In this document: piece after piece, positions 1-64,000 of the stretch | Position numbering within the stretch: the stretch's first letter is position 1 | Layout of the letters: each line of letters opens with the position of its first letter | IMG/VR virus record: IMGVR_UViG_3300020037_001229 | Reading direction: 5' to 3' (one strand) | From: an uncultured virus (IMG/VR IMGVR_UViG_3300020037_001229) | Lineage: Duplodnaviria > Heunggongvirae > Uroviricota > Caudoviricetes | Length of the DNA stretch: 64,000 nucleotides | Notes under the pieces: model-generated | The model's database searches: none | Told to the model about the DNA's origin: nothing | What the model saw: the letters and a program-made list of their open reading frames with translations, nothing else | Translations under genes and position numbers: made by a program

Positions 1-267
1 ACCCAACAACTTTTTAACACAGAGGACGCTGTATCAATTCCTCCGTCAGTTATTACACCACTACAAGCCAGAAAAGCATTGAGAGCTTCTGATCTGTACA
101 CGCAAGTTACAAAATACATACAGACACTCACAGAAGAAGAACAAGAAGAGTGGGAGTACGCTGTACAAATAGAAAGAACTAATCCAATTTTGGTTAATGG
201 GGCGACTGCCTTGGGGCTAACTGAAGAGCAACTAGATTCTCTTTTCATTCTAGGGGCGTCTCTATGA
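1..267 (+). CDS. Tail-associated protein, 3' part (probably begins before the window)
   Basis: ORF ends ...LGLTEEQLDSLFILGASL, a C-terminus typical of small tail-fibre-associated phage proteins; overlaps next start. Confidence 0.5.
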   Translation, partial: TQQLFNTEDAVSIPPSVITPLQARKALRASDLYTQVTKYIQTLTEEEQEEWEYAVQIERTNPILVNGATALGLTEEQLDSLFILGASL

Positions 268-923
268 TACCGGGTTTAACTCCAGTTGTTATTCCAAAAT
301 CTCTTCCGACAGTTACATTCATTGGGTCTAGTTTAGACAGTGTCGACAGAACGACTTATACTTTTAATGTTGACGTGGGAACTATTACAGAAACAACTCT
401 TTTAGTAATGGGTTGTATGGGTGAAGATAGTCTTGAGTCCCACAATTTTACCGCAGCTTCTATCGGAGGGACATCTGCTACATTGGTAGTCTCGACTGGC
501 AGTAGTTTGCTTCCGTCTGCGGTTTATTACAGAGAAGTTAATTCCGGCGGGACTCTGGCGTTTTCTTTTACTGTTTCTTCTACTTCGTGGCAATTAAGAC
601 GAGGAGCTGTAAACATTTGGAAAATCGAGAATTATCAGTCTGCCTCACCTTACTCGTCTGATTCTCAAACGGGAACTGCCTCTAGTTTGACTGGAACCGT
701 TGACATCCCTGATGGGGGTATTGTTATATCGACTGCTATCGCAAATGGTACAGGCACTGTTTCATGGACCGGTCTAACTGAAGATCACGACGATTCTCTG
801 GATAGCGCTGTTAGAGTGTCTGGCGGTTCTGGAAGGTATACTTCTGGTGTTACCGGACAAGATATCGTTTTAAGTTTAGGTTCTTCTCGATCCGCTAGGC
901 TTCATTGCATTGTTTGGAGATGA
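264..923 (+). CDS. Ser/Thr/Gly-rich virion/tail-associated protein
   Basis: 219 aa, beta-rich composition, located in tail module. Confidence 0.5.
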   Translation: MIPGLTPVVIPKSLPTVTFIGSSLDSVDRTTYTFNVDVGTITETTLLVMGCMGEDSLESHNFTAASIGGTSATLVVSTGSSLLPSAVYYREVNSGGTLAFSFTVSSTSWQLRRGAVNIWKIENYQSASPYSSDSQTGTASSLTGTVDIPDGGIVISTAIANGTGTVSWTGLTEDHDDSLDSAVRVSGGSGRYTSGVTGQDIVLSLGSSRSARLHCIVWR

Positions 924-939
924 TTCATAGGAGTTACAA

Positions 940-1026
940 ATGGTTGGATACGTTAGACAATCTGTAGCAGAAATTCAAGACGGTGAAGAGGTTGTCGCAA
1001 CTGTTCCTCAGATTAATCTTGCGTGA
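940..1026 (+). pseudogene. Truncated paralogue of the tail fibre N-terminus
   Basis: AGGAG then ATG; MVGYVRQSVAEIQDGEEVVA resembles MAGYVRQSIADIQAGEDILA at 63482; stops after 28 codons. Confidence 0.65.
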
Positions 1027-1115
1027 AAAGAAGAAATGAGGCGGGACATCTGTTGAGAATCCTACCTGTTTTGTCATCGGGTGACAAAGTGTCAAATGGA
1101 GAAAAAGGTAAAACA

Positions 1116-1811
1116 ATGAATAAAACTAAATTCTATGACTCTATTAGACCTCACGTAAATCTAACTACTCAGAACGTGTTAGGCATGGACAAGGTTCTCG
1201 ATTTCGTAGAGCAAAAAGAAGACAATCTTCAGCATTCGGCCTACATTATAGCCACTGCTTGGTGGGAAACCGCACAAACTATGATGCCTGTGAGAGAGGC
1301 TTACTGGAAAGACGAAGCTTGGCGAAAGAAAAACTTCAGATATTACCCTTACTATGGGCGTGGTTACATCCAATTAACTTGGGACTATAACTACAAGAAA
1401 GCCTCTGACTACTTTAACGTCGATTTCGTTAAGAACCCTGATCTTGTAATGCAAACAGAGTATGCTCTACCTATTCTTGTTGTTGGAATGAACGAGGGGT
1501 GGTTCACTGGTAAAAAACTCGATAATTACATTGATGACACCGACGAGAATGACACAGAAGAGTTCAAGGAGTACAAGAACGCTCGTCGTATTGTTAATGG
1601 AACGGATAAGGCTGAAACCATTGCAAAGTTGGCCGTTATCTTTGAGAAAGGCCTTAGAGAGGCTGGGTATGGCTTAAAACCCACAGAAAAGCCCGTACAG
1701 GCCCCTCCAGTTGTTTCTGGTACACCTACACTACCAAAGCCCCAAGAGCCCTCAGTGAGCTTTCTAGACGCCATTCTGAGCCTTTTAAAAATTCTCTTTA
1801 GGAGTAAGTAA
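1116..1811 (+). CDS. Endolysin, glycoside hydrolase family 19-like
   Basis: YIIATAWWET and YYGRGYIQLTWDYNY motifs, ARRIVNG; ATG at 1116 preferred over GTG 1023. Confidence 0.85.
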   Translation: MNKTKFYDSIRPHVNLTTQNVLGMDKVLDFVEQKEDNLQHSAYIIATAWWETAQTMMPVREAYWKDEAWRKKNFRYYPYYGRGYIQLTWDYNYKKASDYFNVDFVKNPDLVMQTEYALPILVVGMNEGWFTGKKLDNYIDDTDENDTEEFKEYKNARRIVNGTDKAETIAKLAVIFEKGLREAGYGLKPTEKPVQAPPVVSGTPTLPKPQEPSVSFLDAILSLLKILFRSK

Positions 1812-1812
1812 A

Positions 1813-1992
1813 ATGCAAGAAGCTATTACAGTCTTAGTAAGACAACTTCTTTTGTCTCTTGGCACTTACCTGTGGACTTCAGGTGGAATCGAGCAAGTTC
1901 AGATTGATCCACTTGTAGGCGCAGGTATGGCGTTGTTCTCTATTCTCTGGATGTCTTGGGATCGCTTTATTAAACCTAAGTGGTTTAAGTAA
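1813..1992 (+). CDS. Small two-TM membrane protein, putative holin (59 aa, not in ORF track)
   Basis: MQEAITVLVRQLLLSLGTYLW...LVGAGMALFSILWMSWDRFIKPKWFK; directly after endolysin. Confidence 0.65.
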   Translation: MQEAITVLVRQLLLSLGTYLWTSGGIEQVQIDPLVGAGMALFSILWMSWDRFIKPKWFK

Positions 1993-2357
1993 TGTGGAGT
2001 ATCCTCTCAAGTATCTTCTTAACAAGTTTTCAACAGATAACCAGAGACTTAAAAGATGCCTACACAACTAAACAAAATGCGAAGACAGAACAAGAGCGTA
2101 TTGCCGCCGAAGAAAGAATCGCTCTACTCGAAGCTAGAAAAACAAGTATACTTGCTGCCCAGAGTGATCCCGTTGAGCGATGGGTTAGGATTCTTTGGGC
2201 TTTGCCTTTTATCGCGTATAATATGAAACTTGTTCTCTGGGACAAAGTTTTTAGTCTCGGTGCAACAGACAGTCTATCTCCAGAACTCTATCAAATTCAA
2301 ATGATTGTGCTTGGAGGTTATTTCTTCTTAGATGGTATTAATAGGTTTAAACGATGA
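1992..2357 (+). CDS. Putative holin-like membrane protein
   Basis: Hydrophobic segments and IVLGGYF C-terminus; lysis module. Confidence 0.6.
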   Translation: MWSILSSIFLTSFQQITRDLKDAYTTKQNAKTEQERIAAEERIALLEARKTSILAAQSDPVERWVRILWALPFIAYNMKLVLWDKVFSLGATDSLSPELYQIQMIVLGGYFFLDGINRFKR

Positions 2358-2542
2358 CAAAAGATGAAAATTTCGATAAGAGAGAAATAGAGATCTTGAA
2401 AAAGGTGGCAACAGAACGTATTACCTATGATACCCTAACACAAAAACTAAAGACAAATTGGATTTGGATAGTTGGCACTGGTATTCTAGCTATTTGGGGA
2501 CTATGGGATAAAGTTCATACACTCTTTATAGGGGTGAAATAA
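2354..2542 (+). CDS. Small single-TM protein
   Basis: 62 aa with WIWIVGTGILAIWGLW segment; ATGA overlap. Confidence 0.6.
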   Translation: MTKDENFDKREIEILKKVATERITYDTLTQKLKTNWIWIVGTGILAIWGLWDKVHTLFIGVK

Positions 2543-2543
2543 T

Positions 2544-4187
2544 ATGGCAGACACAATTCCTACTTTTTATGACCCTTTCGGAAACATTATTGATAGACCG
2601 TGGACTCAGGGAACCTGGAGGCAACAGGGACTGGATTCTGCTTGGTTGAATTGGACTCCTGGTCAACCTAGTCCAGTTACGACGACCCCAGAAACTACCA
2701 CTACAACAACTCCACCTTTAACCCCAGATCAGTCTACTCAAGTTGTTCCTGGCGCGGTAGACAAAGACGTTCCCGGTCAGATTAACGTCGTAGACTACGG
2801 TGGTCAAGTAGCGACTAATCCTAGTTCCGCAATGACTACGGACAATCCGGCTACGACAGATGTAAACGAAAGTATGCATCTTTCAACTAGAGTTCCAGAC
2901 ATCAATGAGAATGCTGCTGGTACGAACATCGACGCTACTGACCCTAAATACAATATGGACCCGAGTGGCACTAATGCTCAAACGGCACAAGTCACAACTA
3001 CGGCACAAGCTGCTGCACCTGATGCTAACGTAGCTAATACTTATCAGGCTACTGAGATTAGTGATAGTGTTGCTAACCAAGATATGACTGCGGCTCAAGG
3101 CCAAGTTAGCCAGAATGCACAGGTTAACACACAGAACGTAGAAACTGACATTCAAGTCTTCGACCAAGGTATTGCTGGTGAAGCTCTAAAAGACTTTGCT
3201 TCGTTATCCCCTGATCAAGTTGATCCTAAGGCAACAGTTCAAGGACAACTGGAAGCATTACAAAGTCAGTTCGTAGACGCTAATGGCAATCCTAAGATTC
3301 CTTCTTGGGCTCAGGCCACTGCAAGAAACGTACAGAGAATTGCTTCTTTCTCTGGTATGACAGGTACTGCGGCGACTGCTGCGTTATCACAGGCGCTCTT
3401 AGAGGCCTCTCTTCCTATTGCGAAAGAAGACGCTCAGTTTTTCCAGACTTTAACTCTTCAGAATCTTAGTAATGAACAAGAAGCAACTATTAACAGAGCA
3501 AATGTTCTTTCTCGCTTAGAGTTACAGAACATGGACGCTCGCATGTCCGCTGCTACTCAGAACGCCCAAGCTTTTTTACAAATGGATTTAGCAAACTTGA
3601 GTAATGAACAACAGGCTTCTGTCCTCAATACTCAAAACAGAGTTCAAGCTATCTTCGAGGATAGTAAACAGGTAAACGCTCAAAGACTCTTTACTGCTCA
3701 GTCTCAGAATGACATGGACAAGTTTTACGATGAGCTTTCTGCTCAGGTAAGTCAGTTCAATACCTCTCAGATGAACGGTATGCAACAGTTTAATGTGTCT
3801 GAAGCCAATGGTATGTCAAAGTTCAATGCCGACCTTGAGAACCAAAGAGAACAATTCTATAAGAGCATGCAGTACAACATCGATGTCTCTAATGCTAAAT
3901 GGAGACAGACAGTTACTACCGCAGAAGCCCAGATGGACTTCGAAGCCGCAGCCACAGACGTTAAGAACATGGTTGGTATTTCTAATGAACAACTAAACCA
4001 GTTGTGGGACCGTTCGGACTCAATGTTGCAGTACCTGTGGACCTCCACCGAAAACGAAGCCACAAGAAAGCACGAACTGACCCTTGCTGCTATCAAAGGC
4101 GACCAAGCGGATGCTGCTGGTACAGGTTCTCTGGTAGGCTCTATCGTCGGTGCGGGTGCTTCGGCATTCTTTGACTGGTTATTTTAA
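2544..4187 (+). CDS. Putative internal virion (ejection) protein
   Basis: 547 aa Gln/Asn/Ala-rich, hydrophobic Gly-rich C-terminus; podovirus-like position. Confidence 0.55.
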   Translation: MADTIPTFYDPFGNIIDRPWTQGTWRQQGLDSAWLNWTPGQPSPVTTTPETTTTTTPPLTPDQSTQVVPGAVDKDVPGQINVVDYGGQVATNPSSAMTTDNPATTDVNESMHLSTRVPDINENAAGTNIDATDPKYNMDPSGTNAQTAQVTTTAQAAAPDANVANTYQATEISDSVANQDMTAAQGQVSQNAQVNTQNVETDIQVFDQGIAGEALKDFASLSPDQVDPKATVQGQLEALQSQFVDANGNPKIPSWAQATARNVQRIASFSGMTGTAATAALSQALLEASLPIAKEDAQFFQTLTLQNLSNEQEATINRANVLSRLELQNMDARMSAATQNAQAFLQMDLANLSNEQQASVLNTQNRVQAIFEDSKQVNAQRLFTAQSQNDMDKFYDELSAQVSQFNTSQMNGMQQFNVSEANGMSKFNADLENQREQFYKSMQYNIDVSNAKWRQTVTTAEAQMDFEAAATDVKNMVGISNEQLNQLWDRSDSMLQYLWTSTENEATRKHELTLAAIKGDQADAAGTGSLVGSIVGAGASAFFDWLF

Positions 4188-4196
4188 AGGTGAATC

Positions 4197-4367
4197 ATGG
4201 CTGTAACAATGACAGACGCAATTATTAAATCGATGAAAGCCTACTGGAAAGATAAACAGCCAGTAGAGCTATCAAAGGTTAAACCATTGAAATACAATAA
4301 GAAATACTTCGACGGAGCCGAAAAGGACCTTCTTGGTGGAAAGGGTAAAAATGGCAAGACTTCCTAA
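4197..4367 (+). CDS. Small hypothetical protein (56 aa, not in ORF track)
   Basis: AAGGTG SD; MAVTMTDAIIKSMKAYWKDK...; fills the gap between flanking genes. Confidence 0.55.
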   Translation: MAVTMTDAIIKSMKAYWKDKQPVELSKVKPLKYNKKYFDGAEKDLLGGKGKNGKTS

Positions 4368-4845
4368 TGGACCTATCCCCGGAGAAAACTTCACAAGAGA
4401 CACCAAGAATTTCCCTTGGCATCGTCCCCCTGAGTTTTCTGATCTTGATAAAGCCGTAGAGTCAGCCATGGAAAAGCTCACGGATGAAGACAGTTCAGTT
4501 GGTGTTCTCACTATGCTTGAGCTTGGTGTACCAGTGTCTGCAATTACTGAGATGTTCATTATGTCTGGTATTAGTATGGGCAAGTGGACTGTTGACACAG
4601 GCATCCTTTTGGCAGGGCCAGTATCTCACATTGTGTGTCTAATGGCTAAGGGCTATGATATCGAATACGATTTAGGTATTGACAAAGAAAAGCCTGTACC
4701 TACTAAGGCCTTTTTCTCTGAGATCAAGAAGATTGATAAGCAAAAAGCTAAACAGGTTGTTGAGAATGTCCAAGAACAACTCCCAGAGATTCAAAGTCAA
4801 GCATCTGGTTTTATGGGCATGAACAAAACTAATGAGGTAATGTAA
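4351..4845 (+). CDS. Conserved phage virion-associated protein
   Basis: PIPGENFT...FPWHRPPEF motif; structural module. Confidence 0.55.
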   Translation: MARLPNGPIPGENFTRDTKNFPWHRPPEFSDLDKAVESAMEKLTDEDSSVGVLTMLELGVPVSAITEMFIMSGISMGKWTVDTGILLAGPVSHIVCLMAKGYDIEYDLGIDKEKPVPTKAFFSEIKKIDKQKAKQVVENVQEQLPEIQSQASGFMGMNKTNEVM

Positions 4846-6581
4846 TGGGTTTTATGGCTGGTTTTGGCCCCGCTTTCTCCGATGCATTCAATGCAGGTAA
4901 CGACAGAAGGGCCAAAAGGAAAGATGATCTCTTTAAGTTAACTTATTCAGAGTTTCTTGATCGCAGAGAAAAGTACGAAAAGAAAAAGGAATCTGATAGT
5001 AAGTTAATCGGTTCTGCTAAGACACTGGCGAGAGACCTTGCCGGTAACGAGGAGTATTGGCCTAAAGTCTATGATTGGCTTCAGTCTGGTATGTCCGAGA
5101 ATACTATTCTTGAACTCATCCAGAACGGTGAATTTGAGACTGCCCTGACGGCGACCCCTGAAGTTCAAGACATCGGTCCTCCCGAAGAAGTTCAGATGGC
5201 TGACAGTGGTTTGGCTAACCCGACCGCAGAAATGCCTGCTGCTCAGAGCGACGTAGCCCAAATGGCTATGCCAGAGCAAGACTCCGGTATGATGGGCAAA
5301 CTATTCCCAGGTATGGCGCAAGCCAAGAGGGACCGAGATATCAATAGGTCTCTTGATCAAGTTTCTCAGGTTTCTGGGATGAAAAGAGAAGAGATCGACC
5401 AGATTATGAAGGGTACTGGTAATACAGCTAAGACTGACAGTTCTGGTATTGTCTACAAGAGAAAGCCTACACCCGTAGAACCCGACAAGATTAATACTCC
5501 TGAAGAGTCTTGGATCGAACAGACCCATGCCCAAAGAGAGTATGATCTGAACCCGACGGCTACTAATGAGGTTCGTTTGCAGAAAGCTAATGACAGGGTT
5601 AGGGCTCTTAAAGATTTGGAGACTATCAAACAAGAAGCTCGTGCCAGAGCCGATGCTGCTAAAGAGGGCCGTGCGTATGGCTTCTTTAGTGCTAAGAAAC
5701 TTGATGAAAATGGAAAGTTTATGAATGCTGTTCTTGTGGAACAAGCAGAAAATGGTTTTTACAAGACAGAGTCTGGTGAACTGATCCCTCAAAACCAAGT
5801 TCAACGTTGGAAAGATGGAGAATTCGACGACTACAAGAAGGTAGCTAGTGCTACTGCTAAACTTGGTGGTGATCATGTAACAAAACGTAGTTCTAACGTT
5901 AAAGAGCTTATTTATCTCTCCAAAGATATGGCAACAATCGTTAATCAAACTAGCGGTGCAGTGCTTGCTCAGAGAACTTCTGGTTTAGCATCTTTAGCCG
6001 TTGATTGGGCACAAGAGTTAAAAGAGCTTTCGAGAGTTCTCACTGACGACAATATCGCTAATGATAAGAATGCTGCTCAAAAGTTAAACGAATTGGATGA
6101 TACTGTTTCTAATTTGTTAAAGAAAAATATTACTGATCTGGCGACTCAAAGAGGGCTTCTTGAAGCTAAGGCTAAAATCTTTGCTTATAAGCTAGGTATG
6201 GCTATGGGTCAAGAGGGTAGATCGCTTGTTGAAGTTGAACGTAAAGTCTTTGAAGACCTCGGTTTAGGTCAAACGGGAGGCACTTCTACTCCACAAAAAT
6301 TCAATCAAAACTTGGCCAATATTGTCTCTGACCAAGTTAGAAGTCTCGATAGTGCAGCTATTGATTTGAATAATTATAATATTGAAATGGAAGCTTTCCA
6401 GAATCTTTATCATTGGAAAGAACCTCCTTTTGAAACAGTACCTAGTTTCGGTAAGATGTTAGCGAGAGAGCCTGAATTACAAGATGCTTATAATTACTTC
6501 AAACCATTTATGAATCTTGATATAAATCAGGAGTCACAAGAGACAGTAATTAACGGATACAAAATTAGGAAAAGAAACTAA
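4845..6581 (+). CDS. Putative internal virion protein
   Basis: 578 aa helical protein with MGFMAGFG N-terminus. Confidence 0.5.
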   Translation: MGFMAGFGPAFSDAFNAGNDRRAKRKDDLFKLTYSEFLDRREKYEKKKESDSKLIGSAKTLARDLAGNEEYWPKVYDWLQSGMSENTILELIQNGEFETALTATPEVQDIGPPEEVQMADSGLANPTAEMPAAQSDVAQMAMPEQDSGMMGKLFPGMAQAKRDRDINRSLDQVSQVSGMKREEIDQIMKGTGNTAKTDSSGIVYKRKPTPVEPDKINTPEESWIEQTHAQREYDLNPTATNEVRLQKANDRVRALKDLETIKQEARARADAAKEGRAYGFFSAKKLDENGKFMNAVLVEQAENGFYKTESGELIPQNQVQRWKDGEFDDYKKVASATAKLGGDHVTKRSSNVKELIYLSKDMATIVNQTSGAVLAQRTSGLASLAVDWAQELKELSRVLTDDNIANDKNAAQKLNELDDTVSNLLKKNITDLATQRGLLEAKAKIFAYKLGMAMGQEGRSLVEVERKVFEDLGLGQTGGTSTPQKFNQNLANIVSDQVRSLDSAAIDLNNYNIEMEAFQNLYHWKEPPFETVPSFGKMLAREPELQDAYNYFKPFMNLDINQESQETVINGYKIRKRN

Positions 6582-9514
6582 TGCCAGTTTTTGAAATTGA
6601 AACACCTGATGGTTCTGTTTATGATGTAGAGGGCGAAAACGAACAGGGAGCATACGATGCTTTACAACAAATGCTCGGGGGAGCGTCTTCTTCGGGCAGA
6701 AATACTGTTGAAGATTTTAAATCTGGAAAGTTATTTGAAAGTGATAACCAAGGGGTTTCTAATCCTCCTCAAGAGGCCCCTCAATCTCCAACATGGAACT
6801 TTGAACAGTCTGGGTTAGAACCGGGAATGCCGGGCTCCTTTGCTGATGCTGCTGGTGGCCTATACAACGCACCGATAAATATTGCAGAAACTGTTTTAGC
6901 CCTAAGAGATAAATTCTCTGGGACTAACTCAGCAGAATCCTTCAGAGAGTCTGTGCCTAAGTATGAATCCCCTAGGAAAGGAACTCTTTCTGGGGACCTC
7001 TTTACTGGGACAGGAGAGCTTGCCGGAGGCTTTCTGGGTGGTCTTGGTGTCGCTAACAAAGTGTATAAAGGCGCTGGGGCTATGGGCAAGGTGCTTAAGA
7101 CCCTGTTTGCCGAAGCGGGTGGTGCAAGCTCCGTTGATGCCGAGACTGATACTATTCTCATTGGAGAAAATGGTCTCTTCCCGATCTACGAGGATTTAGG
7201 TAAAGATGGTAATGGTACCTTTAGTGAAGACCTCTTAAGTAAAAGAATGACCATCTTGGCTGATGCAATGGTATTGGCCACAGGTGGCGAAGCGGCCGCT
7301 CGTACTCTTGCCGGTGGCTTTAAGTTAGCTAATGACTTCATCGTACAACCGATCAGAAACTTAGGTAATCTACAGGGGATGAAGAAAACTCTTGTAGAAG
7401 ATATTCTCACAGAGATTGTACCAGTCACAGAAAAGACTTCTCCTGAAGAAATCAAACAAATCACCAATAGAATTCTGGATAAGATAAAAGCTAATTCGGA
7501 TGTTCTCTTTAAGACAGACGAGCTTGGTGACGTAGGTTTCACTAGAGACACAATGTCTGCTTACGAACAGGGCTTAGACCCTCTGACTGAAGGTGCTGAT
7601 ATTGCCAGAGCAAGGGGCCTTCGTGCTGGTGTTGAAAGCAAGAATTCTTCTCACTTAAAGGACGTACTAGACGCTCCTTCCAAAGAGACTGATAGACTTC
7701 TATCGGGTGCAGAAGAACTGGCTGGTGGTCAAGATGCAGCAACAGGGGCGAGAACTAAAGTCCAGACTTCTGTTGTGGATGATATAACGAAGATGGATAC
7801 TGGTGTCGCAGACCTAAACAGAAAGATTGTTGAGTCTAAGGAAGACATCGTTAAGTTAATTCAAGATGATCCTACCTTTGGTGAAACTCTAAGTAAGCTT
7901 GGAGATGAAGCCAACATCGATTTCTCTACTGCACAGAACATGAGGATCGATGAGGTCGTAGATAGAATTAACGAAGCGTCTGACGTTATGACTAAGACGA
8001 AGAATGATCTCTTCGCGGCTATTCCGGACGTTCCTCTCGACCCTGAAATCTTAAAGAAAATGGAGGGAATGCTAGACTATCTCCCCCCAGAGTTAAGTAA
8101 AAAAGTAAAGAACATGGGTGATAGCTTTAAGCAAGCCCAAGAGTTTGCCGACTTTGATCTCTCAGACGAAATCTCAAAGCTGAGAAAGTCTGGTGATTAC
8201 AAGAAAGCTTCGATGCTCTCTGAGTTTAAGAGAATCATCACAGATGATCAACTTGATGCATTAGCGAAGAGTGGTAACCCAGAAGTCAAGAAAGCCGCCA
8301 CAGAGGCAATGGACTACTACAAGAATGTTTATGCGCCCTTCTGGAGAGATGGACCACTGGAAGATATCCAGAGGATTGGTAGAGACAACAAGTTTAAGCC
8401 CGATACCAAATATGTTGAGTCTGGTGGTGTTGTCAAAAGCACAATTAGTGATCCTTCTAGAGAGCGCTACACAGCAAAGCTGATTAAACTTTTGGATACC
8501 CCAGAAGGTAAAAAGTCTTCTGTCCAACTACTTGATTATACCCTTGGTGAATTTGCTTCGGACGTGCAGAGGTCTCTTAATGCCAACAAGGGGAGACTTG
8601 ACCCTACTGAAATCAAGCAGATCAGTTTACGTTTAGAGAAGTTTGTTCCGGTCTTCAAGAACATCGGAGACAAAAAGGGTGTTGAGAAAATCAATTCTTT
8701 CATTACCAGAATAAACTCAATGGATAGAAACACCGATGATCTTCTTGCAGAGCTTGACATCTTGAAGAAAACAAGAGATCAAGAAGTAAAGCACTTAAAG
8801 GGTAAATACTCTGAGTTCTTTGAGGATATCGGTGGTGAGACAGTTGCAAGAACTGACACTACTGGTGTATTCAAGGATATCTTTGATAACCCTGAAGTCC
8901 TTCGTGATCTCCCTGACGTTATTGCTAGGGCAGGGGATAAGGGTGAAGGGCTAAAAGCCTCTTACACCAAGTACTTAAAAGACAAACTCTTTAGAGCAAA
9001 GGAGTCTGGTTCTGGTGGTAAACTGTTAAACCCTGTTGGAGACGAAGACTTAACTCGCTTAATGAAAGCGGGGGATATCCTCTACAAAGATCAACCTGAT
9101 GTTATGAATGCTGTTAGAGGCATTGTCAGAGAAACGGTGGCTCTGGACAGAGGTAGAAGTGCTGGTAAAGTTCCTATCTTTGATGCTTCTGAGTTCAGAA
9201 AGTCTGCCTCTGGTGGTGTCGACTTTATCATCACCCAGGTGTTTGGTGCGCTGAACCGGATGGGCGCAAGAGTTCGATCTGGCGCAGGGAGAGTTCTCAA
9301 TAAGCTCGATCCAAAAGATACTGCTGCCGTTATGCTCGATAAGCTTATGTCCGACCCACATGAATTCGTGAAAATAGCCAAAGAAGTACAAAAGTCTAAA
9401 GAGGCTAAATTATCTCCAGAAGTCAAAAAGAGACTCTACCAGTTTTTCTCCATTGCCATTCCTAACGCATTGGATAGTGAAGACCAACAGACAGAAGACC
9501 TCTTTCAGCAGTAG
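6581..9514 (+). CDS. Large putative internal virion protein
   Basis: 977 aa, last gene of the structural arm. Confidence 0.5.
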   Translation: MPVFEIETPDGSVYDVEGENEQGAYDALQQMLGGASSSGRNTVEDFKSGKLFESDNQGVSNPPQEAPQSPTWNFEQSGLEPGMPGSFADAAGGLYNAPINIAETVLALRDKFSGTNSAESFRESVPKYESPRKGTLSGDLFTGTGELAGGFLGGLGVANKVYKGAGAMGKVLKTLFAEAGGASSVDAETDTILIGENGLFPIYEDLGKDGNGTFSEDLLSKRMTILADAMVLATGGEAAARTLAGGFKLANDFIVQPIRNLGNLQGMKKTLVEDILTEIVPVTEKTSPEEIKQITNRILDKIKANSDVLFKTDELGDVGFTRDTMSAYEQGLDPLTEGADIARARGLRAGVESKNSSHLKDVLDAPSKETDRLLSGAEELAGGQDAATGARTKVQTSVVDDITKMDTGVADLNRKIVESKEDIVKLIQDDPTFGETLSKLGDEANIDFSTAQNMRIDEVVDRINEASDVMTKTKNDLFAAIPDVPLDPEILKKMEGMLDYLPPELSKKVKNMGDSFKQAQEFADFDLSDEISKLRKSGDYKKASMLSEFKRIITDDQLDALAKSGNPEVKKAATEAMDYYKNVYAPFWRDGPLEDIQRIGRDNKFKPDTKYVESGGVVKSTISDPSRERYTAKLIKLLDTPEGKKSSVQLLDYTLGEFASDVQRSLNANKGRLDPTEIKQISLRLEKFVPVFKNIGDKKGVEKINSFITRINSMDRNTDDLLAELDILKKTRDQEVKHLKGKYSEFFEDIGGETVARTDTTGVFKDIFDNPEVLRDLPDVIARAGDKGEGLKASYTKYLKDKLFRAKESGSGGKLLNPVGDEDLTRLMKAGDILYKDQPDVMNAVRGIVRETVALDRGRSAGKVPIFDASEFRKSASGGVDFIITQVFGALNRMGARVRSGAGRVLNKLDPKDTAAVMLDKLMSDPHEFVKIAKEVQKSKEAKLSPEVKKRLYQFFSIAIPNALDSEDQQTEDLFQQ

Positions 9515-9526
9515 ATAACTACAGAC

Positions 9527-9574
9527 AAAAAATAACCCCCGGTATCCTTAGGTGGACGCCGGGGGTTTTTCTTT
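9527..9574. terminator. Bidirectional rho-independent terminator
   Basis: AAAAAATAACCCCCGG...CCGGGGGTTTTT hairpin between the convergent arms. Confidence 0.85.
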
Positions 9575-9581
9575 ATGTTAT

Positions 9582-9953
9582 TTAACTATTTAGTTCGTGT
9601 TCGATAAAGTACATTAGGTGATCGTACTGTTCAACTCGTGGATCGTTATGGAAAACATTTTCTCTAGGGCCTATTAGGACCATTCGCTTTCCTTTGGCTA
9701 AACCGTAGCCGAATTCAACATGGCGACCACCACCTGGAGTTTTAGTGCCACGGGGATGAGTAAAAGAAAGAACGATATCACACTCGTCGACATCATCCAA
9801 ATCTAACTTCGAAATATCTTCTAGTGATAATCCATCTTCGCCACCATAAACCCACCTAGCATTGTTTTTATGTCCTGCTTTTTCTAGAAGTGGTGCTAAC
9901 GCTCCAAGTTCTTCTCTACGTGAAAATAAACTTGCCATGTAGACTTTAGCCAT
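9582..9953 (-). CDS. Nucleoside 2-deoxyribosyltransferase-like protein
   Basis: KVYMAS, DLDDVDECDIV and GGRHVEFGYG motifs. Confidence 0.65.
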   Translation of the reverse strand: MAKVYMASLFSRREELGALAPLLEKAGHKNNARWVYGGEDGLSLEDISKLDLDDVDECDIVLSFTHPRGTKTPGGGRHVEFGYGLAKGKRMVLIGPRENVFHNDPRVEQYDHLMYFIEHELNS

Positions 9954-10251
9954 TCTTTTCACTATCCAATTCAGTTTGTAAAAGAGCCAACGCTCTCCAA
10001 GCCACCTTAGCACTGTGTCTCATACCGTCACCATCAAGCTTACCTCTATCGATAAGGTGACGAATGATACAATCAGCATGATCCGTGGATTTCTCTTTAG
10101 CCCAATGCAAAGGTTGTCCTGGGTTATGTTGATCGTTACCTGTTTTAGAGACTAAGGCAACCTCTGCCAGAGCATCAGGGAAATAGTCTAGAACACCACG
10201 AGCAATAGGACGATTCTTCCTATCCTCATGGGACATATCCTCTAACTTCAA
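9946..10251 (-). CDS. dATP/dGTP diphosphohydrolase-like (DUF5664-type) protein
   Basis: FPDALAEVALVS..G..H....W and RHL...HSAKVAWRALA pattern. Confidence 0.6.
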   Translation of the reverse strand: MKLEDMSHEDRKNRPIARGVLDYFPDALAEVALVSKTGNDQHNPGQPLHWAKEKSTDHADCIIRHLIDRGKLDGDGMRHSAKVAWRALALLQTELDSEKNG

Positions 10252-10416
10252 ATGTCAAACTCCAGTTGACTATCGTTAACAATTACTGAAACACGCCATC
10301 TGCCATCAATAAGAATAATTTCACCCTTTACGTCGTTGTACCCATTATCAATCTGGGTGAGAATCACTTCTTCAAGAAACCACATAGCATCATCAAATTG
10401 AATAAAGCTCTGAATA

Positions 10417-10941
10417 TCAATCTCTTTCTCGGCCATAGAATTTAGTCTCCTGTTTCTTATCTTCGAATAGATACCAAGCACAGTTATCTTTGCCTGTCAT
10501 TTTACTATCAGGAATCCATTTTACTCTACCAACACTAACAATCTTGGAACAGTACTCTAAGTATTGAGAAGCTTGTTTAGTGTGCATCCAATCAGCATCA
10601 AACAACAACCAAGTTGGTCTTAAAGACCTGAAATGATCAATCATTGGATGAAGGATTTTCCTATCCCAAGGAGGATTGGTAATGAAAAAATCGAAACCCT
10701 CTCCATTCCCAATCTCAAAAGCGTCTAACTTGAATACTAAGTCCGCCTGTGGTTCGATGTCAGATGCCCACACGCAGGTGTGTCCGTGTTTCTCCAGATG
10801 TTTGAACAGGGCACCATTACCTGCGCATGGTTCTAAAAACTTTGAGTTTTCTGGTAGAAACATTAGTAAAGGCAAGACTGCCTCATAAGGTGTAGGATAG
10901 AAATCCCTTTCCTTTCTCTCGAAGTTACTTCTCTTTCCCAT
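10417..10941 (-). CDS. DNA amino-methyltransferase (N6-adenine type)
   Basis: DFYPTP, LEPCAGNG SAM motif, ITNPPW catalytic motif. Confidence 0.8.
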   Translation of the reverse strand: MGKRSNFERKERDFYPTPYEAVLPLLMFLPENSKFLEPCAGNGALFKHLEKHGHTCVWASDIEPQADLVFKLDAFEIGNGEGFDFFITNPPWDRKILHPMIDHFRSLRPTWLLFDADWMHTKQASQYLEYCSKIVSVGRVKWIPDSKMTGKDNCAWYLFEDKKQETKFYGRERD

Positions 10942-10944
10942 TAC

Positions 10945-11552
10945 TTATCCCCACTGACTTGCCATTGCATTGGCGATTCCTTGATAAGTCTTTGAGCGCT
11001 CTTTCCACCTGTCTTTAGAGGGACCTAGATTGTTTTGACCTGAAGGAGTTTGATTCGCGTAACGATCTTTAGTAATGACTTCAGTTGGCTCAAGATTAGG
11101 TAATCCTTTAGCCAGAGACAGGTTCTCTTAGAAGCATCATGGCCAAACTGCCAAGGTTGAATGGTCTGAGTATGTTTTGGAAGTTTACTATATTTGTGTG
11201 GTATAGGGTTTTCTACACAGATTTTTCTTATAGGAGCATTATATAGAGAATTGAAAAATTCAGTGGCTTTCTCTAAGTCGTTCCATCTCTTAAAGACTTT
11301 TGTCTCGTCTTCATCTGAGTGATCCTTTGGTAAGAACAACCATCTAACACCAGAATTACAAAGATATGTACAAGGAGGATGAGCAATCATTAAGTCCCAC
11401 CCTTCATCCAAGTAATCACTAACATCACTTTCAATATGAAAGTCACTGTTGTCGTCAGAGGGGAGTAGGTCACAACTCCACGCGTTATGACCCTTAGCCC
11501 TGAACGCTTCCCTGACAACACCTGAGAACTCACAAGCTATCAAAACGTTCAT
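10945..11552 (-). pseudogene. Phage C5-cytosine methyltransferase-like gene with -1 frameshift near 11107
   Basis: VLIACEFSG, IAHPPCTYL and ENP motifs; conserved-looking C-terminus (...RSKTYQGIANAMASQWG*) continues in the -1 frame to 10945. Confidence 0.7.
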
Positions 11553-11820
11553 TATCTAAAAATGCCTTTCTTTGAGGTCTATCTGTAGAATAACAAAAAA
11601 GATCGGGATTAGTAACCATTGGAATATAGATTACTTCCAAATTGTCATCATTAGGTCTTTTATATACTTCGTGTAAAACTCCGAATATCTTAACTTGTTT
11701 GATTAACTCAAAGTCTAACCCCATCGCTTGAGCACGAATTGTCTCTGGGGTTACACAATTGAAGACTGCGTTTGTTGTGTTTAATGTGACAACTAGCACT
11801 TTTAACAACGGTAAAAACAT
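11530..11820 (-). CDS. Hypothetical protein
   Basis: 96 aa ORF tightly packed between genes. Confidence 0.5.
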   Translation of the reverse strand: MFLPLLKVLVVTLNTTNAVFNCVTPETIRAQAMGLDFELIKQVKIFGVLHEVYKRPNDDNLEVIYIPMVTNPDLFCYSTDRPQRKAFLDNERFDSL

Positions 11821-14285
11821 TAACTACCGCAATAACCTCCTCCTGTTATGTCGCAGACATCGTTCCATTCTGCGTACTCTTCAAACTCCTCTCCAAGTTT
11901 TTCTACAGCTTCACTATATGTGACGGAAGTAAGGGGTTGTCCTCCACGCGCTCCATCCGGATAGCATGTAAACCCTCTGAGCCTCGGTGCATACCTAATA
12001 AGGACATCGGCAAATTCGTTAGTGTTAAATTTTTGTTCGTTCTTAGCAGGCAAGTTAATTGTACTAGAGATTGCCATGTCAACGTAATCTTGTACGTCTG
12101 CTTGGAATTTAATTCTTCTTTCGTAATCTGTTGCGAGATCAACGGCACTCTCCACTTTCTCTGGGGTTACACCCAGCCTTTCAATTAAGTCTTTGGCAAC
12201 ACTATCAACTGCGTATTGGTAGTGCCATTTAGTACCCTTTAGATATCTACGTTTATAAGCTACAGCGTATACAGGCTCAATACCTGTGGTAGTTCCTGCG
12301 ACCATTCCGATAGTTCCGGTGGGGGCAATCGACCTATTTGCGATAGGCCTGCTAATCCCTAGCGTATCCGCGTATTTTCTAGAAGTGTCATCACTAACAC
12401 CTTTGTAAACAGACAACCACTGGTGGAGTTCAGGAACAACTTCATACCGATACCCTCTCTTTAGCAACCATTCATGAAGTCCCATTAAACCAAGACCAAG
12501 ACGACGATTCTTTTCGCGAGTAAGACGAATTTTATCGTATGGAAGGTCAGCTTCTAAGGTACCACAAAGAAGAAAAGCAGTTGCTAATTCAACGAGAGTA
12601 CTAAACTCTTGAATAGATTCAATCCTACTTAGATTCAACGAACCCAGATTACAGACGTCTGAGTCGTCTTCGGAAGTAACTTCTGTACCATTTTGTTTTT
12701 GCCTTATTCATTTCTGAAAGGCCTCCGTATCTCTACGGAGTTCAGACTATATCACCACCCTCAAAAAGAGGGGCCAATCTTTCCAACTTATACATAAAAC
12801 TTGGTTGCATAAAAGGTTTTACTGTCTCGACGAACAGTTTTAAATCCTTTGTTTTAACTCGTAAATAGTAATATTTATTGTGACGATTAACATTTGTTCG
12901 TATGCCGGTACTCTTGTAAATTGCTTTACTCAAAGCCATATTGTCTTGGTAGCTAAAACCTTTAGTATGCAAACTTATTTCGCCGTGAGGATTTTTAAAA
13001 CGCGTGTCTAAATACGCCCCGCCATCCGCCATAAAAATAATAGCTAGTGCCTCTGCATCCATGAGTTTTAACATGTGTGGATCAATAACTTTAGTCCTGT
13101 CAATGTACAAACGCCGATGTAATTTAGTAAAAAATGGATGAACTTTTGTTGTTAATCTTAATAAAGGTTGTCTCTTAAATCCATCTTTATTGTAATCCGG
13201 TGGTTCAATAATACTTGTTGTCGTGACGTTTTCTAAAGTTTTTTGTACCCACTCAACATAATCAGAATTTTCTTTTCGCATATTTAGAATAAAGTTTGCG
13301 TTCTGATTCTTACCTTGTTTGTATAGACCACCGTCGAAAGTGGCCATAAAAGAGATCAATTTTACGAGTTGTTTTTTATCTGTATAAGTCATAGTCGTTA
13401 AACTCCCAAATACTTGGTTAGCACGGTATTGTCCTAAAAGGAGTTTCACCGTTTTCATATTGGTTGAATTCAATACTAATTACTTAGTAAGGGCGCACAC
13501 ATTTACGCGTTTCTTAGAGTCTCTCTTTCTTTATCGAAAAAGTTGAATGAGAAGCCAGGGTCACCCGTTGTTAAAGCTTGCTCAACATTAGTCAAAAATA
13601 CTTTGTCTGGCTTGTTGGTTTTATAGTAGTTTAATAACCACTCAGTATCATAGTTAACAGAAATGTTAGTCATATCTAACGGGGCTGGAAAGTCCCAATC
13701 AAGATTCTTAATATCCTGTATCGTCTTGCCAGTCCCAGCGACACCGTAGTTATGCCAGTTCTTCACTGTTAAAAACTGATCAATATCTCCGTGTTTCCAA
13801 TTTAGAGAGGCGTACAAAGCTGATCTTCTACTTCCTCCTTGCATAACACGTCTACCAATTTCATTGATCATTAACATTTTAGGAATTGGCCCGGAGGCTT
13901 TACCACCAGTCCTAGCAATTGTGGCTCCGGATGGACGATACACAGAATAGTCGGTCCCGATGCCACCGCCAGTCAAAAGACACGATTCGGCCTTCCACGA
14001 GAGGTTCGCCCAATCTTCTCTAGTATCCTCTTCCGCACGAAGAAGATAACAGTTATTAAAGAATTTAACTTTTCTGCCAGCGTAGTAAAGATACCTACCA
14101 CCAGGTAGAAATTTCATCTCTGCAATAGCGTTCGCAATTGCACTAACAGTATCGTTGGGTAAGTATTTACCACAAACTTGTTTAGCGAGTGTCCACGCTA
14201 AGTCTTCCCATGTTTCACATCCATCATGTCTGTATTTGTTTAAAAATGTATCGTGACTTAATTTGTTTCTAAATACTTTTTCCAT
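11820..14285 (-). CDS. nrdJ: Class II (B12-dependent) ribonucleotide reductase, spliced (exons 13505-14285 and 11820-12688)
   Basis: PGGR, NCY, NAC(T|GT)TE restored on splicing, CNLGS, IAPTGT, C-terminal Cys pair; no beta subunit recognised in window. Confidence 0.85.
12689..13504 (-). mobile_element. Group I intron in RNR with LAGLIDADG homing endonuclease
   Basis: Exon ends in U, intron ends in G; AACGACUA and GAUAUAGUCUG core elements; splicing restores the catalytic Cys codon. Confidence 0.9.
12742..13392 (-). CDS. Intron-encoded LAGLIDADG homing endonuclease
   Basis: LISFMATFDGG and ALAIIFMADGG motifs; GGGAG SD before ATG 13392. Confidence 0.8.
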   Translation of the reverse strand: MTYTDKKQLVKLISFMATFDGGLYKQGKNQNANFILNMRKENSDYVEWVQKTLENVTTTSIIEPPDYNKDGFKRQPLLRLTTKVHPFFTKLHRRLYIDRTKVIDPHMLKLMDAEALAIIFMADGGAYLDTRFKNPHGEISLHTKGFSYQDNMALSKAIYKSTGIRTNVNRHNKYYYLRVKTKDLKLFVETVKPFMQPSFMYKLERLAPLFEGGDIV

Positions 14286-14323
14286 TCATTCTCCAAATCT
14301 ATTACTACCACACACTAAAATCC

Positions 14324-14716
14324 TCACGAGAAGATTTCTCCTTTTCGTCTTGTTCTCCTCCAAGCCTCCAAAAGCTCCATAGTGATCATTTGGATTGAGT
14401 ATGCTTTAAACTCTCTACTTGGTTCATCTTCATTGATAAATTCACAAATAAAATCAAAGACATGAGTAGCTTCGTGTACCATTAAACCAATGATGTTTAA
14501 CAGAGGCTGTTTATCATCACCATTCAACACCACAAGAATTGCTGCTTCACCAGTCTTGTCGTTACAAACGTACTGAGTACACCCACTGCTTACAGGATAT
14601 TCCGGAGGCTCTTCTATCTTGAATTCTTTCATGGCAGCGTCCCAAGCCTTCTTACTAGGACAAAACCCTAAGAAGACAGGTTGCCACCCTCTGTCAATCC
14701 AGTAGACTTTATTCAA
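14324..14716 (-). CDS. Hypothetical protein with HExxH motif
   Basis: VHEATH...E..AY. Confidence 0.5.
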   Translation of the reverse strand: MNKVYWIDRGWQPVFLGFCPSKKAWDAAMKEFKIEEPPEYPVSSGCTQYVCNDKTGEAAILVVLNGDDKQPLLNIIGLMVHEATHVFDFICEFINEDEPSREFKAYSIQMITMELLEAWRRTRRKGEIFS

Positions 14717-15018
14717 GTATTATACCTCTTGTGGAGCTTATCATAATTCATCTGAAATAACTCCTCAGGGTCAAACCCTAAGTCCTTAACCAGATTGCAC
14801 CAATACCACTGGATATCTCCAAGCTCTAACTTCATAGCCTCTTCTCTGTGGCCTAAAGAGAAAGGCTCATCCTTGGTCTTATAGCGAACAGATTTCTTAA
14901 TGATATCAACAGCTTCACCTGTTTCACCTGCAAGACCAAGTGCAGGGTACACAACAGCATAGTCTTCTCGGTATTGTGCAGTCTCTTTTACAGTGTCGTA
15001 AAACTCTTTAAAATTCAT
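14713..15018 (-). CDS. MazG-like NTP pyrophosphohydrolase
   Basis: LGLAGETGEAVDIIKK...ELGDIQWY...NYDKL.KRY. Confidence 0.85.
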   Translation of the reverse strand: MNFKEFYDTVKETAQYREDYAVVYPALGLAGETGEAVDIIKKSVRYKTKDEPFSLGHREEAMKLELGDIQWYWCNLVKDLGFDPEELFQMNYDKLHKRYNT

Positions 15019-15278
15019 ACAACAATCCCTTGTTCTTTTAAAATAGTAACAATGGCTTCGTTAACATAACGCTCTCCAGACTCATCAAGGTCTTTCTTGG
15101 TGCAGTCTATTACAGTTAAATAAGGATAGTCTGAGTCTGAGGCCATATACTCAATGTATAGTCTGTTATTCTCTTCGAACCAACAGTCAAAACTACTAAA
15201 GGTTAATAAAGATTCTCCTTCTTCGTTTGGCTTTTCGAAGTAGGTTGTGACCTTATCCATAAACTCAATTCTATTCAT
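15015..15278 (-). CDS. Hypothetical protein
   Basis: 87 aa ORF in operon. Confidence 0.5.
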   Translation of the reverse strand: MNRIEFMDKVTTYFEKPNEEGESLLTFSSFDCWFEENNRLYIEYMASDSDYPYLTVIDCTKKDLDESGERYVNEAIVTILKEQGIVV

Positions 15279-15335
15279 TTAGTTAATGCGCTCCAACTAT
15301 ACTTTAGGTTTTCGAGTTTGGAGATTTCTGTGTTT

Positions 15336-15977
15336 CTAAAATAGGTCTGGCTCATTTTCTTTTAGTTTCTCTCGAATAGCATTAGCAACTAGGATGTGCT
15401 CTTTTTGAGTTCCATTACCTCCTCTCAAATCAAGATAATGAATCCATGTTCGAACAGGGGCAGCCATGTATAAACGACTCATAGTCAAGCCTTCTGGCAA
15501 AAAGACTCTGGCGCATTCCTTAGCGGCCCCCCTGCTCAACCATTTAGAATAAATAGTCTGTGCGTACTCAATGGCTTTTTCACAGTCTTTTTCAAATTCA
15601 ATTTTATTGTCGACTGAAAAGTCATCAATGGAATTTTGCCTATTGTCTTTATCTTGACGACGAAGTTCTCTAACGGTAAACTTTTGAACCTCAGCGTATC
15701 TTTGAGAAAACTCTTGAAAGCGGGCCGAAGCATGTCTTAGCATTTGTCTTGAAATATCTCTCGGAGCTTCCACTTCAACAATAAAATGACACATCTCAAA
15801 AGGCGACCAATGATTATTCTTTTTCAAGTATTGGATCAAACCCTTTCTAGAAAGGTCTGCTTGGCCACCGGGGTTGGAAACTTTACCCATGTACATAATA
15901 AAATCAGACATGGTTTTTAGTTCAACCCCTTCAACCAACGGCACAGTCTTACCAGTAATAGAGACTTTTAAATCCAC
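15336..15977 (-). CDS. thyX: Flavin-dependent thymidylate synthase
   Basis: HWSPFE, RQMLRH...FQEFSQRY and TQKEH motifs. Confidence 0.92.
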   Translation of the reverse strand: MDLKVSITGKTVPLVEGVELKTMSDFIMYMGKVSNPGGQADLSRKGLIQYLKKNNHWSPFEMCHFIVEVEAPRDISRQMLRHASARFQEFSQRYAEVQKFTVRELRRQDKDNRQNSIDDFSVDNKIEFEKDCEKAIEYAQTIYSKWLSRGAAKECARVFLPEGLTMSRLYMAAPVRTWIHYLDLRGGNGTQKEHILVANAIREKLKENEPDLF

Positions 15978-16336
15978 TTATCTATTTTTCCTTCTAAAAA
16001 TTCAAACATTTGACTTGCTTTTGCTAATCGCCTTTCGCATAAATAAGGCATGATTCTTAGAAGAGTGTCAAAACAGCCTTTCTGGTTTTGGACTGACCAA
16101 GTCCAGCGTGCTTTGTTTTTTCCTTTATACGGCCCACACATAGTTCCGACACCTAAGACTCTATGTAATTTCTGAATGACGTCTTTGTCTGTCATCGAGA
16201 CTACAATCTCGCATCTCCTTGATAAGGTTCGTCCTTTTACGTTTGTAAAAACGATTGAACCTTCACCTTCTATAATACCTGCCGCCCAGGCATCCATAAT
16301 AGGCGGATTTAGAGTTTCAATGAGTTTAATTTCCAT
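15968..16336 (-). CDS. Free-standing single-motif LAGLIDADG endonuclease
   Basis: AWAAGIIEGEGSI motif, MTDKDVI, IMPYL. Confidence 0.75.
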   Translation of the reverse strand: MEIKLIETLNPPIMDAWAAGIIEGEGSIVFTNVKGRTLSRRCEIVVSMTDKDVIQKLHRVLGVGTMCGPYKGKNKARWTWSVQNQKGCFDTLLRIMPYLCERRLAKASQMFEFLEGKIDKWI

Positions 16337-16740
16337 TAGTTAACTACGTGTCCTGTAGCGAGTAAGATGGCTTCATTGGTTACTGCCTCAGCCCAAACGA
16401 CACAGCCATCACCATTGTAATAGACAACCCAAGAGACACCATCTTGGAAGACACCTTCGATGATGTTACCATCAGCATCAAAAACCGGCATCATGAAGAT
16501 ATCCACGGCAGATACCATATTCTGACCAGTAGCACCAGCATAAACATTTAGTGCAAGAACTTCCTCTGGCGTTAGAGAGTCAATATAAGGGGCGACTGGA
16601 TTAATCTCTTCGTACACAATCTCAGAGGTATAGCAATCAATCTCTTGGGCTTTTACAGGACCAGCAAGAACTAAAAGTCCGACGACCACCGCAACGATGC
16701 CCATGGCATAAAGAAAAGGCTTAGAAGTCCAAATATCCAT
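16336..16740 (-). CDS. Exported/membrane-anchored hypothetical protein
   Basis: Signal-peptide-like hydrophobic N-terminus ending VKA. Confidence 0.5.
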   Translation of the reverse strand: MDIWTSKPFLYAMGIVAVVVGLLVLAGPVKAQEIDCYTSEIVYEEINPVAPYIDSLTPEEVLALNVYAGATGQNMVSAVDIFMMPVFDADGNIIEGVFQDGVSWVVYYNGDGCVVWAEAVTNEAILLATGHVVN

Positions 16741-16741
16741 A

Positions 16742-16969
16742 TTAATGTTCCTTGTGTTTAAAAAGAGAGCACTTAGCAAAAAACTTACCATCTTGAGCCT
16801 GAAAGTTTATTTCATTTACGTTAATGAAAAACCTATCGTCAAACTCTTCTCGGTAAAAACCATAAATAGTTAGCATCTCGCTAAGTTGTTCTACATCAAA
16901 TTCTAGAAAGAGAGGTTGCACAAAATCAGGCATCATACAACACTGGAAATACACGTTGTAAATCGACAT
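16742..16969 (-). CDS. Hypothetical protein
   Basis: Small ORF in operon; start uncertain. Confidence 0.4.
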   Translation of the reverse strand: MSIYNVYFQCCMMPDFVQPLFLEFDVEQLSEMLTIYGFYREEFDDRFFINVNEINFQAQDGKFFAKCSLFKHKEH

Positions 16970-17120
16970 CGTCGATCAAACCGCTGTAGTACAGGTTGAT
17001 AAATACCTCGACTGGAGTTAAATCAAATTCTTCTAAAAATTCCTCAAATGTATATTGTTCTAGGTGATCGCTAATCAGTTCCTCTAATCGTCGATCTGTC
17101 TCCTTATCAAATTGTTTCAT
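16926..17120 (-). CDS. Small acidic hypothetical protein
   Basis: 64 aa, overlapping start/stop. Confidence 0.5.
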   Translation of the reverse strand: MKQFDKETDRRLEELISDHLEQYTFEEFLEEFDLTPVEVFINLYYSGLIDDVDLQRVFPVLYDA

Positions 17121-17302
17121 TCTTCATCTGTTTCCTCTATGTTATTCACAGAGAGATTAACCCTTTTGTATTCTTGTCTCTTTGGGTTAATCACTCTTAA
17201 TGAGAAGGCTCCCCTTTTCTCTCCGGGGTCCCGTAGAACCTTCGCTATTACATTTCTTTTTCGCCTACGGGAATGCTTTTCTTTGTCTTCCAAATTACCC
17301 AT
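17117..17302 (-). CDS. Small basic hypothetical protein
   Basis: 61 aa, overlapping start/stop. Confidence 0.5.
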   Translation of the reverse strand: MGNLEDKEKHSRRRKRNVIAKVLRDPGEKRGAFSLRVINPKRQEYKRVNLSVNNIEETDEE

Positions 17303-17808
17303 TACCTATTCTTCAAGATATCTTCAATATGAATTGGAGTATAATTTATGTGCTCAACACATACACACTTATAGGGTCCCTGTGGAGACTTTTTCTCATG
17401 GATATGTCCGTGTACGTTCCACTCTACCTTTCTAAAAGAGTCTTGGTGTAGAGGAACGTGCGTTAGTACCATGTTGTGCTCTTTAAAGATTCTCCAGAGT
17501 TCAATCTTTTCGAAGTGCTTTTGGAAAACACTGTCTTTACCCTTATCGTGATTTCCAAGAATCAGGCGTTTATGGCCCATGAGTCTTGAAAGGATACTGT
17601 CCGCGATAGCTTGACCTCCAAAATAAACATCACCAAGATGATAAACTTTATCTTGGGGTTTGATAATTTTATTCCAGTTATCAATCATTCTCTCGTCCAT
17701 TTCCTTTACAGAATCAAACTTTCTGAAAGGGAATCCGTCTTCTCCTAAAAACTTTAGGATGTTGGAGTGGTTAAAATGGGTGTCAGAAATAACAAAAATC
17801 TCAGCCAT
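17302..17808 (-). CDS. Calcineurin-like metallophosphoesterase
   Basis: SDTHFNH, HLGD, GNHD and HGHIH motifs. Confidence 0.85.
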   Translation of the reverse strand: MAEIFVISDTHFNHSNILKFLGEDGFPFRKFDSVKEMDERMIDNWNKIIKPQDKVYHLGDVYFGGQAIADSILSRLMGHKRLILGNHDKGKDSVFQKHFEKIELWRIFKEHNMVLTHVPLHQDSFRKVEWNVHGHIHEKKSPQGPYKCVCVEHINYTPIHIEDILKNR

Positions 17809-18568
17809 ATTCTTTCTTTAAGTGGTTCATAGAAATAAACTGTAGGTCGTAATCGCCTTTATCGACGTTTCTCTTAATGAATACCCCTCTGGTCCACAGT
17901 TTGTTTACTTCCCCAGCCCATGGTGCATCGTAGTCCTGATAAACACCAGCCACAAGACCATTAAGGCGTTTACCAGAGGCATCAGTCCTAACACAGTGAT
18001 CGTAGACATGAATGTGACCACAGGTGGCAGACTGAAACTGTTTGGTTAACAGGGAGTAAGCCGGATGTTCGCCACCGACTGGCCTTCCTAACACACCAGA
18101 GACAAAGAAGTGAGCATAGGTAATTCCATCTACTTCAAGGATACCAGGAGTTTGCCCTTCGTATTGAACAACAACATCGTAGTTCTTGTCCAACTCGAAG
18201 TCTTTAAAGCCCATAGTACCTTCAAGTTCTGGCGTAAGTTCTAGGGCTCTCTTCATTCTCTCTTCGTGATTACCTTCAAAGAAGACACGGTAAGGCCTCT
18301 TCTTCTTGGCTCTACGTGTGGGAGCCCACAAACGTTCATCGAAGTCTAAGCCAGCATCCAAGTCCTTCCTGAAAGACCTACCCTGAAAGCTTTTCTTTCC
18401 TTTGTCATACCCAGAGAATGAAGACAGGTCCCACATATCCCCTAGGTTAATAACAACGTCAGGTTTTAGGTCGACAATGAGTTTACCTAACCAGTCTGCT
18501 CTATCGTTAGGGAAGTCAGGATGCGCATGGGGATCAGGAATCACAAGATGGGTTTTTGACAAATTCAA
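17801..18568 (-). CDS. Metallophosphoesterase
   Basis: IPDPH, NLGD, EGNHE and GHIH motifs; TTG start. Confidence 0.8.
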   Translation of the reverse strand: MNLSKTHLVIPDPHAHPDFPNDRADWLGKLIVDLKPDVVINLGDMWDLSSFSGYDKGKKSFQGRSFRKDLDAGLDFDERLWAPTRRAKKKRPYRVFFEGNHEERMKRALELTPELEGTMGFKDFELDKNYDVVVQYEGQTPGILEVDGITYAHFFVSGVLGRPVGGEHPAYSLLTKQFQSATCGHIHVYDHCVRTDASGKRLNGLVAGVYQDYDAPWAGEVNKLWTRGVFIKRNVDKGDYDLQFISMNHLKKEYG

Positions 18569-18591
18569 ACCTCTTCTTTTTTATCGTTCTG

Positions 18592-19023
18592 TTATTCATT
18601 AAACCAATCCTCTGGAATATCTTTAATTGCAAAGATAAAGTTGTTCTTCTTAGCCCAATCGCTTTGTTTTAGAAAAGAACTATCTTTTCTCTTAGGGCCT
18701 ATTTTACCATCAGAATAAAAAACTATTCTAAGGTCCATGTCAGGGTACTGTTTCTTCACAGCAATCATTTTCTGTCTTACGTTATTGTCGAATTGCCTTC
18801 CGTTACCTTTAGCCTCAATGTAAATGAGCCTACCATCTTTAAGTTTAATTACATAATCAGGTGTGTACGTATGTTGAATGGTATAAGAAAACTTCTCAGA
18901 CTCATACTCTACGGAGGCACCCTTAGGTAATAGATCATTTAGTCGTTGCCAGATCGTATACTCGAAGGGACTTTTTACTGTACGCTTACCAATCTTCTGT
19001 GGTTTATTCTTTTTCTTGGTCAG
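18592..19023 (-). CDS. T7 endonuclease I-like Holliday junction resolvase (CTG start; not in ORF track)
   Basis: KSPFE...YESEK..Y....TYTPDY...YIEAKG...DLRIVF...WAKK..F; GGAGGT 5 nt before CTG. Confidence 0.85.
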   Translation of the reverse strand: MTKKKNKPQKIGKRTVKSPFEYTIWQRLNDLLPKGASVEYESEKFSYTIQHTYTPDYVIKLKDGRLIYIEAKGNGRQFDNNVRQKMIAVKKQYPDMDLRIVFYSDGKIGPKRKDSSFLKQSDWAKKNNFIFAIKDIPEDWFNE

Positions 19024-19882
19024 GAATTACCTCCGACTTCTTGAGTTCAGGCACTAAAGGCTCTCTTACTACTCTGGTTAAATACACTGGTCTGTTAGAG
19101 TACAAAAACGTTCTCAAACCCGGCCAACACAAATCCTTGAATGCACAATAACTACAGTTTAAGCCGAGTTTCTCATTCCCCGATTTCCCTTCGGGTACAG
19201 CTTCAAAGGGACGCGGGGGTGGTTCCGCAGTCGCCACAATTTTCTTCTTGTACCTATACAGGTCTTCAAAGGGGATATCTTTCTTCTTGTGTACATCAAG
19301 AGTGATGTGTCCGAGTGTTTTGTCAACGACAAGAAACGCTGCTCTTTGTTTATCTCTAACAATTTCATCTTCTTTCGATGCGTCGAGATAAGATTGTATT
19401 TGGATGGAATACCCAAAAGGATCGTCTTGTTCAAGAGTTCCTGTAGAGAACTTTTTAAACGATGCCGTCGAGGCTGACTTAACATCGACCACCATGCCAT
19501 CGATGACCGCATCACGGTGACCTTTGATACCTTCAATGACTTGTTCGTCTTGTCTACCAGCAACTTCATGCCCTGCGACCTCTGCCAGGAAGAGAATTAA
19601 TTCTTCTAGTAAGTCACCATATAGAAACTTAAGGTATGTTTCGGCCCTAAGTTTTTCTGCCGTATCAGGAAGATTTAACTCATACCATAACTTTCTCTCA
19701 CATGGTTGACCAATATTACTCATTCGAAGAGTAGGTTTTCTTTCCTCTCTCTTCAAGCGTCTAGTAAGAACCTTTGCTAAATTCTGTCCAAAATGTGTAA
19801 CGGCATCTTCGGGTAGATGGTCAGGGACACCCTTTACCAATACCTCTTCGATATCTGTTATTAGTGTATCAATTGATTTCAT
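19004..19882 (-). CDS. PD-(D/E)xK exonuclease (Cas4-like)
   Basis: LRMSNIGQPCERKLWY, GHRD...DVKSAS, CSYCAFKDLCW. Confidence 0.75.
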   Translation of the reverse strand: MKSIDTLITDIEEVLVKGVPDHLPEDAVTHFGQNLAKVLTRRLKREERKPTLRMSNIGQPCERKLWYELNLPDTAEKLRAETYLKFLYGDLLEELILFLAEVAGHEVAGRQDEQVIEGIKGHRDAVIDGMVVDVKSASTASFKKFSTGTLEQDDPFGYSIQIQSYLDASKEDEIVRDKQRAAFLVVDKTLGHITLDVHKKKDIPFEDLYRYKKKIVATAEPPPRPFEAVPEGKSGNEKLGLNCSYCAFKDLCWPGLRTFLYSNRPVYLTRVVREPLVPELKKSEVIPDQEKE

Positions 19883-20175
19883 TCAGCTCTTTCTTCAATG
19901 ATATTCAATACTTTCTGGAGACACACCAGAGCGCCATCTCTCCTGTTGTGTTCAGGAAGTTCATGGGCAGATTGCAACTCCCACTCAGGAGCTTCTAGGA
20001 TACGCTGTTGAGCCTCATTGTTATGTTTGAATACTTCAACCTTATACTTACAGATGACGTTACCAAAACCCATATTACGAACTTCACCCATATTGTGAAT
20101 ATCAACACGGTAAATCGGATAGCGAAGTTCTTCTTCCCCAAAGGGAACAATTTCTAGAGTAACTCTAAGTGTCAT
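19879..20175 (-). CDS. Hypothetical protein
   Basis: 98 aa ORF with SD. Confidence 0.55.
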   Translation of the reverse strand: MTLRVTLEIVPFGEEELRYPIYRVDIHNMGEVRNMGFGNVICKYKVEVFKHNNEAQQRILEAPEWELQSAHELPEHNRRDGALVCLQKVLNIIEERAE

Positions 20176-20193
20176 TTAAGTATCTTTCCTTTA

Positions 20194-20268
20194 TGGTTTG
20201 GGGACTTGGATTCGAACCAAGATCGCATGGAGTCAAAGGCCAGCATTCTACCATTAAACTATCCCCAA
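20194..20268 (-). tRNA. tRNA-Gln(UUG)
   Basis: Cloverleaf, GTTCGAATC T-loop, encoded CCA; anticodon loop CTTTGAC; irregular anticodon stem. Confidence 0.8.
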
Positions 20269-20402
20269 CTATGACTACCTCTTAGACTGGAGGCAGAAAC
20301 CCATTGACAGTAAAACCACTAACCCAACCAGTGCAGTATAACTGAAAGAGATTAGGTTGGTTCTTCATCATCCATTCGATATGATTCTGTCTAAAGTTAT
20401 TG

Positions 20403-20963
20403 TTACCAAGGAGCATCAGAGACTTCTTCACCCGCATCGATCTGCTCTTCAATTTTCTGAGCTACTTCAGAAGGTGTTTCAGGTTTGGTGTACTCGATTA
20501 GGTCAATAACTCTAATAGATTCAAGACGATTTCCATTACCCATACTAGTAGGATAAACAGAAACAGTGACACTGATGGTGCTGCCATTACCAATAAGGAA
20601 AGGTTCACCAACACGCTTGATAATCTTGTCACCTTCGAAAGAACGAATGTCTTTGCCAAATTCATCGGTGTACTTAACTAGAACATTTCCATCCTTGTCA
20701 TAGATATACGGAGGAACAAAGTTTACCAGTTGACCTTTCATTAACTTAGTTGTGGGACGATAGGCACTCCAGAACTTACCATTCTCGTTCTCTTTTACTT
20801 TCTTCTGGATACCAGCTTCCTTGAACTTGGCCCATTCATCTGGGCTATCCATGACAAGGTCGACAGTCCAACGCTTTGCCCCTCTGAATTCATCTGGGGT
20901 GAACGGTTTGATCCAGTAGCCCTTGCCTGTAAAAGTGATATACTTAGTCTTAGATTCAGCCAT
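20403..20963 (-). CDS. Single-stranded DNA-binding protein (T7 gp2.5-like)
   Basis: IGNGS.....V and RLESIRVIDLIEY, acidic tail ending in aromatic residue; adjacent to polymerase. Confidence 0.65.
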   Translation of the reverse strand: MAESKTKYITFTGKGYWIKPFTPDEFRGAKRWTVDLVMDSPDEWAKFKEAGIQKKVKENENGKFWSAYRPTTKLMKGQLVNFVPPYIYDKDGNVLVKYTDEFGKDIRSFEGDKIIKRVGEPFLIGNGSTISVTVSVYPTSMGNGNRLESIRVIDLIEYTKPETPSEVAQKIEEQIDAGEEVSDAPW

Positions 20964-20985
20964 TAAAATGTATTTCCTTTCAATA

Positions 20986-23100
20986 TTAGTGAGTTTCCAT
21001 CCAGTTATAACCTGTTCTCCAGGTGCCTGCTTGTGGGCACTTAACCCCTAAGTCTTTCCCTGCTTGAACAATTGCGTCTGCAAATACTTGGCCTGTATAT
21101 TCTGGTAGGCCTTCTGTGTCTTTTACCATGCATTGTATTTCATCGTGTACGAAATTAACAATTCTAAATGGAATCTTTTCCTTTCTCAACTTTTCTCTTG
21201 CTAACCACATTGCGTACTTCATGATGACTGCTTCACCATTCTGCAAATAACCTGCAAGCATAAGGTGATTAGAGTTACACATAACCAGTCTACCATCAAA
21301 GCCTATGAAGTAACCCCGTTGAACATCTTGAGGAATCATTTCCTCTTTGACATATTTCAGGCCGGGATAACCATCAAGGAAGTTTTGACGAGCAACTACT
21401 GCATCACCAACAGAACACTCTAGAACTTGTGCGGTCTTTGGGGCAGAAGCTCCAAGAACCCATGAGTAAATACAACATGTTTAATTAAGTTCGCTAAACT
21501 TAATCCGTAGGGCTATACGTTCCCGTATAGATCAGACTATATCTTCACCTTCAATAGAAGGGCCAACCGTTTCCACCTGCTTAGGTGTACTCTCTTTCGA
21601 GATAGTCGTTGCACGTTCCTCATAAGAGGCTTCGCTCAGTATTATCCTTTCTGGACTTCCACTGAATTAGATTGGTTTATAGACGCCTATTTAACTAAAC
21701 GTCTTTGCATCATTTCTAGTTTTACAAATAGTTTTTGAGTTATTCAACTTTTTTCTGTTTAGTGAGTGAACGTCAGTTTCGTCTTTAGAAGAACCAGAAA
21801 CAAGAGCTTGGGTAAACTCTTCGTCTTCCATGTAATGGGCAAGAACACGAAGCTGAATACCTTCGGCGTCACAGCCTACAAGTTTCCACCCTGGCTTTAC
21901 TGTCCAGAGGGACCTATAGTCGGCACCCCATCCGCCCTTTTCTCCCCATAAAACCTCTTTAGTTTCAGGATCGTTCTGGATACGAATGATATTGCCGGTG
22001 TTAGGGTTCTTGTGGGCGGCACGGTGTGTCCATGTACCAATAGGTTTAATTTCACCGTGTATGCACTGAGTCTTAGGATTGTAAGCAGCAAGCCATTCGT
22101 TTAGTGTTGTTAATCTTCTTGAGAGAAGAATATATCGAACGAGCTTATGTGCTGCTGGAGGAGCGGAGGGAGGAAGAGTATTCAAGTTCTCTTCTGAGAT
22201 AGTCCAACCAGTTTTCTTGTATGCTTCTAGTTTTTCGTAGTCTCTGTCGCGTTCGGCCTTAATGTGCCCCTTTGTCTTTTCTGTAGGCTTCCAGCCGAAC
22301 TCATTTAGTCTTTCGATGCACTGTTTTGTCGAAGATGGATTGAAAGGTTCAAACTCAAAGAGTGAAAAAGGACTATCTACTATATAACCGTTATCTTCTG
22401 GCAGTCCATCTAACCATCTAAAGTCTTTAGAATGTATCTTTCCAGTCTTTGTTGGGATAGGGTTAATCTCTCTAAGCAAAACTGACTTAGGAGGAAAGGC
22501 TTCTTGTATTTCGAGGTTAAGAAGTCTTCTTTCTTCTTCGATTTGTTTATAGAGTTCTTCTGCCTTTTTGACATCGAAGGGAAACCCATTGTAATGCATT
22601 TCTGTGGAGATGATGGCGGCTCTATGTTCATTACGCATAGAGTCTTTCCACCTAGGGTCTAAGATGGTACTCTTGAGGAAGTTGAAGACCTTTTCCGTTA
22701 CTTCAACGTCACGAATGCAGTAGTCAATCATTTCTTGGGAGAGACGGGAGAAGTCGAAGAAGTCACCTTTAGGAAGGTTAAGCCGTTCTCCCCAATCGGC
22801 AAGCCCATGACGGTTATAATCCCATGAATTTACCAAACGTGAAACTACTAAAGTATCAATAACTCTTTCAGGATCAATTTGAGTCTTACACAGTCTGTTT
22901 AGGACAGGGGTGTCGAACCAAATGGCATTGTGTCCTACTAAAATGTATTTAGAAAGGTACTCCCTTAGTTCTTCTTGGTTCTGTTCGTCTGGGCGTTTCC
23001 AGACTTTAACTTCGCCCGTTTGAATATCTTTAGTTACACACACCCAGACTTTTGTGGGCTTTAAGGAATCTGCTTCTACGTCAAATATAAGAAATCTTAT
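20986..23100 (-). CDS. polA: Family A DNA polymerase, spliced (exons 21698-23100 and 20986-21472); probable ATA start
   Basis: ExoI FDVEAD, GHNAIWFD, motif A DAEGIQLR, motif B RNDAKTFIYSW restored on splicing, motif C VHDE. Confidence 0.9.
21473..21697 (-). mobile_element. ORF-less group I intron (225 nt) in DNA polymerase motif B
   Basis: P1 AGACGUU/GGCGUCU, GCAACGACUA, AAGAUAUAGUCUG, terminal G; splicing restores the frame. Confidence 0.9.
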
Positions 23101-23150
23101 GGTTCCTCTCTTTCGCTCTGTCTACAAACAGAGTCCTTCTTTTTTTGTTT

Positions 23151-23189
23151 CTATAAGTATAATTATACCACACATATAGAGAATGTCAA
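23151..23189 (-). promoter_or_regulatory. Sigma70-type promoter upstream of polymerase
   Basis: TTGACA-N16-TATAAT followed by TATACTTATAG. Confidence 0.75.
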
Positions 23190-24730
23190 TGCCTAGGTAA
23201 ACGAATTTCATCCTCTGGTTGAAGCTCTCTTAAAACACCAGATAAAGGATCAAGATAAGAACGACCGGCTGGTCCTGTGTGCCCACCAAGACGTACCTTT
23301 TCCACGTTCATATGGGTTACACGCCTCTCGAATTCATCAGGGTGCATCTTATCCCTGACTAGGTCGATCATCGTGTTGGCGACATTCTCAATGTTTCTGG
23401 AGCCTCTTGTTCTGCCTTCATCATTGGTATGAGAAATCATGATGAGACAGAACTTTAACTCCTTAGCCAAGAGTTTTAATCTCTGTGTGATTCTATCAAG
23501 CTTCAGTCTTTCGTCTTCGTTCTGTAAGCCTGTTGCAAGCCACTGAATGTGGTCCAGAAAGATAAACTCACACCCTGCCGCAGTAACAAGAAAACGAATA
23601 TTATCTAGGAAGATGTTTTCTTCGTCAAGTTCAAAGGATTGGTATAGGTGGACTCTCCTGTCGTTTTCTCCAACGGCCTTCTTGTAACCATCAAAGATAT
23701 CTTGGTTGGATAGACCACAGTCTGGTAGGGTTGCTTGTACGTTTAGTTCATAACCAGAAATAGCTTTAATTGTAGTGGCATTATCTTCTTCTAGATGGAT
23801 AATACCTATGTTACTCTTTGTGGTCTTCAGGAGATGATGCTCCATGGCCCTGAAGATTTCAGTCTTGCCAATGCCAGACCGACCTTTGATGACTACGATT
23901 TCTCCTTTGTGTAGACCGTAGGTAGCACTCTGAATTCCATGGAAGGGATAAGTGCCAATCTGGTCTTCTTTGCTTTCAATGAGACTCTGAAAAATCTCTT
24001 CGAAAGTGGATATGATATTGTCGGGGGAATAACGCCGTGCGTTGCGCCATGTTTGGAACAACGTATCTCTTTGTTCGTTCTGTAAATAGTCGTTGGCGTC
24101 TTTGTACTGAGTGAATTTTACGTGATATACTTTATTGAAATCGAAAAGGGAGGAAACTTCCCTTGCTGCCTTTTGTCCGGGCTCATCGTTATCAAAACAA
24201 ATGATGATCCTAGAGAAAGAATTAATGTAGTCTCTGTCTGCAATACAGTCTCTATAGGCTTGACTGGCAGACCTAACCGAAGTTGAAGCAGTCTTTCCGT
24301 TAGTTACTTCGAAGATTGAAGGAGCATCAAATTCCCCTTCACAGATAGTAATACTTTCTCTTGAACCTGGATCGAATTTATCTTTACCAAATAACCCAGG
24401 TTGCTTTGTATTGCCTTCCATTCTGAATTTCTTTTCCTGTAGAGATCGGATTTTAAATCCACCGGAAGGATAAGGGAATCCAATTTCTACAGGTTCATCA
24501 TTCGAGAGCTTTGTCTTTATGTTGTAGAATCTCATAGTGGATTCTGACAAACCTCTCTGAGGTAGGTATCGATAGGCTAAATTTTCTTGTGTCTCTATAA
24601 CTACGTCTCCCTTGAAATGTTTATCACATGAGAAACAATGTCCTGAACCATCCCTGTTTACTGAATAAGCGTCTGACGATTTACCACATGGGCATGGTTG
24701 ATGAAGTTTTAAGAATCCCTTTTTATCCAT
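23186..24730 (-). CDS. T7 gp4-like primase-helicase
   Basis: CPCG..SD..S...GHCFSC zinc finger, TOPRIM EGEFD and FDNDEPG, Walker A GRSGIGKT, FLDH. Confidence 0.92.
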   Translation of the reverse strand: MDKKGFLKLHQPCPCGKSSDAYSVNRDGSGHCFSCDKHFKGDVVIETQENLAYRYLPQRGLSESTMRFYNIKTKLSNDEPVEIGFPYPSGGFKIRSLQEKKFRMEGNTKQPGLFGKDKFDPGSRESITICEGEFDAPSIFEVTNGKTASTSVRSASQAYRDCIADRDYINSFSRIIICFDNDEPGQKAAREVSSLFDFNKVYHVKFTQYKDANDYLQNEQRDTLFQTWRNARRYSPDNIISTFEEIFQSLIESKEDQIGTYPFHGIQSATYGLHKGEIVVIKGRSGIGKTEIFRAMEHHLLKTTKSNIGIIHLEEDNATTIKAISGYELNVQATLPDCGLSNQDIFDGYKKAVGENDRRVHLYQSFELDEENIFLDNIRFLVTAAGCEFIFLDHIQWLATGLQNEDERLKLDRITQRLKLLAKELKFCLIMISHTNDEGRTRGSRNIENVANTMIDLVRDKMHPDEFERRVTHMNVEKVRLGGHTGPAGRSYLDPLSGVLRELQPEDEIRLPRH

Positions 24731-25544
24731 CTAATCCTTTGTTCGCGAATTCATCATACAAAATCATTTTAATATGAGTCTTGAAAGTTAAGTCAACATC
24801 GAGATCTTTCTTCACTCTTTCTTTGATATATGGGTGCATGTAGTAATCATAGTGAACTATGGAGAAAGGATTTGATCTCTTATAGAGAGTGGCAGACTCA
24901 AGGACTTCAAGGTTTACCATATAGTTTTCCTTGACTTCCGTGGCCCAATTCTCCTTGTAAGGATACTTCAAGAGAAAATGAATGAAGTTGGCTGTTCCAG
25001 AAATAGAACCCCACTCTTGAGTAAATGACTCTAATAAAGCTTTATCGGCCTTCTGTTTTACCTTGGTTACATCTTCATGTGGAACAGTGAGAATTCTTGT
25101 ATTGGCAGAAATAGCCATGTCTCTGATAACGATATAGGTAAAATCACTCCTCTTGATGAATTTCCAGAAAAGTCCCATCTCTTGGTATGTCGCCATGGAC
25201 ATAACCTCATGGACAACAGAGGAAAGAATGATGGCAGACTTTTCACCTTCTATACAATTATTATATAACTCTTCCATCAAAGAGTCAATATCATCGGAGA
25301 ACATTGCATTCCTGATGTTTTTTCCTTTGGCAATATCAAGTGATAACTGGTTAGCGTCAAACCCATAGAACTTTGCATCAGGGAAAATCTTCGAGAGTGC
25401 CTCGATGATTACTCCATTGGCACACCCGAAGTCCAAGAAGTGTTTTACGTTCTCACACTCATCAATGAAAAAAAGTTTATCCTCCAGACCAGCTTCCATT
25501 CTTTCTAGGTACAAAGAGAGATCATTCACTGGAGTCATTATCAT
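24723..25544 (-). CDS. Class I SAM-dependent methyltransferase, substrate unknown
   Basis: LDFGCANG motif I, FYGFD, LSSVVHE. Confidence 0.7.
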   Translation of the reverse strand: MIMTPVNDLSLYLERMEAGLEDKLFFIDECENVKHFLDFGCANGVIIEALSKIFPDAKFYGFDANQLSLDIAKGKNIRNAMFSDDIDSLMEELYNNCIEGEKSAIILSSVVHEVMSMATYQEMGLFWKFIKRSDFTYIVIRDMAISANTRILTVPHEDVTKVKQKADKALLESFTQEWGSISGTANFIHFLLKYPYKENWATEVKENYMVNLEVLESATLYKRSNPFSIVHYDYYMHPYIKERVKKDLDVDLTFKTHIKMILYDEFANKGLDG

Positions 25545-25679
25545 TATGCCTTTAAACGGTCAGGAAGGGGGTCTACACGTGCGTTGAGGGTCTCTCTGGT
25601 ATCACCCTACCAGAAATACTCAAAGCCTCTCAGTGAGCCTCTACGTGTCAAAGAAGACATCAATTTAGTCACTCCAATG

Positions 25680-25877
25680 TTAACCATGTGGATACTTTCT
25701 GTAGTATCTATCCATCTCTTCAGACTCTAAGACTCGTCTCTCTTCAAGTTCTTTCTCTTTCAAAAAGAGTTCAAGCTCTTCCCTACTAAGTTCTCCAGCC
25801 GCGTATTTATAGAATGCCCGTAAATGATCCATGATGTCTTCCGTTGGTGTTTCTAAAAAGACTTTCACCTTAGTCAC
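25680..25877 (-). CDS. Hypothetical protein
   Basis: 65 aa ORF in operon. Confidence 0.5.
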   Translation of the reverse strand: MTKVKVFLETPTEDIMDHLRAFYKYAAGELSREELELFLKEKELEERRVLESEEMDRYYRKYPHG

Positions 25878-26160
25878 TCCAGTCGTGAGGTTTCATACTT
25901 GCGTACTTGTCGGTCTTCTTCTTGATAACAACTCTATCGAAATCTATCCACTTGAAGAGTTTCTTGAACACTCTAGAAACAAAAGGAAAAACAAAGTCTA
26001 TCATTAACTCAAAGGGCCACAAAACAAAACAGTAAACAAAACCAAACAGTAGTAGACCGAGCGAGATATCCACAGTTTGTCTTTCACTCTGTACCCAAAG
26101 AGCAATTACTAGAATTGTTCCTGACAACCAAATGGCAATCACGATAAGGAGGTACAACAT
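25870..26160 (-). CDS. Membrane protein
   Basis: Two hydrophobic segments. Confidence 0.55.
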   Translation of the reverse strand: MLYLLIVIAIWLSGTILVIALWVQSERQTVDISLGLLLFGFVYCFVLWPFELMIDFVFPFVSRVFKKLFKWIDFDRVVIKKKTDKYASMKPHDWSD

Positions 26161-26161
26161 G

Positions 26162-26485
26162 TTATAGATTGTTCCCTTTCCTAAAGGTTACTTTTTCTAC
26201 AGAGAAGATTCTTGATGTATTAACAAAATACGAAAGTAGTTCTTCTTTCGAATCGGCTGAGTGAGTGACTAGGACAGAGTTTATGTTCTCTGTGAGAGCA
26301 ACCCATTTAGTAATTTCTTCAGTTTCTTCCTTCCACCTATTAAAATTTCCCTTACTGACGATAAATTCGGCGTTTCTATTATTCTTGTAGTATACGACTG
26401 CGTTACCTACACTGGTGAGACCAACACAGACAATTGGATACCCACCACGATAACCCGCATAACGATATTCTTTTCCAGGAAACAT
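26162..26485 (-). CDS. Hypothetical protein, paralogue 3 of tandem family
   Basis: MFPGKEY...CVGLTSVGNAV. Confidence 0.55.
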   Translation of the reverse strand: MFPGKEYRYAGYRGGYPIVCVGLTSVGNAVVYYKNNRNAEFIVSKGNFNRWKEETEEITKWVALTENINSVLVTHSADSKEELLSYFVNTSRIFSVEKVTFRKGNNL

Positions 26486-26486
26486 G

Positions 26487-26828
26487 TTACAGGCCCTCCC
26501 CTTCTTTCCAATCGACCTTCTTGATAGCAATAACCTTTTCGGTAGAGTAAAGATAACCACTCATTTCCTTCAAGAGTTCATTTTTGGAGGGATTAAAACC
26601 AAAACTATAGATGTTGCCTTCAACGTCTTCTATTATTGCTGTCCAATAAATCCCCTTTTTCTTGCTCTTATACTCTTCATATAGATCAAGGAATGCTTTT
26701 TCTAGGACGAACTCCTTAACACCAGAGAGGCACAAGTAATTTTCTGAAGGTGTTACTGATAGGCATGTAACAAGTTTTTCTTTATTGCCTTTAAAAGTAT
26801 ACTGTTTCCCAGGAACCATCGTAGTCAT
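26487..26828 (-). CDS. Hypothetical protein, paralogue 2 of tandem family
   Basis: MVPGKQY...CLSVTPSENYL. Confidence 0.55.
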   Translation of the reverse strand: MTTMVPGKQYTFKGNKEKLVTCLSVTPSENYLCLSGVKEFVLEKAFLDLYEEYKSKKKGIYWTAIIEDVEGNIYSFGFNPSKNELLKEMSGYLYSTEKVIAIKKVDWKEGEGL

Positions 26829-27148
26829 ACGTCAAACTCCACTTCCTTGATTTCAGACACTTCTCTTCCTTGTTCTAAACACCAATCCCTCGCGTGCTCC
26901 GCAGACATCTTGTCAATATGAGTCTCTGATGACACACGCTGATCTTTCAAAACAGAGAGGAATACGTAGACTTTCTTTTTCTCCTTGACCTCTGTATATG
27001 CTTTAAAGAGGTCTTTAGGTACTACCCACTCGACTGAAAGTTCACTAGAGATAACAGCGTTACCAGAGGGTAAAATACTGATACATTCATATTTGTAGTT
27101 GCTAAACTGTGTAGTATACCTCTTTCCGACTTCCATATCACTCTCCAC
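26825..27148 (-). CDS. Hypothetical protein, paralogue 1 of tandem family
   Basis: MEVGKRY...CISILPSGNAV. Confidence 0.55.
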   Translation of the reverse strand: MESDMEVGKRYTTQFSNYKYECISILPSGNAVISSELSVEWVVPKDLFKAYTEVKEKKKVYVFLSVLKDQRVSSETHIDKMSAEHARDWCLEQGREVSEIKEVEFDV

Positions 27149-27368
27149 TTACTTTGGTGTCTTTCACGAGTGGTTTACCAAGTAGATACTTGGAATTTAG
27201 AGTTTCAACAACATCTCCCTCTGTTGCGTCTTTAAACTTTTTTTCTATCAAGGATGTATGAATCCATGTACCATCACTAAATCTCTTTCGGGTATCTCCA
27301 AATATGAAGCCCCAAATGACAAGATGTCTATCATCCCATACCCATCCTTCAAGTCTTCCGGTAACCAC
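27138..27368 (-). CDS. Conserved phage hypothetical protein
   Basis: G.I.GD...RF.DG..IHTS....ET.NS.Y.LG pattern. Confidence 0.55.
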   Translation of the reverse strand: MVTGRLEGWVWDDRHLVIWGFIFGDTRKRFSDGTWIHTSLIEKKFKDATEGDVVETLNSKYLLGKPLVKDTKVSGE

Positions 27369-27543
27369 TTATTTTCTCCTTGAGTTCATGATGTCTCGTT
27401 CCCATTCCTTCTCCCGGAGTCTTTCTAGGACTCCATTGGAAATGCGAACTACCTGCATGTCATCGGTTACAATGGTGTATCCATTCCTGGTAACACGAAC
27501 TCTGCCACCATCGATATTAAACCATGCTTTCTTTTTCATAGTG

Positions 27544-27744
27544 TTACTCCCAAACGAAAAAGAGAAAGTGGATAACGTAGAGTACCACAGGAAGTAAAAC
27601 AATGACTGCTGTTGGTCCGAAGGCAATTGTTATGTAGGGATGTGTCATAGGATAATAATTGTAAGCAAAATAGGCAGCACTCCCAACCGTCCAAACGGCT
27701 GAGAGAATTGCAAGCTTTAACCACACTAGTCCTAGAAAGTCCAT
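27544..27744 (-). CDS. Small membrane protein
   Basis: Two hydrophobic segments. Confidence 0.5.
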   Translation of the reverse strand: MDFLGLVWLKLAILSAVWTVGSAAYFAYNYYPMTHPYITIAFGPTAVIVLLPVVLYVIHFLFFVWE

Positions 27745-27748
27745 GGGT

Positions 27749-28012
27749 TTATTCCTTCACGTTGTCGTTGACTGGTTCAGTTGTTTCTTCTTCAAGCTTC
27801 AGGGCATCAAGTCCAAGTTCCCAGCCCCAAGGGTCAGTCTCATAGTCAGCCATTAACTCTTCGTGCCACTCTTTACACTCTAGGCAAATGAAGAACTTAG
27901 GGTCTTTGGGGTCTGCAACAAAAGACTTATCGGAATAGTCCCCGATGTTAGTCTCTATTTCTCTTGAGGAGACGGCCCCGCACACACTGCACCTACAGTT
28001 TAAAATCTGCAT
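27749..28012 (-). CDS. Zn-finger-like protein with acidic tail
   Basis: CSVC...CLEC; GAGGA SD. Confidence 0.55.
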   Translation of the reverse strand: MQILNCRCSVCGAVSSREIETNIGDYSDKSFVADPKDPKFFICLECKEWHEELMADYETDPWGWELGLDALKLEEETTEPVNDNVKE

Positions 28013-28164
28013 ATTGTTTTTATCCTCTTGGAGTATACCTTAGGTATAATACCTTAAGTGTACACTCATAGCTAAAGCTAATAGTTATAGTTAATTACTT
28101 TAGTATAATAAATATAGTTATTCTAGAGTCTTTAACTCTAGGTATTTCTATATGTATCTATATA

Positions 28165-28203
28165 CTATAAGTATAATTATACCATAGTAAAATAGATTGT
28201 CAA
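28165..28203 (-). promoter_or_regulatory. Sigma70-type promoter
   Basis: TTGACA-N16-TATAAT followed by TATACTTATAG. Confidence 0.75.
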
Positions 28204-28222
28204 TAGTCTAATTATTTTTGTG

Positions 28223-29014
28223 TTATCCAATTCCACCGTAGTTGTGGAAGCTGTCGAAATCATCATGAAGGTCTTCAAAGGCACTGTAACCATGATGAAC
28301 TCCCCTACGGGGAATATGATTCCAACCTTCATCAACCTTGTTCCACTCAAACATAGGCTTGTTAGCCAACTTATTATCTTGAGTGAGTCTATATGTGGTA
28401 CGAGAGGACAGTTTGTGCTTTGCCCACCACTCTGAAACACCTAGGTGGATAAAAGCCTGAATGTAACCTAACTCCTTGAAAAGACCATCTAAATAAGGAT
28501 TCTCTGGGTTCTGTTGTTCTAGAGAAATCTTCTTGATTTGTCTCTCGAATCTCATCGTATTTCCAAGGAGCCTGTCAATACAATGAATGTGGCCAACACT
28601 AACCATGTATACTTCACCACGAATGAATTTTCTTCTACTCTCATCGTGGTAATTATGAAAAACGATAGGCTGTAGCCCGTCGTCCATCATGGTGTAATGT
28701 GGTGTTACAGTGTGTGCTACACCAAGGTATTTAGCATCTGAAAGATAGTGAGAATCTGCATGACCTCTCTTGAAGGTACCATACACGAATAGAGGTACTT
28801 CTTTGAACTCCCTGAGCTTATAGAAGTCAGGGGTGTAAGCATCCCTTTCTAGTAAGTCTGCTACGATTGAGTGACTGTTGAAGTGGTTTGTTTCGGACGA
28901 CATGGACGCTGACCAATTTGCAATACTATCCTTAACTATCTCCCTCTGTGGACGCTGTAGCCACAGCCTCGCAGTGTAATGATGCCCTTTCGAGTTTAGT
29001 TTCGAGTGAGACAT
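28223..29014 (-). CDS. Gamma-glutamylcyclotransferase (AIG2-like) protein; start uncertain
   Basis: LFVYGTFKRG...IRGEVY.V.....ID. Confidence 0.75.
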   Translation of the reverse strand: MSHSKLNSKGHHYTARLWLQRPQREIVKDSIANWSASMSSETNHFNSHSIVADLLERDAYTPDFYKLREFKEVPLFVYGTFKRGHADSHYLSDAKYLGVAHTVTPHYTMMDDGLQPIVFHNYHDESRRKFIRGEVYMVSVGHIHCIDRLLGNTMRFERQIKKISLEQQNPENPYLDGLFKELGYIQAFIHLGVSEWWAKHKLSSRTTYRLTQDNKLANKPMFEWNKVDEGWNHIPRRGVHHGYSAFEDLHDDFDSFHNYGGIG

Positions 29015-29984
29015 TTTTTTCAGTCACTTCTCTGAGGTTTCTGGTTAAGTGAAGGATCATGTAGACTACGTCATTACCAGCCTTTTCTACGAATGTCTCA
29101 ATTTCTGGAACACTCAAATTAGCTAGAGCAAGCCAACCAGAGGCTTCGTGGATGTTGTAGTCTTCCATCAAGTCCTTGAGTTTTTCTCCGATCTCAAAAC
29201 GGGAAGAGAATGCCCTAGACGTAAGAGGCGAAACGGACGAAGAATTCGGTACAGCGCTGCGAAAGCCATTTGCATTCGCTAACCTCTCTGCCCTTTCCTT
29301 TTCTCTTTGAGCTTCTTGTTCATCAAACTTGAAACCCCTTTTTAGTGTGTGGAAGTAGTCATTGTTGCTCGCCAAAAACTCTGTGTTATCAGCCTTGACA
29401 TGCTGCCAATGGCCGAGGAAAAGAGGAGGCAAATCGTTACTAATGAGGAGTCCTCTGTTACCTGTAGGCCAGACTTTCTTGATAACCTCAATAACGAAAG
29501 GATCAGATAAGTCTGCCTTACCCTTGAAACCAGAGACTCTCTGAAGTGTCGGCTGTAGTTTTAACCTACAAAACTTAAGTGTATCAGAGGCTTCTTTATT
29601 CTCTAGGAGTTTTAGATCGTCTTCGTCATCGTAAGTCTCTTTCAGTAGAGCCTGTTCCCCTGCAATAAATGTACCATTGTGCATAAAGTACACTTGGCGA
29701 GAATTACTGTGATAGGCAGAAAAAGGCTGAGTGTTAGCCTCACCAATCTCTCCGGCAGACCTCCAACGTAAATGTACGTATCGGTCTAAGTCTATGTTTT
29801 CATTAAGAATTTTCCTTACTTCATCCGGATCAGTTCCAGACTCAGTAAACTTTTTCTTAACGTCTAGCCTGTCGTTCTTATCCTTTAAGACAATACCGTA
29901 TCCATGTGGGTTATTCCACACGGCATGATTTAGCATGTTGTCAGGGATAGAAGTACCAGCCTTTAACTCGAAAATAGAACACAT
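28932..29984 (-). CDS. Class II (Ntn) glutamine amidotransferase-like protein
   Basis: N-terminal MC, NPHGYG, HLR, HNG, SDT. Confidence 0.8.
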   Translation of the reverse strand: MCSIFELKAGTSIPDNMLNHAVWNNPHGYGIVLKDKNDRLDVKKKFTESGTDPDEVRKILNENIDLDRYVHLRWRSAGEIGEANTQPFSAYHSNSRQVYFMHNGTFIAGEQALLKETYDDEDDLKLLENKEASDTLKFCRLKLQPTLQRVSGFKGKADLSDPFVIEVIKKVWPTGNRGLLISNDLPPLFLGHWQHVKADNTEFLASNNDYFHTLKRGFKFDEQEAQREKERAERLANANGFRSAVPNSSSVSPLTSRAFSSRFEIGEKLKDLMEDYNIHEASGWLALANLSVPEIETFVEKAGNDVVYMILHLTRNLREVTEKNVSLETKLERASLHCEAVATASTEGDS

Positions 29985-29985
29985 T

Positions 29986-30747
29986 TTAAATTTCCCTTAA
30001 AGCGTCAGTGTAAGACTGGACTGTCTGCCCTGTCAATCCTGGGGCAGTATTGATCTCTAGAACGTATGGTCTCTGTCTCTGGTTGTTCCAGATAATGTCG
30101 ACAGCTCCAAAGTCTAGGTGGCACTGTCCAACGGCTTCAATGGCCATATTTCTAATGGCATCATTAGGATTGACTCCACCCCTCTGATAGATAAAACCAT
30201 TGTTGAGGTTTCTGATCTGGTAGTTGATAGGATCACCACTCTCAGCTTTTTCCTTAGAGAGAGTTTTCCTTTGAAAATCAATTACTTGACCGAAAGCCAC
30301 ATGGATACGGTACTCCTCTGTTTTCTTCACATACTGTGTGTACAAAGGAGCCTGAGTGAATGTGTCAGGGTTGTCTCTCTTCATGAGAACTAAACCTGCG
30401 GCAGAATGTCCATTGAGAATGGTCCTTGCACACACATCGTGACCTTCGCCAACCCAACGAATAGCTTCATCAAAGGAAGTCGTCCAAGGAGGGAGTAGTT
30501 CAGGTTGAACAGCCCTAAAGAAGTTTAACTTATTAGAGGCTACCCTAACCCTGTCAGGCGGGTTGACGATATTGCAACGAGAAACTTCGTCGCTTACATT
30601 ACTAGCACCCCAATTAATTACCCGTTTGTTTGGTCCACCACGAAAACGAGAATTCTCATGGCGAATCTTTCTAATACCAAGTGCCTCTTTAAGAGCGTTA
30701 GCCCCCTCAGAGTGCTCATTGTGGCTATAAATCCAGGTAGTCATCAA
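29986..30747 (-). CDS. ATP-grasp (RimK-like) ligase
   Basis: INWG, SNKL, EYRIHV, LDFGAVD, LEINTAPG. Confidence 0.85.
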   Translation of the reverse strand: MMTTWIYSHNEHSEGANALKEALGIRKIRHENSRFRGGPNKRVINWGASNVSDEVSRCNIVNPPDRVRVASNKLNFFRAVQPELLPPWTTSFDEAIRWVGEGHDVCARTILNGHSAAGLVLMKRDNPDTFTQAPLYTQYVKKTEEYRIHVAFGQVIDFQRKTLSKEKAESGDPINYQIRNLNNGFIYQRGGVNPNDAIRNMAIEAVGQCHLDFGAVDIIWNNQRQRPYVLEINTAPGLTGQTVQSYTDALREI

Positions 30748-32039
30748 AAATTCCCGTCATCAACATCATCGTTTAATTCATCAGGACGCAAATCGTCACC
30801 GTCTACCACTACATCTAGCCTAAAAGGGTCCATTGGCACTGGTTGATTATTAAAGGCTCTATTTAGGAAATTGTCTAGCTCTGCTGCGTTCATCTGTGGC
30901 TGAGGGGCTTCATCAATTCTAATTCTATCAATGCGCCTGACCATGGGCGGATTTTGGGGTTCGGGTATTCTAACCTGTTGAAAATGAATTTCATTTCTTT
31001 CCAGACCACCAACAGGTACATCTAGGTTTTCTACTCGTTCATCTCCCAGAAAGGGATTAGCGTCACCCCAGAGACGCAGATGCTCCAGCACCGCCCGCTT
31101 GTCACCTTCATTCAGAGCTTCAAAGGTTCTCCCGTAATGTGCTACGGAATACTTATCGATTTCGTTGAACTTTACCTTTTTCTTTTCCTTTGGTGGTTCG
31201 TCTAGTTTTTTCCAGTCTTTGATACTATAAGCCAAGCTTGCTGCATACCAAACATTCTGTTCGATTAGAGACTCTTCGTTCTTATGACGAATCTTTTCTC
31301 TGTAGGGACCAAAGATGTTTGTGAGGAGGTCGGAGTTATCCTTCTTGTATCGATCCATGAATTGGTCAGGCGTGAAATCAGACTTACTATACTGGAAGAC
31401 CTGATTTAGTGTACCAATCCAGTCATGGATTTCCTTGGTGTCGACGGTTCCCCTAAAGGAACGAATCTCAAGAGAACCAAACCTAGACAGAGCAGCTAAG
31501 TTTATTGCTGCATACTTTGTGTGCTCGGGGTCGAACACCATGAAATTATACTGTTTGGCTTTGATACCATCGAGCATGTTCTTCATGTTAAAGAACGTAG
31601 TTTCTGCATCACAAATCGGAAGGGCGAAGAGATTTGACAACCTATCCGCCCCTGACATTCGAATAAGAAGGTTCTCAGTGAGAGAATAGATAGTGAGGAA
31701 ATTCCCTAGGGTCTGAAATGTCTCACCCAAGAAATTGATATGTACGTGAACACTGGTCGTAACAGAGTCCTTAATGAAAGGAATCTTACTCGTCTTTACT
31801 CGAAACTCTTCGAGGGCTAAAGGAATATGCTCGTTGAAATCTAGTGGCTGCTTCAAGACATACTCTTGTCCAAAGTTTCGAAGACTGCCATCCCTGTGTA
31901 CATCCCAAAAAGAAAACTTTGGAACGTCGTAGGCCTCCACCGTCTCAGTCTCGATCTCTAGCCCGAAAGTGCCTTTATGAGCGGCGTAACTCATTCCACG
32001 ACTGGTTAACGCTTTGTAAACGTTACTCATTTTAGTCAA
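30744..32039 (-). CDS. Putative amidoligase (COOH-NH2 ligase fold)
   Basis: FGLEIE, DGSL...E, SVHVHIN, KYAAIN...GSLEIR. Confidence 0.8.
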   Translation of the reverse strand: MTKMSNVYKALTSRGMSYAAHKGTFGLEIETETVEAYDVPKFSFWDVHRDGSLRNFGQEYVLKQPLDFNEHIPLALEEFRVKTSKIPFIKDSVTTSVHVHINFLGETFQTLGNFLTIYSLTENLLIRMSGADRLSNLFALPICDAETTFFNMKNMLDGIKAKQYNFMVFDPEHTKYAAINLAALSRFGSLEIRSFRGTVDTKEIHDWIGTLNQVFQYSKSDFTPDQFMDRYKKDNSDLLTNIFGPYREKIRHKNEESLIEQNVWYAASLAYSIKDWKKLDEPPKEKKKVKFNEIDKYSVAHYGRTFEALNEGDKRAVLEHLRLWGDANPFLGDERVENLDVPVGGLERNEIHFQQVRIPEPQNPPMVRRIDRIRIDEAPQPQMNAAELDNFLNRAFNNQPVPMDPFRLDVVVDGDDLRPDELNDDVDDGNF

Positions 32040-32685
32040 CCTTCCATCCTAGTACGTGAGACAGAAACTTTGAGACTACCCAAGCCAAACCGTCGTTTGG
32101 TACATGAACAACGGTAGAATTAGGGGGAATCCACCCGACGTACTCTCTCTTAAAGAAAACCCTAATAATGCCCATCTTGTCAATGGAAAGGGCGATGTCG
32201 CGAGAAATGGCGATGTCGTGAGTGTTGTCAGGACTCTCATTTAGAAACTTCTTCAACGTAGCTAAAGAATTCTCTAGGGTTGTGTACTTCCCCAACACCA
32301 TATCCACAAAACCCTGAGAGAACATAATACTGGTCGTATTGTGATCAATAGTGTTTCGGTTCATGGCATAAACTTTGAGAGAGTTGGTGGTAACACCCTG
32401 TTTAACCCTTCTCAAAGGGTTTCTCATCAGGTAATACACTACGTTCTTGGTGCCCTTACCGACTTTACCTGGCATATTGATATAACCAAGAGGAACACTC
32501 GAAATATCAAGGTTCTCATCATTGGAACGAATCGACGAAGGGTCAAAAGGCTCCCTCGTGGGAAGGTGAAATAGGTGAAGAACATTTGAACGTTCAGTGG
32601 TCACAAAAACTGGGTAACCGTTATATCGGCAAACGGTATCGCTAAGTTTCTGGGGTAAATCATTGTTAGGAATTCTACAACGCAT
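32032..32685 (-). CDS. Hypothetical protein in amidoligase cluster
   Basis: 217 aa, translationally coupled to neighbours. Confidence 0.55.
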   Translation of the reverse strand: MRCRIPNNDLPQKLSDTVCRYNGYPVFVTTERSNVLHLFHLPTREPFDPSSIRSNDENLDISSVPLGYINMPGKVGKGTKNVVYYLMRNPLRRVKQGVTTNSLKVYAMNRNTIDHNTTSIMFSQGFVDMVLGKYTTLENSLATLKKFLNESPDNTHDIAISRDIALSIDKMGIIRVFFKREYVGWIPPNSTVVHVPNDGLAWVVSKFLSHVLGWKVD

Positions 32686-33373
32686 GTTCGATCTCGCTCA
32701 TTTTCTTTGCGGCATTGTTGAACATCTTACGTCTGAACTTTGAGGAAGCCACCCAAAGATTAGAAGGTGTTCTCAATTCCACACCATAGGTCTTGGGCCG
32801 GAGAGAACCTTCTGCACCGTAATACTTGATTCTCTCCTTCTCTAGTGGAGTCCTAGGCACGAAGAACTGCTCTCCTAGAAAATTCTTTGAAATGAACTTA
32901 CACTTCTCAAGATGCTTCTGGTTGTAAGGGTCGTCCGTCTCCTCGAACCCAATATGGAAGTGACCTGCTGCCGTCCTGAAAGGTGAAAACATCAAGTCCT
33001 CTGGAGGAACTTTCTGATCACCGTGAATGTCGAAATCAGGATCACAACCTAAAATCTTACTTTCTAGAGGCTGAAGGTTGAAATAGTCCTGATCAAATTT
33101 GGCGTAGGGAGTAAAGACGAATCGGATGTCTTTGTCGTGCTTACGAACAATTTCTGCAACCTGTGTCAGAACAACAGAAATATTGTTGTCGAACTCCTCA
33201 GCAGATTGAGCGGGGTCAATGTTAAACTCAGCCGCCATTCCGTCTACCTGAACAGCACCTTTGTCTAACTTGAAAGGCTCATGTTTAGTTCCAGGAAGAA
33301 TACCATGAGCAGAGATGAACTCATTGTTCTTCATAAAAAAGAACTCAGGATCAGTTCCAAACTTAAATTTCAT
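32675..33373 (-). CDS. phiEco32-like COOH-NH2 ligase type 2
   Basis: GTDPEFF, QVDG.AAEFN, GCDPDF, RTAAGHFHIG, YGVELRTPSN. Confidence 0.85.
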   Translation of the reverse strand: MKFKFGTDPEFFFMKNNEFISAHGILPGTKHEPFKLDKGAVQVDGMAAEFNIDPAQSAEEFDNNISVVLTQVAEIVRKHDKDIRFVFTPYAKFDQDYFNLQPLESKILGCDPDFDIHGDQKVPPEDLMFSPFRTAAGHFHIGFEETDDPYNQKHLEKCKFISKNFLGEQFFVPRTPLEKERIKYYGAEGSLRPKTYGVELRTPSNLWVASSKFRRKMFNNAAKKMSEIEHAL

Positions 33374-34518
33374 TGTAAGATTCCACCGTTAACCTTTTTT
33401 TCTTCGACTGCTCTCAATACATCACTGTTTTGCAAACTTTCGATCATATCGTAGCACACCGCACACTGATAGGTATTAGTCTTCTGATCGTGATGGCCAA
33501 AGTGCTGCGCCACCAAATCCATATCCTCACTACACGTTACACACTTCTTGTGTAGGCTCACCCTCTTTACTTTTACCTTTGGACGAATCTTCGGACGACT
33601 GTGGAGAGGAACAACGTTGCTGCCTTTATTAGCTTCAACAACATTGGTGTCAAAAGGAGAATTGTCCTCTACTTTTTCTTCCCCCTCCTTCTCTTCTTTT
33701 CCTGCCTTCTCTGCGCCTTTGTCTTCCTCCTCTGCTTTGTCGAGGAGGTTCCCCCAGATTCCTGCGTATTCGACTTCTTTTTCACGAAAGGGTTCGTAAA
33801 CGTCCAACCTCCAGGTGGGAAATCTTCCACGATTTACGTCTGTGGGCTTAAACGTATGGATAGTGTGATCCCTGAAATAGGCACATGGACCTACTTCGAT
33901 TCCTAATCTTCCTGCAATTGCAGAGATCATCCACGCTTCACTCGCCCAATAAAAGACGGCGCGATCCTTGTTAAAGGCGCAGTAGAGAGACCTATCCCCA
34001 TTCTTGACGATTGAGATTTCCTCTGTCTCTTTGTTAAAGAGAACCAAGGCGTATGCGTTAGAGTTGTCTTTTAACTCTGAGAGTACTGGCTTAATCCCAC
34101 GGGCATCAATATCTTCGAAGAGAAGCTCAGAATCTGTCTTGGCACCAGAACTATATCTCTGATCGAATAGTGTCCCATTGTGCATACCGATAAATGTTTC
34201 TTTTTCGAACGGATGCGCATTCTCCTTGGTAATACCACCTCGTGTGGCGTGCCTAAGATGCACCATGAAGAAGTTATCTGTCACGGAATCAAAGACACGT
34301 GTGTTTCCATCTTTCGCCTTGGCATGATACCAAGTGAAATAAGAAATGTCTGAGTCCATTTTCTCAAGGATGTAGTCTATTTTTCTATAGACTGTGTTAC
34401 CCTGAAGAATACCAGTTGAATCTGATCCCCGTAGGCCTGCAACATAGGCCATATCTTGGAGCATCTTTAAATCTTTGGTGGTAACACCGGCACCAGCCAT
34501 TCCTACTAGACCACACAT
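33370..34518 (-). CDS. Class II glutamine amidotransferase with C-terminal Zn ribbon
   Basis: MCGLVG, RG.DSTG, HLRHATRG, NAHPF, HNGT, DSE; CVTC...CAVC. Confidence 0.85.
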   Translation of the reverse strand: MCGLVGMAGAGVTTKDLKMLQDMAYVAGLRGSDSTGILQGNTVYRKIDYILEKMDSDISYFTWYHAKAKDGNTRVFDSVTDNFFMVHLRHATRGGITKENAHPFEKETFIGMHNGTLFDQRYSSGAKTDSELLFEDIDARGIKPVLSELKDNSNAYALVLFNKETEEISIVKNGDRSLYCAFNKDRAVFYWASEAWMISAIAGRLGIEVGPCAYFRDHTIHTFKPTDVNRGRFPTWRLDVYEPFREKEVEYAGIWGNLLDKAEEEDKGAEKAGKEEKEGEEKVEDNSPFDTNVVEANKGSNVVPLHSRPKIRPKVKVKRVSLHKKCVTCSEDMDLVAQHFGHHDQKTNTYQCAVCYDMIESLQNSDVLRAVEEKKVNGGILQ

Positions 34519-34527
34519 ATTTACCTC

Positions 34528-35157
34528 TCAGAAAAAGAAATCGACTAGATTGAAGAAGTACTCGCGCGTCGACTTCGCACTGCTGTACTCCGGGTGAGGC
34601 TGGAAACACAGAGAATTTGTAGTGTCGTACCAAACGACCTCTGTGTCAAAGATAGGCTTCTCGCGGTCCTTCTTATCTGAGATGAACGTAGTGGCTTCAT
34701 CGGCGATAGCGATTACTTCACCGTCTTCACCAGGAATCATCATCTGGTGGTGAGTGCTCGTAACGTCGACAGGAATTCCTGTCAACAGATCGATGGCAAC
34801 GTGTGTTCCAGACAAACCGTGCTTATCAACGTGTTGCCACATAGCACCGCCTGATAACACGTTGAGAAACTGACCACCGCGACAAATACCGATCTTTGGT
34901 TTATAGAGAAATCTCTGAAAGATTGCAGACTCTCTGTCGTCTCTCCTTTTGTTTATTGAGGTCTGTTCAAGTTTGTTTTCACCATATAAGAAAGGATCGA
35001 CATCTTCACCACCAGTAAAAATGACTAGGTCAGGGTTTGCCTTCTTGTCGTTTTCATACAGAATTCTATATCCCTTGGCGCTAAAAATATTCTGTACCTG
35101 AAAGTTATCCCCTACTACTAAAACGGAGGGTTTGATTAAGTGCTTAGTCAGAGTCAT
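34528..35157 (-). CDS. Class I glutamine amidotransferase / peptidase C26-like
   Basis: TGGEDVDP..Y, GICRGGQ, STHHQ, FQPHPE. Confidence 0.85.
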   Translation of the reverse strand: MTLTKHLIKPSVLVVGDNFQVQNIFSAKGYRILYENDKKANPDLVIFTGGEDVDPFLYGENKLEQTSINKRRDDRESAIFQRFLYKPKIGICRGGQFLNVLSGGAMWQHVDKHGLSGTHVAIDLLTGIPVDVTSTHHQMMIPGEDGEVIAIADEATTFISDKKDREKPIFDTEVVWYDTTNSLCFQPHPEYSSAKSTREYFFNLVDFFF

Positions 35158-35897
35158 CCTTTTTTGATCCTTTCGTAGGCTTCCATGTACTTTTCTGCCA
35201 GAAGGAGGTTCGTAGTGGTGGCGTCTCTCACTCTCTGTGGAATAGAAATGATACTACTACCAAAAACACTGCAAATCGAACCAGATTCTATTACTAACAG
35301 GGACTTCTCATACTTAGTAAAGTCCAAGGTGTCCCAGAAAAACCAATGGTTAAGGTTGTGTACGGTTCTAAACTCTAAACGGTTACCGTCGTCTATGTGT
35401 AAGTAGGTACACAAGAGGTAAGCAACGTCAGGTCTGACACCAGACTCTACCATCCGTAACCAAGCTTTCCAATGACTCTGGAAGTGATGGTAAGTTCTAG
35501 GAACCGTTAGCCAGTTTTTCCAGTCCTTTGCGCGTGGTCTCCCCAACAGGTGTTCAGGGATATGAAACCCTATGAACCTCCCGGCAGAGTCTCGAATACT
35601 CTCAACAGGCTCTTTGAGTATACTTCTCCAAGGGTTGTATTCGTTTGGAGTACTACACCACTCCCAGAACTTATTAAAGCCTATTTCTTCTTTGGAGCCT
35701 GCACTAGGCCCTGTCAAATAAATGGCTGCGTTCTTAAGATTCCCACCGTTGGCAAAAAGTGAAGCGTAACATGGCGCGTTTAATCCACTTGTTTCGTCAC
35801 CATCGGTTAAAACCCCATACCAACTGGAGCAATTGGAATCAAACTTCGTATCAACTCCAAATTTTCTAATTGCGTCTTCTACAATCTGTTTTGTCAT
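35154..35897 (-). CDS. Hypothetical protein
   Basis: 247 aa, coupled ORF. Confidence 0.55.
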   Translation of the reverse strand: MTKQIVEDAIRKFGVDTKFDSNCSSWYGVLTDGDETSGLNAPCYASLFANGGNLKNAAIYLTGPSAGSKEEIGFNKFWEWCSTPNEYNPWRSILKEPVESIRDSAGRFIGFHIPEHLLGRPRAKDWKNWLTVPRTYHHFQSHWKAWLRMVESGVRPDVAYLLCTYLHIDDGNRLEFRTVHNLNHWFFWDTLDFTKYEKSLLVIESGSICSVFGSSIISIPQRVRDATTTNLLLAEKYMEAYERIKKG

Positions 35898-36511
35898 TAC
35901 TTACGGCTCTTGTCGTTTTTGTCCAAACGGTATCTGATGGCTTTAGCAATATCTGATGATTGATGCCAGTCACGCCGGTGATTAGGTAACTCTACACCAA
36001 AGTAAGAACGGGTAATAGAACTCAAAGATTCAAGAGGGTGTATTATCAAAAGCCTACCAATTCGTTCGGCTGTAGCGTCCCTCCTGCTAAGAGGAGCACC
36101 TGCACCCTTGGCCTGTTCCTCAAGGAGTTTCTTTCTTGCCTCTTGTTGTTTCTGTCTCTTTTCTTCTTTTACTCTCTTTTTTTCCTCTTTTTTCTTTCTA
36201 AGAGACTCCATGAATGGCGCAAGAGACTTTTCTAGTGTCTCTGAATCCACAGCGTGAACACTTAGTTTTTCATCACTGTATTTAGTAGTCTCGAAAACTA
36301 CCTTAAATCCGAGAGCCTTAAGGTACCCTCTTTCGACATCTTGTTTATCATTGGTGATTGCCGTATTAATACTATTATACCCTATAGAAATAATTCTCTC
36401 TGCAAATTCTTCGAGGGTCTTACTCCTAACCTTAGAGTGTGCTCCTCCTAGGTCATAAAAGTAGGAACCTGCACAACAACCATTGAAACCACTTCTTTTC
36501 ATTTCAGACAT
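35897..36511 (-). CDS. Hypothetical protein
   Basis: 204 aa; GCCAG...AITNDKQ...LGF. Confidence 0.55.
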   Translation of the reverse strand: MSEMKRSGFNGCCAGSYFYDLGGAHSKVRSKTLEEFAERIISIGYNSINTAITNDKQDVERGYLKALGFKVVFETTKYSDEKLSVHAVDSETLEKSLAPFMESLRKKKEEKKRVKEEKRQKQQEARKKLLEEQAKGAGAPLSRRDATAERIGRLLIIHPLESLSSITRSYFGVELPNHRRDWHQSSDIAKAIRYRLDKNDKSRK

Positions 36512-36522
36512 TGCTATAACTC

Positions 36523-36963
36523 CTAGAATGTAATATCACCAATATCAATTTTATCAAGTATAGGTTTGATATCCTTATGGTAATCACCTACCCAACTCGT
36601 ACAAAGAGCATAGTCAGTACCTAACTTTGAATACTTTCCGATAGCTTCGAAGCCTGTAGAGTCCAAGTGTTTGACTATCTTAGTATTGTTTTGCTGTGAG
36701 TTGGTAACTGCAAAGATTACCCCTACGGTCGGCATCATCGAGATCATGAACTTCAAGAGCTTCTGAAAGTTTACCAAGTCATTCGGTGCGTACAGATAGT
36801 AATGATTTCCAGAAGCAGGGAAGTAGTCAGGGTTAAAATTTGGTAGCTCCTTAAAAAACCTTAGAGAGCGATTGATTGTGTCTTCGTCCTTGGTGGTTGA
36901 GTCAACCCACAGTCCTTTCAGAATCCTTCCACCACAGTAGCTAGGAAAAACTTCGAGAATCAT
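36523..36963 (-). CDS. Hypothetical protein
   Basis: 146 aa; YCGG...AVTNSQQ...TGF. Confidence 0.55.
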   Translation of the reverse strand: MILEVFPSYCGGRILKGLWVDSTTKDEDTINRSLRFFKELPNFNPDYFPASGNHYYLYAPNDLVNFQKLLKFMISMMPTVGVIFAVTNSQQNNTKIVKHLDSTGFEAIGKYSKLGTDYALCTSWVGDYHKDIKPILDKIDIGDITF

Positions 36964-37157
36964 TTCTTTACCTCAATCTTAAACACTTTGAATTTGGCAC
37001 GATCAATTAATCTCATCTTGTTGATTCGACTCTGAGCAGAAGAAACAGAAGGAAAAAGAACCTTATCCCTTTCGTATCTTCCCTCATTGACAAACTTCAT
37101 TATCCACCCTGCGTGCCAATCGTTCCGAGCTACAACGTAATGAGTCTCAGAGATCAT
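36960..37157 (-). CDS. Hypothetical protein
   Basis: 65 aa, coupled ORF. Confidence 0.5.
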   Translation of the reverse strand: MISETHYVVARNDWHAGWIMKFVNEGRYERDKVLFPSVSSAQSRINKMRLIDRAKFKVFKIEVKK

Positions 37158-37514
37158 CTATCTGCTCCATTCGTACACGTTGTTTGTGTGGGGAATTTCT
37201 CTCATAGAATCGAAACGAAAGGCACGGTCAATTCCGACATACATGAACAGGTCGGGTTCGATCTCTTTTCGAGAGTACAGCCAACCTTCACCTTCAAGTC
37301 TGTCGAGTGAATTTAGGACATAGTCCGAGTCTCCAATGTCCCAGATTTCACCTTTTACTTTGGAGTTGGGGGATGGGGCTGCAACGGGGAAACCGGAATC
37401 TAACAGCTTGTAGCCGTCAATGATGTGTTCCGATATAAAGGTTGAGGTAGGTTCCAAGAGCCTCTTCCCGTTGCCATAGCCACGCTTCAGCGTACCGTAG
37501 ACAAAAACTTTCAC
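37158..37514 (-). CDS. Gamma-glutamylcyclotransferase (AIG2-like)
   Basis: KVFVYGTLKRGYGN, FP, VKGE, LDRLEG...Y.R. Confidence 0.88.
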   Translation of the reverse strand: MKVFVYGTLKRGYGNGKRLLEPTSTFISEHIIDGYKLLDSGFPVAAPSPNSKVKGEIWDIGDSDYVLNSLDRLEGEGWLYSRKEIEPDLFMYVGIDRAFRFDSMREIPHTNNVYEWSR

Positions 37515-37777
37515 TTGAACTTCAAACCGTACTTAGCTTTTTCACACTCGAAGAATATGAAGACAATAAGTATTACTGTATAAAATGTAAGAATTGATAC
37601 TACAAAGCTGGTGATTACATCAGATGTATACTTTGTTTCTGCCAGAGAGTAAAATGTCCTCTGAAAGTAAGCAAAGGTAAGTCCATAAGCGATGGCGGCT
37701 GCCAAAAGACTTACAACGGTGATAAGAACCAAATAGTTAGGAAAGAGAAACGCGAAGAGCATTTGAGTTATTTTCAT
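37511..37777 (-). CDS. Membrane protein
   Basis: Two hydrophobic segments. Confidence 0.5.
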   Translation of the reverse strand: MKITQMLFAFLFPNYLVLITVVSLLAAAIAYGLTFAYFQRTFYSLAETKYTSDVITSFVVSILTFYTVILIVFIFFECEKAKYGLKFK

Positions 37778-37778
37778 A

Positions 37779-37863
37779 TGGTATGGACGGAGGGACTCGA
37801 ACCCCCATGCCTTTCGGCGTCTGGGTTTAAACCAGAGGTGTCTACCAATTCCACCACGCCCAC
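37779..37863 (-). tRNA. tRNA-Leu(UAA)
   Basis: Cloverleaf with long variable arm, loop TTTAAAC, CCA. Confidence 0.88.
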
Positions 37864-37974
37864 TTAGTCTCTAGTGGTAAAACCACGATAGGTATACTAT
37901 AAAGCCTATGGCGGTCCACACGCATATCGGGGGTAATAACAACTTGAGCATGTCATTGCTTTCCTTGTTGCTCC

Positions 37975-38472
37975 CTAGGCGGCCTTGGCCTGCTCGTTGA
38001 TCTTGTTGAGGTTACCTCGCCCGTCGAAATAGGCCTTGGCCTCATCAAGCCACTGTGCCAGACGCTGCTTGACTATCTGTTCGGAGTCTTCCGAGAAACG
38101 AAGGGCGATTCTCTCCACAGCGGCCCAATCGGGCATGTTGAAAGCCCCGTGTTCGATCCTGGAGTATTCAAGTCCACGAAGGAAGCCATAGGCGATGAAC
38201 GAAGAACGGGATTCCTTCCGGAGGATACCCTTCCGGTGGTCTTGGAGATTCCAGAGCTTCTCGTAGGCTTCATCGGCCCTACGGAGCCTTTCCATAGGTT
38301 CGATCTCGGCATTAAAGTTCTGTGCTTCTGGGCGAACCCTACCCTTGCCGTGTCTGAAGGACTGTTTCCCGATAAGCCAACGACCATAGCGGAGAACACG
38401 AGTCTCTTCGAGCTTGATGTGCCTCGCTTCCGAGGAGAGAGTCTTCAGTTTTACTTTGAGTGCAGTCAACAT
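37975..38472 (-). CDS. Conserved phage hypothetical protein
   Basis: LKVKLK.L..EAR.I..EE...L..HR...R.ESR....AYGFLRG..Y..IE pattern; GC-rich. Confidence 0.6.
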   Translation of the reverse strand: MLTALKVKLKTLSSEARHIKLEETRVLRYGRWLIGKQSFRHGKGRVRPEAQNFNAEIEPMERLRRADEAYEKLWNLQDHRKGILRKESRSSFIAYGFLRGLEYSRIEHGAFNMPDWAAVERIALRFSEDSEQIVKQRLAQWLDEAKAYFDGRGNLNKINEQAKAA

Positions 38473-38493
38473 GTCAGTTTCCTCTTTGTGAAT

Positions 38494-38569
38494 TGGAGAG
38501 CCCGGTGGGATTCGAACCCACGACCTGTAGATTAAAAGTCTATTGCTCTACCTACTGAGCTACGGGCTC
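38494..38569 (-). tRNA. tRNA-Lys(UUU)
   Basis: Cloverleaf, loop CTTTTAA, CCA. Confidence 0.9.
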
Positions 38570-38673
38570 ATACCTGGGGTGGTGACTCCGGTTGCTAAGG
38601 GAGGACAGAGTCACCGATTGTTCCTCCGAGAATCTACATGATCTCCTCCTGTAGATTTACTAAAAGCACTAAG

Positions 38674-38750
38674 TGGAGCCCCTGACAGGATTTGAACCTG
38701 CAACCTTCACCTTACAAGGGTGTTGCTCTAGCCATTTGAGCTACAAGGGC
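38674..38750 (-). tRNA. tRNA-Thr(UGU)
   Basis: Cloverleaf, loop CTTGTAA, CCA. Confidence 0.9.
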
Positions 38751-38760
38751 AAACTGTTGT

Positions 38761-39021
38761 TTACTTTTTGAGAGCGAACTTGGCTACCTTTCGGTAGGTG
38801 TCCACAAGATTACGATAGGAAGACTCATCATAAGTCTTTTCTCTAGGGTACCCATCATTTGTACACGCGCCAGATTCAGTAGGAAACAAAGAAACCCATA
38901 GCAGAGCATTTTCTAATTTCTTTATTCTTTCTCTGAGTGTCTTGTTTTCCTCACGAATGGCGGCTAGTTCACCCTCCGAAGCCTCGGCACGCGCCCTGCG
39001 GATCATGTGTTGAATACCCAC
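38761..39021 (-). CDS. Hypothetical coiled-coil protein; start uncertain
   Basis: ORF between tRNA-Thr and upstream gene. Confidence 0.45.
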   Translation of the reverse strand: MGIQHMIRRARAEASEGELAAIREENKTLRERIKKLENALLWVSLFPTESGACTNDGYPREKTYDESSYRNLVDTYRKVAKFALKK

Positions 39022-39335
39022 TACCAGCTCACCCGGACGATATAGGCACCAGGCTCGATCCACCCCTGCTGAACTGCGTAGGAGAGCGGAAGGTGTAGGC
39101 TCGAGCGCTCGAGGTCAATGAGCCCGGTGTTGGCGAACTTCTGGCGCTCTTCCTCATCCCACTTGTGCTCGGCGTTGGCAGGGTCAGGAAGCTCGACATC
39201 GACCGAATAATCGGTGTCGTTGGGCGAACCAATGATCTCGACCTCCTTGCCGAGCTTCTCGGTTAGGAACGCCTCAAGGTCGGCGTAATCAACATAGTGG
39301 GTCGTCTTGGTGGTCATTATGAGTGTTGAGTCCAT
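39021..39335 (-). CDS. Hypothetical protein
   Basis: AGGAG SD before ATG 39335; the longer ORF call overlaps tRNA-Arg. Confidence 0.55.
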   Translation of the reverse strand: MDSTLIMTTKTTHYVDYADLEAFLTEKLGKEVEIIGSPNDTDYSVDVELPDPANAEHKWDEEERQKFANTGLIDLERSSLHLPLSYAVQQGWIEPGAYIVRVSW

Positions 39336-39356
39336 GTCTATTCTCCTTTTGTTTAA

Positions 39357-39433
39357 TGGTGATCCTACCTGGACTCGAACCAGGAACCTAGAGATTAGAA
39401 GTCTCTCGCTCTGTCCAGTTGAGCTATAGGACC
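39357..39433 (-). tRNA. tRNA-Arg(UCU)
   Basis: Cloverleaf, loop CTTCTAA, CCA. Confidence 0.92.
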
Positions 39434-39444
39434 AAACTACGAAT

Positions 39445-39540
39445 AAAAGCCCCCGGAGCATCAGGGGACAAAGACACTCCGGGGGTAAGTCCACGCGTCA
39501 TCACCCAAGGGGAGGAGGCCTTAGGTTTCCCAACGTGGAG
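39445..39540 (-). ncRNA. Candidate anti-Shine-Dalgarno (cuckoo-like) small RNA
   Basis: Hairpin CCUAAGG-CCUCCUCC-CCUUGGG inside a UCCACG/CGUGGA helix, followed by a GC hairpin and U run. Confidence 0.5.
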
Positions 39541-39551
39541 AAACTGTTAGT

Positions 39552-39722
39552 TTACTTGAGCGTGCAAGAGGAGTAAATATCGACCCCTGCGTCGTCCAGA
39601 GCAAACACGATGGATTCCACGGCAGACTCACACTTCTCCTTTGAACTAAACTCTGCCGTTGAGAGCGAAGTGGTCTTGTACGGCGTGTTAGACAAGACGA
39701 TAATGATAAGAATCCATTTCAT
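39552..39722 (-). CDS. Small exported protein (56 aa, not in ORF track)
   Basis: MKWILIIIVLS...EFSSKEKCESA...C; AAGGAG SD. Confidence 0.55.
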   Translation of the reverse strand: MKWILIIIVLSNTPYKTTSLSTAEFSSKEKCESAVESIVFALDDAGVDIYSSCTLK

Positions 39723-39737
39723 GGAAGTCTCCTTGAG

Positions 39738-39926
39738 TTAAATCTTCTTGAATAATAGAAGAAGAAGTAGAATCAGGAGCACAACGGCTGCCGGTATCCA
39801 CAGTGGCGACAGAACCCACCACCATGACCAGTCGATGTAACCTGTGAGTTTTAACCCTATGAAGAGGACGGTGAGCATACTGAAAAAGAAACTGCCACCA
39901 CTTGCAGACGTGTTTGAGTTTGACAT
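39738..39926 (-). CDS. Small transmembrane protein
   Basis: LFIGLKLTGYIDWSWWWVLSPLW motif common in phages. Confidence 0.7.
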   Translation of the reverse strand: MSNSNTSASGGSFFFSMLTVLFIGLKLTGYIDWSWWWVLSPLWIPAAVVLLILLLLLLFKKI

Positions 39927-39972
39927 TTCGTCTCTCCAGATTTCCTGCTTGATTGCCCTAGTAAATCGTGAT

Positions 39973-40200
39973 TTAGATACTGTGTGTTGAACTTCCTGTC
40001 ACACGAGATTCATCCCAAGCAGCCTCGAACCTAGGGTCTACTTGGTTAACCCTTTGGTTAAGCTCTGTTAGTGCGGCTTCTGCCTGAAGAATGTCATAGT
40101 GAGTGTCTGACAAAGGGCCTGTCTTTGGCACACGGGTTAACAGACGCTCACAGAGACGTTTTACCGCCTTGTCACTATAGATGTAGGTTCCAGAGGTCAT
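39973..40200 (-). CDS. Hypothetical protein
   Basis: 75 aa, ATGA overlap. Confidence 0.5.
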   Translation of the reverse strand: MTSGTYIYSDKAVKRLCERLLTRVPKTGPLSDTHYDILQAEAALTELNQRVNQVDPRFEAAWDESRVTGSSTHSI

Positions 40201-40907
40201 GACACGGCCTCCTCGGCAAGAGCAATTAAATCAAGTGGGAGAGATGCCTCTGCTGCCCTTGCTGCCCTTGCTGCCCATGCTGCCTCTGCTGCCCTTGCTG
40301 CTGCCCATGCTGCCCATGCTGCCTCTGCTGCCCTTTCTGCCTCTGCTGCCCTTGCTGCCTCTGCTGCTGCCCATGCTGCCTCTGCTGCCCTTTCTGCCTC
40401 TGCTGCCCTTGCTGCCTCTGCTGCTGCCCTTGCTGCCTCTGCTGCTGCCCATGCTGACCTTGCTGCCTCTGCTGCCCTTGCTGCCCATGCTGCTGACGCA
40501 GTTCTGTCTTCACCACTCAACCACCTATCCGCCCACGAATTCCACTCTTTACTTTTACAAACTTTCTTCGCGCAGAGAATAGCAAATTTGACTCTTTGTT
40601 CGGTGGTCACTACAGGAAGTGTAATCTCCCGTATTGTTCTCAGAGTGACACAACCGACTTTTAGGTAATTGTCCGAGAATTTAACGACACCCTCTGCCTC
40701 CCACAAGCGAGGCTCTGAAAAACCAGCATGAATTGGGTTTAAGAAGACTGCAAGGAGTGGGTGTGTATAGGCGTGGATTACCCCAGAACTACAAAGACCG
40801 CCCTTACCTGTTCCAGAGTGAGACACTCCTTCTCCCCAGAGACACTGATTGTCTTCTCCACGACGAGTATAACCGTGTTCGTCGGTCAGTTTGTACAGGG
40901 TTTGCAT
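40197..40907 (-). CDS. Phage protein with Ala-rich tandem repeats
   Basis: YKLTD...CS.G.IH.Y..P.LA domain then AAWAARAAEAAR repeats. Confidence 0.7.
   Translation of the reverse strand: MQTLYKLTDEHGYTRRGEDNQCLWGEGVSHSGTGKGGLCSSGVIHAYTHPLLAVFLNPIHAGFSEPRLWEAEGVVKFSDNYLKVGCVTLRTIREITLPVVTTEQRVKFAILCAKKVCKSKEWNSWADRWLSGEDRTASAAWAARAAEAARSAWAAAEAARAAAEAARAAEAERAAEAAWAAAEAARAAEAERAAEAAWAAWAAARAAEAAWAARAARAAEASLPLDLIALAEEAVS
40244..40495 (-). repeat. Tandem 9/12-nt GCAGCA-NNN repeat array
   Basis: GCAGCAAGG / GCAGCAGAG / GCAGCATGG units. Confidence 0.9.
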
Positions 40908-41121
40908 TTACTTATACCTCTCAGTGATAGAAAAGGTACACCCAGGGGCAGTATCCAAGGCCCTCGCGATTGCGTCCTTTCGCGACATACCATTGTACGT
41001 CAAGTAGCAACCTGGAGCTTCCTTGATATGACACTCAACGATCCTCTTCCTGTTGTCTGTATGAGTGCCTTTTTGATGGATTCTGGACATGATTCTCTCA
41101 CCCGCCTTGTTCTGATGCCGA

Positions 41122-41355
41122 TTAGCTGTTGATGGTAGAAATGTGGGGGAAGGTGTTCCTGATGGAACGATTGAAGTAGCCACCCTTGGACGGGGAGTCC
41201 AGAAGTGCCTTGTAGACGCTCACGGGAACATCCCCGTAAGTTAATGTCTGAGGACGCCCTCTGTTGAGGACGTGCAGGGTCAGAGTTAATGACTCTGAGT
41301 CATGTTGGACTCTATCAATAGCCCAACTATCTTGTATATCTTTTTTTCTTTTCAT
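41122..41355 (-). CDS. KTSC-domain protein
   Basis: Y.DVP..VY..LL.SPSKG.YFN..IR. Confidence 0.75.
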   Translation of the reverse strand: MKRKKDIQDSWAIDRVQHDSESLTLTLHVLNRGRPQTLTYGDVPVSVYKALLDSPSKGGYFNRSIRNTFPHISTINS

Positions 41356-41777
41356 GTGGCTCCCTCAAGCTAAAGATGTCCGTATGTACCAAAGACACAC
41401 CGGCCAGATTGGCACTGGCACTTCGGCTCGCTTCATTGCCGTGTCCTACAGCTTCGTTAGACGACAGTGTGCCTGTGGTGAATACGTTTTGTGTAGGTAG
41501 GCAGTTTAACGTCATGCCTAGGACGTGTATCGATCAACAACAATTTAGCCCAATAAACTATCTCCGAGTGAGCAACCTACGTAGTGTATACTATCGCATC
41601 TGCTACCGACTATTTATGTTATAGCGCGGGGAGTCATCGCGCTCTGGTACACAGCCCCATGTGTATTAATTCCTCTTTTGATTCTTCTAAGGTTTATTTC
41701 CAAAGTGTGGGTGTTGTCTTGCTCTCACTAGAACACGAAAAGGGAACCAAACGTGTCTGTATAGACAACAAGACAAC

Positions 41778-41812
41778 AAAAAACCCCAAGAGAACGAATC
41801 CTCTTGGGGTTA
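41778..41812 (-). terminator. Rho-independent terminator
   Basis: ACCCCAAGAG/CTCTTGGGGT hairpin with A run on + strand. Confidence 0.7.
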
Positions 41813-41835
41813 TTAATTGTCTTCGCGCCTCGTGT

Positions 41836-42372
41836 TTACTTGTTGTCCCAGACTTTGTGTCGACCCTTTTCCTTCACGAGTCTTTTATTCCCGACTTTGA
41901 CAATCTTGTGTTGTCCTACGAATTTGTCATCGGGATTCTTCACGAAGTTTAAGTAACCCTTCGTGTCTTCAGGCTCTTTAGAAGGAACGATCTTTTCCAG
42001 ATTCTTCTTATGGATTTCTTCCTTTTGCTTTTCGTTTTCCCTTTGTGTGACGATTCGTTGTGTCTGGTCATCGATTCGTCTTTGAAGGGAAAGAATTTTG
42101 GTTAGGGTAATGTTGTAGTTCTTTTCTTCTCTAACCTGGCGGGCTTCAAGCTCCGCTAGTTCATCCCCCTTGCGAGAGCCTTTGGCTTCAATGATACGCT
42201 TGATGACTCTCTTTTTCTTCCCCAGCTTGCGACTCAACTTGTGAATTTGAGCTTCCAAGGGGATTTCTTTGACCGTGAAGGCTTCCACTCCCTTCAGCGT
42301 CCCTGAAAAAGAGCGCATGTGAGTGACTTTCTGCCAGTCCCTAGGTTGCCGGTTGCGTCTTATCTTCACCAT
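41836..42372 (-). CDS. Basic (Lys/Arg-rich) early protein
   Basis: 178 aa, GGGGAG SD. Confidence 0.6.
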   Translation of the reverse strand: MVKIRRNRQPRDWQKVTHMRSFSGTLKGVEAFTVKEIPLEAQIHKLSRKLGKKKRVIKRIIEAKGSRKGDELAELEARQVREEKNYNITLTKILSLQRRIDDQTQRIVTQRENEKQKEEIHKKNLEKIVPSKEPEDTKGYLNFVKNPDDKFVGQHKIVKVGNKRLVKEKGRHKVWDNK

Positions 42373-42423
42373 GTCATTCTCCCTGCATGGCGTACTTGAC
42401 AGTAATAGTCAGGATTCTAGACA

Positions 42424-42460
42424 AGAAAAAAGCCCTAGAGTTTCCCCTAGGGCTTCTTTG
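42424..42460 (-). terminator. Rho-independent terminator
   Basis: AAGCCCTAG/CTAGGGCTT hairpin with A run. Confidence 0.7.
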
Positions 42461-42478
42461 TTGCGTTGCGGAATCGTA

Positions 42479-43291
42479 TCAGGCAGCGGCCTGAATCTGA
42501 CTCGGGTGCTCGGCCGGAATCGTGGTGGACTCCGCCGGGCTGGACTCGTTCGCGGCCGTGTCGGGACGCTTGGCATTGTCGCCGAATGCGCCGATGACCT
42601 TGGACATATCCGCCGCCGAAAGGCCGATGAAGAGCCCGAGCTTGCGAATGTCGTCCACCGACTTGCCGATGACCGGACCGTTTTTCGACCACTTCATGAG
42701 GAAGCGGACCGCGTCCTTTTCGGCCGCGACAGCGTCGTAAGCCGCCGCAAGAGCGTTCATCGCGTCACGAGTGATCCAGCGGAATTTCAGTGCCGGTTCG
42801 CCCGCTTCGATGACGGCGCGCTTGGTTGCCTTGACGTTCTCGATCTCCACGGCCGAAAGCTTGGTGCCGTCGCCGGTCTTCACCATGTAGAGATGGAGTC
42901 CAGCATCGGGGCCGCTCGTCTCGGGCTTGGTGCGGAACCGGATGACTTCGATGGGCCGCTTGGTCCACTTGGTGTTGTCTTCCGGATCACGCTCGCCGCC
43001 GACGCCGAACAGGTCAGTGACACGCGGTATTGCCCAGGAACGCATGGCGAAGGCGTCCGCCTCGTTCAGCCCGACATAGAGCCTGTTGAGTTCGTCCAGC
43101 CGACCATGCGCGATTGCACGATAGTAGGACGCGGCGAAGGCTTCCTGGAGAGTCGTCATGTGGCTTTGCGACGCCTTGATGGCGTGGTCCACGATGCCGG
43201 TAACGCGCTTGGTATTGTCCGCGAACGTTTCCGTGTTGGTGGCGTCCGTGGTGGAAGAGCCCTTGCGGCCCTTGTTGATCTGCGTAACCAT
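42479..43291 (-). CDS. GC-rich early protein of unknown function
   Basis: 270 aa, strong G/C third-position bias, AAGGG SD, followed by terminator. Confidence 0.75.
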   Translation of the reverse strand: MVTQINKGRKGSSTTDATNTETFADNTKRVTGIVDHAIKASQSHMTTLQEAFAASYYRAIAHGRLDELNRLYVGLNEADAFAMRSWAIPRVTDLFGVGGERDPEDNTKWTKRPIEVIRFRTKPETSGPDAGLHLYMVKTGDGTKLSAVEIENVKATKRAVIEAGEPALKFRWITRDAMNALAAAYDAVAAEKDAVRFLMKWSKNGPVIGKSVDDIRKLGLFIGLSAADMSKVIGAFGDNAKRPDTAANESSPAESTTIPAEHPSQIQAAA

Positions 43292-44027
43292 TTGTTTTCC
43301 CTTTTCCTTTTGCGCTTAGTGCTACTGGAGAATCAAACAACGCGACTAAGCAATACGTTGCTTGCCGCTCCAGTAATCTATTCACGATGTTTAATCTGTT
43401 TTCGGGATATTTCTTCCCCGTCCATCGAATCCGTATTCAAACGGGAAACGATGTAACGAAAACCAGATTGTGAAAGAACACACATTGGAAAGTGATCTTG
43501 CGCACTACCATGAGGAACCGAATAAGAATCTTTTGGACAGATTCTTAGTGTCTATCGGAAAGCTATGTTTCCGAAATCGGTTCCGCCAGTAGCGGAGTCC
43601 AGTGTTAGAGCCGTAGCGATCTCATGGCGTTCGCCGATGGGTAGGACGTCTACAGACGCGAACCCTTTGGTTACCAACCAACCGACTCACCAGGTGAGCA
43701 GGTCGAGTCGCCCGGAAAACCGGACTTGAACGCATAGTCTCACCCGATTGTGTCTAGAAAAAGGCACGATTATGGCAAGAATAAGGCATTTTGTATGCGC
43801 GGGGAATAGCTCGGGTGCGCTTACGTGTGCTTGCGCGGGGAGAAAGGCAACCTGGAAGCTAGACATGCTCTAAATCGCCCACAAATGGCCTAGGAATAGC
43901 CTCTAGGTGTTGTCTGGTATGCACCTAGCCAAAATACTCAACGCTTACCAGTGAGGCTTATAGGTGGCTTTATGAGGATATTAGATAAAGTGAATATACT
44001 AAGAAGATATTCCTATCAGTAGGGCCA

Positions 44028-44060
44028 AGAAAACCCCGCAAGAATGACTCACGGGGTTAT
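44028..44060 (-). terminator. Possible terminator
   Basis: AACCCCG...CGGGGTT hairpin after the 44085 ORF. Confidence 0.5.
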
Positions 44061-44084
44061 CTCGATTGGTGGGAAGACTCGAAG

Positions 44085-44315
44085 TCAAATCATGAGGTAG
44101 GCAAGTTCATCACAAGCTCTTGCCTTATCGTGCATCTCGAAGACCTTGGATGTATTGCCGTTGGTATTGGAGATGAACTTAGCGGCCTCCCGGTAGTACT
44201 TCGCCGCTTCCCTGTATTCTTCAGATGCTTCACATTCCATAGCCATTATTTCGTATAGGCCACTGGAGTCTGCCACATTGTGCTTGGGAGCCTTGGGGCG
44301 ATCGAAGAGAGTCAT
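44085..44315 (-). CDS. Early hypothetical protein
   Basis: 76 aa, AAGGG SD. Confidence 0.55.
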   Translation of the reverse strand: MTLFDRPKAPKHNVADSSGLYEIMAMECEASEEYREAAKYYREAAKFISNTNGNTSKVFEMHDKARACDELAYLMI

Positions 44316-44383
44316 AGTATTCCCTTTCCTCTACTTGGTTGATGACCTAACAAGCTAATAAATCCCTAGTGCTTATAGTTGGT

Positions 44384-44641
44384 TTAGCTTCTGGCGAACA
44401 ATTGCCAACGTTCAAGTGCTTCAATCGTTACATACAACGGACCGTCAAAATTTGTTTCTACTTTGTATCTCTTGGAAATGACAGGTCTCTCAGGCTTATC
44501 ACAGTAAACGACGATATCCATTCCTTTGGGTAAATCTCTCAAGGCTTCCGCCGGAGTTCTGAAAGGACCGAATACCCTTGGATTGGTATTGTCACCATAG
44601 TGCAACAAGATGACATAACCATTATTGACCTTGCTTTGCAT
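44384..44641 (-). CDS. Early hypothetical protein
   Basis: 85 aa, AAGGG SD. Confidence 0.55.
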   Translation of the reverse strand: MQSKVNNGYVILLHYGDNTNPRVFGPFRTPAEALRDLPKGMDIVVYCDKPERPVISKRYKVETNFDGPLYVTIEALERWQLFARS

Positions 44642-44961
44642 AGTTTTCCCTTTCGTAGTGTTTTAAACACTAGGGATCAACTAGCACGTGTAAGTGCGCG
44701 CTAGTTACTAGCTAGCCTGTTAGGTGTGATTCACTTGTCAAAGACCCTGTCAGACTTAGTAGGAATAATGTCCTAGGACTAAACCCCCGTCTGGCATTCC
44801 CCTAAGGGAGATATAGGCATAGCAGATAAGGCATTCTAATACAAGGGACTAAAGAGAAATAGATAACCAGAAATGCTCTAGGGAAGGGAATATCATTGCG
44901 GATTAATACTCCAGGGAGGACTAAGAATCCCCAGGCCGCTTAACCTAGAGTCGCTCATATA

Positions 44962-44987
44962 GAACAAATAATGAACAAAAGGAGAAC
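44962..44987. promoter_or_regulatory. Tandem GAAC-N7-GAAC-N7-GAAC (alphaproteobacterial LexA-box pattern)
   Basis: GAACaaataatGAACaaaaggaGAAC, 7 nt upstream of the -35 box. Confidence 0.6.
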
Positions 44988-44994
44988 ATAGGTA

Positions 44995-45034
44995 TTGACA
45001 AAGTAGAGTCTTTCTGTTATAATTATACTTATAG
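44995..45034 (+). promoter_or_regulatory. Consensus sigma70 promoter facing the packaging/structural arm
   Basis: TTGACA-N17-TATAAT followed by TATACTTATAG. Confidence 0.8.
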
Positions 45035-45637
45035 AGTAAGAAAGGGAAAACTAAGAGATATGCTAATAGCTAAGCTAAGAGTCTAAATACTTATAAGACT
45101 CATAGATAAGCTAATAGTATAGATACTAAAGTATAATAATAATATAACTATTAGATATACTAAAGGAATAACTAATAGCTAATAACCTATAGTATTAATA
45201 CCTATAGTATTAGCCAATAGATAAGCTATAAGCATATACCAACAGTGTCTCTTAGTAGTAACGTGAGTGATCTCTTACTAACATGAGTATAGAGCTTATC
45301 GCCAGACTCTTAGTGTAAAGAATAGCCTAAAGCAAAACCCTTAGTATTAGAGTAGCCTAAAGCGTAGGCGCACCCCTTCCCCCTCGAAGAGCTTAAATTC
45401 AGTCCGAGTAAATACACCCTAAGTATTTAATACTACTGGTATATTTACCTATACTTTAGGTATAAATAGAGCTTAATTATATTATATTTTGGTTATAGTA
45501 ATACGTAAGTATTCCCCAGGTATACCCTAGGGGCACCGGGTGACCGCCTGGGGTGGGGTCTGGTATCCTGTATACACCCTCTGCATAATTTAGGTAAAAA
45601 TCACTGTAAACCCTTATAACACAAGGCTTTGAACAAG

Positions 45638-45727
45638 ATGAAGAAAAAGGCTATGAAGACAACCAAGAGTATTAAGAAGCCCGAGAAGAATTCTGGTAAA
45701 GGTTCAACGAAGAATAAACCTTGTTAG
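45638..45727 (+). CDS. Tiny Lys-rich peptide (29 aa)
   Basis: MKKKAMKTTKSIKKPEKNSGKGSTKNKPC; weak SD. Confidence 0.3.
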   Translation: MKKKAMKTTKSIKKPEKNSGKGSTKNKPC

Positions 45728-45866
45728 AGGAAAAAGAGTCTCAAAGAGAGTTTTCTGAAGAACTTAAGGGACCCCTCTCCTGCTTCAGGGGATAAAAAAC
45801 ATAGTTTAGTAAAGTAAACAGAAGATTTAGGCTTGATGAGTGTCAAGCAACTCAAGAGGCGAATTT

Positions 45867-46292
45867 ATGAGTGATAAGAAATATACCGATCAACAACTGT
45901 TATTTTTAGGTTATCTGGGCGCAGAAGCCAAGGGTGATATTGATGAGGCTATGAAGATGGCTGGTTATGCCCCAAGCTCCAAGGGCTCTGTCGTTAAGAA
46001 CTTGAAGATGGAGATCATTGAAGTAGCCTCTGATATGCTTGGAGCTAATTCCATTAAGGCAGCTAGGTCTGTTATTTCGTTGTTAGATAATCCGACACAC
46101 CCTGGGGCTACAACCATTCTGAAGGCTGCCGCTTCTGTTCTCGATAGGGCCGGTGTTGGCAGACAGGACGATATCACCATGAAGATTCCTGCCGGGGGTC
46201 TTATCATTCTTCCTGCAAAGGGAGTTAATCCTGATCTACTGAAGAATACAAAGACTCTGAATGAAGAGGAAACTGAAGATGGGGAAGTTTAA
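45867..46292 (+). CDS. Putative terminase small subunit
   Basis: YTDQQ..FL......GD...A.KMAGY HTH-like N-terminus, LDRAG; upstream of TerL. Confidence 0.6.
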   Translation: MSDKKYTDQQLLFLGYLGAEAKGDIDEAMKMAGYAPSSKGSVVKNLKMEIIEVASDMLGANSIKAARSVISLLDNPTHPGATTILKAAASVLDRAGVGRQDDITMKIPAGGLIILPAKGVNPDLLKNTKTLNEEETEDGEV

Positions 46293-46596
46293 AGAGAAAC
46301 TCAAAGGCCGCAGGCAGTCCAAGAATATAGAGGATGTCAGGACTGACCCTATCTCCAAGATTATCGGTTCTGATAAAAAGAAACTAGATGATCAAGACCT
46401 ACAAGAGATTAAAGGAAGACTATCAGTCCACCTGAAAGATAAAAAGCCCATGGCAGAACAAGAGTCTGATTCTTACACTAAGTTCAGAAACAAAAAGGGA
46501 ACACAACCGGAGAGAATGATGAGTAAAGCAAAGAAACTTATTAGACTCAAGGATGATATTTTCCCTAAAGAATATTCGAAATTAAAGAATGAATGA
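46279..46596 (+). CDS. Basic hypothetical protein
   Basis: GRRQSKNIEDVR; coupled ORF. Confidence 0.5.
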   Translation: MGKFKEKLKGRRQSKNIEDVRTDPISKIIGSDKKKLDDQDLQEIKGRLSVHLKDKKPMAEQESDSYTKFRNKKGTQPERMMSKAKKLIRLKDDIFPKEYSKLKNE

Positions 46597-49444
46597 ACTA
46601 GAGAAAATCTACCCCGTTAAGACTAGGAATAGTTCTAAAGGTAGGACTCCTTGGCCCTACGATCCGAAAGGCGGTGATCCTAACATCTTCCTCCCCAATT
46701 GGGATAGGATTAAGCTTCTTGAACAGGCATTTGATTACCTAGAGAATGGGACTATGTCTCTTCGAAAAGCTACTGAGTGGCTTATTGTAGAAACAGGTAA
46801 AGACCTTTCACACCAAGGAATGAGGTCTTTATACCTACAGTACAGACCCGATAGTGAACGTCTAAAGACACTAAGATTAAAAAAAGAATTAATAAAGCAA
46901 AAGAGACTCTCCAGAGAACAACGTAAAGAAAAGAATCTCACTGAGAAGATTAGAAGAGCGCGTCAAGCAGCCACTATAGCTCAGAAGAAGAAGGAGAGAC
47001 TTGAAGCTGTCGCAGAAGCTCCAGTATTAGCAAATGGAGAAATGGACTTTTCTTCTTTTGTTGTCCCAGAAAACAGAGAGATCGTTTTCAGGCCGAATGA
47101 AGGTCCACAAACAGAATTCCTTGCAGCTTCCGAAACACAGGTTCTCTATGGAGGATCAGCCGGTTCTGGTAAGTCCTTTGCACTTTTGGCAGACCCTATC
47201 CGTTACTTCGATAACAAAGGGTTTAATGGTATTCTGCTTAGACGGACAAATGATGAACTCCGAGAGTTAATCTGGAAGTCTAAAGAACTTTATAAAGCTA
47301 TCTATCCACAGGCCAACTGGAGTGAAAAGAAGTCCTCTTGGACATTCCCCTCTGGGGCTCAACTCTGGATGACTTATCTCGAAAGAGATGATGATGTCCT
47401 CCGTTATCAGGGACAGTCTTTTACATGGATTGGCTTTGACGAATTGACCCAATACCCTACTCCATTTCCATGGATTTATCTATACTCTCGCTTGAGAACC
47501 ACTGAGCCTTCTCTGAAGGGATCACTCTCCATGAGGGCTTGCGTGGATGAAGGCGAAGTATTAACTGAAAATGGATGGAAACCTATCCAGAATGTTCTCA
47601 AAGGAGAATTAGTTTATTCTCTCACAGCCAAGGGTTCACTTGTTCTTCGTCCAGTGACACAAAGTGTGGCTTACGATGTTAACGAAGAGTTAGTTCGTAT
47701 TCGTAAAAAAAATCTCTATATGTCAATGACGAAAGACCACAGAGTTCTCCATAAAACAGATGGACAAGAACAGTATAGATTAACTAAATGGCACGAAATA
47801 ACATCAAAATCAACTAGTATTGCTAGGACTTCTTCTAATTATAATAGTACCGGTTGGTCTCATCCTCTGATGACTCCTGAGTTCTTGGGCCTGTATATTG
47901 CTGAAGGTTCTTTTGGTAAACCTAGAAAAGGCAACTACAAGGTTATTATTACTCAGTGCAAAAAAGCTAATCACAAATTTGTCAGACAGACAATGGAAAA
48001 ATTAGGTTTTAACGTTTGTTATTCCAAAAACGGTGATTTTCAAATAACGAACAAAGGTCTTTGGGAGTACGTAAGCCAATTCGGAAAAGCATTCAATAAA
48101 CATTTCCCTCGTTCTTTTTTGCAGGAGGCCTCTTACGAACAACTTAAGGCAGCATTTGATGCCTACGCTCTAGGAGATGGTCATTGGCAATCCGAGACAT
48201 CCTGTATTTTGGTTACTACTTCTCCTCAGTTAAAAGATGATCTCTGCGAAATAGCAATAAAATTAGGGTATAAAGTACAGTTCAAAGAGACTCCATCGGA
48301 GAACCCAAATCATAACACCAAGTATGTAGTTTATGTTAGTCTGAAAGGTGTTAATACCAAGGTCGATAAAAACATTTATGGTCGAAATGACCAGTCTTTT
48401 GAATCCTACAAAGGCAAAGTCTATTGTTTGGGTGTCGAAGAAACAGAAAATTTTGTTCTAAGACAAAATGGATTTGTTTGGGTCTCCGGAAATACAACCA
48501 ACCCCGGTGGCCCCGGTCATGGTTGGGTTAAAAAGATGTTTGTTGATCCAGCCGTTCCAGGTAGTTCTTTTCCAGCTACCGATTTAGAGACTGGAGAAGT
48601 TCTTGTATACCCAGCGAACCATGCGAAAGCAGGGCAACCTTTGTTCCATCGAAGATTTATTCCTGCTCTATTGTATGATAATCCTTATCTCGCTAATGAT
48701 GGCCAATACGAAGCTAACTTGTTATCTCTTCCTGAGCAACAAAGAAGGCAACTCCTTGAAGGAGATTGGAATGTAGCTGACGGCGCGGCCTTTAGTGAAT
48801 TCAGAGAGAAAGACCACGTTGTCACGCCCTTCGAAATTCCGTCTAATTGGAGAAGATTCAGAAGTTGTGACTTTGGTTATTCCTCCCACTCAGCTGTCCA
48901 CTGGTTTGCGGTCGACCCTTCATTCGAAACTCTCTACGTTTATAGAGAACTCTACGCATCCAAGATGACTGCCAGAGACCTCGCCTTTAAAGTTCTTGAA
49001 TTAGAAAAGGGCGAGAATATTTCTTATGGTGTCCTAGATAGTTCTTGTTGGCACCAAAGAGGCCATATGGGGCCGTCTATCGCAGAAGAAATGATTTCTG
49101 TTGGTTGTAGATGGAGACCAAGCGATAGAACGCAGGGTTCCAGAGTAGCCGGAAAGAATAGGCTTCACGAATTACTGAAACTCGAAGATTTAGGCAATGG
49201 AGAGAAACGTCCAGGTATCGTTTTCTTTAACACCTGTAGACAAATTGTCTCTGACCTACCAGTAATTCCGGCTGATCCTAGTGGGACAGACGATATTGAT
49301 GATCGTTACGCGTCCGACCACGCTTATGATTCTATTCGTTATGGAATTATGTCTAGACCAAAATCAAAAAGTCCATTCGAGGAATGGTTAACCTCTCGAC
49401 CTGTAGAAAGCTACCAACCCTATGACACAATTTTTGGATATTAG
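46589..49444 (+). CDS. terL: Terminase large subunit with intein
   Basis: GGSAGSGKS Walker A, GFDE Walker B, TNPGG.GH.WVK, CDFG, DHAYDSIRY. Confidence 0.92.
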   Translation: MNELEKIYPVKTRNSSKGRTPWPYDPKGGDPNIFLPNWDRIKLLEQAFDYLENGTMSLRKATEWLIVETGKDLSHQGMRSLYLQYRPDSERLKTLRLKKELIKQKRLSREQRKEKNLTEKIRRARQAATIAQKKKERLEAVAEAPVLANGEMDFSSFVVPENREIVFRPNEGPQTEFLAASETQVLYGGSAGSGKSFALLADPIRYFDNKGFNGILLRRTNDELRELIWKSKELYKAIYPQANWSEKKSSWTFPSGAQLWMTYLERDDDVLRYQGQSFTWIGFDELTQYPTPFPWIYLYSRLRTTEPSLKGSLSMRACVDEGEVLTENGWKPIQNVLKGELVYSLTAKGSLVLRPVTQSVAYDVNEELVRIRKKNLYMSMTKDHRVLHKTDGQEQYRLTKWHEITSKSTSIARTSSNYNSTGWSHPLMTPEFLGLYIAEGSFGKPRKGNYKVIITQCKKANHKFVRQTMEKLGFNVCYSKNGDFQITNKGLWEYVSQFGKAFNKHFPRSFLQEASYEQLKAAFDAYALGDGHWQSETSCILVTTSPQLKDDLCEIAIKLGYKVQFKETPSENPNHNTKYVVYVSLKGVNTKVDKNIYGRNDQSFESYKGKVYCLGVEETENFVLRQNGFVWVSGNTTNPGGPGHGWVKKMFVDPAVPGSSFPATDLETGEVLVYPANHAKAGQPLFHRRFIPALLYDNPYLANDGQYEANLLSLPEQQRRQLLEGDWNVADGAAFSEFREKDHVVTPFEIPSNWRRFRSCDFGYSSHSAVHWFAVDPSFETLYVYRELYASKMTARDLAFKVLELEKGENISYGVLDSSCWHQRGHMGPSIAEEMISVGCRWRPSDRTQGSRVAGKNRLHELLKLEDLGNGEKRPGIVFFNTCRQIVSDLPVIPADPSGTDDIDDRYASDHAYDSIRYGIMSRPKSKSPFEEWLTSRPVESYQPYDTIFGY
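47540..48493 (+). mobile_element. LAGLIDADG-containing intein (318 aa)
   Basis: Begins CVDEG, TKDHR block B, LGLYIAEGS and AYALGDG, ends VSGN before Thr. Confidence 0.88.
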
Positions 49445-49446
49445 TA

Positions 49447-51549
49447 ATGACATTTTTAGACAGTAAAATCTCCGAAGGTGTACCTTCTATCACAGACACA
49501 GTTCCATTCGTTGAAAATGGAAACCCTGAGTTAGAGAATCTCGAAAAACTAGGTGGTGTTGTTTCTTTTATCAAAGAAAAGTATCAAAGAGCTAAGGAAA
49601 AGCGACTTCACGACGAAACTCGTTGGATTACTGCTTACAAAAACTACAGAGGAAAGCCAGACTCTTCAAATCAGTTCACTTCTACTGAGAAAAGTAAGGC
49701 ATTTATCAAGGTTACGAAGACAAAAGTCCTCGCGGCATACGCCCAACTTGTAGATGTACTGTTTTCTGCCGCTAAATTTCCAATTGGTATTAGTAAAACA
49801 CCTGTTGTTACCGAAAATACGGCAGAAGCAGTATACTACGATCCAAAAGAACAAGACCAAGGTACGAAATTACCTTCTACTATTGCTCGCCAAGATATTC
49901 TAGACGCTGTTGGTGGTCTAAAAGACTCTCTTTCTCGTGTACCTGAAGGAAAACTTAAAGAAGGACATGGAAAAACTTCTTCTTCTTTCACTTGGGAGCC
50001 TGCAACTCAGGCAGCCAAAGAGATGGAGAAACTAATTCATGACCAACTGGAAGAGGCTAACGCCAATAAACACCTAAGATCGTTTGCTTTTGAGTTGTCT
50101 CTGTTTGGTACTGGTATTTTCAAGGGACCTCATCTCAAAACCAAGGAATACCCACAGTGGTCAGAGGATGGTTCTTACTCTCCTCTCTTTAAAACGCTGG
50201 AGGATGTTTGTCAGATTTCTATCTGGGACTCTTACCCTGATCCAGACGCTAGAAGTATGGAAGAGTCCGAGTTTTTCATTGAGAGACATAGAATTTCGAA
50301 GTCTGATTTACGAAAACTCAAGAAAAGACCTTTCTTCAGAAGCGAAAGTATTGAATTAGCTATCAAAGAAGGCCCGAATTACGAACAAGAGTATTGGGAG
50401 CATATCCTAAAGGACAACGAAGAGCAAAACAGTCTTACTCGTTATGAAGTCCTAGAGTATTGGGGTTTCTTAGACGCTGATTTAGCAGAACAGATGGACC
50501 TCACTATCCCTAAAGAGTTAAAGGGACTAGATCAGGTACAGGTTAACGCTTGGGTTTGTAATAATCAAGTTATTCGATTAGTATTAAACCCGTTTACCCC
50601 AGCCAGAATTCCTTACTACGCGTGTCCTTACGAATTGAATCCTTATTCTTTCTTTGGTATCGGTGTAGCAGAGAACATGGAAGATACTCAGCTTCTTATG
50701 AATGGTTTTATGAGACTTGCTGTCGACAACGCCGCGTTATCCTCTAATGTTATCTTTGAAGTAGATGAGAACAACCTGATCCCAGGTCAAAGCATGGACT
50801 TGTACCCCGGTAAAATCTTTAGGCGTCAAGGTGGTGCTCCAGGACAGGCTATCTTCTCCCATAAAATCAATAACGTTTCGCAAGAAACAATGGCTATGTT
50901 TGATAAGGCCAGACAACTAGCAGATGAGGCCACCGGTCTACCTTCTTATTCCCATGGTATCTCTGGTATCATGAATACCGGTAGAACTGCCGCTGGTATG
51001 TCTATGCTCATGGGTGCAGCAGACAAGAATATTAAGGCTGTTGTTCGTAATATCGACGACTATTTGCTTATGCCTCTTGGTAAAGCAATGTTCGCCTTTA
51101 ACATGCAGTTTAACTTTGACAAGAAGTACCTAGGTGACCTTGAAGTTGTAGCACTTGGAACTGAGTCTCTTATGAGAAACGAAGTGAGAAGTCAGAAACT
51201 CCTACAGTTCATGCAGCTAACAGGAGATCAGATTTATCTGCCATTTGTTAAAGTCGATTACATCCTCAGGGAGCTTGCTGCATCACTTGATCTTGACCCT
51301 GAAAAGGTAGTTAATGATCCTAGAGAAGCAGGCATTCAAGCTGAGATGCTAAAACAGATGCAGTTAAAGATGGGCATCGATCCTAATGCTCCTCGTGGTG
51401 GCGGTGGTAATCCTGCTGCGTTACCTTCTCCGAGTGATCCTACTCAGACTGGTGGTGGTAACATCGCACCTGGAGCTGCTCCGGGTCCACAGGAACAAGG
51501 CTATACTGGCGGTGGAGCTAACGCTACACAAGGGATTCCTAATGGATAA
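49447..51549 (+). CDS. Portal protein
   Basis: 700 aa directly after TerL; FGTGI.K, YPDP, FFGIGVAE, TAAGMSMLMGAA. Confidence 0.8.
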   Translation: MTFLDSKISEGVPSITDTVPFVENGNPELENLEKLGGVVSFIKEKYQRAKEKRLHDETRWITAYKNYRGKPDSSNQFTSTEKSKAFIKVTKTKVLAAYAQLVDVLFSAAKFPIGISKTPVVTENTAEAVYYDPKEQDQGTKLPSTIARQDILDAVGGLKDSLSRVPEGKLKEGHGKTSSSFTWEPATQAAKEMEKLIHDQLEEANANKHLRSFAFELSLFGTGIFKGPHLKTKEYPQWSEDGSYSPLFKTLEDVCQISIWDSYPDPDARSMEESEFFIERHRISKSDLRKLKKRPFFRSESIELAIKEGPNYEQEYWEHILKDNEEQNSLTRYEVLEYWGFLDADLAEQMDLTIPKELKGLDQVQVNAWVCNNQVIRLVLNPFTPARIPYYACPYELNPYSFFGIGVAENMEDTQLLMNGFMRLAVDNAALSSNVIFEVDENNLIPGQSMDLYPGKIFRRQGGAPGQAIFSHKINNVSQETMAMFDKARQLADEATGLPSYSHGISGIMNTGRTAAGMSMLMGAADKNIKAVVRNIDDYLLMPLGKAMFAFNMQFNFDKKYLGDLEVVALGTESLMRNEVRSQKLLQFMQLTGDQIYLPFVKVDYILRELAASLDLDPEKVVNDPREAGIQAEMLKQMQLKMGIDPNAPRGGGGNPAALPSPSDPTQTGGGNIAPGAAPGPQEQGYTGGGANATQGIPNG

Positions 51550-51757
51550 AAAGTTAGCAAAACAGCTTCTTATTTTAGTTAATACACATAACGATCTACT
51601 AAAGCTCTACGCCGAAAGCAGGATACATCTAATCCATGAACAAATGGAGAATTCAGGTAACAAACCCGAAGACTTCTATCGTATGCAGGGTAAGATCGTT
51701 GAGTTAAGAAGACTTTTAACCTTAAGAGAAGAGATTATAAAAGAAGCTGAGGGGTAA
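51542..51757 (+). CDS. Small conserved protein after portal
   Basis: YRMQG...LRRL..LR motif. Confidence 0.6.
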   Translation: MDKKLAKQLLILVNTHNDLLKLYAESRIHLIHEQMENSGNKPEDFYRMQGKIVELRRLLTLREEIIKEAEG

Positions 51758-51759
51758 CT

Positions 51760-54700
51760 ATGGCTACACAGAAAAAAGCTGTAAGAAAAATTACTAGAGG
51801 CCCTGACGGTAAGATTAAAACTATTTACGTTGACGCACAAACAAAACAAGAACTGACTTCTCTTATTGGTTATACTGTTAATTCACAGAATGAGTTAGCC
51901 ACTGAGGATTTTCCCCATGGATTAAACTCTATGTTAGACATGCCACATGGTCTGAATGCTATCGAAGGGTTTCCATTAACACCATTCCTGCCCGGCATTT
52001 CTGATAGAGATACTCAAGGCTCTTCGAGTGGTTCACTCTCTGACATGGAGTGGCTAAACCCTAGAAACGGGAGAGACCCTGATTCATCTGCCTTAACTTC
52101 TGAAGACAGGACACCTGCTAATAATTTTGGTTACGTCAATAAGCCTGGTTTTCTTAGTTTAGCCTCTGCTCTTCCGGGAATTCCAGGTATTATTGGTAAA
52201 GGTATCAATGCCGCTGTCAATGCCAATAACGTAGCTGCCATTAACGCGGCAAGAGAAACTCTCGGACTCCCTGAGCAATCCACAAAGGAAGCTCTAAGAG
52301 GTATCGTCCAAGATAATAAAGGCGTCGTTGCTGAAGCCACGATTGGTAATCAACAAGTAGCCATTGGACTCGAAGCTACTACTCCCTCGGGTCGTACTAC
52401 AATGACCCCACAAGAGGCTCTTGCGAGAGCAGAAGCCAATGACGTAGAAATCCAAGAAGCTACTCCTGAAGCAAAAGAAGCGGCTGAAGCTAAATTCGCC
52501 GAAGAATACGGAAAGCAAGCACAAGGTTTCTTAGGTAATCTAAAAGACATCGTAAAGGATGTTACTGAAGCAAAAAGTCCACTAGCAAATATCAAAAGTC
52601 CCTTTGCCAACGTAAAGAGTCCTTTAACAAAAAGTGAATCTAAATCTAAAGGAAAGTCTAAGGAAGCAAAAGCAGAAAGCAAATCAACTGGTATAGCTTC
52701 TCCCGAGAGTGCCAAGAACGTTTCTATCACACCTGGTTTAGGTCTAGGTAATCTTACGAACAGAACTGCTAAGACGGACCTAGCTGGCAAAAGCCGTGGT
52801 GTTGCCCCTGACGCTACTCTGATGGATGTTATCCAACAAGCGGTAGAACAAACACTAGGGCCTGGTTATCAAGCCGTTGTTTCTTCTGGAACTTACTCCC
52901 CCGAACAACAAGCAGCTATCAATGAAGCCCGTGCCCAAGCTTACCAAGCAGCTATTGTAGCTGGTAAAACACAGGCACAGGCGAATAAGGCTGCTGACGC
53001 TGCTGGTAAGGCTGCCGGTCAAGTTGGTACTACAAGGCACACGACTGGCAAAGCCGCTGACTTCTATATTGTAGACCCCCAGGGTAACAGAGTTCAAAGC
53101 ACAGAGGCCCTAAAGTCTATCGCTGCTTCGCTGGCTAGCCTAGGTATTACTGGTATTGGTCTTGGTAATCCTGGTGGCTATATGGGTGGTACTTCTATCC
53201 ATGCTGACGTTGTCGACCCTTCAAAGGCGACTGGTTGGGGTGGTTTAGGCCAACAGTTCAAAGACGCTATCAATGACTCTATTGGCCTTCCTAATAAATT
53301 TAGTCCGACGGGTATTCCGACACCAACTGCTTCTCCTAGAAACGATCCTGTTCAAGACGTTGCCACCGAGGGTACTCAAAAGTCGACGACACCTGAGCCT
53401 GTTGGATACAACACTGGTTTTGTTGGTCAAGCCTACGGTTCTGGTAATGACGCTCAACAAGCTTTTGCTCCGATGGGTTTTGCACCCACTCAGAATAGAA
53501 GTGATGTTCTTGATCCTTTGATGAGGGACCCTAGAACTGTTGAAGAAATTACGGCTCTAGCGAAGGCTATCGCAGGTGAACTCGGTTCTAATACTCTTGC
53601 CGGTATTAACTCTGGTGATGAAGCCGCTAAATCTGTAGCACGACAAGAAATTGCTGCCATCCTAGGAACTATAGAAAATAGAGCAGCTTCTGCGAGACAC
53701 GGAGGAAACCTAGCTAGTGTCTTAACTGGCAGTCAATACAATTCACTGATGTCCTCTAACTTAGCAACAACAGAAGCTAACTTCCAAGAGTTTGGTGATT
53801 TCATTACGGAAGCCATTCAAGATTACTACGATGGAACTAATCCTTCTCCTGCACCAAATGCTACACACTATTGGAATCCTTCTATCGTTAGTCCTTCTTG
53901 GTCTGACTACTCCAAGGATGGTACGACAGACGTAGGGGAACATACATTTTCTGATATTGCGATTCCGGGTACAAACGTAAGTGAATACTCTAAGGGTTTG
54001 CCAAATGAAGTAAATGTATCTGAAGTTGGTAGACCGTCTTTTACGACAGAAGCTGTTGCTTCTGGTATTGCAGGGGCAATGGCCTCTGGTAAAGGAACCA
54101 CTTCTGGTTCTAGTCTTGGTCTGTCAGGTTCAGCCAGTGGCCTAGCGGGTTTAACTGGTGCTGGAAAAGGTACAATTTCGGTCAATCCGAATACAGGTAT
54201 TATTTCCTTTGATGTTGTTTCACCAGAGGAATACGCGGCAGCCGTCGCTGCTTCACAACCAGCTTTTACTGGTAATGTTCCGAGTTTCTCTTACGCAAGT
54301 CCTTCGGAAGCTTTCGCTAACTACGGTGTTAATACAACCTCTGTTGGGCCAGGTTCTGGTGTACAAATGGATGGCCTTGGTGCTTTCGGAAGTGCTCCGG
54401 GCTCTGGTTATGGCGGGCAAGCCATGGCAGGTCTACAGGGAATGACTGGTATTTCTAGTTCATTTGATAATCCCACGGGTATTGCCGGTACTGGTATTGG
54501 TTATGGTTTTGACGCTGGTTCACTAGGTGGTACTGCTTCTGGTTTTGGTTCTGGTTTCGGCGCTGTCGGAACTTCTGGTTATGGTAGTTTCAGTGGAGGT
54601 ACCGACGCAGGGACAGACTTCGGTGGTCCAGGTACCTTCGGTGGTTCTTTCGGTGGTGGATACGGTTCGCAATCAACCGCTGGGGCTACTTCAGAGTCTA

Positions 54701-55392
54701 TAGGTGCTGGTGGTTATTCTGCTCCTAGTGCTGAGTCTTCCTTTGGTGGATTTAATGCAGGTTCCCTTGGTGGTTCCGCCTCAGGATTTGGATCAGGTTT
54801 TGGTGCCGTAGGCTCCTCTAACACAGGCTCTCCTGGTTATAGTGGTTTCTCACAATCAGGTCTAGGTAACTACTCTGGTGGTACGAGTAGCTCTTCTAGT
54901 GGCAGCACTTCCAGTTCAGGCTCAGGGAGTGGATCAAGCTCTGCCGGAAAAGGCGGTGGTGGAGGTTACAGCGGTTATGGTGGTTTGGATTCTCCGTCCG
55001 AACACGGACCAGGCCCCGGAAGCGGCAGTGGAGACGCTGGGGGAGATACAATCCTCTGTACATACTTCCACGGAAAAGGAAGACTATCAGATGAGCTTTA
55101 TTTTGCTGATAGTTCTTACGGTGCAATATACATTTCTGAAGATACAATGAATGGTTATCAACTCTGGGCAGAGCCTATTGTTGAGTACTTAAAGAAAAAG
55201 AAGCACCCTATCTTAGAAGAATTCTTATTTTTCTTTGTGAAAGGATGGGCCACAGAAATGGCTTATCGTATGGGTGTTGAAAAGAAATCTAACTTTATCG
55301 GGCGACAGATATGCAATTTTGGTGAAGCGATCTGTAGTTTAATTGGTAAGGCAACTCGTTTTATAAAGCGACCCCTGAAGGAGAATACATGA
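51760..55392 (+). CDS. Large virion-associated protein with putative peptidoglycan hydrolase domains
   Basis: RHTTGKAADF...IHAD (M15-like), AIAGE..IENR..QY..ATHYWNP..PSW..GEHTF (Hydrolase_2-like), Gly/Ser-rich tract. Confidence 0.65.
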   Translation: MATQKKAVRKITRGPDGKIKTIYVDAQTKQELTSLIGYTVNSQNELATEDFPHGLNSMLDMPHGLNAIEGFPLTPFLPGISDRDTQGSSSGSLSDMEWLNPRNGRDPDSSALTSEDRTPANNFGYVNKPGFLSLASALPGIPGIIGKGINAAVNANNVAAINAARETLGLPEQSTKEALRGIVQDNKGVVAEATIGNQQVAIGLEATTPSGRTTMTPQEALARAEANDVEIQEATPEAKEAAEAKFAEEYGKQAQGFLGNLKDIVKDVTEAKSPLANIKSPFANVKSPLTKSESKSKGKSKEAKAESKSTGIASPESAKNVSITPGLGLGNLTNRTAKTDLAGKSRGVAPDATLMDVIQQAVEQTLGPGYQAVVSSGTYSPEQQAAINEARAQAYQAAIVAGKTQAQANKAADAAGKAAGQVGTTRHTTGKAADFYIVDPQGNRVQSTEALKSIAASLASLGITGIGLGNPGGYMGGTSIHADVVDPSKATGWGGLGQQFKDAINDSIGLPNKFSPTGIPTPTASPRNDPVQDVATEGTQKSTTPEPVGYNTGFVGQAYGSGNDAQQAFAPMGFAPTQNRSDVLDPLMRDPRTVEEITALAKAIAGELGSNTLAGINSGDEAAKSVARQEIAAILGTIENRAASARHGGNLASVLTGSQYNSLMSSNLATTEANFQEFGDFITEAIQDYYDGTNPSPAPNATHYWNPSIVSPSWSDYSKDGTTDVGEHTFSDIAIPGTNVSEYSKGLPNEVNVSEVGRPSFTTEAVASGIAGAMASGKGTTSGSSLGLSGSASGLAGLTGAGKGTISVNPNTGIISFDVVSPEEYAAAVAASQPAFTGNVPSFSYASPSEAFANYGVNTTSVGPGSGVQMDGLGAFGSAPGSGYGGQAMAGLQGMTGISSSFDNPTGIAGTGIGYGFDAGSLGGTASGFGSGFGAVGTSGYGSFSGGTDAGTDFGGPGTFGGSFGGGYGSQSTAGATSESIGAGGYSAPSAESSFGGFNAGSLGGSASGFGSGFGAVGSSNTGSPGYSGFSQSGLGNYSGGTSSSSSGSTSSSGSGSGSSSAGKGGGGGYSGYGGLDSPSEHGPGPGSGSGDAGGDTILCTYFHGKGRLSDELYFADSSYGAIYISEDTMNGYQLWAEPIVEYLKKKKHPILEEFLFFFVKGWATEMAYRMGVEKKSNFIGRQICNFGEAICSLIGKATRFIKRPLKENT

Positions 55393-56192
55393 CAAGGTAC
55401 AAAAATGATGCAAGACTTGTTCGTGAAGACCAAGAGCTTGAAGAGCTTGAAAGCAAGAAGGTAGAAGATACGAAAGAAGAGGCTGAGGAAAAGGAACTCT
55501 CTTTTGAAGAGGAAACTTTTAAAAAGAGGTACGGCGACCTTCGTCGTTATAACCAACAGTTAGTCTCTGAGAAAGATAACCGTATCAAAGAGCTTGAACA
55601 ACAGCTATCGAGTATGTCCACTGGCCCTCAGTTTCCAAAGACTAAAGAGGAATTGGACGGTTGGAAAAGCAAGTACCCCGATGTCTTTGGCCACATCCAG
55701 ACTATGATTCTACAGAACAATCAAGAGTTGGATACCAAGTACAAAAAGGGCTTAGAACAAGTCAAGCAGATTGAAGATCAGATTAATAGAGATAAGGCCA
55801 TCGCTGAGTTAAATCGGCTTCACCCTGATTTCTTTAATAAGATTCTTCCTGATCCAAAGTTCAAGGAATGGGCGGAAGCTCAGCCAGCTTGGATGATCGA
55901 TTCACTCAATGGGTGGGACGCTATCGCCGCCGGAAGAGTTATCGATTTGTATAAGGCCGATATGGGTCTTTATACTAAAGAAAAACAAAAGGTTGACTCT
56001 AAAAGAGAAGCAGCCGAAAACGTAACACGTAAAGTTTCTAGTGGTCCCGATATGTCTTCGGATAGACCTAAGTACAAAGAGTCGCAGATTGAAAAAATGT
56101 CTGCGAGAGAGTACGAACGTTTAGAAGATGACATTATGGAAGCATTTCGTACCGGTCGAATTGAGTACGATGTCACCGGGGCTGCTCGTTAA
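55389..56192 (+). CDS. Capsid scaffolding protein
   Basis: FKKRYGDLRR, coiled coil, HPDF, I.EA..TGRI; directly upstream of MCP. Confidence 0.75.
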   Translation: MTRYKNDARLVREDQELEELESKKVEDTKEEAEEKELSFEEETFKKRYGDLRRYNQQLVSEKDNRIKELEQQLSSMSTGPQFPKTKEELDGWKSKYPDVFGHIQTMILQNNQELDTKYKKGLEQVKQIEDQINRDKAIAELNRLHPDFFNKILPDPKFKEWAEAQPAWMIDSLNGWDAIAAGRVIDLYKADMGLYTKEKQKVDSKREAAENVTRKVSSGPDMSSDRPKYKESQIEKMSAREYERLEDDIMEAFRTGRIEYDVTGAAR

Positions 56193-56382
56193 TACAAACC
56201 CTCGAAAGAGACTACTTTGTGTTAACAACTAAAGACAACAAAAACATAGACAGACTACTCAATTAAGTTGGCCTCTTAAGGACTGATCCTCTGAAAGACA
56301 CCCAACAATAAATTGACCTCTCTTGTGAATGTGTGTTTACCTTAAACCTAAACAAATTTAATTTATTCATAGGAGAATTACT

Positions 56383-58162
56383 ATGGCATTTCAAAAAGCA
56401 TCTGGTTACCAAAATTTGCCCAATGGAGTATTTTCTCCGACGCTTTACTCTAAGAAGGTTCAGAAAGCCTTCCGTAAGGCCTCGGTTGTAGAGGGTATTA
56501 CTAACTCGGACTTTTTTGGGGAAATCTCTAACTTCGGTGATTCGGTTCGCATTATCAAGGAGCCGGAAATCACTGTCCAGAACTACGCACGTGGTACTCA
56601 GATTACTCCGCAGGATATGACGGATGAGGACTTCTCGCTCGTTGTAGATAAGGCTAATTACTTCGCCTTTAAGGTCGATGACATTGAAGAGAAGCACTCG
56701 CACGTTAACTGGATGGACCTCGCCACCGACCGTGCAGGCTACAAGATGAAGGACACGTATGACTCGGAAGTTCTGGGTTATATGTCGGGCTACGTTAAGA
56801 ATAGCTCGGGCGTCTGGATTGCGAATACTACGACTTCGGGTTCGGTAGCCAATACGTCGGCTGGTACTGACGAATGGCTTACTGCTCAGAAGCTCGCTCG
56901 TGACGACTTTGTCTCGGGTGGTTCCGCCTCGGACTCTATCGCTGTTGGTGTCGCTGGTACTTACGATGTGACTCCTCTTGCGATCCTTAACCGAATGAAT
57001 CGTATTATGGACCTCTATAACGTCCCGAAGGATGGTCGTTGGGTTGTCGTTGATCCGGTCTTCGTTGAGATTCTGATGGACGAAAACTCGAAGTTTATGA
57101 ACCATGACTATCAGGGTTCGGAAGACTTCACTAACGGCAGAATTTCGGCTGGTAAGATTCGTGGATTTAATGTCCACATGTCTAATAACCTTCCGTATCT
57201 CGGTACGGGTCCTGGTACGGCTGACTCCAACGGTTCGTCCGCGAACTACGGTGTGATCCTTGCGGGTCATATGTCCGCCGCCGCCACTGCTACTCAGATC
57301 ACAAAGACGGAATCGTACCGTGATCCTGACTCGTTCGCTGATATTGTTCGTGGTATGCAGCTTTACGGCCGTAAAATACTTAGGAGTGAAAGCTTAGTTC
57401 GAGCTATCTACAATATTAACTCCTAATGCGCTTCATACATTAATTGTATGTCGAAACCCTCTTAATTCAGAGAAACTCTAAGGAAGACAGCGCGCTTCTA
57501 TGACAACCCTGAGCGAAGCCTCTTATGAGGAACGTGCAACGACTAACCCTACCAAGGTGTACATCCAAGTGGATGGAAATAGAGGGAAACTTATACACTA
57601 AGTTTTTGATATAGTCTAATCTATATGGAAACATATAGCAGAAAGGTTAAGTTTAGAATGAAATTAAAACTACCAGAAAACCATCCGCATAAAGACGGAA
57701 GGGAATGCACAACTTGTAATACTTTTAAGAGCGCCTCAGAATTTACTTTATCGAGAGATAAAAGGAGTTTTGGTGGTATAGCGATGCGATCAAAGTGTAA
57801 AACGTGTGACGAACTAAGAAAGTACAAAGGGTTCGTTAAAAGAACATACAATTTAACATTTGAAGGCTACGAACAGCTTTTAGAAAAACAGAATTACTGT
57901 TGTGCGATCTGTGAAAGTAAAATTTCTAGTAAAAGAACTTCTAGACTCTTTGTTGACCATTGTCATGAGACATTAGTAGTCAGAGGTTTGCTCTGCTCTT
58001 CTTGTAATCATGGTCTCGGTCAGTTTAAAGATAGTCCAAAACTTTTACAGAGAGCAATACAATATTTAACCTCGGGTAAGACTTAACGACTCTTACTGAA
58101 TGAAAATGAAAATCTTGCGTCCCGAGACGCTCGTTCGCGCCATTTACAATATCAACGTCTAA
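56383..58162 (+). CDS. Major capsid protein (spliced exons 56383-57372 + 58109-58162; unspliced form ends at 57426)
   Basis: P22-coat-like motifs GEI...GDSV.I, F.VDDIE..HS, FADIVRG..LYG.KILR. Confidence 0.88.
57373..58108 (+). mobile_element. Group I intron in the capsid gene with EndoVII-type HNH endonuclease and internal copy of exon 2
   Basis: P3 CCCUCU/AGAGGG, GCAACGACUA, GAUAUAGUCUA, GAAA-capped P9, exon U and terminal G, in-frame exon 2. Confidence 0.85.
57625..58086 (+). CDS. Intron-encoded endonuclease VII-like HNH homing endonuclease (start may be 57658)
   Basis: CTTC/CKTC; Q..CCAIC, VDHCH...VRGLLCSSCNHGLG. Confidence 0.85.
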   Translation: METYSRKVKFRMKLKLPENHPHKDGRECTTCNTFKSASEFTLSRDKRSFGGIAMRSKCKTCDELRKYKGFVKRTYNLTFEGYEQLLEKQNYCCAICESKISSKRTSRLFVDHCHETLVVRGLLCSSCNHGLGQFKDSPKLLQRAIQYLTSGKT

Positions 58163-58179
58163 TTTAAGGAGTATTACTT

Positions 58180-58674
58180 ATGGCTACTGTTGATATGTCT
58201 GCGGGTGTGACCACGTTGCACCCCACTCGCTCGGGTAATACGTCTTTACCGTATCTCGTCGAGGTTGACCTTGATATCGCCGCTGCGGCTACTGAAAAGG
58301 GTTCTGCCCTTGCTGCTGACGACGTTATTCAGGTTATTGATGTCCCTGCTGGTACTCTCGTACTTGCAGCGGGTTTTGAAGTGACCACGGAGACGACTGA
58401 TACTCAGACTGACGTTACTGTCGACATGGGTATCACTGATATCGACGCCGATGTTTTCGTTGATGGTTTCGACCTCGACGGCGCTTCGGCTGGTGCTTAC
58501 CCACAGCAACCGGCGGCTTACCAGCCTGTCGTTATTGGCGCTTCTGCCGATACTATCGATATCCTGATCAAGACTGCTACTGCTGCTCCGACGGCAGGTG
58601 AGCTTAGAGTTTGGGCTGTCCTTATGGACATTTCGGACCGTAAGGCTCCTGGCATTGTTGCTCTTGGTTCTTAA
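58180..58674 (+). CDS. Putative capsid decoration/minor capsid protein
   Basis: Follows MCP, AAGGAG SD, capsid-like codon usage, terminator downstream. Confidence 0.6.
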   Translation: MATVDMSAGVTTLHPTRSGNTSLPYLVEVDLDIAAAATEKGSALAADDVIQVIDVPAGTLVLAAGFEVTTETTDTQTDVTVDMGITDIDADVFVDGFDLDGASAGAYPQQPAAYQPVVIGASADTIDILIKTATAAPTAGELRVWAVLMDISDRKAPGIVALGS

Positions 58675-58685
58675 TACTTAACAAC

Positions 58686-58719
58686 TAGGGGGATGCTAAA
58701 TGGTGTCCCCCTATTTTTT
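58686..58719 (+). terminator. Rho-independent terminator
   Basis: TAGGGGGA...TCCCCCTA followed by T run. Confidence 0.8.
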
Positions 58720-58733
58720 ATCAGGAGATTTTA

Positions 58734-59033
58734 ATGTCTGAGTATGCACCAATTAAATCTAACACTTGTACATTTTCTACCGTAGGAGATTCCGATTCTT
58801 CGGTGACACTTTTAGCATCCAACTCTAGAAGAAAAGGTGCCTCTATTGTTAATACGTCTACTGCCATTTTGTACCTTAGGATGGATGGTGGTACGGCCAC
58901 TGCGACGACAGGTTACAATGTCCCACTTATTCAAGGTGGCTATTTTGAAGTACCATTCGGTTATACGGGGGCTATTACAGGTATTTGGGCTTCAGACGCT
59001 GGTGGAGCAGCTAACGTAGCTGAATACACGTAA
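58734..59033 (+). CDS. Virion structural protein
   Basis: 99 aa; RRKGA.I.N...LY...YTGAITGIW. Confidence 0.55.
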   Translation: MSEYAPIKSNTCTFSTVGDSDSSVTLLASNSRRKGASIVNTSTAILYLRMDGGTATATTGYNVPLIQGGYFEVPFGYTGAITGIWASDAGGAANVAEYT

Positions 59034-60376
59034 TGTTTAGAATTCGATCTTACCAACAAAGATTTAGAAAAACTCCTTCTTTTAACGCCTTTTTACAATT
59101 ATCGGGTGAAACCGACGGTTTCGTTCTAGACGTAATAAATGATACTGTTTTAGTTAGGGACTCTAGTACGCCGACAAATAATTTCGTTGGTACTATGGCA
59201 GAGGCACTCTCGAATGGTATCTTGGTTTACCCATCACCTTCAACCAAATTGATACTGGATTCAGCCGGAGCGTGGCAATCTGGAACAGCGTTGCGCTGCC
59301 ACTACAGCGCTACAGGCGTCCCGCTCGGGCTGCTTCCAGAACCGCAGCGGACGAATGGCATCCCGAACAACACGATGGTCGGTGCTGCTGCCGGCACTCC
59401 GGGCACACCGCCCACCGGGTGGGCCATTGTTCTTTTAGGATGCTCGCAAGAAGTCGTCGGAGCAGGTAGCCTCAACGGGATCGACTACATCGATCTGCGT
59501 ATTTACGGCACGCCGACTTCGACCAACAGGTTATCGATTGGCTTCTCTCCATCTTCCACGATTGTCGCGTCTGAAGCTCAGGTGTGGAATCTTTCGACGT
59601 ATCTAGCAATCGTCGGCGGCAGTCTTGCCAATATCTCCTCGGTCACGCTGGCGACCAACTGGCAAGGCCCGGGATCGACGAAACGAGGCAGCAGCTTCAG
59701 CGCCTCTCTGTCGTCAACACTAACGAGATTCGAATCGTCTTTGACGGCTCCCGCCAGCACCACGTACACGCTGCCGAAATTGGAATTAAATTTGACCAAC
59801 GGGTCGGCCGTCGACATCACGCTGCGGATCGGTTTGCCGCAGATGGAACTCGGAGCCTTTGCGACAAGCCCGATCAAGACAAGCGGGTCTGCCGTCACCC
59901 GCGCACCAGACAATCTCTATGTCGACCTGACGAAGGTGCCGGCGCTCGGCAGCGAGTTTACCGTCCTCGGCGAGGCGGAGCCGTGCCCTGACGTGCAGTC
60001 GAATGCGTTTGTCCTATATGACCTGTATAAGGACGCGAATGACAGAGCCTATCTCCGCAACGCGACGGCGGGGAATTTGGCGCTGCAACTCATCAATAGG
60101 TCAGGTGGTTCCGATACAGCGTCCATAGTGAGCGTCAACAACAGCGCCACACCCCGATACAAGTTCGCCGCTGCACACAAGGCTGACGACTACGAACTCG
60201 TGACGAAGGGCGTCAGCCGAGGAACCGACGCAAGCGGTGCGCTGGCAGCAGGTATGACTCTCTTCTATCTCGGACGTGGTCAGGCTGGCGGTCAATACTC
60301 AGCCCCCATCGGGTCCGTCGCCCTCATCCCCGAGCGCCTATCGCAGGCCGACATGATCGCGAGGACAACGCTATGA
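59033..60376 (+). CDS. Head/tail fibre-like protein
   Basis: GLL.E..RTN and QMELGAFATSPI.T....VTR..D motifs; GC-rich 3' part. Confidence 0.6.
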   Translation: MFRIRSYQQRFRKTPSFNAFLQLSGETDGFVLDVINDTVLVRDSSTPTNNFVGTMAEALSNGILVYPSPSTKLILDSAGAWQSGTALRCHYSATGVPLGLLPEPQRTNGIPNNTMVGAAAGTPGTPPTGWAIVLLGCSQEVVGAGSLNGIDYIDLRIYGTPTSTNRLSIGFSPSSTIVASEAQVWNLSTYLAIVGGSLANISSVTLATNWQGPGSTKRGSSFSASLSSTLTRFESSLTAPASTTYTLPKLELNLTNGSAVDITLRIGLPQMELGAFATSPIKTSGSAVTRAPDNLYVDLTKVPALGSEFTVLGEAEPCPDVQSNAFVLYDLYKDANDRAYLRNATAGNLALQLINRSGGSDTASIVSVNNSATPRYKFAAAHKADDYELVTKGVSRGTDASGALAAGMTLFYLGRGQAGGQYSAPIGSVALIPERLSQADMIARTTL

Positions 60377-60852
60377 CCGCTCCCATCGAAATGCTCCTGT
60401 GGGCACTCGACCGCGAGACGTTCGCGAACACCATGGCCGGGCTCATTCTGCCAGACGGCCGGCATATCGCATGGCTGGCGACCGAGGAGGAACCCGGCCC
60501 AGAGAACAACTCCATCCGAACGCTCGACGTCATCCTCTGCTCTGAAATCGGCGCGGTCGTGAAGACGCCTGCTGTACTCGACGAAGAAGGCAACGAGATC
60601 ACGCCCGACGTCATCGTCCCCGGCTACCACGCCAATCTCGTAGCAACAGGATGGTTAGCCGACATGCTGACGTCGGGGCTGCCGGCCGAAGGCACGATAT
60701 TCGAGCGCACTCGCATTCTCGATCTGCTTGGAAAGATGAACTGGCAGCCGAGCGCCGTTGGAGAGCCGCCCGGCTATGTCGGCACAAGCGGCGTCAAGAT
60801 CAGTGATCCCGGCATCGTCAACAACCGCGTGCGGACCTGGGCCGGGCTCTAA
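60373..60852 (+). CDS. Fibre-associated protein
   Basis: PAVLDEEGNEITP....PGYHANL; GC-rich. Confidence 0.55.
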   Translation: MTAPIEMLLWALDRETFANTMAGLILPDGRHIAWLATEEEPGPENNSIRTLDVILCSEIGAVVKTPAVLDEEGNEITPDVIVPGYHANLVATGWLADMLTSGLPAEGTIFERTRILDLLGKMNWQPSAVGEPPGYVGTSGVKISDPGIVNNRVRTWAGL

Positions 60853-60888
60853 CCGGCGCACATTCGAACCATCTGAAAGGAGCTATGA

Positions 60889-61140
60889 ATGTCAAACAAT
60901 AAAACATTAGCAGAGCGCATCGTCGATTCTGCTAGAACTGGTCGTTCTGACCCAGATGAACTATCTATTCTAGACAATATTACAGCCTCTGCGGCTGAGA
61001 TTAACCTTCTTGAAGGCGTTACGGCAACGACAGAGGCACGTTGTTCTGCTCTGCGTGACGAACTCCATCAAGCAACTGGTGCTATCTCGATGATCGATAT
61101 GTTCATTCTTCGTCTCGAAAGTTCAGGAACAAGTGAGTAG
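60889..61140 (+). CDS. Small hypothetical, possibly chimeric
   Basis: AAGGAG SD; ITASAAEINLLEGVTATT fibre-like repeat. Confidence 0.4.
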   Translation: MSNNKTLAERIVDSARTGRSDPDELSILDNITASAAEINLLEGVTATTEARCSALRDELHQATGAISMIDMFILRLESSGTSE

Positions 61141-61162
61141 ATTTCGAATAAGGATATAAAAC

Positions 61163-61876
61163 ATGGGCAGTACTTATTTAGATTTAACAAACAGAGTTCT
61201 TCGTAGAATAAACGAAGTGACTATTGACTCTACCGAATTTGATACTGTTCGTGGCATTCAAGCCGCTGCCAAGGATGCTATCATTGACACTATTAGGGAA
61301 ATCAACTCTCAAAAGTTTGAATGGCCTTTTAACTCTCAGGTGGGCTCTCAAACTCTTGTTGTTGGACAAGAGGAATACTCTTGGCCTTCTAATTTCAAGA
61401 TTGTTGATTGGGAATCTTTCTATATTGAGAACGACGGTGTACTCTCTACAAGAACTACAAAGTTAAAGACTATAAACAAAGACGAATGGTACCATATGGC
61501 GATGCCATACGACTTAGATAGTGGTTCTACAGGAATTTCTATTCCCATGTTTGTCTTTGAAACTAACAGTGGTGGGTTTGGCGTTACACCGTCCCCTGAT
61601 AAAGCTTATTCTTTAAAGTACAGGTATTGGTCAGTCCCGACTGATCTATCCGACTACGATAGCGAAACGGATATCCCAACTACCTTTGACTACGTTATTA
61701 TGTATGGTGCCTTAATGCATATGTTTATGTTCCTTGATAACGATGAGAGAGCAAACAAATTCGAACAAAACTTTAAGAAAAGTTTAGCTGATATGTCATT
61801 CATTCTTATCCCTAAAGATAAATACATGATTGATACGAGGACAAGTCACAATGCCCAACAGAACACAGTCATTTAA
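61163..61876 (+). CDS. Head-tail adaptor / tail tubular protein A-like
   Basis: TYLDLTN.VL.R.NEV, WPF, PSPDKAY; podovirus gene order. Confidence 0.65.
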   Translation: MGSTYLDLTNRVLRRINEVTIDSTEFDTVRGIQAAAKDAIIDTIREINSQKFEWPFNSQVGSQTLVVGQEEYSWPSNFKIVDWESFYIENDGVLSTRTTKLKTINKDEWYHMAMPYDLDSGSTGISIPMFVFETNSGGFGVTPSPDKAYSLKYRYWSVPTDLSDYDSETDIPTTFDYVIMYGALMHMFMFLDNDERANKFEQNFKKSLADMSFILIPKDKYMIDTRTSHNAQQNTVI

Positions 61877-63482
61877 AGTTGTTTGCCAAGGTGGGCTTAA
61901 CACAAACGACAATAACCTTTATCTGTCTGACCACCTTCCTGGGACGGCGACCCGTCTAATTAACTATGAAACGGCCCTTTCTGGCGGTTACAGAAGAATC
62001 TCTGGTTATCGGTATTACGATGAGACTTACACAGAGGTTTCTCCTTCGACTGCCGAAGGTCCTGTTTTAGGTGTCTGGATTTTTCAGAACACTACAACAA
62101 ACGACGCTGAGATTATCGCTGCCAGAAAGAATCAGTCTGGTGCTACGTATTCGTTTTTTAAACTAACGATCAGTGGGTGGACAGCCTACACTACTGGTAT
62201 TACACATAACACATCAAGCGGTGGTTTTGCGACTGTATCTCGCGTCAGAGCAGAGCTATTCAACTTTGGTGGAACTAACATGATTGGTTTCGTTGATGGT
62301 GTTAACAGTCTAGTAATTTATGATGGGACTAACTGGTTCGAGTGCTCTTCGTCCAATACCGGTGGCTCTGGCTCTCCTGGTGGAAACCAAATTCTTGATA
62401 AGCCTTCAGTAATCACTTCTTTCAAAAACCATCTATTTGTCTCTGGGGACGAAAATACACCTTCAGTTGTCTCTTACTGCGCTCCTTCTGATGCTTTAAC
62501 TTGGACAGCCGCTGCTGGCGCTGGTCAAATTGTTTGTAGTGAAGAAGTCGTTGCGATGAAACCCTTCCGTGATGAAAACTTTGTATTTAGTAAAAGATAC
62601 ATTAAGAAAATTATTCCTGATGTAACGGCGGGCTTTCTTATTAATGATGTTACCGCTAACTTGGGTATTATCGCCAAAGATTCTCTTTTAGAGGTTGGTG
62701 GAAATCTAATCTTCCTAGCGTCTGATGGTATCCGTCCTATCGCAGGTACCGATAGACAAAATGACGTTGAACTGTCTCTTCTTTCTCCAAACATTCAGTA
62801 TACAGTAGACAACTTCTTTGCTAACTACGACATGGAAGACCTCGTTGGTGTTGTTATTAGAAATAAGACTCAATTCAGGTACTTTTTGTCTGGGGATTCT
62901 GACGCCACTGAGACTGCTTATGGCATTATGGGCAACTATAGGTTAAACAGCACTAATACTCAAAAGTGGGAGTTTGCTGAGCTGGTTGGCATACATGCTA
63001 ATTGTGCATTCTCCGGTTTTATTGATGGAAGAGAATATGTACTACACGGAGACTACGAAGGTTTTGTGTTTAGACAAGAAATAGGCAACACCTTTAACGG
63101 AACAGACGTATTAGCAACGTACACAACGCCTTACTTGGACTTAGGCGACACTGAAATAAGAAAGCTTCTTAGAACACTAAATACTTTCATCAGAGCCGAA
63201 GGTAGTGTTACTTTCAACATTTCTCTAAGATTTGATTGGGGTGATGAATATGTTTTGAACCCTCCGAACTTTGCTGGCCAGACGCTAACAGGACCAGTAG
63301 TCTACGGAGCAGAAGTTGAATACGACGATGGTTCACTCTATGGTGGTATTTCTCGAAACTTCTTAAAGACAAATGTTCAAGGTTCTTGTTTTTCAGTTCA
63401 GTTTTCTTATGTTACGGAAGGTGGAGCGCCTTTTACAATTCAAGGTTTTGTTTTAGAATTCTCAGGAAAAGGACGTGAATAA
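61851..63482 (+). CDS. Tail nozzle / tail tubular protein B-like
   Basis: GGLN, beta-propeller-like, FLASDGIR; follows adaptor. Confidence 0.65.
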   Translation: MPNRTQSFKVVCQGGLNTNDNNLYLSDHLPGTATRLINYETALSGGYRRISGYRYYDETYTEVSPSTAEGPVLGVWIFQNTTTNDAEIIAARKNQSGATYSFFKLTISGWTAYTTGITHNTSSGGFATVSRVRAELFNFGGTNMIGFVDGVNSLVIYDGTNWFECSSSNTGGSGSPGGNQILDKPSVITSFKNHLFVSGDENTPSVVSYCAPSDALTWTAAAGAGQIVCSEEVVAMKPFRDENFVFSKRYIKKIIPDVTAGFLINDVTANLGIIAKDSLLEVGGNLIFLASDGIRPIAGTDRQNDVELSLLSPNIQYTVDNFFANYDMEDLVGVVIRNKTQFRYFLSGDSDATETAYGIMGNYRLNSTNTQKWEFAELVGIHANCAFSGFIDGREYVLHGDYEGFVFRQEIGNTFNGTDVLATYTTPYLDLGDTEIRKLLRTLNTFIRAEGSVTFNISLRFDWGDEYVLNPPNFAGQTLTGPVVYGAEVEYDDGSLYGGISRNFLKTNVQGSCFSVQFSYVTEGGAPFTIQGFVLEFSGKGRE

Positions 63483-64000
63483 TGGCGGGTTATGTTAGAC
63501 AGTCTATCGCTGATATCCAAGCGGGTGAAGATATTCTCGCCGCACCACTCAACGCTGAGTTCAATGCTATTCGTGATGCCTTCCACGGCTCTACAGGGCA
63601 CGAACATGATGGCACCACAGGTAATGGCCCTAAAATTGACCTAACCGCTTCTATTTCTGGTGTGTTACCTGTAGCTAATGGGGGCATAGCAGCTATTCAT
63701 AAACTTAATGCTACTTCTGCACCGACTACTGGTGATGACAGTGGAGATGGTTATGGTGTAGGTTCTCTTTGGATTGACACTACAAACGACAAGTTTTATA
63801 TCTGTGTAGACGCAAGTCTTGGTGCAGCCGCTTGGAATGAGTACCAAGCAAAAAGCTCTAACTTGGATGAGTATGCTGCGGTAAATCCAACTTCCGCTGG
63901 CCTTGCCCTCTTAGACGATGCTGACGCATCCGCACAGAGAACTACTTTAGGATTAGCAATCGGAACTAACGTACAGGCTTATGATGCTGGATTGCAGTCG
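63482..64000 (+). CDS. Tail fibre protein, 5' part (runs off window)
   Basis: MAGYVRQS...LNAEFNAI..AF..STGHEHDG, then RTTLGLAIGTNVQAYD. Confidence 0.7.
   Translation, partial: MAGYVRQSIADIQAGEDILAAPLNAEFNAIRDAFHGSTGHEHDGTTGNGPKIDLTASISGVLPVANGGIAAIHKLNATSAPTTGDDSGDGYGVGSLWIDTTNDKFYICVDASLGAAAWNEYQAKSSNLDEYAAVNPTSAGLALLDDADASAQRTTLGLAIGTNVQAYDAGLQS

Follow-up and report, generated by a model that had tools for sequence, protein, structure and literature searches.

The major capsid gene of an uncultured tailed virus contains an intron inserted 17 codons ahead of its stop codon, and the intron opens with an in-frame copy of the exon that it displaces. This arrangement raises the question of which C-terminus is given to the capsid protein, and why an intron should carry a substitute for its downstream exon. 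In the group I introns of bacteria and phages, trailing ribosomes disturb the folding of the ribozyme, and unspliced RNA yields a truncated protein; an early stop codon is how this is usually remedied. Certain mitochondrial endonuclease genes avert the harm through a replacement C-terminus. The coupling of translation and splicing is named as an issue for introns of protein-coding genes in the available text of a review (PMC3984707).

The window analyzed here is the whole 64,000-nucleotide stretch of the IMG/VR record IMGVR_UViG_3300020037_001229. An earlier note on this DNA had described the coordinates of the locus, the two exon copies, the intron and its terminal G, and this description proved correct to the base. 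The features are as follows.

56383..57372, + strand: exon 1 of the major capsid gene, 330 codons, ending in TAC GGC CGT (from the ORF list)
56383-57426, + strand: capsid ORF in its unspliced reading, through the splice point CGT/AAA (57372/57373) into copy A (from the ORF list)
57367..57372, + strand: 5' strand of P1, GGCCGU, pairing with 57428-57433 in the register wobble, wobble, mismatch, two Watson-Crick pairs, wobble; 5' splice site after U57372
57373..57426, + strand: copy A, the in-frame surrogate of exon 2 inside the intron, KILRSESLVRAIYNINS + TAA, filling the P1 loop
57380..57387, + strand: 5' arm of the closing stem of the A insert, UUAGGAGU, pairing with 57419-57426 and present in the minimum free energy (MFE) fold
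57419..57426, + strand: 3' arm of the closing stem, ACUCCUAA, which takes in the stop codon of copy A
57412..57638, + strand: group I ribozyme core from the P1 region to P9 (Rfam RF00028, 79.8 bits)
57428..57433, + strand: internal guide sequence GCGCUU, the 3' strand of P1, 1 nt past the stop codon of copy A
57434..57450, + strand: P2 hairpin CAUACA UUAAU UGUAUG, its helix kept despite two-sided changes among nine aligned capsid-intron sequences
57658..58086, + strand: homing endonuclease gene from ATG 57658, the position from which homologues align
58076..58096, + strand: P9.1-like hairpin GUAAGA / UCUUAC with covariation, overlapping the last endonuclease codons
58097..58108, + strand: 3' tail of the intron, UGAAUGAAAAUG, with G58108 as the terminal G
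58109..58162, + strand: copy B, the native exon 2, KILRPETLVRAIYNINV + TAA
58180..58674, + strand: next late gene, 164 aa, context outside the element; Shine-Dalgarno (SD) sequence AAGGAG at 58166-58171, ATG 58180

The longest endonuclease ORF, 57625..58086, starts inside P9. Copy B is directly preceded by G58108 and begins with AAA ATC, and joining 57372 to 58109 keeps the reading frame. The SD sequence reported close after copy B is indeed there, AAGGAG being followed by the ATG at 58180, and the gene after the capsid gene is the same one in intron-less relatives.

Exon 1 shows ~68-69% nucleotide identity to the annotated major capsid genes of Rhizobium phage RHph_N3_19 and Sinorhizobium phage phiM6, and the host of the intron is a podophage related to HMO-2011 and phiM6. 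A capsid relative is encoded in 353 of 355 candidate IMG/VR stretches, and intron-less relatives were found, such as L005 with a capsid identity of 79%. The capsid C-terminus appears to matter, as indicated by a modelled strand and an invariant motif. YGRKI.R is invariant among the 25 capsids compared, and the last 17 residues show pLDDT 73-83 with a strand at 339-345 in an AlphaFold model that is poor overall (mean 56.9) and was used for the C-terminal segment only.

The order exon 1-CGT, copy A with its stop codon, GCGCUU and ribozyme, endonuclease gene, hairpin with a downstream terminal G, and copy B was found in 10 distinct metagenome phage lineages: the window, L143, L145, L146 (=L090), L147, L151 (=L092), L152, L154, L155 and L159. 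These ten lineages are related, not independent, and the contig of L159 stops short of copy B. Copy A is intact and in frame in 10/10, the GCGCUU guide is invariant among them, and the stop codon of copy A is located 1-14 nt ahead of the guide in every case. Copy B is intact in all nine A-bearing lineages whose contigs reach it, and the terminal G is present before copy B in 11/11 lineages reaching that point. Two lineages, L150 and L153, have the same intron and endonuclease at CGT/AAA without copy A, and their L1 loops are 8-9 nt.

A group I covariance model had been suggested as a check of the intron. The Rfam family Intron_gpI (RF00028) matched 57412-57638 over the full model (1-253) and scored 79.8 bits, above its gathering threshold of 50, in agreement with the assignment. 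Compensatory changes are seen at 29 of the 55 predicted pairs of the ribozyme core among nine capsid-intron sequences. The P9.1-like hairpin shows two-sided changes at 6/6 pairs, and all 72 cells (100%) are paired across an alignment of 12 sequences that includes Twort orf142-I3, JDF86 and the PolA intron of the window.

The pairing table also bears out the expectation of a weak P1 with a mismatch. GGCCGU of the exon and GCGCUU form G.U, G.U, C x C, C-G, G-C and U.G, the last being the splice-site pair U57372.G57428, and the isolated duplex has -2.2 kcal/mol. The mismatch at -4 is found in 9/10 A-bearing lineages. In L150 and L153, P1 is a perfect helix of six pairs at the same 5' splice site; the guide of L153 is GCGAUU, in which a C to A change pairs with the exon U at -4. 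The 5' splice site is therefore fixed at CGT/AAA by these two lineages, which also settle the case against alternative 5' splice sites near the stop codon of copy A, where inspection revealed no acceptable P1. For P10, inspection by eye revealed no convincing pairing of the first bases of copy B with those located 5' of the guide. The sequence UAACUCCUAAU before the guide was considered as a conserved motif and rejected; it is absent in L143, L152 and L155, and the closing stem is conserved instead, via different sequences. The comparisons support 57372/57373 and 58108/58109 as the splice points of a real group I intron, and these points bracket the surrogate, the ribozyme and the endonuclease gene.

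Copies A and B are identical at 35/54 nucleotides and 14/17 residues (65% and 82%). Nine of the 14 common residues are encoded by different codons and five by the same codon, while three residues differ. The earlier counts (35/54, 14/17 and 9/14) were thus obtained again. The GC content is 33% in copy A, 49% in copy B, 49% in exon 1, 39% in the ribozyme core and 36% in the endonuclease gene. Copy A is foreign in composition to its host exon (33% vs 49%), and four of its codons, ATA, AGG, AGT and TTA, are absent from the 330 codons of exon 1. The contrast drawn before between unusual codons in A and capsid-like codons in B holds, as the GC content and codon usage of B match those of exon 1. Residue 335 is Pro in copy B and Ser in copy A of the window, and the contrast of Pro in B versus Ser or Ala in A extends to 10/10 A-bearing lineages. 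Copy B keeps the Pro seen in intron-less relatives. The phages L012, L096, L161, L173 and L175 have Ser or Ala at this position in their sole capsid C-terminus, and phages with the Ser form alone or the Pro form alone both exist.

Copy A is assigned to the element because it is AT-rich like the intron, and because L143 and L155 have almost identical A copies and different B copies. No difference separates L151 from L092 along 240 nt of exon 1, the ribozyme and the endonuclease gene (100% identity); their B copies then have 9 nt differences, and identity falls to 66% downstream. This shift argues that copy B is the native exon of the recipient phage, and, as far as these sequences tell, copy A travels with the intron. 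The synonymous divergence of the two copies had been read as a sign of selection on both of them in place, and this reading does not hold, since A moves with the intron and B is the recipient's. The intactness of B may only reflect recent invasion. Presence/absence polymorphism of the intron (L005) and an exchange boundary at the insertion site (L151/L092) are both seen, and these footprints in the sequences indicate that the element is mobile. For the origin of copy A, three candidates were considered: an unequal crossover located at the stop codon, acquisition from a phage with a free-standing endonuclease, and gene conversion from copy B. The last 21 nt are identical between A and B in L143.

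The ORF 57625..58086 matches Pfam Endonuclease_7 (PF02945) with the E-value 3.1e-25. D111, H112, H114, R120 and N128 are invariant among six homologues (alignment A3) and probably correspond to the 'DHHRN' residues in the available text of PMC6083498. Homologues show 52-65% identity in IMG/VR and 49-71% in classified metagenome contigs, and the endonuclease genes of the element lineages are 60-77% identical. A tblastn search of 50,697 phage records with the endonuclease revealed no identity above 44% among the 30 matches listed, and no named phage with the A/B intron design. Relatives are free-standing directly after the capsid stop codon, without ribozyme and without copy B, in 22 of 37 classified metagenome contigs, and likewise in L093-L098. 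In the tree, 11 of 12 intron-borne endonucleases form one clade among 17 free-standing rows (93/82), with L159 unresolved. The entry of a free-standing endonuclease gene into an intron is a published route (excerpts of the review PMC3984707 and of PMC6083498), and the free-standing relatives together with the intron-borne clade fit it. Codons 4-5 of copy A always differ from CGN CCN. Protection of the element from self-cleavage by its endonuclease through the recoding of A is plausible, because these codons are always changed, with Pro replaced by Ser or Ala.

The proposal of coding selection on copy A gained support, since the frame is intact in 10/10 lineages and changes are mostly synonymous. 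The summed pairwise pN/pS is 0.154 for seven 16-codon A copies. L143 and L146 differ in copy A by eight synonymous and no non-synonymous changes, and several A pairs show 0 non-synonymous against 8-9 synonymous differences. The intact frame, this ratio, and the existence of capsids ending with Ser or Ala forms alone argue that copy A is constrained as protein. Because A is in frame with exon 1 inside the bracketed intron, unspliced RNA, if translated, must give a full-length capsid.

Copy A was also analyzed as RNA. The MFE of the insert is -13.2 kcal/mol, against a mean of -6.8 in synonymous recodings, of which 1/300 is as low. With the real copy A, the three core pairs of P1 have a predicted probability of 0.24-1.00 in the 10 lineages; the window is at 0.24, and its MFE fold is without P1. 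Recodings with uniform codon use gave mean P1 probabilities of 0.01-0.09 in seven lineages, 0.30 in L152 and 0.40 in L145, and the observed value was reached by 0-12 of 300 recodings in 9/10 lineages. When the elements' own codon usage was used for the null, at most 12 of 300 recodings reached it in 8/10 lineages; for L145 and L146, the result is weak with one null or with both. Substituting copy B for copy A gave P1 probabilities of 0.00-0.01 in 8/9 lineages. These folding tests are thermodynamic, use a chosen context from -12 to +32 relative to the insert, and leave ribosomes and tertiary structure out of account.

Copy A thus appears constrained as RNA, because synonymous recodings, or B in the place of A, mostly lower the predicted P1; in the folding model, its codon choice would close the insert into a fold of its own, which allows P1 to form. 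Codons 4-6 of A can pair with the 3' end of the insert, and they can also pair with the guide in a possible competitor helix of -5.5 to -11 kcal/mol (nine rows, L151 left out). Of the earlier reading of the recoding, coding selection on A stands in the 10 lineages; the divergence itself is not random and makes the insert a self-closing hairpin. As the comparisons show, both the coding capacity of A and the ribozyme have been kept by selection in the 10 lineages.

Among known introns, the closest ribozyme relatives are those of the Twort tail tube gene orf142, especially the third, and the homologue in vB_SauM_JDF86, whose cores are ~70% identical to that of the window. The alignment extends to P2, P7-P9, the hairpin with loop AGUAACGAA and the 3' tail, whose last letters are UUG or AUG. 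They also share the U.G pair at the 5' splice site and the location near the 3' end of a highly expressed late structural gene; the tail tube CDS is annotated as four joined pieces in the Twort record. The Twort-type introns differ in their P1 loop of 10-11 nt with a stop within about three codons (LNF and stop in JDF86), and they have neither an endonuclease gene nor a copy of the downstream exon, whereas the intron of the window has both. The JDF86 tail tube gene was tried as a second case of a spare exon and turned out to have an ordinary intron with a 10-nt P1 loop, the splicing of which would give ...TA followed by SDKAS and stop, as in the intron-less SaGU1.

Fungal mitochondrial mORFs (Allomyces macrogynus atp6; Glomus sp. 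atp6, atp9, cox2 and nad3) are the closest known systems. They combine an endonuclease gene with an in-phase substitute C-terminus and displace the native C-terminus downstream, as in the window. The two copies of Glomus atp6 show 63.5% nucleotide and 91% amino acid identity, and the native C-terminal part of Glomus atp6 and cox2 is not expressed, according to the available text of PMC3630166. Partial C-terminal duplications of cob and atp6 beside endonuclease ORFs are also mentioned in an excerpt of PMC6279837. In mORFs, bracketing splice sites are absent, the native copy stays detached from the gene, the endonucleases belong to the LAGLIDADG or GIY-YIG types, and the genome is that of an organelle. 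In the window, a guide, a terminal G and a working-looking ribozyme bracket exactly the substitute and the endonuclease gene, and the shaping of the substitute extends to its RNA fold. An mORF is defined by an insert that is not an intron; the insert here has a 5' splice site with a guide, and a 3' terminal G with a conserved hairpin. The element of the window seems to work like an mORF hybrid, yet it is probably not simply one.

F-CphI of cyanophage S-PM2, known from collaborative homing, in which a free-standing endonuclease targets the insertion site of an intron, belongs to the Endo VII-motif family 'DHHRN', and the endonuclease of the window also has an Endo VII motif. The published cases of collaborative homing are without an exon copy inside the intron, unlike the window. 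In T4 td, nrdB and sunY, an in-frame stop codon is located near the 5' splice site, and the ribosome acts as a folding helper. An intron of this window likewise has the early stop that had been pointed out for it: in the PolA intron, the stop is two codons past the 5' splice site. As in the capsid intron, translation enters the T4 introns and ends before the catalytic core (available text of PMC3984707); the T4 introns add a few meaningless tail codons and give a truncated unspliced product, while the intron of the window adds a 17-codon copy of the missing exon. A search of full-text literature, which covers few subscription-journal papers, found no description of a group I intron with a copy of its downstream exon.

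These observations are probably best explained by a mobile intron with a dual-coded surrogate exon, in which unspliced RNA gives the Ser-335 capsid and spliced RNA the native Pro-335 capsid. Ribosomes on unspliced RNA would finish a full-length Ser-335 capsid via copy A and terminate 1 nt before the guide. Copy A would fold back on itself, the exon CGU (57370-57372) would meet GCG (57428-57430), and P1 would form. Splicing would join U57372 to A58109 and produce the native Pro-335 end from copy B. The element would spread by endonuclease-driven gene conversion, with A carried along and B belonging to the invaded phage. The presumed advantage would be the avoidance of truncated capsid subunits when RNA of this most translated late gene stays unspliced.

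The possibility that the arrangement is an assembly chimera or a chance duplication is negligible. In the IMG/VR contig behind L004, 6618/6618 bases around the locus are identical, G001 is identical at 2292/2292 bases, and L088 has both copies with a 100% identical HNH protein. Logan contigs of two studies span 56793-57636 (run X5) and 57516-58162 (run X1), and the recurrence of the A/B pair in nine other lineages is more than chance would give. The chimera that the earlier note had kept as an alternative is thereby removed. It is a more serious, though rather unlikely, alternative that the element merely replaces the C-terminus: A would be the sole C-terminus used, B a displaced remnant, and the ribozyme carried along or retained for a role other than exon joining, with negligible splicing in vivo. 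Its layout would match the fungal mORF hybrids, including the unexpressed native part in Glomus atp6 and cox2 (PMC3630166, available text), and the weak, mostly mismatched P1 and the free-standing endonuclease relatives after capsid stops in the 22 contigs and L093-L098 agree with it. B could be explained as the recent native exon of the recipient. Of 24 listed sequencing runs, contigs of X15, X16, X5 and X1 were placed on 56300-58800. The lack of a spliced joint in the contigs of these four runs over this region suits replacement alone, while such contigs count neither for nor against splicing. One contig of the RNA library X16 (58042-58282) runs unspliced through the 3' splice site; the two metatranscriptome runs, both of one study, are without cover from ~57300 to 57980, and DNA may occur in RNA libraries. 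Replacement alone leaves unexplained why the core, the 3' hairpin and the terminal G have persisted through compensatory changes while the endonucleases have diverged to 60-77% identity, why the codons of A are tuned for P1, which is purposeless without splicing, and why B is intact in every A-bearing lineage that reaches it.

An ordinary mobile intron that splices efficiently, with A as a leftover of unequal recombination serving as a structured extension of P1 and an irrelevant unspliced product, is improbable. A closing stem and a fold of A that favours P1 would be expected of it, and L150 and L153 indicate that the intron can dispense with A. An RNA spacer, however, needs no frame of 16-17 codons for the exon peptide, and this frame is kept in all ten lineages with the pN/pS of 0.154, pairs with 0 non-synonymous against 8-9 synonymous differences, and a stop codon always 1-14 nt before the guide. 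A regulated switch, in which the ratio of Ser-335 to Pro-335 is deliberately controlled, for instance through passing ribosomes that open or close P1, and the isoforms differ in their role in the shell, is very doubtful. The two products always differ at residue 335 in the ten lineages, codons 4-6 of A have two possible partners, the 3' end of the insert and the guide, and a ribosome terminating at the abutting stop codon would cover the guide, all of which would suit a switch. Distinct roles of the isoforms are without any support, phages with only Ser or only Pro exist, and the A-less introns of L150 and L153 make one form only.

The mobile intron with a dual-coded surrogate exon may be extended, tentatively, to a further possibility: the surrogate could be an evolved adaptation for intron life in the phage's most translated gene, the share of isoforms being set by a race between ribosome and ribozyme at the dual-coded hairpin and resulting in mosaic virions. 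If so, an intron that loses its surrogate, like those of L150 and L153, would be forced back to a perfect P1, 54 nucleotides would be selected simultaneously as codons and as a ribozyme helix, and the design would offer a general answer to the rarity of group I introns in highly translated bacterial genes. Judged from the sequences, this intron family combines the early-termination and C-terminal-replacement strategies, with the replacement placed inside the P1 loop and shaped such that splicing is still possible. If both routes are used, a selfish element makes its own removal optional, the insert is a natural case of dense dual coding for a peptide and an RNA helix, and the locus lends itself to measurements of how translation and splicing compete. 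Automated gene calling will present the Ser form as the capsid protein, overlooking the intron and the native end alike.

The major capsid ORF was listed at 56383..57426, and the annotated major capsid proteins related to it include those of Rhizobium phage RHph_N3_19 and Sinorhizobium phage phiM6. The C-termini of these annotated relatives read ...YGRKIL(K/R)PQGLVRA.YN... up to the stop codon, and the next gene begins 15-26 nt downstream. The capsid locus of the window contains an in-frame surrogate of capsid exon 2 inside the intron (copy A) and the native exon 2 on the 3' side of the intron (copy B).

Features of the capsid locus
57373-57426, plus strand: copy A; the capsid frame runs on past CGT (57370-57372) as KILRSESLVRAIYNINS and a stop codon
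1 nt after the stop codon of copy A, plus strand: GCGCTT (sequence read)
57412-57638, plus strand: group I core (Rfam RF00028, 79.8 bits)
3' of the group I core, plus strand: endonuclease ORF with an Endo VII motif (PF02945, E 3.1e-25)
At and beyond the 3' end of the endonuclease ORF, plus strand: short hairpin, then G at 58108 (sequence read)
58109-58162, plus strand: copy B, KILRPETLVRAIYNINV and a stop codon
After copy B, plus strand: Shine-Dalgarno sequence and ATG of the next gene (sequence read)

The counts given in the earlier note for the two copies are exact: 35/54 nucleotides and 14/17 residues are the same, and nine shared residues use different codons. Copy A is AT-rich as the intron is, and copy B resembles the host gene; GC content is 33% for copy A, against 39% for the core and 36% for the endonuclease gene; copy B and exon 1 each have 49%. 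Copy A uses ATA, AGG, AGT and TTA, none of which is found in exon 1 (330 codons). A tandem hexamer, AUGAAA AUGAAA, lies at the 3' splice site (within 58097-58114); splicing to its G58102 instead would stay in frame and add Lys-Met.

The capsid intron with copy A is real and recurrent. An assembly chimera, the alternative raised in the earlier note, was ruled out by sequences that carry the arrangement or span it. The IMG/VR contig behind locus L004 is identical over 6618 bases around the locus, the matching record G001 is identical at 2292/2292 bases, and both copies are present in locus L088. A contig from sequencing run X5 (~2% divergent in the capsid) covers exon 1, copy A and the core (56793-57636), and one from run X1 covers the core, the endonuclease gene and copy B (57516-58162). 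An IMG/VR search with the endonuclease revealed loci L090 and L091/L092, whose capsids are ~60% identical to that of the window and whose parts stand in the same order. Scanning metagenomes with six aligned endonucleases added further lineages, for a total of 10 distinct A-bearing ones: the window, L143, L145, L146 (=L090), L147, L151 (=L092), L152, L154, L155 and L159. In all ten, copy A begins directly after CGT, stays open for 16-17 codons that mimic the C-terminus type of its own phage, and has its stop codon 1-14 nt 5' of GCGCUU. A G precedes copy B in every lineage that reaches it, the contig of L159 stopping before copy B. Residue 5 is Pro in all B copies and Ser or Ala in all A copies, and the Arg codons in copy A are AGR throughout.

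Comparison of these sequences indicates that the ribozyme is under selection. Among nine capsid-intron sequences, 29 of the 55 predicted core pairs stay paired through two-sided changes. The hairpin at 58076-58096, which overlaps the end of the endonuclease gene, is homologous to the 3'-end hairpins found in Twort orf142 intron 3 and in the intron that splits the window's DNA polymerase gene. It is paired in 72/72 cells with two-sided changes in 6/6 pairs; its covariation score was reached by 0/500 shuffles, and slid registers gave 25-65% pairing. Since the endonuclease genes of these elements are only 60-77% identical in DNA (except the duplicate pair L151/L092), the RNA structures have been kept over long divergence with copy A present.

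Two introns, L150 and L153, occupy the same CGT|AAA with the same endonuclease and lack copy A. Their P1 loops are 8-9 nt, with a stop after 6-7 meaningless codons. P1, the helix between the exon 1 end and the guide sequence (GGCCGU with GCGCUU, 57428-57433, in the window), is perfect in both (GGGCGU/GCGCUU in L150, GGUCGU/GCGAUU in L153), and the guide change in L153 is compensatory. Together, the two introns pin down the 5' splice site as 57372|57373. P1 has a mismatch at -4 in 9/10 A-bearing lineages; as the A-less cases number just two, this is no more than a hint of relaxed selection on P1 in the presence of copy A. In the endonuclease tree, 11 of the 12 intron-borne copies fall in one clade (93/82), and L159 has no supported placement. 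The A-less forms are nested in this clade, L150 with L145 (100/100) and L153 with the L151 group (98/96). This nesting suggests that copy A is probably ancestral and was lost twice, in a tree rooted at midpoint only and with L153 and L159 as long branches.

The insert closes on itself in minimum-energy folds (exon -12 to P2), in the window through a stem of 57380-57387 with 57419-57426. P1 is present in this fold in eight of nine validly folded A-bearing lineages, the window being the exception (L151 left out). The P1 probability, averaged over three core pairs, was compared among the real copy A, 300 synonymous recodings, and copy B replacing copy A.

P1 pairing probability (mean over three core pairs)
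Real copy A: from 0.24 in the window up to 1.00
Mean of synonymous recodings under uniform codon use: 0.01-0.09 across seven lineages, with 0.30 for L152 and 0.40 for L145
Uniform recodings matching the real value: 0-12/300 in 9/10 lineages; 90/300 in L145
Recodings with the elements' own codon usage matching the real value: <=12/300 in 8/10 lineages; 53 in L145, 33 in L146
Copy B replacing copy A: 0.00-0.01 in 8/9 lineages; 0.95 in L145

According to these folding models, the "recoding" of copy A is largely what would let an insert of 52-65 nt occupy the P1 loop with P1 intact, and the predicted P1-compatible codons are the strongest sign that splicing mattered while copy A was present. The purines of the closing stem come from the Pro to Ser/Ala change plus AGR and AGY codons. 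The same changes would equally alter any endonuclease site over CGN CCN, so the stem and the site are inseparable here as reasons. In the window, UUUAC (57361-57365) and GUAAA (57371-57375) can form a small hairpin over the 5' splice site, a competitor of P1 in the minimum-energy fold. Pairing between codons 4-6 of copy A (AGGAGUGA, 57382-57389) and the guide sequence is possible as well, at -7.5 kcal/mol.

Copy A is also constrained as protein. pN/pS summed over pairs of seven 16-codon A copies is 0.154, with the pairs non-independent and pS close to saturation. The A copies of L143 and L146 differ by eight synonymous and no non-synonymous changes, and those of L146 and L155 by nine and none. 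A single capsid C-terminus of KILRS... or KILRA... is found in L012, L096, L161, L173 and L175; Ser or Ala is therefore viable at that position.

The two copies have different histories. In L151 and L092, which lie on different contigs, identity is 100% over the final 240 nt of exon 1 and on through copy A, the ribozyme and the endonuclease gene. Copy B then shows 9 nt differences and the next gene 66% identity; the 3' splice site marks an abrupt limit of exchange. The A copies of L143 and L155 have two differences, both synonymous, and their B copies are unlike (ALVT vs AITT). Thus, copy A travels with the element, and copy B belongs to the invaded genome. The divergence between the copies had been read as selection on both in place; that reading fails for this reason. 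pN/pS summed over B copies is low (0.212), which may come from their past as ordinary capsid genes. That copy B is functional is indicated indirectly, through the selection for splicing seen in ribozyme covariation and P1-friendly A copies. In L143, the last 21 nt of copies A (271-321) and B (1005-1055) are identical, including the TGA stop, and the first 30 nt differ at 11 positions; gene conversion between the copies may account for the shared 3' ends.

An endonuclease homologue stands right behind the capsid stop, with neither ribozyme nor copy B, in 22 of 37 classified metagenome contigs (among L156-L178) and in L093-L098. The capsids of these phages have RP, KP, RS or RA at the position differing between A and B. 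Entry into an intron by free-standing endonucleases near its insertion site is an idea set out in a passage of a review (PMC3984707), and these homologues match that route as described there.

We infer that full-length capsid could be made by both routes. Without splicing, ribosomes would translate exon 1 and copy A and terminate 1 nt 5' of the guide sequence, releasing a capsid of 347 residues. Once the region is clear of ribosomes, the insert hairpin and P1 could form, GTP would attack 3' of U57372, and the exon would be ligated to A58109, giving a 347-residue capsid carrying the native end. No spliced exon 1-B joint was seen in the assembled contigs of four sequencing runs. The benefit would be avoidance of truncated subunits, whose harm is plausible since the last 17 capsid residues are conserved and modelled as a strand (pLDDT 73-83, within an otherwise poor model).

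The capsid intron core groups with the Twort orf142 introns, and its endonuclease has an Endo VII motif in common with F-CphI (PMC6083498). Fungal mitochondria have endonuclease genes that bring a substitute C-terminus, according to passages of PMC3630166 and PMC6279837. Full-text literature searches found no description of such a C-terminus inside a self-splicing intron, bracketed by the splice sites. The device itself is known; its setting within a self-splicing intron between the splice sites appears new.

The window has a second group I intron (21474-21697, minus strand; Rfam 85.1 bits), which lacks an ORF and divides the gene for a family A DNA polymerase (ORFs 21691..23043 and 20986..21339) inside the R..AK..F.Y motif. 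In its P1, AGACGUU and AGGCGUC make a clean helix of 7 pairs, and a stop comes two codons after the intron begins. The core of this intron shares 75% identity with the capsid intron over 150 nt, which indicates that the two are paralogues within one genome. A third candidate (12639-13502, minus strand) splits the RNR large-subunit gene (pieces 13503..14285 and 11820..12638); it holds a LAGLIDADG_2 endonuclease ORF (12742..13473, E 2.1e-25) and a below-threshold Rfam Intron_gpI match (12723-12952, 29.6 bits). Upstream of the capsid module, 51760-55392 encodes a 1210-residue protein that is probably part of the virion interior or ejected from it. It contains a cell-wall hydrolase domain (PF07486, residues 633-730), and its C-terminal half is long and rich in Gly/Ser. 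Five tRNA genes were found at 20197-20268 and 37782-39433 (minus strand; Rfam tRNA, 49.8-76.1 bits).
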